A DNA stretch of 64,000 nucleotides from positions 3,038,001 to 3,102,000 of the forward strand of contig MU053304.1 in NCBI GenBank assembly GCA_013239625.1, in the 5' to 3' direction. Below the pieces are notes generated by a model, which worked only from the letters and a program-made list of their open reading frames with translations, was not told the origin of the DNA and made no database searches. Below, piece after piece: positions 1 to 64,000 of the stretch. Source of the stretch: Lama guanicoe (lineage: Eukaryota). The stretch's first letter is position 1. Every line of letters begins with the position of its first letter. The position numbers and the translations under genes were made by a program.

Positions 1-1149
1 AAACAGTTTCCCTTAATTCAGATGTTAACTGAATGTAGGAGTTAACACTCTATAAACTTTTTATGTGCCTTTTGGTTAGGGTCTCTGAGATAAATTGGTT
101 TAAAATTCTCATCTTTAACTTTCTTTGACCTTTAATAGTTTCTTTTTTAGACAATGTGTATTTGAAAGGGTTCTTCAAAGTGAATGTTAATTGCATGCTT
201 ATCAGAGAAGTTATTCCCTTTAGGAAGAAATTCCTCAAAGGTTGATAGGAAAAGAGAATATTTGTCATCAGAACATTTTTGTAAATTGTTCTAATACCCT
301 CAAAAAATAAGGTTTGAGATATGAGAAAAGAAAGACCCTCCAGACTTTAGTCTCTCCGGTTATCAGCCCCCTACAAACCTCATCAAATTATTTCCTAATT
401 GATGAATGAATCCTTCTTAGTGAATTATAGTTATGAGTCAATGGAACAAAAATGAGATTAAAACTTCATTCAAAATGAACACATTTGCGTTCCTGGTCAG
501 CCATGCTATTTTTCAAAAGTCAGGAATCAGCAACTTTTTGCCAGAAGAGAATGTCATCACTAAGGGGAAAAAGAAAACATGATCAAATGGCAGGAACTTT
601 GTAGAACAGACAAAGCGTGGGGCTGGGGTTCTGAGGGTACACATTCTAGACAGTGTAAGAAGATGAGATCAAAATCCAAGAGATTTGAGTAAAAATTCTA
701 TAGTATTACATTTCAATTTGACCTATCAATATGAACTCATACATCTTTAGAAATACATTTCCCACTTCTTCCCTAGAAGGTGTTAGAAGCAGTGTACCTT
801 GTCCTTATAATCAGTACCTTGTAGAATGAAGATCTTGATCTCTCTGTGCCGTACTTGGCCCCAGAACGTAACTGTGGCTTCTTAGAGAAGTAACTGATTC
901 CAGGTCTGAGGCAGAAAAAAAAGCAAGCTTGGAACATCTTGTTACAGAAAGCAAGGAACGCTCCAAGACGAGTGGGCATGTATTAAGACAATACAGTCTC
1001 CACAAAAACTAAGGGATTGTGACACACTGACTAGATAAAAATGTGTACTACTGCTCAAAGAAAGAGAAAAGGAGCATTTGCTACCACTGGCAGCGTCTAT
1101 TGAACCAAATCCTTGCTCTGAATATTAGTACTTTGGGGGAAGGACTATA

Positions 1150-2115
1150 CGTCATACCAGGTGCTGAGGGAAAGCTCTTTACAGCAGAATTCCAGCTAAT
1201 ACTACATAGAAAGAATAATAAGACACTTATGACCACAAAAGAAATAGTTAATTCATGCAAGGATCATCAGCGGATATAAAACTACCAGGCAAGTTACATT
1301 GGGGATATTGATATGAGGTCAAAGTATTACCACACAGATTGTTCACTGTTTTCTAAAGTAAATACCTCCTTACAATAGAGAGGCTTCTGTCATCATCTCA
1401 GCTAAGTGACCAAATTAGTATCACTCGTTGTGGGACAAACCGGCATTCTGTGCTTTGTGAAGGGAAGCATATAACGTAAACTTCATCCACGAAATTCTGT
1501 CGGAAAACGTTACCTGAATCTAATCAACTTATAGACTTAACTTTCCGTTTGATGGAAATAGAGAAGACAGAGAGCAAGTGAAACTAAAAGAAAAAACAAT
1601 CATCAAATGCAGAATGTGCAATTTGATAAAAACAAATAATTATTCAATGTGATAAAAAAAATAAGTGGAGAAGATCTGGCACAATTTCTCAACCAAAAAG
1701 AGACATCAGTCAAAAAGCGTGATGTGTAAACCTTTGTCAAAAATTAATTTGGAAACAATAGCCAAAAAATACTTACGGAGCACAATTTGGGGAAGTATAA
1801 TGTGTATTAGGTACTAGATATATTAGGAAGTGATTGTGAGTTTTATTAGGTGTAATATTGACCTGTTCTTTATGGAGGAGAATTTCATTGTTCTAAGAGA
1901 TGCTTGCTGAATTCTTAGGGTGAAGTAGCATCATGTTTGCAAATTACTTGGAATCATTCATTGAATGAATTCAGAGAAAGAGAGAGAAGCGCACAAGAGA
2001 ACAATGCAGCAAAATGTTAACAAGTGTTGAAACTAGTTGTTAGGTACAGGATGTTCATCCTAGCAGCCTTTCAACTTTTCTGTATGTTTGAAATTTTTTT
2101 GTAATAAAAAAGTAT
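1150..2115 (+). mobile_element. Old L1 (L1MC-like) 3' region
   Basis: Characteristic 3'UTR text such as GCAAAATGTTAACA and TTTCAACTTTTCTGTATGTTTGAAATTTTT..TAATAAAA. Confidence 0.7.
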
Positions 2116-2168
2116 AACAAAAAGAGTGAATAGTAATGAATAATATTATTTTTTAAAACTCATAGTAG

Positions 2169-2304
2169 AGGGGTGAGAATATAGCTCAAGTGGTAGAGTG
2201 CATGCTTAGCACATACAAGGTCGTGGGTTCAATCCCCAGTACCTCCTCATAAAATAAATAAATAAATAAATCCAATCACCTCCCCCAACCAAAAAAAAAA
2301 GGAA
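2169..2304 (+). mobile_element. tRNA-Ala-derived SINE (Vic-1 type, camelid)
   Basis: TATAGCTCAAGTGGTAGAG (A box) ... GGGTTCAATCCCCAGTACCTCC (B box), then an (AAAT)n/poly(A) tail. Imperfect TSD AAAACTCATAGTAGAG / AAAACTCTCATAATAGAG. Confidence 0.88.
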
Positions 2305-2345
2305 AAAACTCTCATAATAGAGTACATTAAAAACAAGGCAATATT

Positions 2346-2470
2346 GGGGGGGAGGGTATAGCTTGGAGGTAGAGCGTATACTTAGCATACAGGAAGTCCA
2401 GGGTTCAATCCCCAGTACCTCCATTAAAAGTGAAAAATATGAATAAATTTAATAAAACAAAATAATAAAA
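2346..2470 (+). mobile_element. Second tRNA-Ala-derived SINE (Vic-1 type)
   Basis: GGGGAGGGTATAGCT...GGTAGAGCG...GGGTTCAATCCCCAGTACCTCC with an A-rich tail. Imperfect TSD AAAAACAAGGCAATAT / AAAAATAAGATAATAT. Confidence 0.88.
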
Positions 2471-2789
2471 ATAAGATAATATCAAACCAAAATATGTGTT
2501 AAATAATACTATTTGAATATACAAACAAAACCTTGGTTCTAATCAGAGTAACACAAGGGTACTCAGCTTCTAGTCCTGGTCTGCCCTAACCCATCCTCTG
2601 CCCTGCAGCCAAAGGGACCTTTCAAATGGATCAGGTCATGTTAGGTCAAGCCATCCTTCAGGGGTTTAGAACCAAATCCTAAGGTTGCAAGCCTTCTGGC
2701 AGACTCCTGTTTCCATTCCCCGCAACAGTCAGATGGATGACTGGTCTACTTCACAGAAATGCCCTTTGCACTGGAGGCACCTGTGTCCT

Positions 2790-3418
2790 CCCGGACAGAT
2801 GGATATGGGGGGACGGCTGACTCAGCCCCGAGCCTGCCTTCTGTCTTCTAACTGGGGAGGTGGGAAAGTGAAAGCAACATTTTGCAAAACCCCTTTCAGC
2901 TAAGGGGTTGGGTGTCATGTGACCTGCCTACTGGATGTACTTGTTCAAACTTTGGAATGTAGAAATAATGTAGAGTTGTCTTTACAAGCCTCCTTTCTGG
3001 TTTTTGCTATCTGGCAAAGCCACGAATACATGAGGTGTCTCTGCTAGCACCCCACACCCACGTCTAGCTTCAAGGGGTAACGAGTTGTCAGGGGGGCCGC
3101 TTGATGAGCATTCTAGTCCCTGGACTGCAGCTATGGGCTTCCCTTTTCCACCTTCTGGATAGTCCAGAGGTGGCTGGAGTGGTGGCAACACAGTCACCAC
3201 CAACAGTTGGCGATTTCAATCAATATTCTTGGTTCTGGCATAGCTCCCGTGGTGGGTCAGTTCTGTGTGGCTCTAGAATTAATCTTGGAGGCCCAACTTG
3301 GAACTCGTTCTGTCAGGCCTTCCAATAATTTCCTAAGACCTAATTTCCTACATTGAAACTTTTTTTATTAAAACCAGTAGAGTGGTTTACATTGTCCATA
3401 CTAAACTCCAATTGATAA
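2790..3418 (+). mobile_element. ERVL-class solo LTR (LTR33-like)
   Basis: The 3' end TAAAACCAGTAGAGTGGTTTACATTGTCCATACTAAACTCCAATTGATA resembles ERVL LTR33/LTR16 termini. Confidence 0.55.
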
Positions 3419-4089
3419 AATCTTTAAAAAAAAAATAAGAGGTTTTAAAGTAACTGGAATTACACTTGGTCAGGAATTCCAAAATCTGAAACATCAAACC
3501 ACCTTTGGACACTTGAGAGAAAAACAGATCACCTGATTCTTCCTCCAACCTACAGGATAAGAACCCCTCTAGGTGGAGCTTAGGATGTATTCTTAAAACC
3601 TCCCAGGTGATTGTGATGCAACCTGCCTAGCACGGAAGTCCATGGACAAGCACATAGGATTTTAAGGCCTGTAGACGTCATGAGACCCAGTCTGCTATCT
3701 GATTCAAGAGTCTTCATGCTGACATTCTGATATTTCCCAATCTTCCTCTCCCACAGATTACATTATTGTCTGCAGTGATTTCCCAACCTACCAGAAACTC
3801 TCTGTTAAGAAAAGCCACCTCCATAGAAAGAATGAAATAACTTCTTCCAAAACTATGCAAGGAAGTAAATGCCCAGCTTAGACTGTGATTTAAAAATTCA
3901 CATTTTATTTTCAGAATAATAACAGTATGTGACATGCTGCGCTCTTTAAGGAGATTTTTATTAGCTAAAGGCACACTCTAGATAGTCTTAATATGCCAAA
4001 GCAAGATCTAAAAGTTGTTTCTTACATACTCATGGAATTGTAAGATATGCGATCAGAAGCAATTTTAAAGATAATTGTTTTAAAACAGA

Positions 4090-4235
4090 GACCTAGAGTA
4101 GGAGAAACAAGTTAAAAATAATGACATTGAGAAAAAGTGACTGCAGAGGCATGACCTAGAGTAGGAGAAACAAGTTAAAAATAATGGAGAAACAAGTTAA
4201 AAATAATGACATTGAGAAAAAGTGACTGCAGAGGC
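4090..4235. repeat. Complex perfect local duplication/triplication
   Basis: A 61-bp unit (4090-4150), then AT, a partial copy (4153-4185) and an overlapping partial copy (4186-4235). Confidence 0.9.
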
Positions 4236-6119
4236 CTTTACCTTGGTCTTTTACTCAGTTCTTGGCAGAACAAAGAGCAAGCATAGCATTCAGGGCTCTT
4301 TTCAAATAAACGCCGATGTACGTTCACTTCTCCACTTAAGCGTTCCTTGATTTTCACTGGGGTCTTACCCCAAGATGCTCACTAACATCCCCTCTTCTGT
4401 GGATCCAACTCTAACATAAGTTGTTGGAGAGTTGACTAACGATGGAGAAAGCAACAGAGTAAAACAGAATAACAAAAAAAATGAGAAAAATCTGTAATTT
4501 TGAAAGAGACCAGTGACTACGAACATGTGCACAATGAACTTAAATCAGGAAGCAAAGGTGGAGAGGCAACATTTCTTCCAACATCACCTTTCAGAGCCTG
4601 AGAAATAATTGAGGATGGAAGCCCAATGACTCCAATATTCTGAGGCTGATAGTGACACTGAGTGTCGCCTTCTGTGACTGACACAGGTAGACCACAGCTG
4701 TACCCAAAATCCTTTTAATTTCGCATCCCTCTTTGACTATCAACTATGTTAAATTATCTGAAAGTTGTTATGTTATTAGCCTGAATGGCTAAATGACAGT
4801 TAAATATCACAGAAATAGTCAGATCTGAGCTTTAGGGTAGAGAATTTACATTAGTAAATAAATAAACGTGAAACTCATTTGGGTCTGTTCAGAAGTTCAT
4901 GGTAACGACTTCATAGAAATTCTGCATCTGATAAACAGGGTATCAGGATTTCAGAGTTTGGCATAGAAATTGGCCCCTGCTTCCTAGATAAGTGATTGCC
5001 AATAAGGACTAGTAAACTCATAGAGGAAAACAAAAAATTTAATTTAGTTTTTTAAAACACACAAAGAAAATTCAACACTTACTGTAGCTGAGCAGGAAGA
5101 CTCATGATCTTTCATTAACAGCAGGTATTTTCTGGGTGCCTAGAGTGTGACAGGCTCTCTATGGAGCCCTGGCACAGAGGGGTGAACAGGGTCCTTGTTT
5201 TCATGGAGCTCCCACTCTGGATATGTTATATGTTCCTGGGATCCTACCAATAATCTGACGGTCTCCGTCTCTTCAGAAGCCCAAAGCATTAGGGCTTGAT
5301 TCCCAGCCTCAGTTCTTGCTGAACATGTAATCCTCAGTGTTCATCCCACCCGGATAGCTGGCTCCTCCTCCTGGTCCCCATGGTGGACATGTCCATCAAC
5401 ATGGCACCATCTTGAAGTGGGAATGACCTGATCCCATCGTACAGGGAGAAAAACTCACCCACGCCCTTCAGATGAGGAAGGTCAGTTTTGGGGGAGGAAG
5501 GTCAGTTTTGGGGGAGGAAAACAAAATTTTCCTTGCCTTAATCAACGTTTTCTTTTCTTAATCAACTTACCAGCTTAGGGACCCCATTCAGATAGGATGC
5601 TCTGGACTGATCCTGACCTCCATAGAGATAAGAAAGACTGGCCCTCGCCCATGGCCTTTTCCCAGGAACCAAAGTCACTTAACCATGGGAAGTAAAGATT
5701 CTTGGACCCCACCCTAAACCTAATAAATCAGAATTACTGGGAATTTCTATTTTTAACAAGCAAGAGGGAGACCAAGAGCTATTTCTATTTTTAACAAACC
5801 CTAGATATTCTATCAAAATGTTAGTGTCTTTTAAAGACTTTTTTCTGTTTATGAAATGAATATATGTATATGGTAAGGAATTTTTCAAAAAGAAAAAAAA
5901 TGTTAAAAAGAGAACAAAATTTACCTATTATCCTATAGCCTAGGATTCAGGAAAATTATCAGATGGTGTTTTCCTGTTTATTTTTCTCCTGTGCATATAC
6001 ATAAATATTTTTCTAATATAAGGTCATACTACAAATACTGATTATTTTTCTTGTAGATTTTCCTCTATTTACAGGCACATCTATTCTGAACACATCTGAT
6101 TAGTATTTTACAGAAATAA

Positions 6120-6750
6120 TTTTATTCAACTATTATTTATTGAGCACTGCCCATCTGCAGACACTGTTTTAGGTGCTGGGCATCCAGAAATGAGCATGGA
6201 GGAGAAGACCAGTGTCTAAATGAACTTACGTTACAATAACAGGGGATGGTCAAGAAACTAGTTAACTGATATATGAATGAATAAAATAGTTACAGTTAGT
6301 GCAAGTGTCAGGAATGAGAGCATTTGGGTGCAATTAGGTGTCAGGAATGTTTCCAAGTGTAAATTCACTTAATCCTTATAACAACCCAGAAGAGCAAGCA
6401 CTGGCATTCCCCTCATTTTACAAATGCGAAAACAGAGGCACCAATCGCTTGCCAAGGTAGCTAAGTATTTACAAGGTGCTATGAAATTAATAACTGGGAA
6501 GAGCAACTTGGGTCAGGTGGCCAGAAAAGCCCTTCGGTGGAGGTGTTATTGGAGCTGCAACGCCGAGGACAAGAAGCGGGCAGCAGTGCAGACACTGAGG
6601 AGGACCATGGGTGTCAGAGTGACATCCACTGTCATGATGCACAGGGTCCTGATGTTGAGGCACCACCTCCTTTAGTTTCTGGATTGTGGAGAAATTCTGG
6701 ATGTTCTAGGGAAGGAATGGGATGGTGATTGGAGGTCCAAGGCAATATAA
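6120..6750 (-). mobile_element. L2 fragments with a nested MIR
   Basis: TATTTATTGAGCACTGCC...AGGTGCTGGG is an L2 3' end; CATTTTACAAATGCGAAAACAGAGGCA at ~6415 is a MIR core. Confidence 0.65.
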
Positions 6751-7803
6751 CTCTACTGATGAGTAAAGTGTTCTGATCATTTTAACAACCGTAGGTGACA
6801 CCAGCTAACAACCATCTGTGGATATACTAAGTAAAGATGAGACTGTATACACGTACAGCCACGCTGTAAGTTATCCCTGGTTGCTGGACGTTTGTTATAA
6901 ATGTTATAAAGTTATATACATGTTATAAATGTTATAAAGTTATTGTTCCTTTATGACATTGTCACGAACATCTTTATCTATATGTATTTATGCATTTATG
7001 GCATTATTTCTTTAGAGTGGATTCCCAGGAAATAGAGATACTGTGAAACATGTTTAAGGTTTTTGACACACTCTGAAAAAGTGTCTTTAAGACGTGTCAA
7101 GTCATACTCCATCAATTGTGCACGAGTGCTGTTTCTCCCTAGGAATTATCAAGCAGTTTTCCTAACCATTCAAAGTTATCCAAAGAGCACTTTCTAGGTG
7201 TGAAGACCTATATTAACCTTACAAGAGATTCGAAGAGGTAGAAGTAATGGGAGGCTTTTTGTCTACAGGAGAGCCCAGCATTGTGCAGAGAGGAAGCGCG
7301 TGTGGTAGCTACAGTTCATGGGATGACAAGGTGCAGACTCCATCACTGGGAGAGACACAACATGCTACAGATGCTCAGAGGAATGCGGGCATAGCTTTGA
7401 CTGGGCTGATCTGGGAATGGTCCACGTAGGAGGAAGAATATGAACTGGGTCTTGATCTGCTTGGGCCGAGGGCAGCATTCTAAATGAAGCTATAGAGAGA
7501 GATGTAAAAGCAGAAAAGAGCAAAGTTTGTCAAAGCCAAGGAAAGGAAGCCAATGCGCCTGGAGTACGTAGAACATGAGTTACTCCAAGAGGCAGGATGA
7601 GACCAGCTCACGGAGGGCCCTGCACCCCAGGCTGGGGATTTGATAGGTAATAGGGCCCAGGAACAATTTATAACCCACAGAATGCCAAAATCAATTTTTG
7701 AGGATAAATATGGCAATGATATGCAAGGGATATTCAAATGGGAAGATGTTAGAGGCTGGTAAGAGCCACAGAAAGAAGGGGAAGGCGCTGAGGATGGATG
7801 CCC

Positions 7804-8431
7804 TGTAGCAGCTCTAAAACAAGCCCCAGCCTGGAGTCCCCACCAAGGAGAAACTGCTGAGTTCACCCAAAGGGGAGCACTTGGCCATGACCCAAGACAG
7901 CCTTACCATTCCCCACCCAGTTTGACCAGACTTTAGACCTGCATCTTCCTCCCTGACCTCCCTTTCCTTAGAGCATCTACTGCAGAAAACTTATTATTAT
8001 AAATTCTTTCTCTGATCCTTTGAAATACAAATCACTTTACAAGGCTTTTGCCAGTTCTACAGCTCAGGGGTGGCTTTCTCAAGCACCTGGGGACCATCCC
8101 TTTGAAATGTAATCATCAAAGAAAACAGTGCCCCTACCTCCCAGCCTCTGAGGAAGGACAGAAGCCTAACTTCAGTGGGCAATGGCTCCAAGTTACAAAA
8201 CTGCTTTCTGCAGTGAAGATACAAGAAATTTCATTCTTCCTATGGGTAAAGCCAGTTAGCAAACAAAAGTGGACTATAGTACCCTACCCCAGCTATTAAA
8301 TATCTTCCTGCTCTTTGTTTCAGTGGAATTGGGTCCAGACTTTAGTTCTGGTCTCTCTCCCTTATTGCAATAGCCTGGAACAAAGTTGTCTTTGCCTATT
8401 TAATTTTGTCCAGTGCAGTGTTTGTCTTGGC
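7804..8431 (+). mobile_element. ERV1 solo LTR (MER31/MER67-like)
   Basis: TG...CA termini; TTTGAAATGTAATCATCAA and TCTCTCCCTTATTGCAATAG..AAAGTTGTCTTTGCC motifs typical of this LTR group. Confidence 0.65.
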
Positions 8432-8950
8432 AGCTGTGGTGAAAGCCTGGAAGATTTGGAAGACCATGAATTTGCAATAGCACCAGACCACAGGGGATGG
8501 AACTCTGCCACCAGGACTTGGCCGTCAGCAAATTAAGAAGATGAAAAGTGAACTGAACCACACACAGGGAGTTTTGCAGCTTGGATGTGGTACAAGGGAG
8601 CAAAAGGACAAGGATGCTAGCAGGAGAATTGTTTTGGTGGCACGTCATGGGGTTTATGCTGGCCGGAGAAAGAATCGGAGCCTGATGATAGATGGAAAGA
8701 AAAGGGAAGAATCAAGAAATTCGAAGCCTGTGAGATCAAAACAATGAAGCAAAGCAGATGTAAGGAAATGGGAGTAAGTGGTAAGAAGAGAAACAGCCAT
8801 CTTCAGAGAGGGGGATCAGCCAGCCCAGTCCGATCATGCCTTTCCCTGCTGGAACCCCTTTGCTGGTTTGTGATTGTCTCAGGGAGGATGTCACTTCCTT
8901 AAGGTGACACCTGTCTCTTCCACCCTCATCGTCAACCACTTCTTCAGTGT

Positions 8951-9067
8951 GCACACACACATACACACACACACACACACATACACACACACACACACAT
9001 ACATACACACACACATACACACACACATACATACACAAACACACATACACACACACACATACACACA

Positions 9068-9099
<32 letters not shown>
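8951..9099. repeat. Compound (CA)n/(CATA) microsatellite, ~150 bp
   Basis: Directly visible; it explains the VC/HT-rich ORFs in the track. Confidence 0.98.
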
Positions 9100-10203
9100 T
9101 CCCTTTCTCCACCTGGAGCAACTTGAAACATGTCCACACGTGTTCAGCTCTTATGCTTCCTGACCTCGGAGCCCCCCTGCAAGTCCCAGGCAGAACTCAT
9201 GCTGTTCCCTTCATTTCTATAGCATTTCTTTTACACGGTACTTTTGTGGGTTAAGAAAAAAAAAAAAAAGCCTCTTCCTCAATTGTAGGATTGTAGGTTA
9301 AAATGTACAATTTACATTTTTTGCTGTCAGGGTTTCTTTTACTTTTTGCAGGGGAGAGGGGTAATATTTTAACCCCCTTTGTTGTTCAAGGGAAAACATC
9401 ACTGTACTCCAGCTGACATTTCCACCCAGGCTGACTCATCTGCAAGCTGGTTTCACGTTTAGAGATGGTGAGCCAGTTCCGACAGTGGGGCAGAGAGCAG
9501 GGGCAGGCCTGGTCAGGCCCAGACAAGGTCAGAGCTGAGTGAGCAGGAGCTGGCGGAGGAGGCAGGTGGGAGCCCTGAGGGTGGAAACTGAGGAAATGGA
9601 ATCCCCACCAAAAACAGAATCCAGATGGGCCAGATGAAGCTGCACCGGATGTGCCGAATCCAGAGAGCCACGCACAAGGGCGAGGAAAGATTAAGGGGTC
9701 CTCTGCAATTGCCTAAGGCTCGATTTATTAAAGGAGACACACGCCATCTGACCTTTCTGTTTGGAGTCTCTACTCTACATGCACTGAAGCAAGGGTAGGC
9801 CACTGGGGTCTGTAACCCAGAAAAAAGGGCTTCTTGCCTCTCCCGTCACTGGGGGTAGGGGTAAGGGGACACAATGACGAACTTCCCCTTTTCAGGGAAT
9901 AACTATGTGTGTCAGCTTCTGCCTTGAGATATGAATCCATCACTGCCAGATGGTTCAGGTCAGATGGGACCTTCATGAATTAAGTTTTTCCAACGTTATC
10001 CGACTCAGTGAACATAGCCCCATCCCAACATGGGTGAGATAGATGTGAGAAAACTTCTGTAGCAGAAGCCTCCATTCACATCAGGAACTGCAGAGCTTGT
10101 GTCAAAACGTGGTTTTTGTGAACCATGTTAGAGTGAATCCATGAATATCCGTGATAAATCCCAGGGGTCTTGGGATCAGCTGCTGTTCATTCCCCGTGGC
10201 CCC

Positions 10204-10605
10204 TGCATCAGTCTGCCAGGGCGCCCGGAATGAACGCCACGGGCTGGGAGGCTGAAACAACATGAATTAACCTTCTCACAGTTCTGGAGGCTGGAAATTC
10301 AAGCTCAAGGTACCAGCAGGGCTGGTTTCTTTCAAGGCCTCTCTCCTTGGCTTGCAGATGGCCATCTTCTCCCTGGGTCTTCACGTGGTCGTTCCTCTGT
10401 GCATATCTGTGTCCTAATTTCCTCTTCCTGTAAGAACACCAGCCATACTGGATTAGAGCCCACCCTGATGACCTCATTTAATCTAAATTACCTCCTGAAA
10501 GAACCTGTCTCCAAATGCAGTCACATCTGAGGCTATGGAGGTCAAGACTTTGACATATGAATTTTGGGGCTGGGTGACACAAGTGACACAACTCAGCCCA
10601 TGACA
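10204..10605 (-). mobile_element. MaLR LTR (MLT1A/B-like)
   Basis: TTCTCACAGTTCTGGAGGCTGG...GGCTTGCAGATGGCCATCTTCTC...GACACAACTCAGCCCATGACA. Confidence 0.85.
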
Positions 10606-12029
10606 TCTTCTACTGACCTGGGTTTGCCTCTAGATTTCATCCCTCAGGAATCCAGCACTTCTTTTCTTCCCCAGATATCAGCCTCTGAAGCACTAAGCTC
10701 ATCACGATCTGAGTCTGAATGAATCTAAAGCCAACACTAGCATCATCAATTGGAATTTAGATGAATTTAAACTTAATATATTCCTATTAAGAACGCTGAT
10801 ATTCAAGTGAAAGAGGAAGAAAGTAGGAACAAGAAAAGTTGAAAAAAAAGTTTTCATAATAGCCTATCAAACTTGTGACCATTAGCTGTCCTAAAAATGC
10901 TTCGATTCTAATAATTAGAGGAATGGAGAATGTTCTGGGCTGAGCTAGAGCTAGAGCAAGGGCAGCATTTTCTATAATCACATTACTGTACCAGATTTAT
11001 TCATAAACCTTGTTCACCTGTTTCAGGTGAGTCAGAGCCAAAGAAAGAAAATAAATTTGCAAAATCACCCAAGTCTGTAGATATAAATGTTTCTTTATGC
11101 TAATTAGATCACAAATCACAGTATGGGGACATAGTTAAATACCTTAAGTGAGGTCCCAGTTGGAGTTTTGACACTTGGTGAAAAAAGTCAATCCAATGCA
11201 AAATGGTTTAGAGTCTTAGTAATTCTAGTTCATGGCCTGTCCTTTCAGCTAGAAGTCAGAGTAAGCTAAAGTCTAGTACCACAGTCTTCCTGGACCTGAT
11301 TTCATCTCAGAATATTAAGACTATGCTCTTGGGTAGATTTAATCCTGTGTGTCTGTCTTACCTTACCTAGATTCCTTTCTCAGCCGAGAAGAAGACAGAG
11401 GCATTGCTTCTGAGGGAAAGTACATTGTGACAGGCTTCCCACAGGTATGAAGAAATTCTCCATCCTCATCCTCATCCCCAATCCCTCCCCCTTTACCTGA
11501 CTTTATTCTTCTTTTGTATTATACATTTATTTGGTTTTATGATTGTTTTCTGTCTCTCTTTCTATAAATCACATGAAAGCAAGAACTTTGTCCTGCTTGT
11601 CCCCAGTGACCAGAACAATGTCTGACCCATAGAAGGTGCTCGATAAATAGCGATTGACTGAATGGAGGGGCGGAAGACATACCTTTTATTCAATAAATCA
11701 TGATTTAACAAGGAAGAAAAAGCCGTGATACGTGTCTGGCGTTGCTGGGGAAGAAGCAACTGCATCACAACTGGAGCTTACTTCTTAAAGAAGCAAACTT
11801 CTTAAGTCTCCCTGATACCAAAAAAAGTCTTAAATGGTTTATGTTCTAACACACTGATGTTGTCTAAAATAGCAGAGAATACAGGTGATTACAAAGATGG
11901 CAAAGAATCAACACAAGAATCGACATCAAGGAACATCAGACACTACAGGTGTTCTCTTTACTGACAGAAACACTTTATACCAGGCACCTGGTCGGAAACT
12001 TGAGACAAACTAATTCCATCATATCTCTA

Positions 12030-12190
12030 AAGACTATGTGACCTTGGGTAAATTCCTTAACTTCTTTGACCCTCAGTTTCCCTATCCTCAAAGTAGGCAT
12101 AAAAATGGTACCTACCTCATAGTTAAATGAGATAATACATTAGTGATGTTAGCATATCACTTGCTGCGTACCAGTCTAGGTGTTATTAAT
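12030..12190 (+). mobile_element. MIR SINE
   Basis: TGTGACCTTGGGTAAATTCCTTAACTTCTTTGACCTCAGTTTCCCTATC core. Confidence 0.8.
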
Positions 12191-15100
12191 GACATGATCA
12201 CTACCCAAACTCAGACCGTTGCATCCATCTGTCCTTTCTCATACTTCTCATGCTTTTATCCAAATACTGTTGTGTGCATGCAACTCATCTCCATGATGTC
12301 CCACTCTGGCCTTCCTTGACAGTTCTCTCCCGTCCTTCCATCTTTCACTCCCCTATCTCCTTTCTGCAGTTGAAACTTGAGTCTATGGCAAGAGCATCAC
12401 TTCCCTCATGGTCTTCTCAAGGTGACTGCTGGACCAGGAGCAGGTGGAGACCACCCTTCTTGTGCTTCCATGATGGTCCTTCTTCACTTCAGCACACTCT
12501 TCCCCCATCCCCTCCTTTGAAGTACAAGTGTGTCATTAGACCGTCTTACTTCCCCTCCTCCTGGCTGACACTCAAAGGTCTTGATCAGTTCTTCACATGC
12601 CTTGAAGAATTTGGCACAGACTCACTGTTCCTCTCTCACTCTTGCTGCTGACATCAGTTTAGGCAACTTTATAACCACATGTGTGGCATGATGCCACTTA
12701 CAAAATGGTCTTGTCCCATCCCCAGCCCAGCTTCTATTTCCAACTAGGAATCAGGGAATATGCTAAATAATACTACAGGAATGCAACCAGTGGAACCCAG
12801 AAGGCGGGAATCTCAGGGAAAAAAGTCCCGCTTTCTCCAAAACATAAATCACAAAGGAAAAAGAGAGAGGATAGCAGTGGTGATAAGAAACATAACCAAA
12901 AGTAAAAGAGAAGCAACTCACACAAATGCGATCTGTAGACCTTATTTAGCGCTTCCACTCAAACAAATCCACTGCAAAAAATAAAAACAACCTTGTTTTG
13001 AAACAAACAGAGAAGTTTAACTATTGACTGAACATTTGGCAACATTAGGGAATTAGTGTTAATTTTTAATAATGAAATTGTTCCTGTGATTTGAAAGTCC
13101 CTGCTTAAAAAGAAAAAAATCCATGTGGATGGCCCGTCCAATGTGGTAGCCTTCGCCATCCCACTTGAGCCTCATAGCCACAGTCATACCCATGAGCCTT
13201 GCTTCTCGGGCTGCCCCAGCCCCTCCAGCCTACTCACTGCCACACTAAGTCCTTCTGTCTGAGGGCTTCTCATCTTTTCCTAGTCTCTTAGATACATTCC
13301 AGTTTCATCTCCTCCTCTCTGGTCCAGACCCCATGCTTCAGCCCAGCAACCTCTCTCTCTCTACCATCATCATTGGCCCTCTTGCCCTCTTGTCCTTGCA
13401 CTGGTCTAGAGGCAGAGGCTAAACCTGAACCAGTCTTGCTGGTTCCCTGCTCTTACAGCCAAGCTGCAGTGGGCTGCCTGACACATGCAGGATCAGCACG
13501 TTGATTGTCTCTGACCTCAGTGAAGCCCCAACACCGTGGAGCAATCCTTCAGTGTATCCTGTGTCTGTCATTGGCTCTTACAAAGCTTCCCCTTTCCTCT
13601 CAAAGCCCCAGCCTTGCCTCTTCACTCATCACTCTCAAGAACACAAGTCTTTCACCAGGAAAAACAAGATCATCAGATGCCAACTCCATCAACTTCCACC
13701 TCTCACCCCATATCATAAATTTGTCTCCGTTTGCTCCCACTCTTCCCCCAGCATCCCTTGTTCTAAAGGAAGAGGTACCTCAATTGACTTGTGTTCTGAG
13801 AAGCATTTCTCCCACCTCTGGAGGGAAAATGAGCCACCATTTATTCCCCTCACTGAAGCTTCAGCTCTTTAATATCTTCAATCTCTTCTCAGTCTCTCTT
13901 TTTTCTCTGTCTCCTTCTGTCTGTCCCTCTCTTTCAATATGTTTCCACCTTAAAAAAAAATCTTCTTCTATTATTTCCTCTTACTTTTACTGCCAAACTA
14001 TTTGTCACCATTTCTTCTTCACCTCGTTACTCCTAAAATCACCAACAACCCTACATAATGCCATGACTGAAAGAGTCAACTTTGCCAGATGCAGAAGACA
14101 GTATCCCATCCCACTAATGAGAAGTGCTGGGGAGGCAATAAAGAGCTTGGAAACACGCTGGTAAGTACAAGTCAAATCCACATGTAAGGGCAACGACTAC
14201 TGCCAGGCATTAGTAGCCTTACACAAAAGACTTCTGGAAAATGTATGCCTTGAACAACTCAAAAGGGCTCGAGTGATTGGAGATGAATCCCAGAGAGAAA
14301 GGACTAGAGTCTAACTATAAATCAGTAGTGGAAATTGATGTCCTTGGGAAGACGGTACAAAGCGAAAGGGTTACTATGACTAAGAAAGAGTAAAGTCCAA
14401 CCCACGGAGTTCACCAGGAGCTTTAGGGAAGTTTAAAGGAGTCCTTTGCTTCCTCCCTGTCACTTGAATTTAAGGATGAGAATTAGTTCACGGATTACAT
14501 ATATAATTAAAATAAGTTAAAAAAAAAGGAAGATGCTAGTGAAAAGTACATTCTGTACAGTTGTGCTTACATGAAATCAAGAACCGTCAAACTCATCTGC
14601 TAGGAAATAGGTCAGAACAGCTGTTATCCTGGGCCTGCACAGATGTAAGGGGACATGAGGGAGCCTTCCGGGCACTGAAAATATTTAATACAGCCCAGAG
14701 GTGTCACCCAGGTATGTGCAAATTCATCAAGCTGCACCCTTAGATTTGTGCCTTTTAATCTATTTTAATGATACCTCATTTTAAAATTAAATAGAAAGTA
14801 TGTTTTTCAAAACGAAAAAAAAAAAGTAAGGAAAAGAAAAACTGTGAATTGGGAGCAACCTTCCTAACCTGAGAACATGGTTAATGCAGTGAGACCAATA
14901 AATTAGATTTTCAAATCGCGCAGCTGAGACCCTGCGCTGCATTCTGAACCCAGGCTTAACAATCCAGCTTTGTGATTCCAACTTGGACTGCTGGGGGGAT
15001 GCGCTGATCTGCCCATGGGTTTACACCCAAGCACTTGACACTGGAACGTTTCCATTGTGATGAATAAATTGGCATTTTGGCCTGGTAAATTCAGTCTCCA

Positions 15101-15589
15101 GAAACTCAGCTAATATTTATTAGTATTTCTGGTCCCAAAAGATTCAAACACTCTCAGAGCACTAACAAAATGTGCTACTTTCCTGGCTCCGCAAGGATCA
15201 TCCGGTGAGGTCTCTCAGCAGTAGTCTGTCAAATGTACCTCTGTCCCCTGACAATGGCCCTCTCTGGCTGTGCTGCCCCAAGAGAGGGTGCCTGGCGGTG
15301 ATTGGATGGGTCTAGGGTGATTCTCAGGAATTCCAAACCAACCTCCTCTAAACCCCCTTTAATTTTGCCAGAGTCTCTCCATGTCTCACCTTATTCGTTA
15401 CAGCTCTCTCTGGTACCTCTGTATCCATCTTCCATCCCACCTCCCTCTCCTCTTGCTTTGACTTTTTCAGTAGTTCCCCAGAATTTCCACGTTCAAGTTC
15501 AAACCATTGCACTTAGTTGAGGTAACAGTTTCGCTTCATCTGCAGCTACTCCACCCTACACCCACTCCTTGCTTACTTTCCGCTTCATC

Positions 15590-15800
15590 TGGTGTTGCTC
15601 AGTTGGTGGCATGATTGACATTTGGGTGGGACAGTTCTTCACTGTGTGGGACTATCCTGTGCATTCCAGTAGGTTTAGCATCCCTGTCTCCTGCCCACCG
15701 AATGCCTGTGGTGCCCACCGAATGCCTGTGGTACCCACCTTCAGACACTGTGATGACTAGAATATGCCTCCAGCTATTTCCAAACACCTGCTGCTGCCCC
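15590..15800. mobile_element. MER20-like hAT-Charlie DNA transposon fragment
   Basis: ATTGACATTTGGGTGGGACAGTTCTTCACTGTGTGGGACTATCCTGTGCATT..AGG.TTAGCATCCCTG. Confidence 0.7.
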
Positions 15801-16984
15801 TTTTCCAGTTGTATGGCTCCTACTGGCCCTTCAGATCTCAGCTTAAATGAGGGCTAAACCATATACAATTGCCATCTTCACAGCTTGAGAACACTGAATA
15901 TTGGCCATTTAATGTGGTTCAAGGGAATATTTTTTTCTTCGGGAAACCCTTACTGCTAATGTCCTATATTTAGCCTCCTATGACTTCCTTCGTCCGAGTT
16001 CTTACCACCCCATGTTGTAATACCTGATTTTCGCGGTGTCCTCTCCCTCTCCTCACACTGCTCAGCCTTAATTATCTGGGAGTGAAGACCAAATCCTAAC
16101 TTAATCTCTTGGTATCTCCAGCTTCACTTGGCTCAGTGCCTGACTCATAATAGACACTAAACCCATGTTTGATGAATAAACCAACAGGATGTTGAGCACA
16201 CTTTCCCCGATGACTCAGTGTTGTTATTCGTGAGCACAGAGATGCCTTCAGGACCTGCTGAATCACAGGCTTTGGCTCTACACCAAATGACCCACTATCG
16301 CCCACTTTATGGATGTGTGTACCTGGATTTTGACTCCTGTCATCGGCGTACCTGCCCCCGCTAATCCTCCGTGGCCTTTGGAATCTGCAGCAGACTGGAG
16401 TGCTGTGCCAAGGCGCTCCATAGTCTTCTTATCGAATTTCTGGGTTCTTGCTAGGTTTCACACAATGTCTCCCCTCCGATTAGTGAGGCAATCAGTTTCT
16501 AAAAACCCTCTGAATAATCATTTCCTCTTTGGAAATGGCTTAAAGATGACTCAGAAGGATGTGCAAAGAAGAGCAATGTTCCCGTGCGGAGATGCCCACT
16601 CCCAGGACCACATCTGGTGACAGGATGATGGACTGAGTGATTTCTCAATGTATTTTCTAAATGGTTGCTGTGTCCCTGTAGTCACAAAATATTTGGGCAT
16701 AAATTTTTTTTATTTTAAAAAGTTTTATATCAATAAATATTGAACTATGTCTCAGATACAGGATCTTTCTAATTTTGGTTTGAATGACTTGAATTTTTTT
16801 AAAAAAAGTCAAAAAACCTTCCTATTATAATTCATACAGAATGAAGTCCAGGGCCATAAGGGATTAAGATAAAGGGAACAACCAAGCAGAAGTAAATGGG
16901 GAATATAATTTTTAGAAAATTGTAGTATTTACCAAACCTTTAAATATTTGTAATATGCCTCTTAATAAATACTACTTAACTCAA

Positions 16985-17445
16985 TCAATTTTTGGTGCTT
17001 TCTTTTATTTTCAATATTTATTTTTCTTATCATTTTTTTCTTTTTTACAAGGTAATTACAACAGTGTAGGAAAGAAAACTATACAAACAGAAGAATGTTA
17101 GATGCTTCTTTTTTTAAAATAGCCTTCTGCTTGTCTGTATCTTATTCCTTCAAACTTAACTTTCTAACTCATACTAAGTCAAACAGCTTATGGAAAACCA
17201 GTATTAAATAGCAAAACACAAAAAACCCACATACATAAATAACATAACATAAAATAGAGTATAAGGTAATGCTTAACAAAGCAAACTATGATGCAATATG
17301 AATCAACTTCATTAATTGGACAAGTCCAAAGAGGCGCAAACTAGATAAGCTCTGAGCCCCCAGCAGCGTGCCGGTGGAACCAGCTCCAGCTGGGTTCTTT
17401 TTGTTCTTGGGCGGCGTCCAATTCCGTTCCAGGGAGCATCTGTTT
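16985..17445 (-). other. CCL20: CCL20 3'UTR with AU-rich elements and poly(A) signals
   Basis: U-rich on the minus strand, with ATTTA pentamers (plus-strand TAAAT at 17205-17209 and 17236-17240) and two AATAAA hexamers (plus-strand TTTATT at 17004-17009 and 17017-17022). The 3' end is approximate. Confidence 0.8.
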
Positions 17446-17467
17446 TTACATCTTCTTGACTCTTTGA
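17446..17467 (-). CDS. CCL20: CCL20 exon 4, coding part
   Basis: Acceptor TCTTTTTCTCTTGATAG|; encodes (S)QRVKKM*, with TAA at 17448-17446. Confidence 0.95.
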
Positions 17468-20159
17468 CTATCAAGAGAAAAAGACAGAAAAAATAAGCAA
17501 AGACCTGGCAGGCAGGAATGCCTTTGGTACCTGCAGATTGCCTCACATGCCCTAACCTCATCTCAGGATGCCAAGCAACTCAGAGTCCAGGTGAGGAAAT
17601 CGGGTTCAGCAAGGATAGGCCTTGCCCAGCGTAACCCAGCTAAGTAATGGGAGAGGCAGTTTACGCCCAGTTGCGTTGTGTCTTCGTTCAGTGTCTGACA
17701 CCCTCGGGTGAGGGGACTCTAAATGTCACTCTCGTATCATTGATGTAAATCAGAGCCACTGGTCCCTTCCCAGCTTTTAACAACCATATGTCATGTCGTC
17801 TGTAAATTATACAAATAGGAAGCATCTTTGCAACAAGAATCAAGCAGCTAGTGCCAATCAAGTGCATAGAAGAATCTGATATAGCATGTGAAAAATCACT
17901 AAATTAAAAAAGTTAAAATGATCTACAAGTGGAAGAAAATGAATTTTTGTATTCATAGTCCAATTCAAATTTCCCTTTTAAAATTCTACCGTGCTTAGGC
18001 TAAAAGCATCCCCGTGAGCCTATGATCCACCACTCTGAACATTGCTCTTGCCCCGAACGTTTGGAGGGAGGTTAACGGACTGGGGACGTTCCGTACCTGA
18101 GGATACGAACAGCTTGTTTCACCCAGTTCTTCTTTGGATCTGCACACACGGCTAATCTTTTCCTTGTGTGAAAGCTGAAAAATCAGACAAATTAATTTGT
18201 ATTTAAAGAGCTTTTAATTTTTTTTCCCACAGAACATGCAATGAAAATTTCATATCCCAACTGTTTGCTCTATACCTTATACAGTTCATTTGTTTCAGAG
18301 GTGAGACAAATGCAAAAAGAAAGAAAAAGTTCCTTCTGATGACGCTTGACGCAAGGAATGAAAGTGATTCTCCCTGACTTTCGCTGCAATTTGGTTGCTC
18401 AGTGGCAGAAAGGTTAAGTCCCAGAACTGTTATTTAATTTTGTTTGTGGTGGTTACATGAACTATGTATATATCTGATCAATAGCTTTTCTCATTCAAAG
18501 TATAATACCCTCTATAAATCAAGAATATTGTATGTGACAGTATAATTGCTCTGAGCTTTTACTTACAGCCCCAACCACTTTCTGGTAGAAGATGCTCATT
18601 TCAAAGTTTATGTCTCTTGTATTTTCCTGAGATAGCATTTTAGTTGCTTATAAGTTTATCTTTGAAAGAGATTTTGCCCTCAGCTATATTCATTCTTTAA
18701 ACTAAGCTTTTGTTTTCTTCCAGTCCTATTGAAAATGAGCTTTGAAGTATACATGTCTACTAAAACAAAGCTGTCTTTGCTACAGCAGAAATTTCTGAAT
18801 GAAACTCCAAAAAGGCAAAGCTTTTTCTACCTGAAATTCCCATGGATTCCTAACATAATCGGCTTAGAACTCTTCATAACTTACATGATTGCGTTGATGT
18901 CACAAGCCTCATTGGCCAGCTGCTGTGTGAAGCCCACGATAAATCTGGGGTGAAGGATTCGTTCTGTATATTGGAGGCAGCAGTCAAAGGTGCTTGCTGC
19001 TAAAAAGAAATGAAAGGTACTGAGTCCACATAAGTGAACTTATTTCATGATAAATATTCTGGAAAACCTAGAATCTGATTCATATGGTAAATAAACTACC
19101 TAGAACAGTTCCAATACCTCTGAGACCCAATTTAACATAGTTTCCAGTTCTCTTAAAAAAATAGTTTATGTACTGAGAAATGTTGGTTCAATAGTACTAT
19201 TTAGAAGCACATGACTTCTCATAGAAGGAATACCTTTAGTAAGAAACACAAACTGACAGTGTTTTATTTCCATTCACTGAAATCACTCAAGAATATGTAC
19301 CTCCTTCTTGAAGAAACCCTTATGAGTAGACTTTCAAATGAATAAATTGGCAAATTTTAATCTACTATCTGGTTACTGAGTATTGAGAGGAAGGGGAAGA
19401 CAAGAAGTTACAAAGGAAAATAATTTATAGGAGCTGCTAATAAGAGCTTCAATTAAAGCATTTTGAAATTATAATATTAGTTAATACGAATTTTTTATTT
19501 TGTTCATAAAAGTTCAACACATGTATCTTCAGGAATGCACCTGTTGCTAAAAATGAGGTATTCTTACAGTAGTGAAACGATTCTTGGACACTCCCCCAAG
19601 TTAAATTACAACCTTCTGTAAGGTAAGGGATGCATTGGCAAGTGATGTCCTCAAAGCCTTGTAAGAATGAAGTCAGGGCCCTAATCCATCCCTAAAGGAT
19701 GAGTTTTGAACTTTGACAAAGTGAGAAAGTTGGAGAAGTGGGAGCGTTTCCTGCATTTCAGAATGACCCCATTCAGTGATAATGGTACACAATTTACCTC
19801 ACTCCCAGAAATAGCACTTTGGGCTTGTTCTGGAGCTTGGAGGTCTCTAAGAGTCCATCCACTCCCCTAAATCTGCTGGAATTAACCAAAGAAAAAGATC
19901 CTGATGGACAGCTGTGACCATTCCCTCTTCTACTCTCCAGTAAGATCACAACCCTCATCACCTCCTTTTGAAGATTTCCTAACAGGCTTGCATCCCCTGG
20001 GGACCCTCAGAGGAGCTCAAGGCCTGGAGGAAAATGAAAACAGTTCTTCCTCCTGTGCTCGAAGAAAGGGTGACACCTACCTTCTGACTTGCTGCAGAGG
20101 TGGAGTAGCAGCACTGACATCAAAGCAGCCAGGAGCAAACTCTTGGTACTGCACATCAT
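17446..20159 (-). CDS. CCL20: C-C motif chemokine 20 (MIP-3alpha/LARC), 4 coding exons: join(20081-20159, 18885-18999, 18097-18174, 17446-17467), 97 aa
   Basis: Manually spliced translation [97 protein letters not shown]. It has a signal peptide, the DCC motif and four chemokine cysteines. All introns are GT-AG, and 79+115+78+22 = 294 nt is in frame. Confidence 0.98.
18097..18174 (-). CDS. CCL20: CCL20 exon 3
   Basis: Acceptor GATTTTTCAG|; encodes [26 protein letters not shown]; donor CAG|GTACGG. Confidence 0.97.
18885..18999 (-). CDS. CCL20: CCL20 exon 2
   Basis: Acceptor TTTCTTTTTAG|CAG|CAA (tandem NAGNAG); encodes [39 protein letters not shown]; donor CAT|GTAAGT. Confidence 0.97.
20081..20159 (-). 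CDS. CCL20: CCL20 exon 1, coding part (signal peptide)
   Basis: ATG at 20159-20157; encodes [26 protein letters not shown]; donor GAAG|GTAGGT at 20080. Confidence 0.97.
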
Positions 20160-20224
20160 TTTCAGCTCAAAGAATGGATGTGCTCAGTGCTGGGTACCCA
20201 GTGCTCTGGGAGTGCTGTAAGGTT

Positions 20225-20375
20225 TGATAGCAGCCTAGGCCTAGGATGGCCCTACTTATAGCAAATATTGGGAATGTACACAGAAGGCGTGTTCCCACAT
20301 GGGGTTTTCCCCATTGATTAACCTGCCCCATTATGTCGTCATAAAGAAAAACCTCAGGGAAAACTTCCTGCCTTT
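20225..20375 (-). promoter_or_regulatory. CCL20: CCL20 proximal promoter (TATA-like box, NF-kB site, ETS site)
   Basis: Minus strand: TATAAGTA at 20260-20253, kappaB site GGGGAAAACCCC at 20312-20301, ETS core CAGGAAGT at ~20370-20363. The spacing fits the known NF-kB-driven CCL20 promoter. Confidence 0.85.
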
Positions 20376-21324
20376 CCCTAATGCTGGGAAGGTGTGAAGG
20401 TCAGGATCGAGTAGGGGGTGGAGGTTGAGAAGGGAAAATCCTGTAAAACCCTTTGAATTTGCAAAGGAGGAAAAGCAGTTCATTCCTGTGCCCAGAAAAG
20501 ATTTCTGCACAGTTTTAACTTAATCTCTTGTCTCTGAAAAGAGAGGATAAGGATGAACAGTAATACAAAGGTCATCCTCACACAGGAGCATTCCAGAACT
20601 CCTATTGTTACACTCTTGTTTGCTTTCAAGAGCCAAATGGGGGAGAGAGAGGATGAAGTGAACACCAAGCATACTCAGGCACGCAGGTACAATTTTATCA
20701 CTGGTACTCAGCTTTCACCAAAAGACTTGAATTTCTAGGCTACTCTTTGTAGCAGGTAATATAACAATGCTTAGTAGTGTCCCCAGTTTTAGTGGAAAAT
20801 ATTAGCTCTTAAACAAGACTCAAGCTTCAGCTTCATCTTGGTTTCAAGTCAACTTTTTCTAAACCTTCTACGTTAGCATGGCTCTAACCAACACTGCAGC
20901 CTGGAAAATGACCCCCACTTGCCCTTAACTCATCACGCTGATATGGTTACATAACTCAATACAAAGCCTCTGAAGAAAAAAAGAAGAGGAAACAACTCTA
21001 TCAGCAGTGGTTAATCAACAAAACAAAGGTCAAATTATAATGGTAGTGGTAATAATGTAGTATGAATCCCTAACCTCTGACAATGTAATAAGAACTCTCC
21101 ACCAGGAAGAATATCATTGTACGCTAAGGACTGGGTTTGAAATGACACAAGGGAGTTTGGGGGGGGGTGATGAAGTTATTTTCTATCCTATTATGGGCAT
21201 GGTTACACATAACTGCACATGTGTTAAAATTCACAGAGCTGTACATCAAAATAAAAAAGTGAATTGTATTATACGGCCATTTAAAAAATAGTTTAAAGAT
21301 ACTGAAATCATAAAAAAGAACTGT

Positions 21325-22408
21325 CCATTAAACATAAATAGGCTGTAAGTAAAGGATCCAAAAAGATTTATGATGCTAAGAGTAAACAAAAGAGAACTAG
21401 AGTTGCTATGCCTGATCTAACAAAATCGATTTTAAAACAAAACAAAAGTTACTGGGGATAAAGAGGGAGTTCCATAATGCTAAAGGATCAATCCATCAGA
21501 AAGATATATACCTAACAACAGCATCTCAAAATACATAAAGCAAAAACTGACAGAATTGAAGGGAAGAATAAAGAATTGAACAATAAAAGTTGGATACTTT
21601 GGTACCATATTTTCAATAATGAATAGAAAACCCAGACAGAAGATGTCCAAGAAAACAGAAGCCTTGAACAACACTATAAACCAACGAAACCTAACAGACA
21701 TCAATAGAACACTCTAACCAACAGCAATAGAACAGGCATGCTTCTGAAGTACACATGGAACATTCTTCCAAATAAATCATATGTTCTGCCATAGAACAAG
21801 TCTCAATAAATTTAAATCATACAAAATACATTTTCAAAGCACAATGGAATTAGAATTTAATGACAAAAGGAAATTTGGGGAATTCCTGAATATATGGATG
21901 TTAAACAGTACAGGCCTAAATAACCAATATGTCAAAGAAGTCAATAAAGAAAGAAAAAAATACTTTGAGACGAATGAAAATGAAAACACAACATATCAAA
22001 ACTTAAATGATGCAGTAAAAACCCTGCTCAGAGAGAAACTTAGAGCAAAACAATGGAGGAAATCAACAGAACCAAAAGTTGGTTAATTCTACTCAACATT
22101 CAAAGAAAAATTAAAAACCAATCCCTGATAAGCTTTTTTTTAAGAAAAGAGGAGGGAACAATTTATAACTCATTCTATGAGGACAGTATTACACTGATAT
22201 CAAAATAAGATAGAGACACCAGGAGAACACTACAGACCAATATCCCTTATGAATAGAGACACAGACATTCTAAGTGAAATGCTAGTAGACTGTGTTCAGC
22301 AACATACAAAAAGGATCATGCACTAAACCCAGGAAATGTAATACACAATAGTAACAGAGTGAAAAACAAAAACCATCTGAGAAGCATTTGAGAAAATCCC
22401 ACACCCAT
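21325..22408 (+). mobile_element. Old LINE-1 ORF2 fragment (endonuclease to RT-proximal region); 5' part of the L1 split by the inversion
   Basis: Degenerate ORF2 peptides (HRTSLNKFK, KYFETNENENTTYQNL); ends in GAAGCATTTGAGAAAATCCCACACCCAT, the L1 AFDKIQHP motif. Confidence 0.9.
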
Positions 22409-23053
22409 GCTTTAACAATCTCTGGTATCTCTTTCGGTTCTTGAAAGGAAGGAATTTATGCATGAGCCTATTAGTGGTTATCGAGTAGCATCATGTTTTT
22501 TTTTCTGAAAACTGGTATCGGACCTACTCCCTGTAAGAACTGTATGAAGTGTCACATTGATAGGTAGCTCATGTTTAATACTGAGACTGCGGCCGAAGGT
22601 GGAAGCCTTCTTCATCACGGTACTTCCTCTCGTGATGCCTGCACTGACCCCTGGCACCTTGGTTCTGGTTGGCTCTGCAGATCAGAGTGATATCCTTTGG
22701 TTACTCCTCCCCCAAATATCTCTTTAGTGGTCACGATGATATTTGTGGGCCTCTTTTTGAACCTCAGAAGCATTAGACCTTGGATTTCCTAGATCCAATA
22801 TGTAAGTATTTCTCGGTGTTATTACCCATCCTTGCAACATAGTGAATTTATGGGCTAGAGCTTTTGTCTCAAGATCAACAGGACACAAGGAAACAAGAGT
22901 TGTGGATATTTAGTGTGTTCTGGAAAGTACTTTTTACAAAACTGAGCTGCCCTGCTGAGGTTTGGGAGGAATCACCTGGCCTTAGCATACATAATAGTTA
23001 TTTTCTTCATAATTGCTTGCCCCAAATTGCCGTTTCTCAAAGAGCTTTCTTAA
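22402..23053 (+). pseudogene. ABCG2-like processed pseudogene, 3' half (transmembrane domain to stop), opposite orientation to the 5' half
   Basis: Plus strand reads HPCFNNL, ERKEFMHEPISGY, KLVSDLLPVR, LRPKVEAFFI, MIFVGLFLNL, LQHSEFMG*SFC and NHLALAYIIVIFFIIACPKLPFLKELS* (TAA 23051-23053). This matches the ABCG2 C-terminus as I recall it (NHVALACMIVIFLTIAYLKLLFLKKYS*). It has in-frame stops and frameshifts. Confidence 0.9.
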
Positions 23054-23099
23054 GCCAGTGCAGCAGGTATCTCTGAAACCCATGCCACATTCTTTTGGG

Positions 23100-23540
23100 T
23101 CACCTTGATTTCAGCCCCAGCCCCAGATAGTGGAGTGAACCCAGATCACATCAGGCTGACAACAGCTTACCCAGAGGTTGGTCTATTTGTCTTTCTGCTA
23201 CCAGGCCTTCTCAGGGCTGAGAGAGAATCCTGGACCAATCTCCTCACCCCCAGGCACAGCTTAAAACTGAACGCCCCTGAGGACGTTTCGCAGATAATGA
23301 AGGGTGTGAACCTGCTGACAATTAGTCTGTTCCCCGTCCTTCAGGGGGAATGATTCTGTAAGACTTCTCTTTGTTCTCTGGAGGTTCTAGTGGAATCAAT
23401 TCCCCAGTGCCCACAGAATGGCCTCGAAAGTTTTTCCTTCCCCTACCTCGACACCCCCACTACTTTGTTTCCTGGGATTAGCTCTCAGATACGTTACCTA
23501 CACCTGAGGCTCTGTTTTCAGGGGAATTCAAACTCAGAGT
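23100..23540 (+). mobile_element. ERVL-class LTR fragment
   Basis: The 3' end CTGAGGCTCTGTTTTCAGGGGAATTCAAACTCAGA resembles ERVL LTR termini. Confidence 0.5.
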
Positions 23541-24877
23541 CCAAGAAACAAGATGCCTGGTTTGTTTTCAGCATTCATTGTGGGAATTCACATTTTGCTA
23601 TCCTCCACTGAAGCTGGAACTTTTTATTTTTATTTTTAGTGATCTCTGTAATACCTCGGTGCTTGGTGTGTGTGATTAAGCCTGTATGGAAACTGTAGCT
23701 CATGTTACTATCTAAAGAAAACAAAAGCGTAGGCTGATGGTATATAATACCACCCATTTGATAATCAGATAATAAGCACTTGAGGAGGAAATGAGAAATG
23801 ATCTCTGACCTAGAGAGGAGAATCTGACTTCTTCATCTGGTCCTCATGGTTTAACCCTGATGAAGTTGAATGTCTCGCTGGCTTTGGTGTCTTCATCTTT
23901 AAAATTAAGGTCTTGAACTAGACGGTCTCCATGCTTCTCTAGCTTAGAAATTCTATGATTTGGTACTATTCAAAAGCCATAGTAAGAACCATGTTTTGTT
24001 CCTCAAAGCTCAGCTGCAGTCAAGAGCCAGTGGTGTAGAAGCTGGAAAGTTCAGGCTGTCTGGTTCTTTGTACCCTGAATCCCATCCACCTCCCACAAGG
24101 AATCAAATATCACATTCTCTATTAAAATATCTGTTATCTAGTAGGTGCTCAGTAAATGTTGTTTTTCCCTTACATTTTGGCATTTATTTTCCATATATTT
24201 AAATTTTTATTGATAGATCAATTTATTAAATCACACTGTTTCTTTCTTCCAATTTTTGTATACATGCTGCCAAAGCGATCACTGTACCTTTCTTCTATAA
24301 TTTTTTTTTTATTGAAGTATAGTCAGTTTACAATGTTGTGTCAATTTCTGGTGCACAGCACGATTCTTCAGTCATACAGTAAACGCTGTTTTAAAAGGAA
24401 CTTCTACCATCTTCCAAAAGACTTTTCATGGAATCCTTCTCAGGAAGAGAAGTTTTTGATGGTCACTCTGGTTAAGTCAGCATGGCTTGTCTTATTCTCA
24501 TCCGTCACAGAAATGGAAGGGGAGTTAACTTCTAAATAGTCACATTTTGTTAATTTCTATGAAAATATTTCATATAATATGAATATGGCACTTACCATAT
24601 TGCTTTGTTTTATAGTTATTTGTGTATTTTAGTTTTCTTATTGCAAATTTCCTTTAATGTAGTCATAATGTTCTAGCCATCTGTATATACCACTAAGTCC
24701 CTTCCACGGAAGACACTTGTCAAATTTTTTTCTGGAAAAAAAATAAAAAGAGCGAGACACTGGGACTCTACTACATGCAGGTCTCATTAGGAATACCCTG
24801 AGACAGTGGAAAAGAATGGCTAGAAACTAAATTCCAGTGTGGTAATAACCTTTTTAAAAATGTTTACATTAAAAAAA

Positions 24878-25040
24878 ATTTTTATTAAAGTATAGTCAGT
24901 TTACAATGTGTCAGTTTCTGGTATATATCATAAGATTTCAGTCATACATATACATATGTATATTCGTTTTCAGATTCTTTTTCATTATAGGTTACTACAA
25001 GATAACGAATACAGTTCCCTGGGCTATACAGAAGAAATTT
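24878..25040 (-). mobile_element. Truncated cetartiodactyl/camelid L1 3' end (related copies at ~24300-24380, 34435-34630, 50480-50830, 52120-52620, 53480-53770)
   Basis: TTTTATTAAAGTATAGTCAGTTTACAATG...CATTATAGGTTACTACAAGATA..AGTTCCCTGGGCTATACAG, shared among these copies. Confidence 0.8.
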
Positions 25041-25432
25041 GATAATAGCCTTCTAATAAGTTGGGTTTGAAATAATTTTCTTATGTTAACCTTATTAGCA
25101 TATTCATTGGCTGAACAAAAAATCAATTGAAGGTCACATTTAAAAAAATTTAAATAACAAATATGAAATGACACATCTATCAAACTAAAGATAGGGAAAT
25201 ACAATTTCAATCAATGTAAAATTATCAAAAAATCAGTTCTCTTTTATAGTTATAAAAAGAGAGATGGGATTAAGAGATGAGAGAGGGAAGAGAACAGGAG
25301 AGCCTATGTGGAACAGAGAAGAAGGGGAAATGAACACAGATTGAAAGCAGTTAACAGCAGAAGTAAAGAAAGAAAGGGGGTCTGTGAGCTGGGGTCATTA
25401 TTAGATACACATAGGTGGAGAATTTTTGTTGT

Positions 25433-27634
25433 CATTATCGGCTTTATTGAGATACAATTCACATACCATAAAATTCACTCTTTTAAAGTGCACAATTCAG
25501 TGTGTTTTAGTGTATTCACAAGGTTATAAAAACTCATCACTTTCTATTTTTAGATTAAAAACGTAAGGAAGAAACTTCATACCCAGAAGCAGTCACTGTC
25601 CCTTCCCCTCTTTTCCCTTAACCCCTCAGCCTAGCTCTAGACCATCACTATTCTATTTCCTGTATATCTGTAGGTGTGCTGGGTTTGAACATTTGATATA
25701 AATAGAATCAAATAATAGGTGGCTTTTTTTTCTACTTAGTATATATGTTTTCAAGGTTCATCCACGTTGTAGTTCCATCAGGATTTCTCTTACTTTTATT
25801 GCCAAATAATATTCCAATGCATAATTTCACCAAGTTTTATGTATCTATTCATCAGTTGATGACATTTGGATCATTTCCACTCTTTGGCTATTATGAATAA
25901 TGCTGCCATAGATGTTCATACAAGTCTTTGCGTGGAGATACATTACTTCTCTCGAGTATATACCTAAGAGTGGAATTGCTGGGTCATACGGTGAATCGTA
26001 CGCTTAACCATTTGAGGGTCTGTCAATGTGTTTCTCAAAGTGACTGCGCATTTTTCATTTCCATCAGTAACGCATAAGGATTTTAATTTCTCCACATCAT
26101 TGCCAACACTTATCTTTCTAATTATGTCACGTCTTTGTGGGTGTGAAGTGGTATGTCACTGTTGTTTTGATTTATATTTACCTAATGACTAATGATGTTA
26201 AGCACCTTTTCATGTGCTTGTTGACCATTTATGTATCTTTGGAAAAAAGTCTTTTCCAATATTTTGTCCATTTTTAAATTGGATTATTTATTTTTATATT
26301 ATTGAGTTGCGGGAGCTCTTCATATATTCTGGGTACAAACATAAGCCCCTTATCAAATATATGACTTGCAAATATTTCCTACCTTTCCATGGCTTGTTTT
26401 TCCACACTTTTTATAGTCTCACTTGAAGCAGAAAAGTTTATAGTTTTGATATAGCCCAATTTGTTTTTCATTTTGTTTCTTGAGCTTTTGGTCTTGTATC
26501 TGAAAAATCATTGCCCAACCCAAGGTCATGAAGATTTACTTCTGTTTTCTTCTAAGAGTTTCATAGTTTTAGCTCCTATATTTAGGTCTATGATCCATTT
26601 TGAGTTAATTTTTGTGTATGGTGTGAAGTAACAGCATTAACATGATTAACATTATTCTTTTGCATGTAAATATCCAGTTGTCCCAGTACCTTTTGCTGAA
26701 AAAACTATTCTCTCCTCCATTGAAAAGTCTTGGTGCCGTAATCAACAATCAGTTGACCATAGATCTGAAGGGTTATGTCTCAATTCTGTTTCATTGATCT
26801 ATATGTCTACACTTCTGCCAGTGTCACATGTCTTGATTAGCGCAGTTTTAAAGTAAGTTTGGGAATCAGGAAGTGTAAGTTCTCTTTTGTTTGTTCTTCC
26901 TCTCTAAGGTTGTTTTGGTTATTTGAAATCCATAATTCCAGATGAATTTGAGTATTGACTTTTTCATTTCCAAAAAGAAGTCAGCGGAATTTTGATAGGA
27001 CTTGCATTGAATCTAGATCAGTTTGGGGAGTGGTGCCATCTTAATACTAATGTCTCCCAGTCCATGACATGGTACATCTTTCCATTCACTTAGAAGCCTT
27101 CTTTATTTCTTTAATAATGTTTTACAGCTTTAAGTTACTTTTTTACTTCTTTTGTTAAATTTATACCTAGATATTTTATTCATTTTATGCTATTATAAAG
27201 GGAATTGTTTTCTTAATTCTGTATTCAAGTTTTTTATTGATATTGTATAGAAATACAGTTGGGTTTTTTTTTGTATATTGATCTTGAATCTTGCAACCTG
27301 GTTGAACTTAGTTTAATGGTTTTTTAGCAGATTCTTTAGGATTTTCTACATACAAGATTATCCTATTTGCAAATTAAGATAGTTACCACTTCTTTTCCAA
27401 TCTAGGTGTCTTCCCCCTTTTCTTGACTAATTATCCTGGCTAGAACCTCCAGCAGAATGATAAATAGAACTTGTAAGAGCAGACATCTCTTCTTGTTCTT
27501 GATCTCAGGGGGAACACATGCAGTCTTTCAACATTAAGTATGATATGAGCTGTGAGATTTTCATAGGTGACCTTTATCAGGTTGAGGAAGTTCTCTACTA
27601 TTTCTAGTTTGCTGAGTTTTTATTATGATGGGTG
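25433..27634 (-). mobile_element. Old LINE-1 (L1MB-like) ORF2 3' part and 3'UTR; continuation of the L1 at 21.3-22.4 kb
   Basis: On the minus strand it begins CACCCATCATAATAAAAACTCAGCAAACTAG...AACTTCCTCAACCTGATAAAGG, which directly follows the AFDKIQHP motif in L1. It ends in an L1MB-type 3' end near 25435. Confidence 0.9.
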
Positions 27635-28897
27635 GCAAGTCAAATAAAACCAGGAGCCAGCTCTATTCTGAATTCCTGCAAGGGTGGTTGTTTCAACCAA
27701 AATGAAGAGCCCCAAACCAGTCTGAGGATAACAGGCTCTATTATCTCAGAGATGGAGACTTGAGGGTCTCCACATGGATGTTTGGGTGAGTGTTTGGACA
27801 CCCATATAAGTCATGACCAAAGAAAGCGGTATATGTTTTATATGTGAAAACCGGGTACTCCTTTTCTGGCCTATGGAGAGACCCTCCAGTTCAGATTTAG
27901 CGTCTCTGTGGGTAGAGGGATTAACATAAAATTCAGCCATCTCCTCTCTGCAGTGTCTGTTCTCACCAGGAGGCTCTTCAGTCGCCTCTGGTCTCCCACT
28001 TGCTCAGTCTCTGTGTAGTCACAGCAGAGGAGTGTCCATTAATGACACACAGGAGGAAATCAGCAGGGCTGCTACAGGACTCACACTAGAAACCAACAGA
28101 TGCAACCAAAGTTTCCTGTCCGGGGCCATAAAACCTCACCTTTCCCGAGGCCAGGAAGGGAAGGCTACCAAGCAGTCTGCAGGTGGTGTGATGATGCTGA
28201 CGAACAGAGGTGATGCTCCTTCCCTGCCCTGACATCTTCCCCAGGAGAACTGCATGGGATGTGCCAGCATCCAAGCCCAGAGTGGGCTCATCCAGACGTG
28301 GGGCAAGACAGCTGGATCTGAAATCACCTCTCTTCTGATGCTGATCTTCTTTCTCTCTCCCCCAGACACACTCCAAATTAGCTGGTCTCCCACCCAAAGT
28401 CCACCACTTTGCTCTTGTCTGGGTCTTGAATGATTTTGTTAATGTGTTTGTTTTTGGCCTGACTGCTCATACTTGCCTAAGGGCTGCTGAAAATTCAAGT
28501 TTTCTCTTACTGTCAAAGTCCTCATCATGATAAATCTCGGACTACATAATCCGCGGTACTTTGAAAGTTGGCAGGTTGAGGCTTTCCATTTAGCAGAGTA
28601 TCTCCAAAGGGTCCACAGGGGTCCTCCTTTGCAGCCAATATGCTTAACAAATGAGGATTTGCCTCCCCTCAACGGTCCCCAAATTGCATTAAGACCAGAT
28701 TTCCTCACCCAACTGACATCCTTCAGTATCTCATTCTCAACGGCTTTGACCAACTCTTTCCCTTAACTTGACAGCATATACTACAAAAACTTGACACAGG
28801 TCAAACAGGTAACATCCCAAAGCTATGGAGGGCCCAGTACATGGACCATTGGTGTTTGTTTAGACACTGGGAAAACGGAAACATTCTTTGCAGGCAT
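27628..28897 (-). pseudogene. ABCG2-like processed pseudogene, 5' half (nucleotide-binding domain to start of transmembrane domain)
   Basis: Intronless and frameshifted. Reads SGLNAIWGPLRGGKSS (Walker A), TLTVRENL, VSGGERKKISI (ABC signature), LDEPTLGLDAGTSHAVLL (Walker B/D-loop), SPADFLLCVINGHSSAV, AEFYVNPS and GIQNRAG..FYLTC, collinear with ABCG2. ATG at 28897-28895. Confidence 0.93.
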
Positions 28898-29224
28898 CTA
28901 GAAAAAAAACTTTCTCTACTGTGATGCCATGGGATGGAATGAATCTTTCCCACAGAATTCTAAGTGGAATCCTGATTTATGAAACTTCCAGGGCCACTTC
29001 TTTCCTGCTGTGGAAAATCACCTCTGCTTAGTATGAATTTTAAAACATGCACATGCCTGCATGCACACACACACATAACACATACATATACACACATACA
29101 CACAAAGGGCGAAGTAAGGGGGAGGAGAGACAAAGGATGGGAATTATTATCGCCCAAAGGAAAGGTCCAGAGGGGATGCCTCATTTAAATGGACTCTACT
29201 ATTCACTGAAGACGATGAAGAGAA

Positions 29225-30160
29225 ATTCATTCGTTCATTCATTCAACAAAGATTTTTGTGCACCTAATTTGTGCCAGAGGCTGTTCATGGCACCTGGGAT
29301 AGAGTGGTAAACAAAACAAAGTCTCTACCCTCATGCATCTTGGATTTTAGTAGATGAAACAGAGAAGAAACAAATAAATTAACATATAAGAAATCTAATA
29401 TTGGATAAGGTCAGGGTTATGAAGAAAGATAAAGTGCGATAACAGGGAAAGGCTGTCCATGGTGCCATTTTACATAGGATAATCAGGAAAGCATCTCTGG
29501 AGGAGACATTGAGCAGAGAGCTGAATAAAGTAAAGGAGTGAGCTTTGCAGGTATTTAGGGAAGAGCATCCAAAGTGGAAGGAACAGGAAGTGCAACATCC
29601 CTGAGACAGGAAAGTGCTTGGGGTGCTTGAGGGCCGGCGGGGCCAGCGTGCTGGAGCAGATGGAGTGAGGGGCACAGTGGCATGAGACAAGGCCAGGGAG
29701 GTGGCCAGGAGGCAAACTAGGTGAGGAGCTCCTTGTTGTTCTAAACGGCACGGGGTGGGATACCACTGGATAGACTAATGTAGGAGGGGAAAATGTGCCC
29801 TGATTTAGGATTTTAAAAGCATCCCTGACTCTGTGAGGAGAACAAAATAGAAGCAAGGAGAGCAATGATGAAGCTTGTTAATACTAGGGTGGACATGGTG
29901 GAGAAGGTCAGAAGTAGCTGGACTGGGGATAGAGTCTAAAGGTACAAAGAACAGTTATTTTATGTAAATTGGGTCATGAATGTGGAAGAGAAAGAAAAGG
30001 TAAGATTGACTCCAGATGTTTTGTCCTGATAACTAAAGGGATGGTAGTTCAGTTTAATCAGATGGGGAGCAGTGAGCAAGGAGTAGATTATTGGGGGAAG
30101 AATGGAATCAAGAGTTCCGTCCCATCTGTAATGTCTAATGGACATGCAGAGAGAGAAGTT
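29225..30160 (-). mobile_element. L2 LINE 3' region
   Basis: ATTCATTCGTTCATTCATTCAACAAA tail; TTTTAAAAGCATCCCTGACTCTGTG and AAGATTGACTCCAGATGTTTTG L2 motifs. Confidence 0.8.
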
Positions 30161-30724
30161 TCTTCCCCCCACATAGGACAGTCTAACCTTGATTCTGTCT
30201 AGTGTAGCTTAGGCATAGCTGAAACCAGACTCAGTCTTGAGGACCATCAATAACTGGTTGGAATCTATATAAAATCACCTTGGAGACCATTTAGTCATTT
30301 TTTGACATTAGATGATACTTAATTCAGCTAAATCTCAGACAAACAAAAAACCAAAAACCTGACTTTCAGTATGGGTGGAAGGATTCGTTGTGTTTCACTG
30401 TATTGTTCTCGTTAATATGTATAACAGAATCTCCCGTTAGTACCACATAGTTTGTTACGTATACAAGAAAAAAATTTTAAAGCAATGATGAACATTCAAG
30501 GGGAAATGTTTTATGTCATTCAAAACTATTTTTCAAAATCCCAGTTTTTCCAAACTATGAGTAGTCATTGCTTAATTCCTTTCCCATGTCAAACATAAAA
30601 TATGACCTATCTACAAGACATAGAAACCACAAAAACTCACAGAGGAGAAGATATACTACCCTCTGGGGGAAAAGGGCTTCTGATACATATATAAAATTTC
30701 TCCTATACATGTGAAAAAAAGCCA

Positions 30725-30821
30725 TTTTTTTCCTTTTAATTTTCAGATTCAATGTCCTTGTGATCATAATTTCTCCTTTTTTTCCTTTTAATTTTCAGAT
30801 TCAATGTCCTTGTGATCATAA
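30725..30821. repeat. 45-bp direct duplication with a 7-bp spacer
   Basis: TTTTTTTCCTTTTAATTTTCAGATTCAATGTCCTTGTGATCATAA at 30725-30769 and 30777-30821. Confidence 0.92.
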
Positions 30822-33800
30822 AGTTTGCTGTTACTAGATGGTATACAATAATGTGGATTATTCCTGACCCATCACTTTAAAATTCTTTTGGTTTTCCAAA
30901 AGTCTAATTTTGCACGGAGAAGTTGGGGATTTAGCTGCCTTTCAAGGAAGCTTTCATTATAATGGAGACAATTCTAAATCCCAAAGTGTATGAGTACTCT
31001 GAAGGTGTTAACAGGAATTTCCCACTATAAATTTTGAAGCCAATGAGTCTCCCTTGGCACTTCAAAATAGTTTGCATCACCAAGTCGTGCAACTGCCCAT
31101 GACTAAATTTTCCTTTCAGATAGAGGATCTGAGCCACAGAGGCAACTTCATCCCTTCAACATGACTGATTTCTTAAATCTTCAAGCCACAGGAAATACGA
31201 ACTTTTCCAATTATAGTATCATCAAACTGGCTGTGCCTTGCTTTACTCAGTCACTAATAGAGCCCCCAAGATTGGATGGCTCACCCAAGACCTGTGTCTT
31301 GAAATCCAGGTTGAAAGAGAAGTTAAAAAGCTACATGAAGCATCATGGGATTAAAATTTCCTAAGAAACTAAACAAACACCATACAATACACCAAAATAT
31401 TCAGCTGGACGTGTGTGTGTGTGTATAACAACAAGGAAACATCTAAATTTGCTGGGAGTACATCGTTAAACCATGTACACTAATTGGCCTGTTACACTCC
31501 AACGTTTGCCTTTATTTTCTGTATTGGCACATTTATTTTAACTTAAGTTTCATCATGCTAAAATTAGGGTTTACTTCTTTGTTAAACATTCTTAAGCCAG
31601 GATGGTATTTTTCCTCAAAGGGCTTTCGCTGATGAAATGCTGTGCTTCCTGGTTTAATAGAGTTTCCTTATAATAATATTCAATGGAAAATGCAACAAAT
31701 ACTATTCAACGGTTTAATGGTCAATTTTAGTATGATGACTTCCTGGTGCGACAAATGGAAGCTAGCCTTTTATGAATTGCTGTGCTGAGAAGGATTTGGA
31801 GGCTGAGTGCAGGACATTGAGAAAAGTTTCACATGTACTGGGAGTGGCTGCTGTGAGGCAAGGTAAGTGATGACGTGAAGGCGGCATATTTATGGACACT
31901 AAAGTCATATCTGCTCTGGGTTCTTTTATTGGTTTTAACATTCAACATTGGTTGAATATTCAGTCTTTTTCTTGCAAAAAAAAATTATCCTAAAGTGTAT
32001 GTGTCCAGCTGAATACATATATCTTCTAGTGCTTTTTCTCTTAAAGGATGAAGAAAGTCTATGAGGCATAATACAGAAAGAACAGAGTTTTAAAGATACT
32101 TCTGCACTTCAAAATATTACAATTATATATACTCTATGGAAAGAAAAAAAAGATATAAGTCAGAAGAGAAACACGAAGATACACTCACCACCTAGAGAAT
32201 TATAGCATTAAAATTTTTCTGTAATCTTCTAGACTTGTTTCTATTCATATATTTAACATAACCTGGATCATAATGCACATGTTTTCAAAAAACCTATCCT
32301 TTCATTTAAGAATGCAGGTAAATCAACCATTCATATCAAAAAATGTACTCTCTATGCTATCATTTTAAATAGCTGTACAGTTTCCTATTGCATGATTATC
32401 CTTGATTTAATTTCCTAGGTTGTTTCTGATTTTCCAGTTTTTATAAACAGTACTACGAATAACGTTCTCTGGATGAATCTTAACTACTTTCTTAAAATAA
32501 GTCTAAGAAGTCCAATTTCAGGGTCAAGAAATGTGTACACATTTAATAGTTTTGAGATTGCAAAGCTGCCTACTAAAAATCTCTGATGGCGTGGGTATAT
32601 TTCACAACACTCAGAAATAGGTGCATTTATTTGGGGATTTATGGCCACAACTACATCTTCTACTCTATTAAATAAAGAGTCTAAAATTAGGCAAATGCAA
32701 CATTACCAACTACTGTGATATGTCCCTTTGCCTCTATCTCAGTAACTGCTGGGGACTTTCTATTCCTTACTGGCACAAAGATAAAATGCCCTGTGAAATG
32801 TGCATGCCACACCCTGAACTCTTAAAGTAAATATTTTGCCAGGGAAATCGAAGAACCGGAAGAAAAGAGCCAGTGGGAGGGAGGAGGGCAGTCCCTATTA
32901 CTCCCGTACTTTCCAGAGGAGCCTCTGGGTGCTGAGTATGTTTATTTAAGAGATCAAAGGTTTTAAAAATATGTAACTGAGTTATTGCTCTGATGATGAA
33001 ATCTTGGTAGCTCCCTGCTGTAAATTTGAAAATTCCCCTGCATGCTTCTCAAAGCTGCCATGCAGTAGGAGTCGGCCACAATAACCTGACTAGGCAGAGA
33101 ATAGTTTGCTAAGGAATATTGCTGGGTCAAGGTATGGATGGAGACCAAGGCCACAAGTTCCTTCAGAGCAGGTGGTTTCACTCTTGAGCCAGGAGTTTCC
33201 ATCTGGTCCTTAGGGACAGCATCAGCTAAAAGGCCAGCATGTGACAGGCTCCAGGTTCTAATATGTAATGTTTAAATATTCCAGTATTATGTAAGTTTGC
33301 TCTGCTTCTATAGGGAAACATTCAACTGTCTACTTGTTATATGTTCTGGAGTTTTTCTAAGACAGACTTAACCTAATTTTTTGTTTAACATAATCTGTGT
33401 CTATTAAGAATATAATCAGCAATGTTTGCAAAAAAATTACACAGAAGAAAATTCATTGCAGCAATACGTGGAAGAGGTAAGAAAATAAAAACACCCAAAT
33501 AGTTCATAATAGAGTAGTGATTGAAATAATTGTAGGATATGCAAAGGATTGAATAATATGTTGCCATTTAAATCATTGCAAATCATTTTATGCCAGGGGA
33601 AATGCTAATGACATTATCATAGTAAGAGCCATAGGACACAAAACTTTAAATAGCCTCTTAGTTCATTAGAGGAAATTGTATGTATTTATATTCATACATG
33701 TAAAAATAAACAGGTTGGGAGGAAATTCACCAAAATAGAAAAAGAAATGACCTTCAGTAGTGGGAGGTTCCCCCCTCCTTATTTTTATACTTTTTTCTAT

Positions 33801-36800
33801 ATTTATTCATTTTTTTTACAATAAACAAATACTGCCTTTATAATCAGAAAGAAATAAACTATTTCCAAAACTACAAATAAAAAGAACCCCATTGTGTAGT
33901 ATATCCATGAAAAAATTACAGTAAACATTGCAAAATTTTTACTGCTCCTCTAATTTCACAGATAGTCCTAGGAGCAACATACTGTGCTGGTGGAACATCA
34001 ATAATACGTTTTGTGTTGGAATTTACAAGATGAAATAGGTGAAAGCTAACCGGAAACAGTTTATATGGGCTGGTAGCTTTTTCAAAATTTAATTAGAAAG
34101 TTGCCTTATTAGGTTAGGAAAAAGTATTCATAAAACAATTTCAGAAATAGATTGCTTTGATGGTTAGGGCTAAAGGATAACTAATTAACCATACCAGTAA
34201 CTTTCTGTGTGATTGGGAAAGCCATCATGTTCTCTGGGTCTTAGCACCTCCATCGGACAATGAGTGCTGTGCAAATACACTCTGAATTCTCTTTCGGAAG
34301 AAATACACTAGTCAATGATACAAGAGAATTCTTTTATAGATCTTATTAATTATCAGCCTCATTTCCACTAGTTTTTTAGAAGAAGAAATGGCTATAAACT
34401 CTTATAGTGTAATAGCCTTATGATTGTTTTTTGTGTGTTTTTACACATTTAAGATTTATCTCTTAGCAGCTTTTTTTAGTAAGTAATCCAGTATTATTGA
34501 CTATAATCTCAATGCTGCGCATTAGATCTCCAGAAATTGTCTTCTAACGGCAAGTTTGTACCCACTGACCAACATCTCCTCAACCCCCACCCCTGGTAAC
34601 CACCCTTCTATTCTATTTCTACCAGTTCCGTATAGCCTTATGATTTGAACCAGCTCATAATAAGCCATTTAACCAGTAGGCTTCGTAACACTTCCTTATA
34701 TTTCACCATGGTCTGACCCTAAGCAAACATCTATTTCGAATCTTGGTATTTTTCTTGGTTCTGTTCCATCACACCATCCTAATCATCCTTCCTCTCACAG
34801 TAGGAGTCAGGCAAATCCTAACACTTGTCATTTGTAACTATATGCATTGCCACTTATGGCACATCTCTCCAGAGCTCACAGGTGCCCACTGGGAGAGAAC
34901 CCGATGATAGACTCAGATAAGCAGCTGGAAGTCTGCACCATGCCCTCAGGCCAAGAGCTACCAATCTGCTTGAGGTTTAGACGTCAGTTCAGGAAGATTA
35001 GATGAATCACTGGCTTGGTTCGAAAGATGTTTCAATAACTAGTGGGTGAGGTTCTGTAGCAGCCACCCAGGAAATGACACCAGTGATATCAGTGCTTTGC
35101 ACTCATTGCTGAACAGGCTCACAGCTTTGCGCCTGCCCTCAACCCCAGCCCATCATATGTAAGGGGGCTTGTGAGTGATGGTAGATGATGGGTCCATACG
35201 ACATGTGGTCCGTACTGGAATAACAATTGGTACAGCATCTCTAGAACAAGTCCAGAAACTTTTATGATGGTCAACCAAAGGGATGTACCTTTCCTACTGG
35301 TTTAATTTGAGCACATCATGGAATATTTCCACACTTCCTGAGGACTACCACATTCCCTCTGTAGAAAATCGCAAGGGAAAACTGTCAGACTCCTTCAAAC
35401 ATCTGTCTCACTCAGACTGAGTTTTCTAGGAAAGAACTTTCTCCCAGAGGTGACTCAAGTGCAGCTGATGATTTTTGCCCAAGCTGAAGGATGAGCAGGA
35501 CCGTGGGGGGAGTAAAACGTTAAGAAAAGCTAAATGATTTCAAGAAATTTCTTCATGCAAGGGATTTTACACCATGGAAGCCACTGGAGAATTCGGCACT
35601 ATACACCTGTGTGTTACTAACTAGTAGAGACACACAATCGTTTTAGAAAGACAGTTATATAAAAAAAATTAAAAAAAATAAAGAAAGACAGTTATAAAAA
35701 CAGGAGCGGAAAACACTGCCGACCCTGAGTGGAACATGAAGCATTTTCACATGAGTCTCTTCAGTCATTTCTCTTACTCTCAATTTATCTTATTTTAATG
35801 TCACTTCATTTTTTTTCAGGTTTGGCTTACTTTCTCTCCCCTTGTTCCTTTTCCTTTTCTTTCTCCCTTTCTTCCTTTCTCACCCTTCCCATTCTTATTT
35901 TTAACATAAAATATAACATATTTTGCTCTGTCTTTCTACTTCTCCTTTTACCCATCTCACTTTCTACACCATGTAATGGTATTCAATACTGTAATCTGCT
36001 TAACCAACTCTAGAAGATATGTTGGCCCTTTTAGTTATTGATAAAAACACATGTATTTACTTTCCTTCCCTGCCCCCAATAGAAAATACATTAGTTGATT
36101 CTTCCACAGAATTTTGGGAGTTAAGAATAAGTTGGCAGCATGGACACATAATTTTAGCCATTACAAATGAGACAGCTTTTGTTTTAGCATGAGAGCAACT
36201 AAGAAAATAATTCAGGCATAATGTTCTTCATCTCTCCAACTCCAAGGAATTCTGACCCTTGTTGAATGTGACAATAAATAACATAATAAAGGGAATAGTT
36301 ACAGCAATTATTTGGAGCACCTGGAAAGCTAAATCTAATTAGCACCTTTGTTAAAGGAGGAACAGAGCAGAAAAGGACACTGAATGTGATGCTTCCTACA
36401 ATTTATAGCAATAAAATACATTGGAAAGACCGAAAAACCTCATCTTTCAGGAATTCCAATCATGCCGAATACATAAATAAGAAATCCACACTGAATGTTA
36501 AACGTGACCAAATTACTCTATAGAATGTGAAAGAAGAACCATTTCAGGGAAGCACATAAAAACCCGTGAGTGTTTGTTGAATATCTGCCATATGGTCAGG
36601 GTGGCTGGAGGAAACAGCCTGGGGCCAGAAGCCAGTAGGACTAAGATCTGGTGGCACCTGGGGTCACACACTAACCACAGTGCTCTGGCCAGACCACTAA
36701 GTTTTAGCCTCAGTTTCTGCATCTCAAAAGGGGGGCTAAATGTGTATGCAAGCATCAGTCAGAGGACCGGTAAGGCTCCACGTGACAACACTTTGCACCA

Positions 36801-37496
36801 TGCAATGTATGCATCAGAGGGAAGCTATTATTGGTTGGTTGATACTGTTTCCACCAGACGAGGCAACGTCGTCAAGGCAAAGAGGTGAAAAGACAGTCTC
36901 GGTGGTTGAGAAGCTTATAATTTCCTTAGAAACATAAAACATAAATCAGTGAGAAAGTGCTCATAGCAAGCACATATATAGCCACTCTGTGGTAGGCATT
37001 TTCGCAGGTGCTTCATGTATGTACCTTTGCTTAATCATTACAATAATATTATAGATTAAGTACTAATATATACACTATATATATATATGTGTGTGTATAT
37101 ATATATATATATGAGAAACACATATATAAGAATGACTAGTATGATTCCCACTTAACAAGTGAGGAAACGGCTACAAAGAAATATGAAGTAACTTGCTCAG
37201 AGTCACAGACGGTACGAGAAGTGAGATTTAAACCCAGGAGTAAAGAGGGGATGGTGGGGGGAAGGAAGGGAGGAAGAAGATAAAGGAGGGGGAGAAGAAG
37301 AAGAAAAAGATGGAGAAAGAAGAAAACAAGGCTCTAAATTCCGTGTTTCAGATTGTAGGTTACCAAAGGAGGTTTATTTTTTAAGGTAACCAACAACCCT
37401 TTAAGACCCACTCTAATGAGCATTCTCAAGGAAACAAAGATATTTAAGAACTACTCTCTGTCCTTAGAGAAGTAAGTGAAGTGTGGCAATATTAAA

Positions 37497-37667
37497 AATA
37501 AGGCAGGATACAGAACATGTTGCATACATATGCATACATATACTTCTTTTCCTATTCTTTTTCATTCTAGGTTACTACAAGATGCGTGCACCAGAAATTG
37601 ACCCAGCGTTGTAAACTGACTCTACTTCAATTAAAAAAATTAAAAAATAATAAGGCGAGATACAGAA
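37497..37667. mobile_element. Short 5'-inverted L1 insertion with 19-bp TSD
   Basis: TSD AATAAGGCAGGATACAGAA (37497-37515) / AATAAGGCGAGATACAGAA (37649-37667). Segment 37516-37583 is antisense; 37584-37648 is sense with a poly(A) tail. Confidence 0.8.
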
Positions 37668-40019
37668 ATCTAACAAGTGATGCTTTACATAAAAGGAGCG
37701 ATAACGTTTTTCAGTTAAAAAGAAATATAACATTGTCACTCGATACTGGTGCAAAAAACTTTGAAAGTTCCTAGTGGTAGAAAGATGACCTCCTGGCACC
37801 TGTGAAAATTTCTTGTGTGCAATTTCTCAAAAAAAAAAAAAAGCAAGCCACACCCCACTCCCATCCTGTCATTCCAAAAGAGTTTTCAGTCCACCCACAG
37901 CAGGCATGACACCACCTGACAATTTCCCTGCACGTGGGCCATTCTGCCAGGAGGTCTGGAAAGATGCCATGGCTTCCTCCTAGGCTTCAACCCCTGCAGG
38001 TTAAAGACTGCTGATCTTTCTAGTCCTGCCGTTCTTGTGACCTATTTACCGTTTCCTGCATGCCAGGAAGAGACGTGGTACTGGAGTAGAAACTAATCTG
38101 TCAGCACCAAGTCAGCGTCAAATCACAGTCAGTGCTACGAACCTGAACCAAATCCAGCTCCCAGCAGTGACTAAGAGCAGCTTAGCAGGATCACACATGA
38201 ACCACCTGAGCCCCTCCTCCAAGACCGTGAGAATGGTGCTCACAATCTCAAACAGGAGGTTCAAGGTGAGCGTCTCAGAACCAGCTCCAGGGCTGTGACC
38301 AGGAAGAAAAAGGAAAAGTGGGTGTGATTCAACGGGAGGATTTGGAGATGAGAAAGGAGGAAAGACAGCACTTAGGAAAGTGAATGCAAAACACAGGTCA
38401 GATGTAAAACAGGGCAGAGCCAAGAGTGGAAGTCAAAGAGACTGATTTCTCTCTCTGGGGGTTGCCCCACCCTTCTTGGAGCCAGGACTTCAGCCCACCC
38501 TGCACCCCCCCGTTATGAAGGCAGTGGCAACATTCACCATACTTACCTACGGGCTTGGGGGAGACCCTCAGAAGGTGGAAGTGTCCTCACTTGCTAGAGC
38601 TCTGCTCACACCCCTCAATGGACAATGCTATCATTCCAGGAAGTTTTTAGGAAACTTAAGAATTCTTCTGGTCTTGTCTTTTAACCAGTGATGCGAACAT
38701 ATTGATTTAAGGGCCTTTCTCCATTGTATCAGCCCTCATTCCTGGAGTAACTCTTTTCACCCCTTCAACCCCTATTTGACCGGCCCATCACTGTTGTTAG
38801 ATATTCATGACCTATTTATTATTCAAGACTTGAGTCAAAGGCTACGTTTCCAGGGCAGTTTCCACAATTGGACGAAACAATCTTTACTTTGAACTGCCAA
38901 AGGACTTGGCTTCTCACATCATGTAAGAACCTGCATCAGTCTATCTTTACAGCAGCAGCTTCTAGCCCATTTCCCTCTCTCCCACCACAGCTGCCTTGGC
39001 TCAGGGTCTCAGAGCTCCAGGTCTGCATTCATAGAGTGGTTTTCTGAAGCCTCTTTAGCCCATCACATCGTTGAAGAATATTATGATCATGACATGGAGA
39101 AACTTGTTTTTTACTCTTCTATTTGATCAGTTCCCAAGGTGAGAAAAAGCGGATATGGACCAGTTCTCCTTCCCGGAGGGGCTGTTTTTGGAAAAAAACA
39201 GGAAAGATCATTTTGTAGGAGCTAGATCTTAAGAGAAGATGTAAATGAGAAAAAGGAATGATGATAGAAGGTTACATAAAGAGAGTGAGGTGAAGAGGTT
39301 GGGGGTGGGGCAGCAACTCTGAGTTTGAAATTTTGGAGAAAGGAAAGAGCTAAAATTAATAGCTCTCACCTCAAGATATGCCTTCCATTGAAATTAACTT
39401 GGCCTCCTTCATCATGGTAATGACTATTAATTACTGCGTGTTCTCTATGTAGCATTTTACTTACATACTTATACTTCCTTGGGTACATATGTCTACATCT
39501 CTCTTAGAGATAAGAGATCAGGGAAATTGACCAACTCGCCGCATGTCACCCAACTAATATCAGAGCTGGCATTTGAATCCAGATCAGTCTGGATGCACAG
39601 TCTATGCCACTTCTCCATCACCTGCCTCTTCTGTATGGACCATAAGAGGAGAGAGATGAGGGTTATCACTGCATACTTTACTGTCAAGCAGGCTAAGACA
39701 TCCTTGCCTGAGTTCACATGGCTAGACTGTAGCAGAATTTGAGTTTCAGTCCTGATTTACCTTATTCCAAAATCCCGTTTGATTTTTCTGCTTTGATGTC
39801 CCTCTTAGTGACCTTGCTTCTCTCTGTTCCCCCATAACCTTTCCCGCTCTTTCACAACATTGCTAGCAGTAACACTGTCTTCCAGGAAGCCTTTCCTCAC
39901 TATCCTCGTTTTATGATTATTTATTGCTTACTGCACTTTGCTACAGTACTTCTGAACTGAAAGATCATTAACCTCAATTTTTAGATCCCTAGAATCCATG
40001 ATTGGTCTTCAAGATATTT

Positions 40020-41935
40020 ATCAAACTGCAGAAATTGTATGTAAAATATTGGGTCTAGCCAACACAACACTGAAGGAGAAGAACACAGGTGGAGGACTGA
40101 CACTACCTGACATTCAGGCTTACGATAAAGCTACTGTATTCAAGACAGTAGTATTGGTGAAAGAAGCAAACAGATGGATGCAACAGAATAGATACCCCAG
40201 AAATAGACTTATGTAAATAGAGTCCACTGATCTTTGACAAAGGAGCAAAGACAACACAATGGAGCAAAGATAGTCTTTTCAACAAATGGTATTAGAACAG
40301 CTGGACATCTACATCCAAAAAAATTACACAAAACTTACACATTTACAAAAATTAACTCTATGGATCACAGACTTAAATGTAAAATGCAAAACTGTAAAAC
40401 TCCTAGAAGATGAAATAGCCTTGGATATGGAGATGACTTTTAGATACAACACCAAATATACAGTCTGTGAAAGGAATATGTGATAAGCTGGACTTCATTA
40501 AATTAAAAACGTTCGTTCTGCAAAAGATTTGGGATTTCTCTGATGACAACTGATGTGAAGCCCCTTTTCATATGTTTATTCACTATCTGTATATCTTCTT
40601 TAGTGATGTGTCCATTAAGGTCTTTGTTTCTTCTTGCTGAGTTTTAAGAATCCTTTGTATGTTTTGGATAAGAGTCTTTTTATCAGATGTGTCTTTTGCA
40701 AATAGTTTTTCCCACTCTGTGACTTTTCTTCTCATTCCCTTACCATGCTCTTTCACAGAGCAGAGGTCTTTAACTGGACTGCTGGAGAGGATGCAGAGAA
40801 CCAGGAGCTCTCATTCATTACTGGTTGGAATACAAAATGGTACAGCCACTGCCAGAATACAGTCTGGTAGTTTCTTACAGAACTAAACATACCCTTATCA
40901 TATGATCAGCAATTAAAGTTCACTAGCATTTACCCTAGGAGCTGAAAATGTATAGTCCCACAAAAACCTGCTCCTGGATGTTTATAGCAACTTTAGTCAT
41001 AATTGTCAAAACCCAGAAGCAACCAAGATGGCCATCAGTAGGTGAATGGATAAAAACAAAAACTGAATAACTGGATAAACTGCATAAAATGAATGCGGCA
41101 TATCCAGACAATGGAATACATTCATCCCTCAGCATCCATAGAGAATTGGTCCCAGGACCCACCATGGTTACTAAATCCATGGATGCTCAAGTATCATATA
41201 TAAATTAGTGTCCTATTTGCTTATAATCTACACATACCCTCTCATATACCTTAAAGCATCTCTAGATTACTTACAATGCCTAATACAATGTAAAAGCTAT
41301 GTAAATAGTTGCTGGCCTGCAGCAAATTCAAATTTTGCTTTGGGGAAATTTCTAGAATTTTTTCTGAATATTTTTCCATCCACAGTTAATTGAATCCCCA
41401 GGTGCTGAATCCATGGATATGGAGGGCCAACTATGTTATTCAGCATTAAAAGAAAAATGAGCTATTAAGCCATGGAAAATACAAGGAGGAACCTTAATTG
41501 TGTATTCCAAAGTGAAGGAAGCCAATCTGAAAAGGCTAAGTACTGTTTGATTCCAATTGTATGCCATTCTGGAAAGGCAAAACTGTGGAGACAGTAAAAG
41601 GATAGCGGTTGGCAGGGCTTCTGAGTGGTACGAGGGAGGAATAAGTAGAGCACAGAAAACTTTTGCTGCAGTGGAAATACGCTGTATGAAACTGTAACGA
41701 TGGAAGTCATTCTACATTTGTGAAAACCCATAGACTCTACAATACCAAGACTGGGTCACAACATACACTGTGGACTTTGGGTGACAATGACATCTCCGTA
41801 GGAGTCATCAATTGTAACAAATGCACCACTTTGGTACATTTGTGGGGATGGAGAGTACATAGAAAATCTCTATTCATTCCTTTCAGCTTTGCTGTGAACC
41901 TAAAATTGCTCTAAAAAGAATTGTCTTTTTAAAAA
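40020..41935 (+). mobile_element. L1MC-like ORF2 end/3'UTR with an internal inverted block (40528-40766) and a nested MER2
   Basis: GGLTLPD..AY.KATV.KT ORF2 peptide; 3' end TGCTGTGAACCTAAAATTGCTCTAAAA. Confidence 0.85.
41119..41432. mobile_element. MER2-like Tigger (TcMar) non-autonomous DNA transposon
   Basis: Imperfect terminal inverted repeats CATTCATCCCTCAGCATCCAT / ATGGATATGGAGGGCCAACTA; body AAATCCATGGATGCTCAAGT..CATCTCTAGATTACTTACAAT. Confidence 0.8.
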
Positions 41936-44900
41936 GTGCTGGGTCTATGGGCATAGATCCATTTTTCTGAGGCAATAAACCAGAGTCTTCATCAGGGCCC
42001 TTAAGTAGTCTATAACTGCAAAAAGTTTAAGAATCACTACCTTGGAGCATTTCTGCAAATCATTCAATTCTCTCTGGAAAAAAAAAATCTGCTTATTCCT
42101 TTAAATTCATTTCCCTGAGCCCAACATGCAAAGGACTTTCAACAGCCTGGAATCTTCTCTGTAACACAAAACAAGCTCTGAAGTGCTGTTAGCTGCTTCC
42201 TGCTGCAGGATTTCAGGACTCCGACGCATGATCCGAGATGGTGATTTCCCAGTCTTGGCACTGCTCTTCCGTTTCTCCTCATTCAGATAATCATGCTGCA
42301 CCGCTTGTGTGCTACCCAACTCCCCCTCCTTACAAAATCTAGCTGATACACGGTTCCCAGGCCCTTTATCTCAAAGTTTCCTCATTCAGCCTGCTGAGCA
42401 GGTAGTTTCCTGGTGCTGGGACCAAAGCCAGTTAATTCTGATGTATTTTTGTGGTTTTTCACTTCCCCAAAGGAAAACCCAGACCTATTGACAAGCATGA
42501 AGGATGTGAACCCATTTTAATCCTGTAATCTATTTTTATCCACTCAGAACTTCAAATCAGACATGTCAAATTGATTTGGGGGAAAGAGGGCAGAATGCTC
42601 ACATCTACAGTAGAATTTCAGCATTGTGAGTAACTTGAGACCACAGTCACCCAACTCAACAAATAAGTCAGCCACACACCAAAAGAGTTTTGTCAAAGCC
42701 TTAAAACTAGCAAGGTGTGGAGTCAGGAGACTTTTTTCCCTAAACCATTCTACACAACGAACTTCAAGATGCACACGTGCTCTTTCCTCACTGGATTCGA
42801 TGTTTTTTCTAATTTGAAGTATCAACACTTCTTACCCATAACACCAGGAACATGTGGACATATTATCTGGGAGCAGTTTTCCTGGCTAGATGCCTAAGCT
42901 AAATAGTACACACACACAGATTAGAGTTGCCGACAGTATGCCACCTGCCCTGAAAAGAACTGTGCTTGTACAGAAGAAAAAAAGTAAATAAAGATCAAAG
43001 TTATGGGCACATCTGAGCAGCACACAATTGAAGGCCTACCAACTGGCTTTGTGGGTCAAGGTCTAGCAACTGACTCTTCCTAGGCTCAGCAGTAGCTCCC
43101 GGCCCCTCGCGAAACATTACATCTGCAAAGACAGCTCTATTGCCGAAGGCTGGGAGCTGCTTCTGCTGGTTGGGCGGCAAAGGCAAGGCAGAGGCTCTCC
43201 AGCCAGCAGCTCGCTAGCCTCATTTTCTCTCCAATAGAAATGACCCACCATATGGGTTCTATCAACCCTGCCAAACCTCTCTGCCTCCCAACTGCAGCCT
43301 CCCCAGGAGAGGTGAAAAGGAGAAACCGCTGGCGAGTTTCTCATTGTATTCTTTGGAGTCCACCGTGCGGTCCAGCTTCGGGGAATTGTGGACACAGTCA
43401 GAACACACTTGTCCTTAAGTGTTGGGGATTCTCTCTCTCTCTGGTGTCATGAGGATCTGGAAAACTGGAGTTGGGGACAGGAGGCCAGTGAAGGGGGAAA
43501 GGTTGTGATATGGCGCTGGAAGTTGAGTGGACAAAGAAGGGCAAGGGGGACTCCAGTAAGAAGGGCAGGGGTCTTCAAGACTGTACTTGAGATGAGGGTA
43601 GGTGCATGGGGAATGGCCACATGATTTGGGAATCAGAAATATGCTTGATATCTACCTATTTTTTTCTTTCACCTGGGCAAGAAGGTTTCTTTCAAAGTGC
43701 ATTTAAATTCCACCTCTCAGCCATCATAGTTCCCAGAAAATCCAGGCTGTTGGGGTTCTGGTTGCCCTCTGTGGTCCACTGTTACCACAGTGGAGCCCAA
43801 CCAAAGGGGGGCATCGCCCACAAGTCCTGGGCCCCATATGAGGGATTTTACAATTCCTTCCCTAAGCCAATGGCTCACAGATCCTCATTATATTGAAGGG
43901 AGAGGAAAGAGAAATCTCTTTTTCTTAACACCAGCATAGCACTTAAGACCCCTTATGTACTATGCCTTGTTCTTAGTGATTTTCAAATATTAACTCATAA
44001 CATGCATAAATTCTCTGCCAGGAGATTACATAACAGTTGTTTACTCCAGTGTCTCTCAAAATGATTTTTGGAAACTACTCGTACCAGAATCATGGGATTC
44101 TTGCTAACAATGATGAAGTCTAAACCAACTTAAAGCCAGTCTTCACAACAACCATGTGAGGTCGGTGTATTATCCTAGTTTTACAGATGAGAAAACTGAG
44201 ATGCAGAGAAATTTGTATCCCACACGTGGTCACAGAGCTATCAAGTGCCAAAGCCAAGGTCAAATCCTGGATCTGCCTGACTGTAAAGCTCATGCTCCTT
44301 CAGCAACAACATGGTATGGAATCAAACCCCGAGGGAGGGTGAGCACACTGATGCCCTGCTGCTGTGATTTCAGCAACAAATCTCACACATCTACCTTGTA
44401 CAAGGCACTGCAGAGGGCACTGCTGTGTCCCAAACACAGTGCCCTGGGATCAACAAACTCCTGTGGGCCAGAGGAGCCTGGGCGACTGGGACCAGGACCT
44501 AGGGCGGGGCAGGAATGGAGTGGATGGAAACTACAGAAATTGGGAGCTGTGCAAATTGTAGGTCATCCAGGCAGAAGAACATGTCATCAGGTTGCAAAGC
44601 ATGCAAGCACCTGGAGTATCCCAAGGAATGACAGGCTCTCTCTGAAGGGGCTTACACGACACAGTGGGTGAGGACACAAAGAGTAATGGGGAAACCTAAG
44701 AGGAGCCAACAGAGCCCCAGCCCCCGGGCTGAGTCTTCAGGGCAGGGTTGGGGTCCCTGGGATGAATGATAAGAGCAGAAAGACTTGAAGAATAAGACAC
44801 AAGTAGTCTCCAGGACTGTGACCTGAGACCAGAGATACAGCCTTGGCCTCAGCAATCAGGACTGAGGCCTCATAATTACAGCTGTGGCACGCGATCAGTC

Positions 44901-45519
44901 TGTGCCACTGGCAAGGGGTGGAGTCCTAGAATGTCCCCCCAAAAGACACATCTTCCACACTTGTCTGTGGACCACACTGTCCCTGGAGATAGTGTGTGGC
45001 CCTGGGCTAAACAAAGTTAACCAAATACTTTACAGATGTTACTATGGAGACATTCATATACTCAGTTTCCTTTCAAATCTCCAGAAGGGAACCATAAGGC
45101 ATTTCCCAAATGTATTTATCTCAGAATTCCTATTTTCTGGTTTGTTTTTTAACATCATCTGTGGTTACTATCTGGAACATCAAAACACTATGTGGGGAAC
45201 AGTGAGGTAATAAATCCAGTCTCCACCCCCAAGATTGAAATGGTCTTAAAATGGAGTGGTGTTGTGCCAGCAAGTGGGGGTCCGGTGTCCCAGCCGTGCA
45301 GAAGAGGCTGCGGGGCTGGGGACAAAGCAGGGATGAACAGACACATGCACACAGTACACAAGAGCATCATTTCTGCTTTCAAGACACGTTCACTCGAAGG
45401 GAAGCCAGCTCTTTCAAAGAGGCCACTATACCTTTTCTCCTGTTTGCCCAGGCTACTCTGTCAGCAGTGTGACAGCTCTGCCGGCTTTCTCCTCCCCTTT
45501 TCGTGGAGTCAATCACTAA

Positions 45520-46040
45520 AAATTGAATAGGATATATCCATTCATACAATGAAATATTTATTAGCAAAAAATTTAAAAGTGAAGTACTGATACACCCTGC
45601 AAGATAGATGAACCTCAAAAACTTTAAGTAAAAGAAGCCAGACACAAAAGACCACACAGTGAATGGCTCCATTTCTATAAAAAGTCCAAAACAGGCAAAT
45701 CCACAGAGACAGAGGCAGATGAGGGGTGGCCAGGAGCTAGAGGCGGGAAATGAGGAGTGACTGCCAAAGTGCTGTGGGTTTCTTTGGGCGGGGTGGGTGG
45801 TAAAAATGTTCTAAAATAAGATTGTAGTGATGGCCACACAAAGCTGTCTTATATTTCTTTTTGTAACTGACTATACTTCAATAAAAAAAAATTAGTGGGG
45901 CAAATTTGTGTGAGTGTATCTCCAGCTTCTGCATTCTATTCCATGGATCTATGCTATGATGAATTTTTAAGACATCAAATTTTACACTTTAAATGGTATG
46001 TAAACTAAATCTTAATAAAGCTTTAAAAATAAATAAATAA
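45520..46040 (+). mobile_element. Old L1 (L1MB/ME) 3'UTR
   Basis: AAAGAAGCCAGACACAAAAGACCACA..AACAGGCAAATCCACAGAGACAGA..TACACTTTAAATGG..AATAAAGCT. Confidence 0.75.
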
Positions 46041-48629
46041 AAAGAATTACTGGGAACCTTTCACATGCCCTGCTCACCTGGGAGCAGAGAGAACCTTTTC
46101 TTGCCTTCCTACCTGCTCAGGGCTTAAAAGAAATTGATGCTTCCTCTTTGGTTAAGTCACTAAAACTCTGAACTGGGGAGGAACAACCCCCTTCCAGCTG
46201 GACCCCTGGAATCCTCACCCTCCATAAAATGAAGTGATTTGCTAGACACACTTCCTAGAAGATAGCTGTCCTCTCCCAGGCCCATCCTGCTGTGTTTACC
46301 TGGGGACAATGTCCACCCGGTGGGCAGTGTCACAGCAGGTGATGGTGAAGGATACTGATTTCAACAGGTATTTGATCCGCACCTCTTATTTAAAAAACAA
46401 AACAAAACATAAAACAAAAAAACTGTTTTTAAAAGTATTTTAAACAATAAAACAAGCTACTAAATTACAAGAGCTAAACAACGAAGCTTTGACTCCTCAA
46501 AACTGTCGAGGTCAGTCATGAAAAGCAAGGAAAGAATCTGTCACAGACCAGAAGGGACTAAGCGTGTGCACTAACTAAACGGCCTGCGGTCCCCTAGAGG
46601 GAGCCTCAAACGGAAAAAAAAAACAGCGTTGCTGGAAAACCAGTGAAATCCAAGCAAGGCTGGAGTGTAGTCCAGAGCCATGTGCCAGCACAAATCTTCC
46701 TGCTCTGATGAGCCTGCCTGGGTCAGGAAGCGGGCGGCGTCCGGGGAAGCCGGGGGGCGGGTACATGGAACACCGCACCCTCTCCCTAACTTTTCCGTTA
46801 AGTCTAAAATCATTCCCAGATAAAAGAGCAACATTTAAAAATAAATAAAACATCTACGCACAAGTCGAGCCCAGTCAAAGCCAACTGTTAACTATGATCT
46901 TCTTAGCTTAACCTTGTCGTTTCTCCTGTTTTGGGGGGAATAATTTGACTTCCACAGGCCTTTCTGCACAGCCAGATGCCGAAACCACTTCTTCCTCTCA
47001 CTGGTTCCTAACAGCCCACCTATGCCTCTCGGCTCTTTTTTGCTCCATCTCACGAGAGAAGATTTTGTTTTCTTTTCATTTTCCTTGCAGTCCTCCCTGG
47101 ATTCTTCTTCCAGGGGAAACTGAGTCATGGAGGGACTGCGGGCTTGGTTACTGGGTGACTTCACTCCCTTCTAGTTCAACACACACACCATCTCAGCAGG
47201 AGTTATTACATAACACGGCAAACACTGTAAAAATCCATCTGCTTTCCACCAGCATCTCTTTCAAGGTCGATCTGCCTCCTAACATCCTAAAACCGTGGAG
47301 CAGAAACCAAAAATTGATAGTAGTGGTCCATGCTTGTACTTTTTCCCTTCTTCTTCTTAAACAAACAGCTTGTTTGAAGTGATTCGAAGAACAAACAGTA
47401 GAAAATGAATCACATGCATCACGACTGCGCCTGTCAGCACCACGGTAGGAAGAGAAAGTTGAATCAGAACATGCAAATGTCAAGGCTTTTCTTTGTGTTA
47501 CAAGAAAGGCCTTCACAATTAGAATCACTTTTCACAAGTATTTTCAAGGTGTGGGAGAGAATTTTTCCAGTTTCTATAAGGACAGGCAAAAACAGCAGCA
47601 CACCTGGGATTAAACGCTCGCACAGTATTTCTTAGAAATCAGTGTTCTTACGCTTACCAAACCGGCAGGAAGGTTAAGACTGTAGAAAAGTCCTGTAATT
47701 CAAATGGAAGAGAAATGAAAGATCATTAATCGATGACAGAGACAATGCCCTTTTTGTGATTAATGGAAATTCTGATAGATTTTTTACCAGAATTTTTATT
47801 TTAAAAATTAAGAAATGGAAAACAGTAGACTCACCATTTCCTCTCCTAATTCTTGGTCTTCCTTTGAAAACTGGCTTACCCAGCTTTGAAGTCAAGCTTT
47901 CTAGGGTCAGCTTAGATGTGGGGAAATCTGCTACAAAGAGCGACCTACTTAGGGTTCAGTGATGTTTTCATAGAAACTTTAGAGTCACTGAGTACAACCA
48001 CTCATGTTTCAGTTAAAGAAATCAGGCCAGGCTGATGAACCTTTCCAAGATGAGTTTTCTAGTGAGAGAGGAACCAGGTCTCCAACCAGCTCTTCCAGAG
48101 TTACAGCTGATGATCTTTCATCACCCCTCAGTCTTCTTTCTGCTCATTTCACTTTGGGCAAAAAATGTAAAATGTTCAGATATGGAGAAAGGGTAGGGTT
48201 ACTCATCATTACATTTTTTTTAAAAAAAGGTATTCATAACCACAAGAAGAAGAAAGGAGAAACTGAAGCTAATAATTATTTGTTATTGAAGAGGAACTGT
48301 TCGATCATTATGCTGTAAACTGTCTATTTATTTTGCACTACTTGTTCAGGAAAAAAATGATGCTTTCGAAGCAAGATCACATTCATACTTGAGCTCAAAA
48401 TCCCCTTACCCTGGGCAACACTCCGCCTTGCCCTCCATGAATATTATAGGATCGCTGAGTATGCAGAGAACAAGTGTGCCGCTATCTTATACTGGTGCTG
48501 GCAACACCTGCTGCCAGAAATACTCTCAGACAGGGAACTGTTTTTGTAAGCAAAATGGCGTGGTCAGTGAGTAAAATCATCATGGACATAGACAAAGACC
48601 CAAAAGAGAAAGTTGAAGTTCTTTGCATT

Positions 48630-49900
48630 AAAAATCAACAGAAACTAAAACACAAAGCCATAAAACCCTAGAAGATAACATGGGAGAAAATCTAGATGGC
48701 CTTGGGTACAGCAACAGTTTTTTAGATACAACACTAAAATCACATTCCATAAACACTTGGTAACCTGGACTTCATTAAAACTTGAAACTTCTGCTCTGCA
48801 AAAGACAAGAGAATGAAAAGTCAGGCTACAGACTGGGAGAAAGTATTTGCAAAGAGATCTGTGATAAAGGATTGTTACCCAAAATATACAAAGAACTTTA
48901 AAAACTCATTAAGAAAAAAAAAATTTAAAAGATGGGCCAAAGACCTTAACAGATACCTCACTAAAGAAGATACAGAGATGGCAAATAAGCATGTGAAAAG
49001 ATGACCTAAATCGTGTCATCAGAAAAATACCAGTTAGAACAACGAGGTGCTACTTCAAACCTATTAGAGGAGCAAGAACACTGCCAGCACCAAATGCTGG
49101 CAAGGATGTGGAGCACCAGGAACTCCCATTCATTGCAGGTGGGAATGCAGAATGACACAGCCACTTTGGAAGACAGCTGGGCAGTTTCTTACAAAACTAA
49201 ATGTACTCTTACCATATGATCCAGCAATTGTGCTCCTTGGTATTAGTCCAAAGGAGAAGAAAACTTATGTCCACACAAAAACCTGCACATGGATATTTAT
49301 AGCAGCTTTATTCATAATTGCCAAACTTGCAAGCTACCAAAATGTCCTTCAACAGGTGAATGGATAAGTAAACTGATACACCCAAAAATAAAATATTCAG
49401 TGAAAAAAAAAAAGAAATGAGCTATCAAGTCATGGAAAAGACATGGAGGAAACCTAAGTGCACATTCCTAAAGAATGAAAGAAGCCAATATGAAGTGTCC
49501 ATAAAGTATGATTCTAATGATATGACATTCTGAAAAAAGGCAAAACGATGGAGTCAGTAAAAAAAATTAGTGGCTGCCAGGAGCCGGGGGGAGGGGAAGG
49601 ATGAAAAGGCAGAGCACAGTGGAAGTACTCTGTATGATACTCATAATCATGGATTCATTTCACTGTACATTTGTCCAAAATCATGGAATGAACCCTATTG
49701 TAAACTATGGACTTTGGGTGACTATGTGATTGCGATGTGTCAATGTAGGTTTGTCACTTGTAATAAATGTACCAATGTGCTGAGGGCTGATGGTGGGGGA
49801 AGCTGCCTGGGGGAGCAGGGGGTATATGGGAAATTTCTGTACCTTCCCCTCAATTTTGCTATGAACCTAAAACAAACAGAAAAAAAAATCTTAATATAAA
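48630..49900 (+). mobile_element. L1MC-like ORF2 end and 3'UTR
   Basis: ORF2 C-terminal peptides QATDWEKVFAK and LPYDPAIVLLGISPKEKKTYVHTKTCTWIFIAALFIIAK. Confidence 0.88.
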
Positions 49901-51594
49901 TAACTGAACAGAAACGTGGATATAATGAAAGAGTAGCAGAAGGACAGCAGGGTGACCATGAGAACACGCTCCAGCTGGACACACCCCGGATACTGTCAGA
50001 AACCCCGGGGAAGACAGCAGACCTGGCAGAACCCCCTGAGCAGACTAGAGTTAGAACCTAAGGAACAAAGCAATCACGGGCTCACACCACATGCACACGC
50101 CCTGTGGCCTGTGGCTAGTGGAAGAGGGTTTGGTGTTCTGCTAACAGAGTAAGCTGTGTGGTTTACAGGGCTTGATCAGGCCACTGAGAATATGAATTTT
50201 TTTCACCCACTGTGATCTGCCCTTTTCATCACACAGGCCAAAGAGTGAATACATACAACGTCCTATAGCTTTCAAAGCCCCTCTCTCTTTTCTTTTGTTT
50301 GTGTTCTGGGTTTATTTGTTTGCTTAGCACTTTGAACGAGATCCTCCTTGCTCTGGTGATCTCAAGGAGAGAAGTAGCAGGGGAGAACCTCAATAATGAC
50401 CCAGAAGGCCTCACATAGACCTCTACCAATAGAAGGGGAACAGTTAAGAGTAGACGTAACTTAAAAAAAATCCCATGTGAAATCTAAAAAAAAAAATGAG
50501 AGACAAATTTTATTTACACACCAGAAATAGCCTCATGGACATAGAAAGCAAACTATGGTTACCAAAGGGGCTATGGGGGAGGGTGGATGAATTAGGGGTT
50601 TGGAATTAACAGATACACATTACTATACATAAAATAGATAAACATCAAGGACCCACTATACAGCACAGGGAACTATAGTCAATTTTATGTAAGCTAGAAT
50701 GAAAAAGAATCTGAAAATATATATATATATGTATGTATGTGTATAACTGAATCACGTTGCTGTACACCTCAAACTAACATTGTAAATCAACTATACTTTA
50801 ATCAAAAAATATTATTAAAAATAGAAAAAATAAGAAGAATCCCAGCATGGGAGGGAGGAAGGAACCACGGACAATCCAGCAGCATCCTTCACTCTGTAGC
50901 GAGGAACCAAAGGCTCAAGAAAGCAAGCGGCCGGCCCCAAATCAATCAGCTGGTTAGAGCAGAGCCAGCCCTGCTGATAGTCGGATCAGTGCTGGAACAG
51001 CTGCATTCACCTGGTTTGAAACACACCTCTACCTCCCTCAAGCTTCTGACCATGTTCTCTAGGACTGTTTCTGACATGAAAGAAATCAAATATTCCTGCA
51101 AAATCCAGCCATCTTTTTCCTAAGCTGACATGTGTTTCCTACATAAGCTCACGTGGGCAAAAGAGAACTTTGACGCAACCCAAAGCTCAGTGGACTCGTG
51201 ATCGTCAGGGAAAGGAAGTTCCAGAAATGAGGAAACTCTGAGGAAAACACCCATCGTACAAGGCTGGGGGAAATCAGCAGATGTCACTGTGACCGTGACC
51301 ATAGTAAAGGAACAGAAGATAAAGAGGTGAATCATAATAAAAAGCTGCTATTCAAATAAAATGCACTTTCGGTAAACAAATGTTTTGTTTGCTGGAAGGT
51401 TGAACTCCTAAAGAATTCTGAAGGAAGCATTTTCTTTGACCAAATAACACCTCCTAAAGCTAAAACATTTGCTTTTAGGGTGGTCATGTCAGCCTTGTAA
51501 TTTGCAAATATTTTCAAATCTGATAAGGATTCCCCCTGAACCAGACAAGATCCCCCGAGCCATCCAGTTTGACTAGTGTCAAAGGAAAGGTGGT

Positions 51595-52045
51595 GTGCCG
51601 GCTGAGCAATGATCCCAATGATGTTCAGGTCCTAATTCCTGGAACCTGTGAATGTTACCTTGCATGGCTAAGGGGACTTCACAGATGGGATGAAGGATTT
51701 TGAGATGGGAAAATTATCCTGGATATCGAGGTGGCCCTAAATGCAATCACCGTGTCCTTATAAAAGGGACGCAGAGGGAGATTTGACTGCATAAGAGGAA
51801 GAAAATGATGTTGGGACTGGAAACAAGAAGTTGGAGTGATTCAAGGGAGGGATTATGAGTCAAGGACTGCACGAGGCCTCCAGAAATTAGAAAAGGCAGG
51901 GAAGTGGATTCTCCCTCAGAGCCCCCAGGAGGAGCCAGCTGAGCTGACACCTGGACTTGGACCCGATGAGGCTGATCTCAGACTTCCAGCCTGCAGAATA
52001 GATGTGTGCTGCTTGAAGCCACCAAGTGTCTATTTGATACAGTGG
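51595..52045 (+). mobile_element. MaLR LTR (MLT1D-like)
   Basis: GTCCTAATTCCTGGAACCTGTGAATGTTACCTT..GAGATGGGAAAATTATCCTGGAT..GATTCTCCCTCAGAGCC. Confidence 0.85.
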
Positions 52046-54954
52046 CAAAATTTGTGCAAATATAGGGGCTAAACGTACTTAACCTCCACAAGGTGAGCCA
52101 AGGTATGTTTTCTTTTCTTTATAATTGAAGTAGAGTTGACTGACAATGTAATATTCGTTTCAGATGTACAACGTGGTGATTCAACCTTTTTAGAGATTAC
52201 ACTCCATATAAAGTTATTATAAAACATTGGCCCTAGTCCCTGTGTTGTACAATACCTTCCTGTGTCTTATTTATTTTATACATAGTCGTTTGTACCTCTG
52301 AATCCCCTTCACCTGTCTTGCCCCTCCCCCCACCCCCTCCCCACTGCTAAGCACTGGTTTATGCTCTGTATTTGTGAGTCTGTTTCTGTTTTGTTATATT
52401 CATTTATTTTTTAGATTCCACATATAAATGAAAATATGCAGTGTTTGTCTTTCCCTGTCTGACTTATTTCACTAAGCATAACATTCCTGAGGTCCATCCA
52501 TGTTGCTGCAAATGGCAAAATTTCATACTTTTCTGTGGCTGAGTATATTTCAGTGTGTGTGTATGTGTATGTGTGTGTATCTTTATCCGTTCATCTGTTG
52601 GTGGACGCTTAAGTTGCTTTCACTTAAAGATAAAGAAACAGAAACAAACTTTGATGATGTAGAAACTAACAGAGTAGTTGCAGGGCCCAGAGAGAGCCCC
52701 ACATCTCCCTGGACTGGTCCCTGAAGCCTCATTCAGAATCTGTTTGTACAGACTCCAGGACACATTTCTCACCTGGCTTTTCTAGGTGCCCTAAGAAAGC
52801 TTCCAGGGCCTAAAGAATTTCCAAGTAACAAATGGGCCTGGAGTATAATGTTACTGACAAACAATAAGCCACACAGGAACAGGTTCCAAACCATTGCTTC
52901 TAGAGACTGTCTTAATAATGAGAACATTTAAAATGTCAGCAATGTTCAGGAGGAGTAAATCTTCTCATGACCTTGAGCAGAAATGGAGTGTCACAAAATT
53001 ACACTGCTCTGCCTCTTACGCTTCCAGAACTTTCTTTTGAAAGTCGGGTATCAGATAGTCACCCCCGGGAGTGAGTCAGTCCTGTCCTGATCCGCCAAAG
53101 GCACCGGAGAGTCCATGTTTAACCAGTCTGTCGCCTCCAGCGCACTCCTTGGTCTCTGCCTTGAAACCCAGGCCTCAAATCCTGGCCACCCCCACCAGCC
53201 GTGGAAGAAAGAACACTCTGATTATGAAGAACCTTGAGGGGTAGCCATCTGAGCCTTGTCAGTGGCAGGACAGATCGCTTCACCTCTTTATCCTGCTACT
53301 TATTAAACAGAAATAGCTGAGAAGTAAGACCGTGAAGAAAGCTGACAACGGTTAAAGGCATACGTTACAGAATAATCACCCAATGAGACCCAAAACCCCC
53401 TTTCATTTCCCCATGTCAGATGAGAGAACTCTCCAGGCTTCACCGATTGTATCTGAAGACAATAAAAAGTAACGTCTTAGGAACCAAACTGTGGTTACCA
53501 AAGGGGAAAGGGAGGGAAGGGGTAAATTAGGAGCTTGGGATTAACAGATTCACACTATTGTATATAAAAAAATAGATAAACAACAAGGACCTACTGTATA
53601 GCACAGGAACCTATATTCAGTTTTTTGTAATAAACTATAATGGAAAAGAATATGAAAATATACGCTTGCATATATGTATGCATATGTATAACTGAATCGC
53701 TTTGCTGTACACCTGAAAATAACATTGTAAATCAACTACATGTCAATAAAACATTAAATTAAAAAAATAAAATAATGTCTTATAGCTAAGGGGAGGAGTG
53801 AGGGGGAGGAAAAATTTGATATTTCTGGACATATGAGAACAATGCCATGGCCACAGGCCCAACAATCTGCCTTTTGTTCGCTTGCTTGCCCTTTGTCTCA
53901 TTACTGCAAAACATTTGAACGTTTGAACAACAGCTCCTACACCATCCCCAGGATATGCAAATAGTTTCATTTTTCAAAACCCATGGAGAAACTGAGTCAA
54001 GGAGCGTTCCAAAACCACAAAGTTTATTTCTAGCAAATGTGAGTGAGCTGTGCTTTACCCGCGCTGTCTGGCTGGGCCTTTCTTTGCAGCAAGCACCCAA
54101 GCGTGTCTCTCTCTTTCAAGAAACGTCATCTGCAGTTGCATCAGCCTTCTAGATAACCTGCGATTTTTCTACCTAAACGTGGTAACTGAATGTTGCAAAC
54201 TCTTCTTAAACTTTGGCTTTGCCCCAAGGAATGAAAGTAATGTCTTAGAGCCTGTGCAAGCTTTCAGTGCATGAAGAGTTTATGAATGAATCCCTGTAAG
54301 GCCGTTTTCTCTGTCTTTCAGATCCTCCTGTGTGTGTGTGTGGATGTGGGTGTATGTATGTGTGTATATAGGCATATATATATATATAGTTAATGGTTCT
54401 TAAGAAAATTTTCAACAGTCAACCCCAAGTTATCAGTTAGGGGAAACAGGTTACTTTCACCCAAACAGCACAGTGAGATTTTGGGGGTCAGGAGGGGAGG
54501 TATCTCTACTTGGGCAGAGTGAGGGGTCCACAGGCATCCTGGAGAAGTGGACCTTCCGCCTCCACCCACCCACCCATCCACCACTGTGGGTTTGCAGCAT
54601 TATCCTTAGAACAGCAGTCTGTTTTCCAGCAGTTCACAGCACCAGCGGTGGAGAAGAATTCATCTCTAGTCAAGAAGCTATCTGAAAATCAGACGTAAGA
54701 AAGCACTGGCTCCCCCTAGATCAGGTCAATAAGTGATGTGTAAGCACCTGGCCAAGGGGGCCTGGAAGAGTAACATTTAATACACAATTGTGGCTTCCAT
54801 CACTGCTGGGATAAAGACAAAATTCTTAACAAGCCCCTGAGCCCTGGTTGGTCCAGTCCCTGACAATCCCTCCAGCCTCATCTTGCTCGAAGCCCTGCTT
54901 CTGCCTCTGTCCTTCCCAGAGAAAGCCATCTTCCGGTCACTGGCTGACACTGTG

Positions 54955-55292
54955 CTCAAATCAGCAGACAATAGGTTTTTTTCTGTGAAGCACCAGGTAG
55001 TGAATGTTCTAGGCTTTGCAGGCAGAGGGTCTCCGTCATCACCGCTGCTCACTCTGCCATCATAGCACAAGTGTCCCCAGAAGTCGAGTACACAAATGGG
55101 CGAGACTGGGTTCCTGTGAAACGCAATGACACTGAAATTTCAGTTTCCTATAATTTTCACATCACAAAATATTATTTTCCCTTGATTTTTTTCCCCAATC
55201 AATTAAACCTGTAAAACTTAGTCTTAGTTCATGGGCTGAATAAAGCAAGTGGCAGGTCAGATTTGGCCCATGAGCCGTCATTTCCAACTCTT
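54955..55292. mobile_element. MER58B-like hAT-Charlie transposon
   Basis: TTTTCTGTGAAGCACCAGGTAGTGAATGTTCTAGGCTTTGC...GATTTGGCCCATGAGCCGTCATTTCCAACTCTTG. Confidence 0.75.
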
Positions 55293-55492
55293 GCTTTAAA
55301 TCACCTGCCCTTGCAAACTCCAGATGAGGCTCTGCTACTCACACAAAAAGGGTTGATGGCGGTAAACTTCCCTCAGCTACCTCATCAACAGATAAAACCT
55401 TAGGAAGTGGATGACCTGGAGACCACTGGAGAAACTGTGAATTCACCTTATGCACTAGCCATCACTGTGAGTTACCCTTTCACAAAGATGTC

Positions 55493-55886
55493 TGTATTCA
55501 TTTGCTTGGGCTTCCATAACAAAGTACCACAAACTGGATACTTACACAACAAAAGTCTATTGTCTCACAGTTCTGGAGGCTGGAAGTCCAAGATCAAGGT
55601 GCCAGTGTGGCTGATGTCTGCTGAGACCTCTCTCCGTGGCTTGGCAATGGCCGTCTTCCCATGGCGTCTTTACATGGTCTTTCTTCTTGGAGTGTCTGTT
55701 CCCTAGTCTCCTCTTCTCAGGACACCAGTCATACTGGAGGTGGTTCCACCCCCAATGACTTCACTGGGCCTTAATTATCTCTCTAAAGACCTTATCTCCA
55801 AGTATAGTCACAGCCTCAGGGACTAAGGTCAGGACATGAACATACACATTTTTTTTGAGGGGGGGGACACAATTCTGCCCATAACA
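55493..55886 (-). mobile_element. MaLR LTR (MLT1A-like)
   Basis: TGTATTCATTTGCTTGGGCTTCCATAACAAAGTACCACAAACTGG...GGGGACACAATTCTGCCCATAACA. Confidence 0.85.
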
Positions 55887-57689
55887 ATGCTTTTCATAGG
55901 AAATCTTCCATGATCATCCTTTTGTCGAAACCCAGTTGCCAAAGCGCTGGGGATGATATACACAGTAAATGACAAGACCGACCATTCTCATGGCTCAGCT
56001 GGGACTGACCCTTTGACTCCAGAGGAGACCTCTCTAATCGAAGCCCACCCAGATCAGCCACTTTCCTGTCTCAGTTAAGAACACTCGTCAAGGTTGCTGG
56101 TCCCAAACTGTCCAAACTTATTGGCCTAAAATAACCTCACGGGACTTTCAGGATGGCAGCACATGGACTCTGGATGCAAGGTCCTCTCCGGCGGTCCTGA
56201 GTCAGCCCACCGCACTTCACACCCTCCGAGGGAGCAGGAGAAACAGAGCTGCTCCCCGAGGCTGCAGCGCATCTGTGACAAATGACAGAGGCTGGGGGGC
56301 CTGGGGAGGAGGGTTGATTCCCTTCCCTTCACATCCCTGGTTTTCCACCTGGCAAAACCACACAGGCAAGATGAATGGGCTCTTTCCCCTCACCTTCACA
56401 TGCACATTTTCCAAAACAGCCTTCTGCGCGCTCATGGCTCCCGTATGCCGACACCATGAGGCAGTTCTGAGACCCTGTGCGAGGACCAGTTTCACTTTCA
56501 CGCCTAGAAATATGTGAAGATCTTCTCCCAAAAGAAAAGAAAAAAGTGGCAGACTGTAGTAAAACACCCAAAAAGTGACAGCAGCACTTGAGACGGTTCA
56601 ATTTTGGGGAAAATGGTCTGTAGGTGAAATAATAATTTCTGTGAACTGAACTTGAGAAAATGTCAAGTTCCTGATTATCTCCAGGGTGGGTGGGATAAAA
56701 GTGAAGTTTTGTCTTTGTAATCTTTCGGTGTTTTCCAGTTTTTCTACAATAAACATGTGTTACCTTTGAAATAAAAAACAATCGATGCAGTTTCTTTAAA
56801 TGATTTACTGTTAGGATATGTGACAGTTTATTCGCAGAAAAAGACACTTGGATTTATTTTTGTTACTTTGGTTTTCACACCATCCCTGCCCCGAGGATAC
56901 ACAAACAAGCGCCCACAGAGCTGTTTTCACATAACTGAGATGAAACTTCGTAGCTAAATTTCTATTCTCTGTGTTTTTGCTTCACATTCCTAGTGTGACT
57001 ACCTGGGGAAAGCTATCTGGGTGTTTCCAGACGTGGGTTCCCTTGAAAGCCCAGCCCCCATCAGCTTCCTGTGTGCGGTCCCAGGGCAGCCGGAGTGAGG
57101 AGCAGGAGGTGGGTTGGGACGGAGGACCAGGCCTGGCCAGCAGGCACAGCCCACAGTCAATCCCACAGCCACCAGCTCACTCCTGGGCTCCGCTAAGGCC
57201 GGGGGGGACCCGGTGCCTCAGAACGTTGTTGCAGGGGAGCCAAAGGGAGACATCTGGTCTCCTGACTCTGGCTGGTCCACATCCATCCATGGGGGTTAAC
57301 CTTTGCCTTCCTGGCTCCTGCTATATCCAATGCTTGGGGAGCTGGTCAGAGGGGACCCAGGTGCTGGCTTTCTGGCTCCTCCATTGGGCTGATGGAGGCC
57401 CGGTGGGGGACTGGCTGAGAGCAGGAGAGGGGACAGCGGCTGCAGGCTGGGACTCCACTGAGCTGGCAGGCGAGGCCCAGCGGGCAGGGGACCGAGGGAA
57501 TCTGGGGAGACATTCACTCAAGTTCCTGTCACCTGCCTTCTAAACCACACACCTTGAATCTGCACGAATGAGAAGTCCTTTCTCCCCTCAAATGTCAAAT
57601 TATTTCTTAGTCTCAGGTAACCTTTTCATTGAAAATAACTGCTGAAATACTTCGCGGCCAGCCCCGTATTTAAACGGCCCGGCACAGTC

Positions 57690-57734
57690 CGTCACAGCCT
57701 GCACCACAAGGCCATCCCTGCTGGGCTGTGGACG
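57690..57734 (+). other. Putative non-coding first exon (start approximate)
   Basis: Lies ~20-60 nt downstream of TATTTAAA, contains no ATG, and ends at a consensus 5' splice site GTAAGC. Confidence 0.5.
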
Positions 57735-58167
57735 GTAAGCCGCAGCCCTGCAGCCCAGCGGCCCCACTCTCGGCTCCCGAAGAGGAGGCCTGGATAAAGG
57801 ACAGGAGGACAGCCTTGCCCTTACCCTCGGGACAGGCAAACCGATACCCGCCGGAGGGAAAACCTTGCTCCGGCCAGTTGCCGACTCGATCCAGCGGCTC
57901 CCCTAAAACAAGGCATCGATCCAGTAGTCTGGGCCTCGGAACGCAGCCCTTAATCCCCGGAAGCGAATGCACCCCTCGTGCGGGGCGGGGAGCCAGGAGG
58001 GACGCAGCCCCACGGAGGCCCGGGGCCACGCGGGAGGCCCTGGGACCCAGGCCGCAGCGCTGAGCCTCGTTTCCGGGACGCGGCGCGGGGTCGGCGAGGG
58101 CGTCCGCCTGCCCCGGGGTCCGCGCGTCCGAGCGCAGGCAGCCAGCTCACCGCGCGCACACGCCCGC

Positions 58168-58347
58168 ACTGTCGACCTCTGGGGTCGCAAAATTCTGCGT
58201 TGTGGGGGCTGCCTCGGGCACTGTAGGGTGTTTGGCCGCAAGGAGCACCCCCCGCCGCCGCCACCAGTTGTAACTGACCAAAATTGTCTCCAGATGTGGC
58301 CAAATGTCTCCCCAGGGGCAAAATCGTCCCTGATTGAGAATCGCTGC
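58168..58347. mobile_element. MER20 embedded in the CpG island
   Basis: AATTCTGCGTTGTGGGGGCTGCCTCGGGCACTGTAGGGTGTTTGGC...GTCTCCAGATGTGGCCAAATGTCTCCCCAGGGGCAAAATCG..GATTGAGAATCGCTG. Confidence 0.8.
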
Positions 58348-59407
58348 TATTGCGCTTCAGAAACAGTCAGTGAACAGTTGTAACGACGCCTTTTTCTTGG
58401 TGTCGCTGAGCCTGCTTCCCCGGCGTTCGCTCGATTTCAGGTCGTCATCATTGTATCAGGATCATTCAGGCTCCAACCTGGCCGGCAGCCTTCACTCTTT
58501 TCTTCCGCCACCCCCACCCCACAGCCTCTCACCAGCCCTGACCGCCCCAGGGCTTCTGGAATCCACGCTGTCCTCCCATGCATCCGACCACCAGGGTCCC
58601 GGTGTTCCAGCCGCTGGGCGCCTCCTTTCTGGGGGCTCCTCGTTGCCCTCCTGGCCCAGGTCTTGTCTCCCACGTCCACTTTCCTCATAGCAACAAAGTG
58701 TGCGTATGCACACCTCGGCAGTCACCCCTGTGATTAAAAACTCTTCGCTGGTTTCCCATCAGTTCCAGGATAAGGTCCAAGCCCCTCACAGGTCCTCCAA
58801 GCCTCTCCCATTACCTTTTCCTCTGTGATCTCTCAATTTAATCTCTTAACTGGTCCCACTTTCCTCTTAACTCATCAACATCGCCCCCGCGCATACGCCT
58901 TGACTGTAGCCTTTGTGCCACGGAGCGTGCTGCTCCATCTGCCTGGGCTGTCTTCCAGCCCAGTCTTCCTCATTTCTGCTTCAAGTTCACACTGTCCAGG
59001 GATCCTTCACTGACCCTCCCATGCGGACCTGCGGGGCACACCTCTACTGTCGCACTTCCCACATGGAGCCACCAGGTGGCAGCACAGGGCTGTGTTCGAG
59101 AGCCGCACAGGGGCCACTCTACCTGAGTTCAACCACCCTCTCTACCAACTGCTGGTTAAATGACCCTGGGTAAATCAGCTAATGCCTCTCTGTGGCTCAT
59201 TTGCTTTCTCTAAAAGGTGGAGGTAAAAGGGAATCTTCTCCATAGAATCGTTGTGTGGATTATATGAGCTAATATGTGAAAAGTGCCCAGAAAGTCCCAT
59301 GGTAAACGTTCAGTAAGAACTAACTGTTGAATCTCGTTATCTGTTGAAGTGCCTGCCTCTCCCAGCATCCTGTGATTAATATTTCATGTTTAAACATGAG
59401 TAGGAGA

Positions 59408-61010
59408 TACCTGGCCAATTAATAATACCTGCTCTGACCCTGGCCATAGGTACAAATTTTCTTCTGAAGTTACTCAAGCTCAGTCAGAGCAGCAAGCAAC
59501 AGCCTGACGCAGGGAACCGGATACATCGTTCTGTCCGGGAATCGTGATTATAACCGTGTAACTGTAGATGTGGGCAGAAGCAACAAGAGGGAATTTCTCC
59601 TGGGCATCATAGACTAGCAAGACAGGTGGTCCAGAGAATCTGGGCTACTGTTAATAAGACTTAGTCTTGTAATAGCACATTGAGTGTCCTATCAACAAAA
59701 TCCCGGCCTGACCTAGGACTGAGCATTCCTAGCTCTGCGGGACAAAGTGGTCATGAAATGCCTCCCAAGCCGTGGTCAAATTTATGACCATGAGAGCACT
59801 TGCCACCTGCCTCTACAAGGATTAAGTCGCAAGCCCCTGAGGTCACTGACCTTCAGCACACCCTGAGAAGAGTTCAGGACAGAGATCAGGAACGAGGCAC
59901 CCTCTGCTCTGGGGAAACTGGGAAACAGGCCTTCAGATGGTGAGATATTTTCAGATTTTAGGAGCCCAAATTCTTGCATCTCCTCGTATCTAGGAAAGCA
60001 CTGAGATCATTAACGGTGACATTTACTTTGGCCATTAGGGAGAGCTGTCTGCCAAAACCACAGGGGTCTTGACACCCTATGCCGATGTTTACTTCTTTGT
60101 CACTAAACAGGTCTCTGACTGGTTCTCCAGTGCCTTTTCCTGGATCCCTGAAGGCATACGGTCTTTCTTTTTAGACATTCTCAAACTTCTTCTCTCTGTT
60201 TTTACCGGGTTTAGCTCTTTATGTTGATATACACTTACTTTTGTGTTGTATCCCTCTCTTACAAAAACAATTGTCACCGTTTGAGGTCCAAGAACTTAGG
60301 AGCAAATACCCTCCTCCTACCAAAACTGCTGCCATGAACCAAGCCAGCACCTTGGTGATGCAGCCCTTGGACACTGCTGGAGTCTCCTTCCGCTCCCATC
60401 TGTAAGGCTGCTGGGATGATGGGGCCCCGTGACACCAGATAGATTGGCAATGTAGGTAGGGACAGCCCCTCCGTTCAGCAGGAAGTTGATACGGATGAGA
60501 CCTTCGCCCATTCCAGAGATTTGTCACTGCCAATATGTAAGGGGGATGTGGGGCCAAATGACGTCCTTCAAAGTCCAGTGACTCCCATTTCTGGGCTCTC
60601 AGATGCCTGCCTGTGATCCCTCAACAGATAAAGTATACTCTTTACTGGGCATCTTTGCCCTAACAACCTCATAGCCCTAGGTAATGCCTAATCTCACAAT
60701 AGCTCAGGCTGGTTCATTTATAGGAGCCATAATCCCCACTGCCCTTCCCGGACCCTAAGCCTCTTACCTCACCTACAACCAGAGACTTGTGCACAAGGTC
60801 ATCAGGCATCTTGTGACCCGACCTTATAAAAAACCCCAGCAGCCAACCGTCGGAGCTCACGCAGGCATCTCTCCTCTGTGTGGCCTAATAAGCCCCTTTT
60901 CTATGCTAAAAAAAAAAGAAAAGAAAAGAAAGGAAAAGAAAAGAGAAGAGAAGAGAAGAGAAAAGGAAAGAGAAAAGAAAAGGAAAGGAAGGAAGGAAGG
61001 TAGAAAAGCA
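59408..61010 (+). mobile_element. ERV1-class internal 3' region, PPT and U3-R LTR, ending in a poly(A)/(GAAAA)n tail and flanked by a 16-bp TSD
   Basis: ERV1-like internal end CAGCAGGAAG..CCTTCGCCCATT; PPT AAGGGGGA 60539-60546; LTR starts TG at 60547; TATAAAAA 60825-60832; AATAAG 60887-60892; A-tail from 60908; TSD 59392-59407 / 61011-61026. Confidence 0.75.
60908..61010. repeat. Purine-rich A/(GAAAA)n/(GGAA)n simple repeat
   Basis: Directly visible. Confidence 0.95.
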
Positions 61011-62467
61011 AAAAATGAATAGGAGAGAGTCGACTTCACAGGAGCCTGTTAATTCTATCCTAGGGGTCTCACATTTTCTAAATTATTTGTAAAATCTGTA
61101 ACTACCCCCACCTTCCTCCTTTTCCCCCTGTGACCTCACTCCCCACCCCCATCCCGCCAACCACCCTTCTTTGGTTTCAAAGTCCTGCCTGGTTCACTGC
61201 TGCCTCAGGGTAAAGTCTTAATGTCTCCTCCCTCCCAGTTTACAAAGGTTACGGAGGTGGGGGGGCTTCTGGCTTAACTCTAGGAACCTGGAGTTCCTTC
61301 TCACTCCCCTTTCAAGAAAGGAAGAAGTCAAGGGACGAGCGAGGCCTGAGACGAGGTGGAGAGGGAGAGAGCCTGGCTCTTCCCGCCACGGAGGACCTGG
61401 GGGACCCCAAGCCCCACTTGCCGTCTGAGTGCACCCAAACCAGACAGATGGAAGAACCGCAGGCCGAGCCCTGCCAGCTCACAGAAGCGCGGGGGTTGAT
61501 AGAGCAGCTGTTGCCTTAAGCCATCAAGTCTTGGGGTGCTTCGTGACATAACCATAGGTCACAGAAACTGTCATTCTTAGTTACTAGTGTGTTTTCTGAG
61601 AAGACTCCAGCTTTGCTCCATGCTGGCTGTTCCAAGTTCTGACTGTACACGGCTGCCCCAGGCTGTTGTGTGCTCAGTGCCCAGGGGAAAACAGGCATTT
61701 TAGCAAACCCAGTGTGTCTAGCTCTGACCCTAGCTGGACGTTCTCCCGGGCAAGGACAGACACACTTCATCCTTCTCTGAGCTCAAGGCCAGAGAACAAT
61801 CAGTGCCCACTAAATGTGCAATAAATTGAGCTGAACTGAATGTAACTCCCTGTAATTTGACTCTAGTTTCACTATCTCTGTTTTCTATGGAGATAATGAA
61901 AAATTGGTAGCCTAAAGATAACCTTTTACATTCCAAAAGTGTATTCAATTTCCCTTGGAAATTGACTGGCTAAAGAAAAAAATCATGTTTATTTGATTAA
62001 GCACATTAATAATTTTTCTGAAATAAAAATGCCCTGGAAATACCTGTGTGCTTGAAATCTAACCTTGAGGTTTCAGTCACAGGTGAAATCTAGCTATGTG
62101 GCCCTGACCAAGTGACGAGTTATGACCCTCAAATCACAGAAAGGACAGGGGGACCAAAGGCTGGACACGGACAGTCAGGACACGTGTCTAGACCTGACTG
62201 GGGATGCCCGAAGCCTCGCCTGCATTGCTAAGACCGCTGGCGTTTTGATCCCAGCCGTCGCCTACATCAAAGAAGCAATAAAGGCAAAACCATGAAAACC
62301 TTCATTCACTCACTCACTCACTCACTTACTCACTCAGTAAAGCCTTGTTGGGCCTGTTGACCACGTTCCCCAGGCCCAGGACGGCTCTGGGAATACGGCA
62401 TTACCAGCCACGGTGACGCATTCATCCAACCGCAAACCAGTCTCCAGAGAGACAGTGAACACCCGCT

Positions 62468-62925
62468 GTGTCAGTTTCCTATTGCTGCTGTAATAGGTCA
62501 GCACACAATGTGTGGCTTAAAACACAAATTTATTGTCTGACAGTCCTTGAGCTGGAAAGCCTCATTGGGTCCCACTGGGAGAAGATCCAGGGGACAGCAG
62601 GTCACGTCTCCTGAGGCTCTAGGAGGAGCTGTTTCCTTGCCTCTTCCAGCTTCTAGAGGCGGCCTGCATTTCTTGACTTGGAACCCATGTCTGGCAATTG
62701 CCTCGCTCTGATCCCCGCTTTTGTTGTCACATCTTCACTGACTACCCCCTTCTCCCTCCCTCTTAGAAGAACTTGTAGTTATGTTGGGCCTAGTCAGATG
62801 TTCCAAGATTCTTTCCGTCTCAAAATCTTTCACTTAATCACACCTGTGAAGTCCATATTCAGAGGTTCTGGGGATTAGGAAGAGCACATCTTGGTTGGGG
62901 GGGGCATTATTCTGCCAGCTACCCC
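62468..62925 (-). mobile_element. MaLR LTR (MLT1D-like)
   Basis: TGTGTCAGTTTCCTATTGCTGCTGTAA..GGCTTAAAACACAAATTTATT..TTCCTTGCCTCTTCCAGCTTCTAGAGG..GGCATTATTCTGCC. Confidence 0.85.
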
Positions 62926-64000
62926 CACCCAATGCACAACACATACCAGCTACCGTAGAAGACCCAAAATAGTTAGGGCCATGATCTGTAGAAAATTCCT
63001 GCAGGATGAGAAATGTCTTCATCCTTCCCTGAACATGCAGATTCCTGGGCCTTAAGTCTTGAGCAGAACCCGTGAGTCTTCATTTTAACTACACTCTAAA
63101 GCGATTCCAAGGCAAAAGAGCAGTGGACCACGCCTGAGGACCACTACCCTAGATCTTAACAAATGCAGTGAAATAGTCCGTAGAATTGAATCTAGTGGAT
63201 TCGCTAGATTTAAATCTCTGAGGAGCTTCTTTTATGGGAATTTATATTACTGCAGTTTAATATAAACAAAAGCCATCTAACTGATCTACTCTGAATGCAA
63301 TATTAGTTTATCTTTAAGGGTATAGACTAATTTACTTACGGCTGTGAAAGAATGTGTTTAAAGCTTAAAGAGATCTATAAACATGAAGCGTTACCTGGCT
63401 GCACTGCGAGCAACTATACATAGATTACAGGGCATCTTCTTAAAACCAAGGTCACAGAGTTGAAAATAAACCCTTTGTCACTGTTCTAAATTTAAGCCTA
63501 AGACAATGTTTAAGCAATTTGGATTCTACAAACAAAAAATAAGTTTTCCAGGACCAACAGTCTTTCCAACATTTTACTAGTTAAGGGACGCATATTCTCC
63601 TATTACTTGAAATAGGTAAACCAGCAGCTATGCCCTTTCTACAGCTAATACGGGAAATACCATATTAAGAAGGAAACAGATTTCTTGAATATGTATAAGC
63701 ACATCTGACTGTCCTCTATGACTGGATTACTGCATTCTGTTGATTCTTATTTTGTAGTTGGCATTATTCCTTTGATAACTATGTAGGTTTAAAAAGCTAA
63801 AGCTCTAATCTGTTCTTAGAAACAATGATCAGTACATACATGTAAACTAAAAAAATGTGCCGTATATACTGTATATATGTATTTACATGCAATATAATAT
63901 GTATCAGCAATCAAACTATAATAATTCTACCTAATAAAACTGAAAGTGGAAAAAAAAGAAGGAGACAGGTTATAGAACAAAGAATAATGTTATCACTTCA

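Follow-up and report, generated by a model that had tools for sequence, protein, structure and literature searches.

The 64-kb window, by which we mean the whole stretch of 64,000 nucleotides that was analysed, very probably contains a real inversion of ~5.2 kb that is balanced to within 1 nt and that was exchanged at a 7-bp inverted microhomology. The inverted segment lies upstream of CCL20, and its two ends would have cut an L1 and an ABCG2 retrocopy. The parts of these elements now stand in the order L1 5′ part (+), ABCG2 3′ half (+), L1 3′ part (−) and ABCG2 5′ half (−), and an in silico flip of 22409–27627 would rejoin both the L1 and the retrocopy. The initial annotation had proposed a near-balanced, microhomology-mediated inversion between two unrelated retroelements, and the reciprocal contiguity of L1 and ABCG2 supports that proposal. 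The features of the region are listed below.

18075–20162, minus strand: CCL20, of which exons 1–3 were located (start codon, 20159; exon 2, ~18884–18997; exon 3, ~18125)
21330–22408, plus strand: 5′ part of an old 5′-truncated L1, running from the part of ORF2 that encodes the endonuclease to a point near residue 611 of human ORF2p
22402–22408, plus strand: left junction heptamer CACCCAT, common to the end of the L1 part and the beginning of the ABCG2 half
22409–23053, plus strand: 3′ half of an ABCG2 processed pseudogene, codons 438–655, ending at the stop-codon position and interrupted by stops and frameshifts
23054–24303, plus strand: mostly single-copy DNA within the inverted segment, matching only itself and three short sequences
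24304–24378 and 24870–25046, minus strand: two copies of a fragment of a younger high-copy repeat, 570 bp apart, with non-repeat DNA between them
25441–27634, minus strand: 3′ part of the same L1, beginning near ORF2 residue 610 and ending at the 3′ terminus of the element, ~25441
27628–27634, minus strand: right junction heptamer ATGGGTG, reverse-complementary to CACCCAT
27635–28762 (at least), minus strand: 5′ half of the same ABCG2 pseudogene, shown for residues 57–437

Junction heptamers

The positions first reported for the two heptamers were right when read in the sequence: CACCCAT occupies 22402–22408 at the left junction and its reverse complement, ATGGGTG, occupies 27628–27634 at the right junction. 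Homology switches between the two unrelated elements, L1 and ABCG2, exactly at both heptamers. The inverted identity between the breakpoints is exactly 7 bp, and the adjoining bases mismatch on either side. No longer inverted repeat was present at the breakpoints among the 22 inverted pairs found in 20900–29500, the longest of which (27 nt, with 70% complementarity) lies away from them. CACCCAT occurs five times and ATGGGTG four times in the window, which shows that the heptamer is a common one. Chance covers its presence, but not the placement of both copies exactly where the homology to two elements ends. The heptamer of the retrocopy differs from that of the parent ABCG2, AACCAAT, at two of the seven bases, and most of the other L1 copies have a different base at position 6, so that the two copies may not have matched perfectly before the inversion.

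The L1 element

The first of the two broken elements is identified as a LINE-1 by its similarity to ORF2p, by its dispersed copies (thousands of first-look candidates) and by a 3′ end at 25441 that is common to them. In a comparison with PDB proteins, residues 525–560 of human ORF2p matched 22216–22323 on the plus strand (E 1.7e-5) and residues 617–660 matched 27616–27485 on the minus strand (E 3.4e-4). The left limit was placed at 21330, since none of 39 other copies matches further left. At the other end, 26 of 44 other copies begin at 25419–25447 and none begins earlier, which indicates a common 3′ boundary at ~25441. The segment from 21525 to 22319 aligns to one long L1 copy at 67–74% identity, and that from 26140 to 27631 aligns at 65–66% identity over 1.2–1.5 kb. 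Measured against a single reference copy, the left part has 67–74% and the right part 66% identity, or 66–69% taken together. The L1 is very old and decayed.

The left part of the L1 terminates in ...CCCACACCCAT, and the right part, when reverse-complemented, starts with CACCCATCATAATAAAA. The point at which the two would be rejoined is uninterrupted in 13 of 14 other genomic L1 copies (10/11 in one set and 3/3 in a second), the exception among the 11 being L006, which has no alignment at the junction point. All 39 of the other L1 copies matched to 27500–27800 stop at the heptamer: they end at query positions 111–138, and the heptamer occupies query positions 129–135. The two parts are, thus, adjacent in other copies, and they are equally diverged. 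The initial annotation had described the restored L1 as continuous. This holds insofar as the parts adjoin in other L1 copies, but the left part is ~47–72 nt shorter than those copies just before the junction, as a result of internal deletions, and the rejoined L1 has one base fewer than they do after the heptamer.

The ABCG2 retrocopy

The second element is a processed pseudogene, as seen from seven matches to parent exons that follow in order, together with the junction exon, in a contiguous and intronless sequence interrupted by many stops and frameshifts. Its 5′ half matches five separate exons of the parent in order and without introns at 68–80% identity, and its 3′ half matches two parent exons at 72–73% identity, with the alignment ending at the stop of the parent (23053). 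The weighted identity to the parent exons, taken as the sum of the exon matches, is ~72% in both halves (352/491 and 121/167). The parent ABCG2 was located in the same genome via PF01061; searches of the genome for it with a 56-aa piece of the retrocopy or with 992 bp of retrocopy DNA returned the window itself only. The retrocopy, like the L1, is very old and decayed.

The same-genome parent exon RAGVLFFLTTNQCFSSV... aligns to both sides of the inverted segment, and the two alignments share the heptamer column with no gap. The halves abut at codons 436–438 of this exon without an insertion or deletion, and their divergence is equal. Judged against the same exon, the reading FYLTCHPCFNNL, which had been given for the frame across the rejoined junction, is correct.

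At the protein level, residues 57–146 of human ABCG2 match 28747–28478 (−), residues 378–414 match 27807–27697 (−), and residues 495–534 match 22575–22694 (+) weakly (E 0.14). The N-terminal piece at 28740–28859 had no match in the PDB, so that residue 57 is the outermost one covered by a match, although the 5′ half probably extends to ~28900. A 107-aa ABCG2 piece compared with longer proteins scored with none of 84 candidates, and a Pfam scan of 86 stop-free pieces returned only unrelated families below threshold.

No convincing target-site duplication was seen among the repeats found around the elements. A 16-nt inverted pair, 21218–21233 and 29034–29049, is near chance, with ~0.4 such pairs expected by estimate.

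The inverted segment and CCL20

The DNA that follows the ABCG2 stop position, 23054–24303, is presumed to be decayed ABCG2 3′UTR. No similarity of the retrocopy 3′UTR was detected to the 4.2 kb downstream of the last coding exon of the parent. The repeat at 24304–25046, which we take to be the antisense 3′ end of a younger L1 family, shows mostly 84–89% identity among the 40 scored out of 4,727 first-look candidates.

The open reading frame at 20007–20183 (−) bears the signal peptide of CCL20, and residues 1–37 of CCL20 in the PDB match it with an E of 1.1e-17. The gene is read from the minus strand, and the left junction lies 2,243 bp upstream of its start codon, in agreement with the distance of about 2 kb upstream of CCL20 claimed at the outset. 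The inversion probably has no effect on CCL20: what was flipped is debris of retroelements, and the 2.2 kb adjoining the start codon lies outside it. Our literature search found no paper on an inversion at the CCL20 locus in camelids.

Discussion

We propose that the ancestral chromosome would have carried an old, 5′-truncated L1 (+, ~3.3 kb) and, after it in tail-to-tail orientation, an intronless ABCG2 retrocopy (−). Each element would have borne CACCCAT in its own sense, so that the two copies were mutually inverted on the chromosome, and a single exchange at this 7-bp inverted match would have flipped the intervening DNA, now 22409–27627. The exchange would have been balanced, leaving the length of ABCG2 unchanged and altering that of L1 by one base at most. 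It is colinearity that suggests this ancestral order, as neither target-site duplications nor a poly(A) of the retrocopy were identified.

For the molecular route of the exchange, we infer two candidates. One is a pair of replication template switches via the same inverted microhomology, of the FoSTeS/MMBIR type, in which the nascent strand would exit at one heptamer, copy the interval backwards and re-enter at the other. The other is that complementary 7-nt single strands would anneal at two breaks. The occurrence of the same heptamer at both junctions fits either template switching or single-strand annealing. Plain blunt end-joining of two breaks was considered and rejected, as it would not yield junctions that both carry the heptamer.

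One could envision several other ways in which the present arrangement might have come about. The 5.2-kb piece might have been misoriented by the assembler, and the assembly is indeed fragmented (55,231 contigs). The window, however, contains no Ns, and a misoriented contig would normally end at gaps, or at repeats that exceed the assembler word size, and not at 7 bp. Moreover, both junctions are reciprocal and exact to the base, and each junction flank has one place of 100% identity in the 2.05-Gb assembly, with no second copy. We consider an artefact of assembly unlikely. Twenty sequencing runs (three organism codes, 8 studies) contain 82–94% of the sampled words of the stretch; only ~1% of words can span a junction, and the same shares are expected with either orientation. 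Neither of the junction 32-mers had a match in the metagenome scans.

Another scenario is that two chimeric retrocopies arose independently, when reverse transcriptase switched templates between L1 RNA and ABCG2 mRNA, and were inserted tail to tail. Taken alone, each chimera, with the 5′ part of one RNA and the 3′ part of the other joined at a short microhomology, resembles a chimeric retrogene. This scenario would, however, require two switches at the identical nucleotide of both templates, yielding exactly complementary, non-overlapping halves. The equal decay in both halves of each element and the failure to find target-site duplications around either chimera also argue against it, and we regard it as highly improbable. 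L1 twin priming yields a single insertion in which an inverted 5′ piece sits directly beside a sense 3′ piece and the poly(A) is outermost. In the present arrangement, both elements point their 3′ ends inward (L1 3′ terminus at 25441, ABCG2 stop at 23053), and 5.2 kb separates the two halves of each. Homologous recombination between inverted copies of one repeat, that is, a TE-mediated event, would agree with the location of both breakpoints within retroelements of opposite orientation and with a size near the median of L1-mediated inversions, 5,487 bp (PMC9675761). The breakpoints fall, however, in L1 ORF2 and in ABCG2 coding sequence, which are unrelated and have 7 bp in common. The chance that either twin priming or such recombination accounts for the arrangement seems to us negligible.

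If the inversion is accepted, then the question is how old it is. One version of the same reading is that the inversion is young relative to the elements, and possibly confined to a single lineage or polymorphic even now. The 14 heptamer bases have all stayed perfectly complementary, as compared with a base divergence of ~28–34% for the elements. If d is the per-site divergence since the event, the calculated probability that all 14 survive, approximately exp(−14d), is 0.02 at d = 0.28 and 0.66 at d = 0.03. The two heptamer changes that are specific to the retrocopy, relative to the parent, also suggest a delay between its insertion and the inversion. On the other hand, this evidence is subject to an ascertainment bias, because a microhomology that had decayed would be read as a shorter one. 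A young age is, in our judgement, a tentative possibility, somewhat short of an even chance. A further elaboration, that a lineage-restricted or segregating young inversion arose via a double template switch at an imperfect inverted match and altered how far away, or in which orientation, distal regulatory DNA of CCL20 lies (by flipping −2.2 to −7.5 kb), is very unlikely.

The near loss-free inversion is a base-pair-resolved case of a known type of event, affects repeat-derived DNA and, although clean, is an ordinary structural change; no effect on CCL20 is indicated. Its ancestral state is legible from the two broken elements themselves, and the microhomology retained at both junctions limits the mechanism to paired template switches or complementary single-strand annealing and does not admit blunt joining. 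If it proves to be restricted to a lineage, it could serve as a marker of the rare-genomic-change kind. It also calls for caution in annotation: if the inversion were overlooked, the four pieces would be described as a pair of unrelated L1 fragments plus a pair of ABCG2 pseudogene fragments, or else as two chimeric retrocopies.

The arrangement can be compared with several known systems. In chimeric retrogenes and twin-priming inversions, L1 is joined to another RNA-derived sequence at a microhomology of a few bases. The junctions described here are similar in that L1 meets another RNA-derived sequence in just this way, but those cases involve one insertion and one junction, whereas here two reciprocal junctions cut elements that were already inserted, with their 3′ ends facing inward. 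Processed pseudogenes of ABCG2 are known in human, ABCG2P1 at 14q24.3 and ABCG2P2 at 15q23; ours is likewise an ABCG2 retrocopy, but it lies near CCL20, and neither of the human copies is listed at the human CCL20 locus in the part of that source consulted (PMC2329642). Transposable-element-mediated rearrangement (TEMR) offers another parallel in that the breakpoints lie in oppositely oriented retroelements and the size is near the L1-inversion median. It joins two homologous elements, however, with a median L1 similarity of 97.1%, whereas the L1 and the ABCG2 retrocopy have only 7 bp in common. In the non-homologous class of that work, the microhomology is <5 bp in nearly 96% of cases, which puts 7 bp at the long end (PMC9675761). 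The inversion resembles the microhomology inversions of mammalian structural-variant catalogues, which are of kilobase scale and have short identical breakpoint sequences and no long repeats. According to one such report, about half of complex non-retrotransposon variants have 3–25 bp of microhomology, and FoSTeS/MMBIR or microhomology-mediated end joining is invoked for inversions with microhomology at their breakpoints (PMC3439969). Unlike the catalogue inversions, the one described here has the same heptamer at both junctions, is balanced to within 1 nt and, with both breakpoints in recognisable elements, can be reconstructed without an outgroup.

Results

The heptamer CACCCAT lies at 22402-22408 and its inverted form ATGGGTG at 27628-27634, exactly where the initial annotation had placed them, in a window (G000:C593:3038001-3102000, from an assembly of 2.05 Gb in 55,231 contigs) that contains no N over its whole 64 kb. 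The heptamer itself is not rare, with five copies of CACCCAT and four of ATGGGTG in the 64-kb window; the weight rests on the positions of the two junction copies and not on rarity.

Matches to human ABCG2 were found on both sides of the inverted segment: residues 57-146 at 28747-28478 (minus strand, E 2e-7), residues 378-414 at 27807-27697 (minus strand, E 0.0015), and, weakly, residues 495-534 at 22575-22694 (plus strand, E 0.14, with all five listed hits being ABCG2). The parent gene was located in the same genome by Pfam PF01061 and by tblastn with the window pieces, and lies on the minus strand of contig C55223. One of its small exons, which reads RAGVLFFLTTNQCFSSVSAVELLVVEKKLF, aligns to the window 5′ side ending ...TTGACTTGCCACCCAT and to the 3′ side starting CACCCATGCTTTAACAAT..., with the heptamer in the same alignment columns on both sides and no gap relative to the exon, so that ABCG2 rejoins across the junction as had been proposed. 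In the 5′ half of the retrocopy, matches to five distinct parent exons follow one another in order (63-126 bp, 68-80% identity); they adjoin in the window, whereas the exons themselves are dispersed over 10 kb of the parent. From the 3′ half there are matches to two parent exons at 72-73%, the second of which ends at the parent stop codon, at window position 23053. Because the junction exon is ungapped, the exon matches are ordered and intronless, and each half has the same identity to the parent (~72%), both halves are one long-dead processed pseudogene without introns, cut at codons 436-438. The parent locus spans G000:C55223:13250291-13278068 (minus strand; loci L022, L028-L030 and L035-L036), and its introns and downstream DNA contain L1 copies that match the window L1 at 65-72%.

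The L1 is likewise divided, human L1 ORF2p residues 525-560 matching 22216-22323 (plus strand, E 1.7e-5) and residues 617-660 matching 27616-27485 (minus strand, E 3.4e-4). The left part terminates ...GAGAAAATCCCACACCCAT, and the right part, reverse-complemented, starts CACCCATCATAATAAAAACTCAGCAAACTAG. A left-flank search of the same genome, in which 40 of 1,560 L1 candidates were scored (70-79% identity), yielded 11 other copies that were aligned to both window parts. Ten of these run uninterrupted through the junction point, as do all three further copies from the right-flank set; the exception among the 11 is copy L006, which has no alignment there. On the right side, each of the 39 other copies matching 27500-27800 ends at query 111-138, where the heptamer occupies 129-135. 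The annotated continuity of the rejoined L1 thus holds at the junction point but is not perfect around it: compared with other copies, ~47-72 nt are missing from the left part shortly before the junction, in agreement with the 96 nt present versus 168 nt expected between residues 560 and 617, and the element is one base shorter just after the heptamer. Identity to one long reference copy is 67-74% for the left part and 66% for the right.

Similarity to other L1 copies begins at 21330 (none of 39 starts earlier), and on the minus strand it stops near 25441 at a boundary that is sharp and common, 26 of 44 copies starting at 25419-25447 and none earlier. From these limits, we read the element as an old, 5′-truncated L1 of ~3.3 kb, which we take to belong to an ancient mammalian-wide family. 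Directly left of its 5′ end is a short A-tailed sequence (21180-21290, plus strand), presumably resembling the 3′ terminus of a different old L1. The same-genome search of the L1 5′ boundary region gave no match of it to other genomic copies. The L1 may have inserted at the tail of this element.

CCL20 and repeat features of the region
20159, minus strand: start codon in CCL20 exon 1
near 18125, minus strand: CCL20 exon 3
24304-24378 and 24870-25046: a younger repeat fragment of high copy number, present twice

CCL20 exon 2 corresponds to residues 1-37 of PDB CCL20 (minus strand, E 1.1e-17). The left junction lies upstream of CCL20, 2,243 bp from its start codon, which bears out the earlier estimate of ~2 kb, and the inverted segment covers about −2.2 to −7.5 kb relative to that codon. 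The proximal promoter region (20162-20400), which separates the gene from the repeat block, is intact and outside the rearrangement. Within the segment, 23064-24168 is single copy in its own genome, and comparison with DNA downstream of parent ABCG2 found no similarity that would mark the retrocopy 3′UTR and tail. The adjoining 82 bp (24168-24249), within otherwise single-copy DNA, have one other genomic match (contig C6476, 93%). The two repeat fragments are in direct orientation, 570 bp apart, with an identity of 97% in the first 31 nt and 76% in the 42 nt that follow; they could represent a local duplication or two insertions. Just beyond the retrocopy 5′ region, read on the minus strand, is a TG-rich microsatellite (29045-29105), and further out lies a sequence (29225-29330) that we take to resemble a MIR element.

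Discussion

Undoing the flip between the reciprocal junctions rejoins both L1 and ABCG2; this confirms the observation and supports the initial reading, in which one inversion accounts for all four pieces. One could instead envision two independent chimeras formed by template switching between L1 and ABCG2 RNAs, but the switches would have to be reciprocal and to fall at one and the same nucleotide of each RNA. An assembly error is unlikely, as it would have to be bounded by only 7 bp and be gap-free and base-exact in two unrelated elements; 20 sequencing runs contain 82-94% of sampled window words, a result expected in either orientation. Homologous recombination was excluded: the L1 and the retrocopy are identical at the breakpoints over exactly 7 bp, adjoining bases mismatch on either side, and the repeat-pair comparison placed no inverted repeat longer than the heptamer at the breakpoints. 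Twin priming of L1 was excluded by topology, the 3′ ends pointing inward and the halves lying 5.2 kb apart.

In the order before the inversion, L1 and retrocopy would have stood tail to tail, their 3′ ends facing each other within ~2.4 kb. L1 endonuclease prefers A/T-rich target sites, and insertion of one element near the tail of the other would therefore be unremarkable. The inversion might have arisen by switching template twice at one pair of inverted microhomologies, or through two breaks whose complementary 7-nt single strands paired; either route predicts the same heptamer at both junctions without loss, and both fit the observed junctions. The parent reads AACCAAT at the heptamer columns, and the two differences in seven bases equal the average decay of the retrocopy, so they carry no information on whether the match before the event was perfect. 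All 14 junction heptamer bases are intact and the elements have lost ~28-34% of theirs; with survival taken as ~exp(−14d), a measure subject to ascertainment bias, this hints that the inversion is much younger than both insertions.

Our literature search on a CCL20 inversion in camelids found no paper. Table 1 of a human ABC pseudogene catalogue (PMC2329642) has only ABCG2P1 (14q24.3) and ABCG2P2 (15q23) as ABCG2 entries. We regard the present case as a fresh instance of an already known event type, situated in non-functional DNA. Breakpoint microhomology in inversions and replication-based models are standard (PMC3439969). Inversions mediated by transposable elements involve homologous elements in opposite orientation, with a median of 5,487 bp for those mediated by L1 (PMC9675761); the inversion upstream of CCL20 resembles these in size and setting but differs from them in that its two elements lack such homology.
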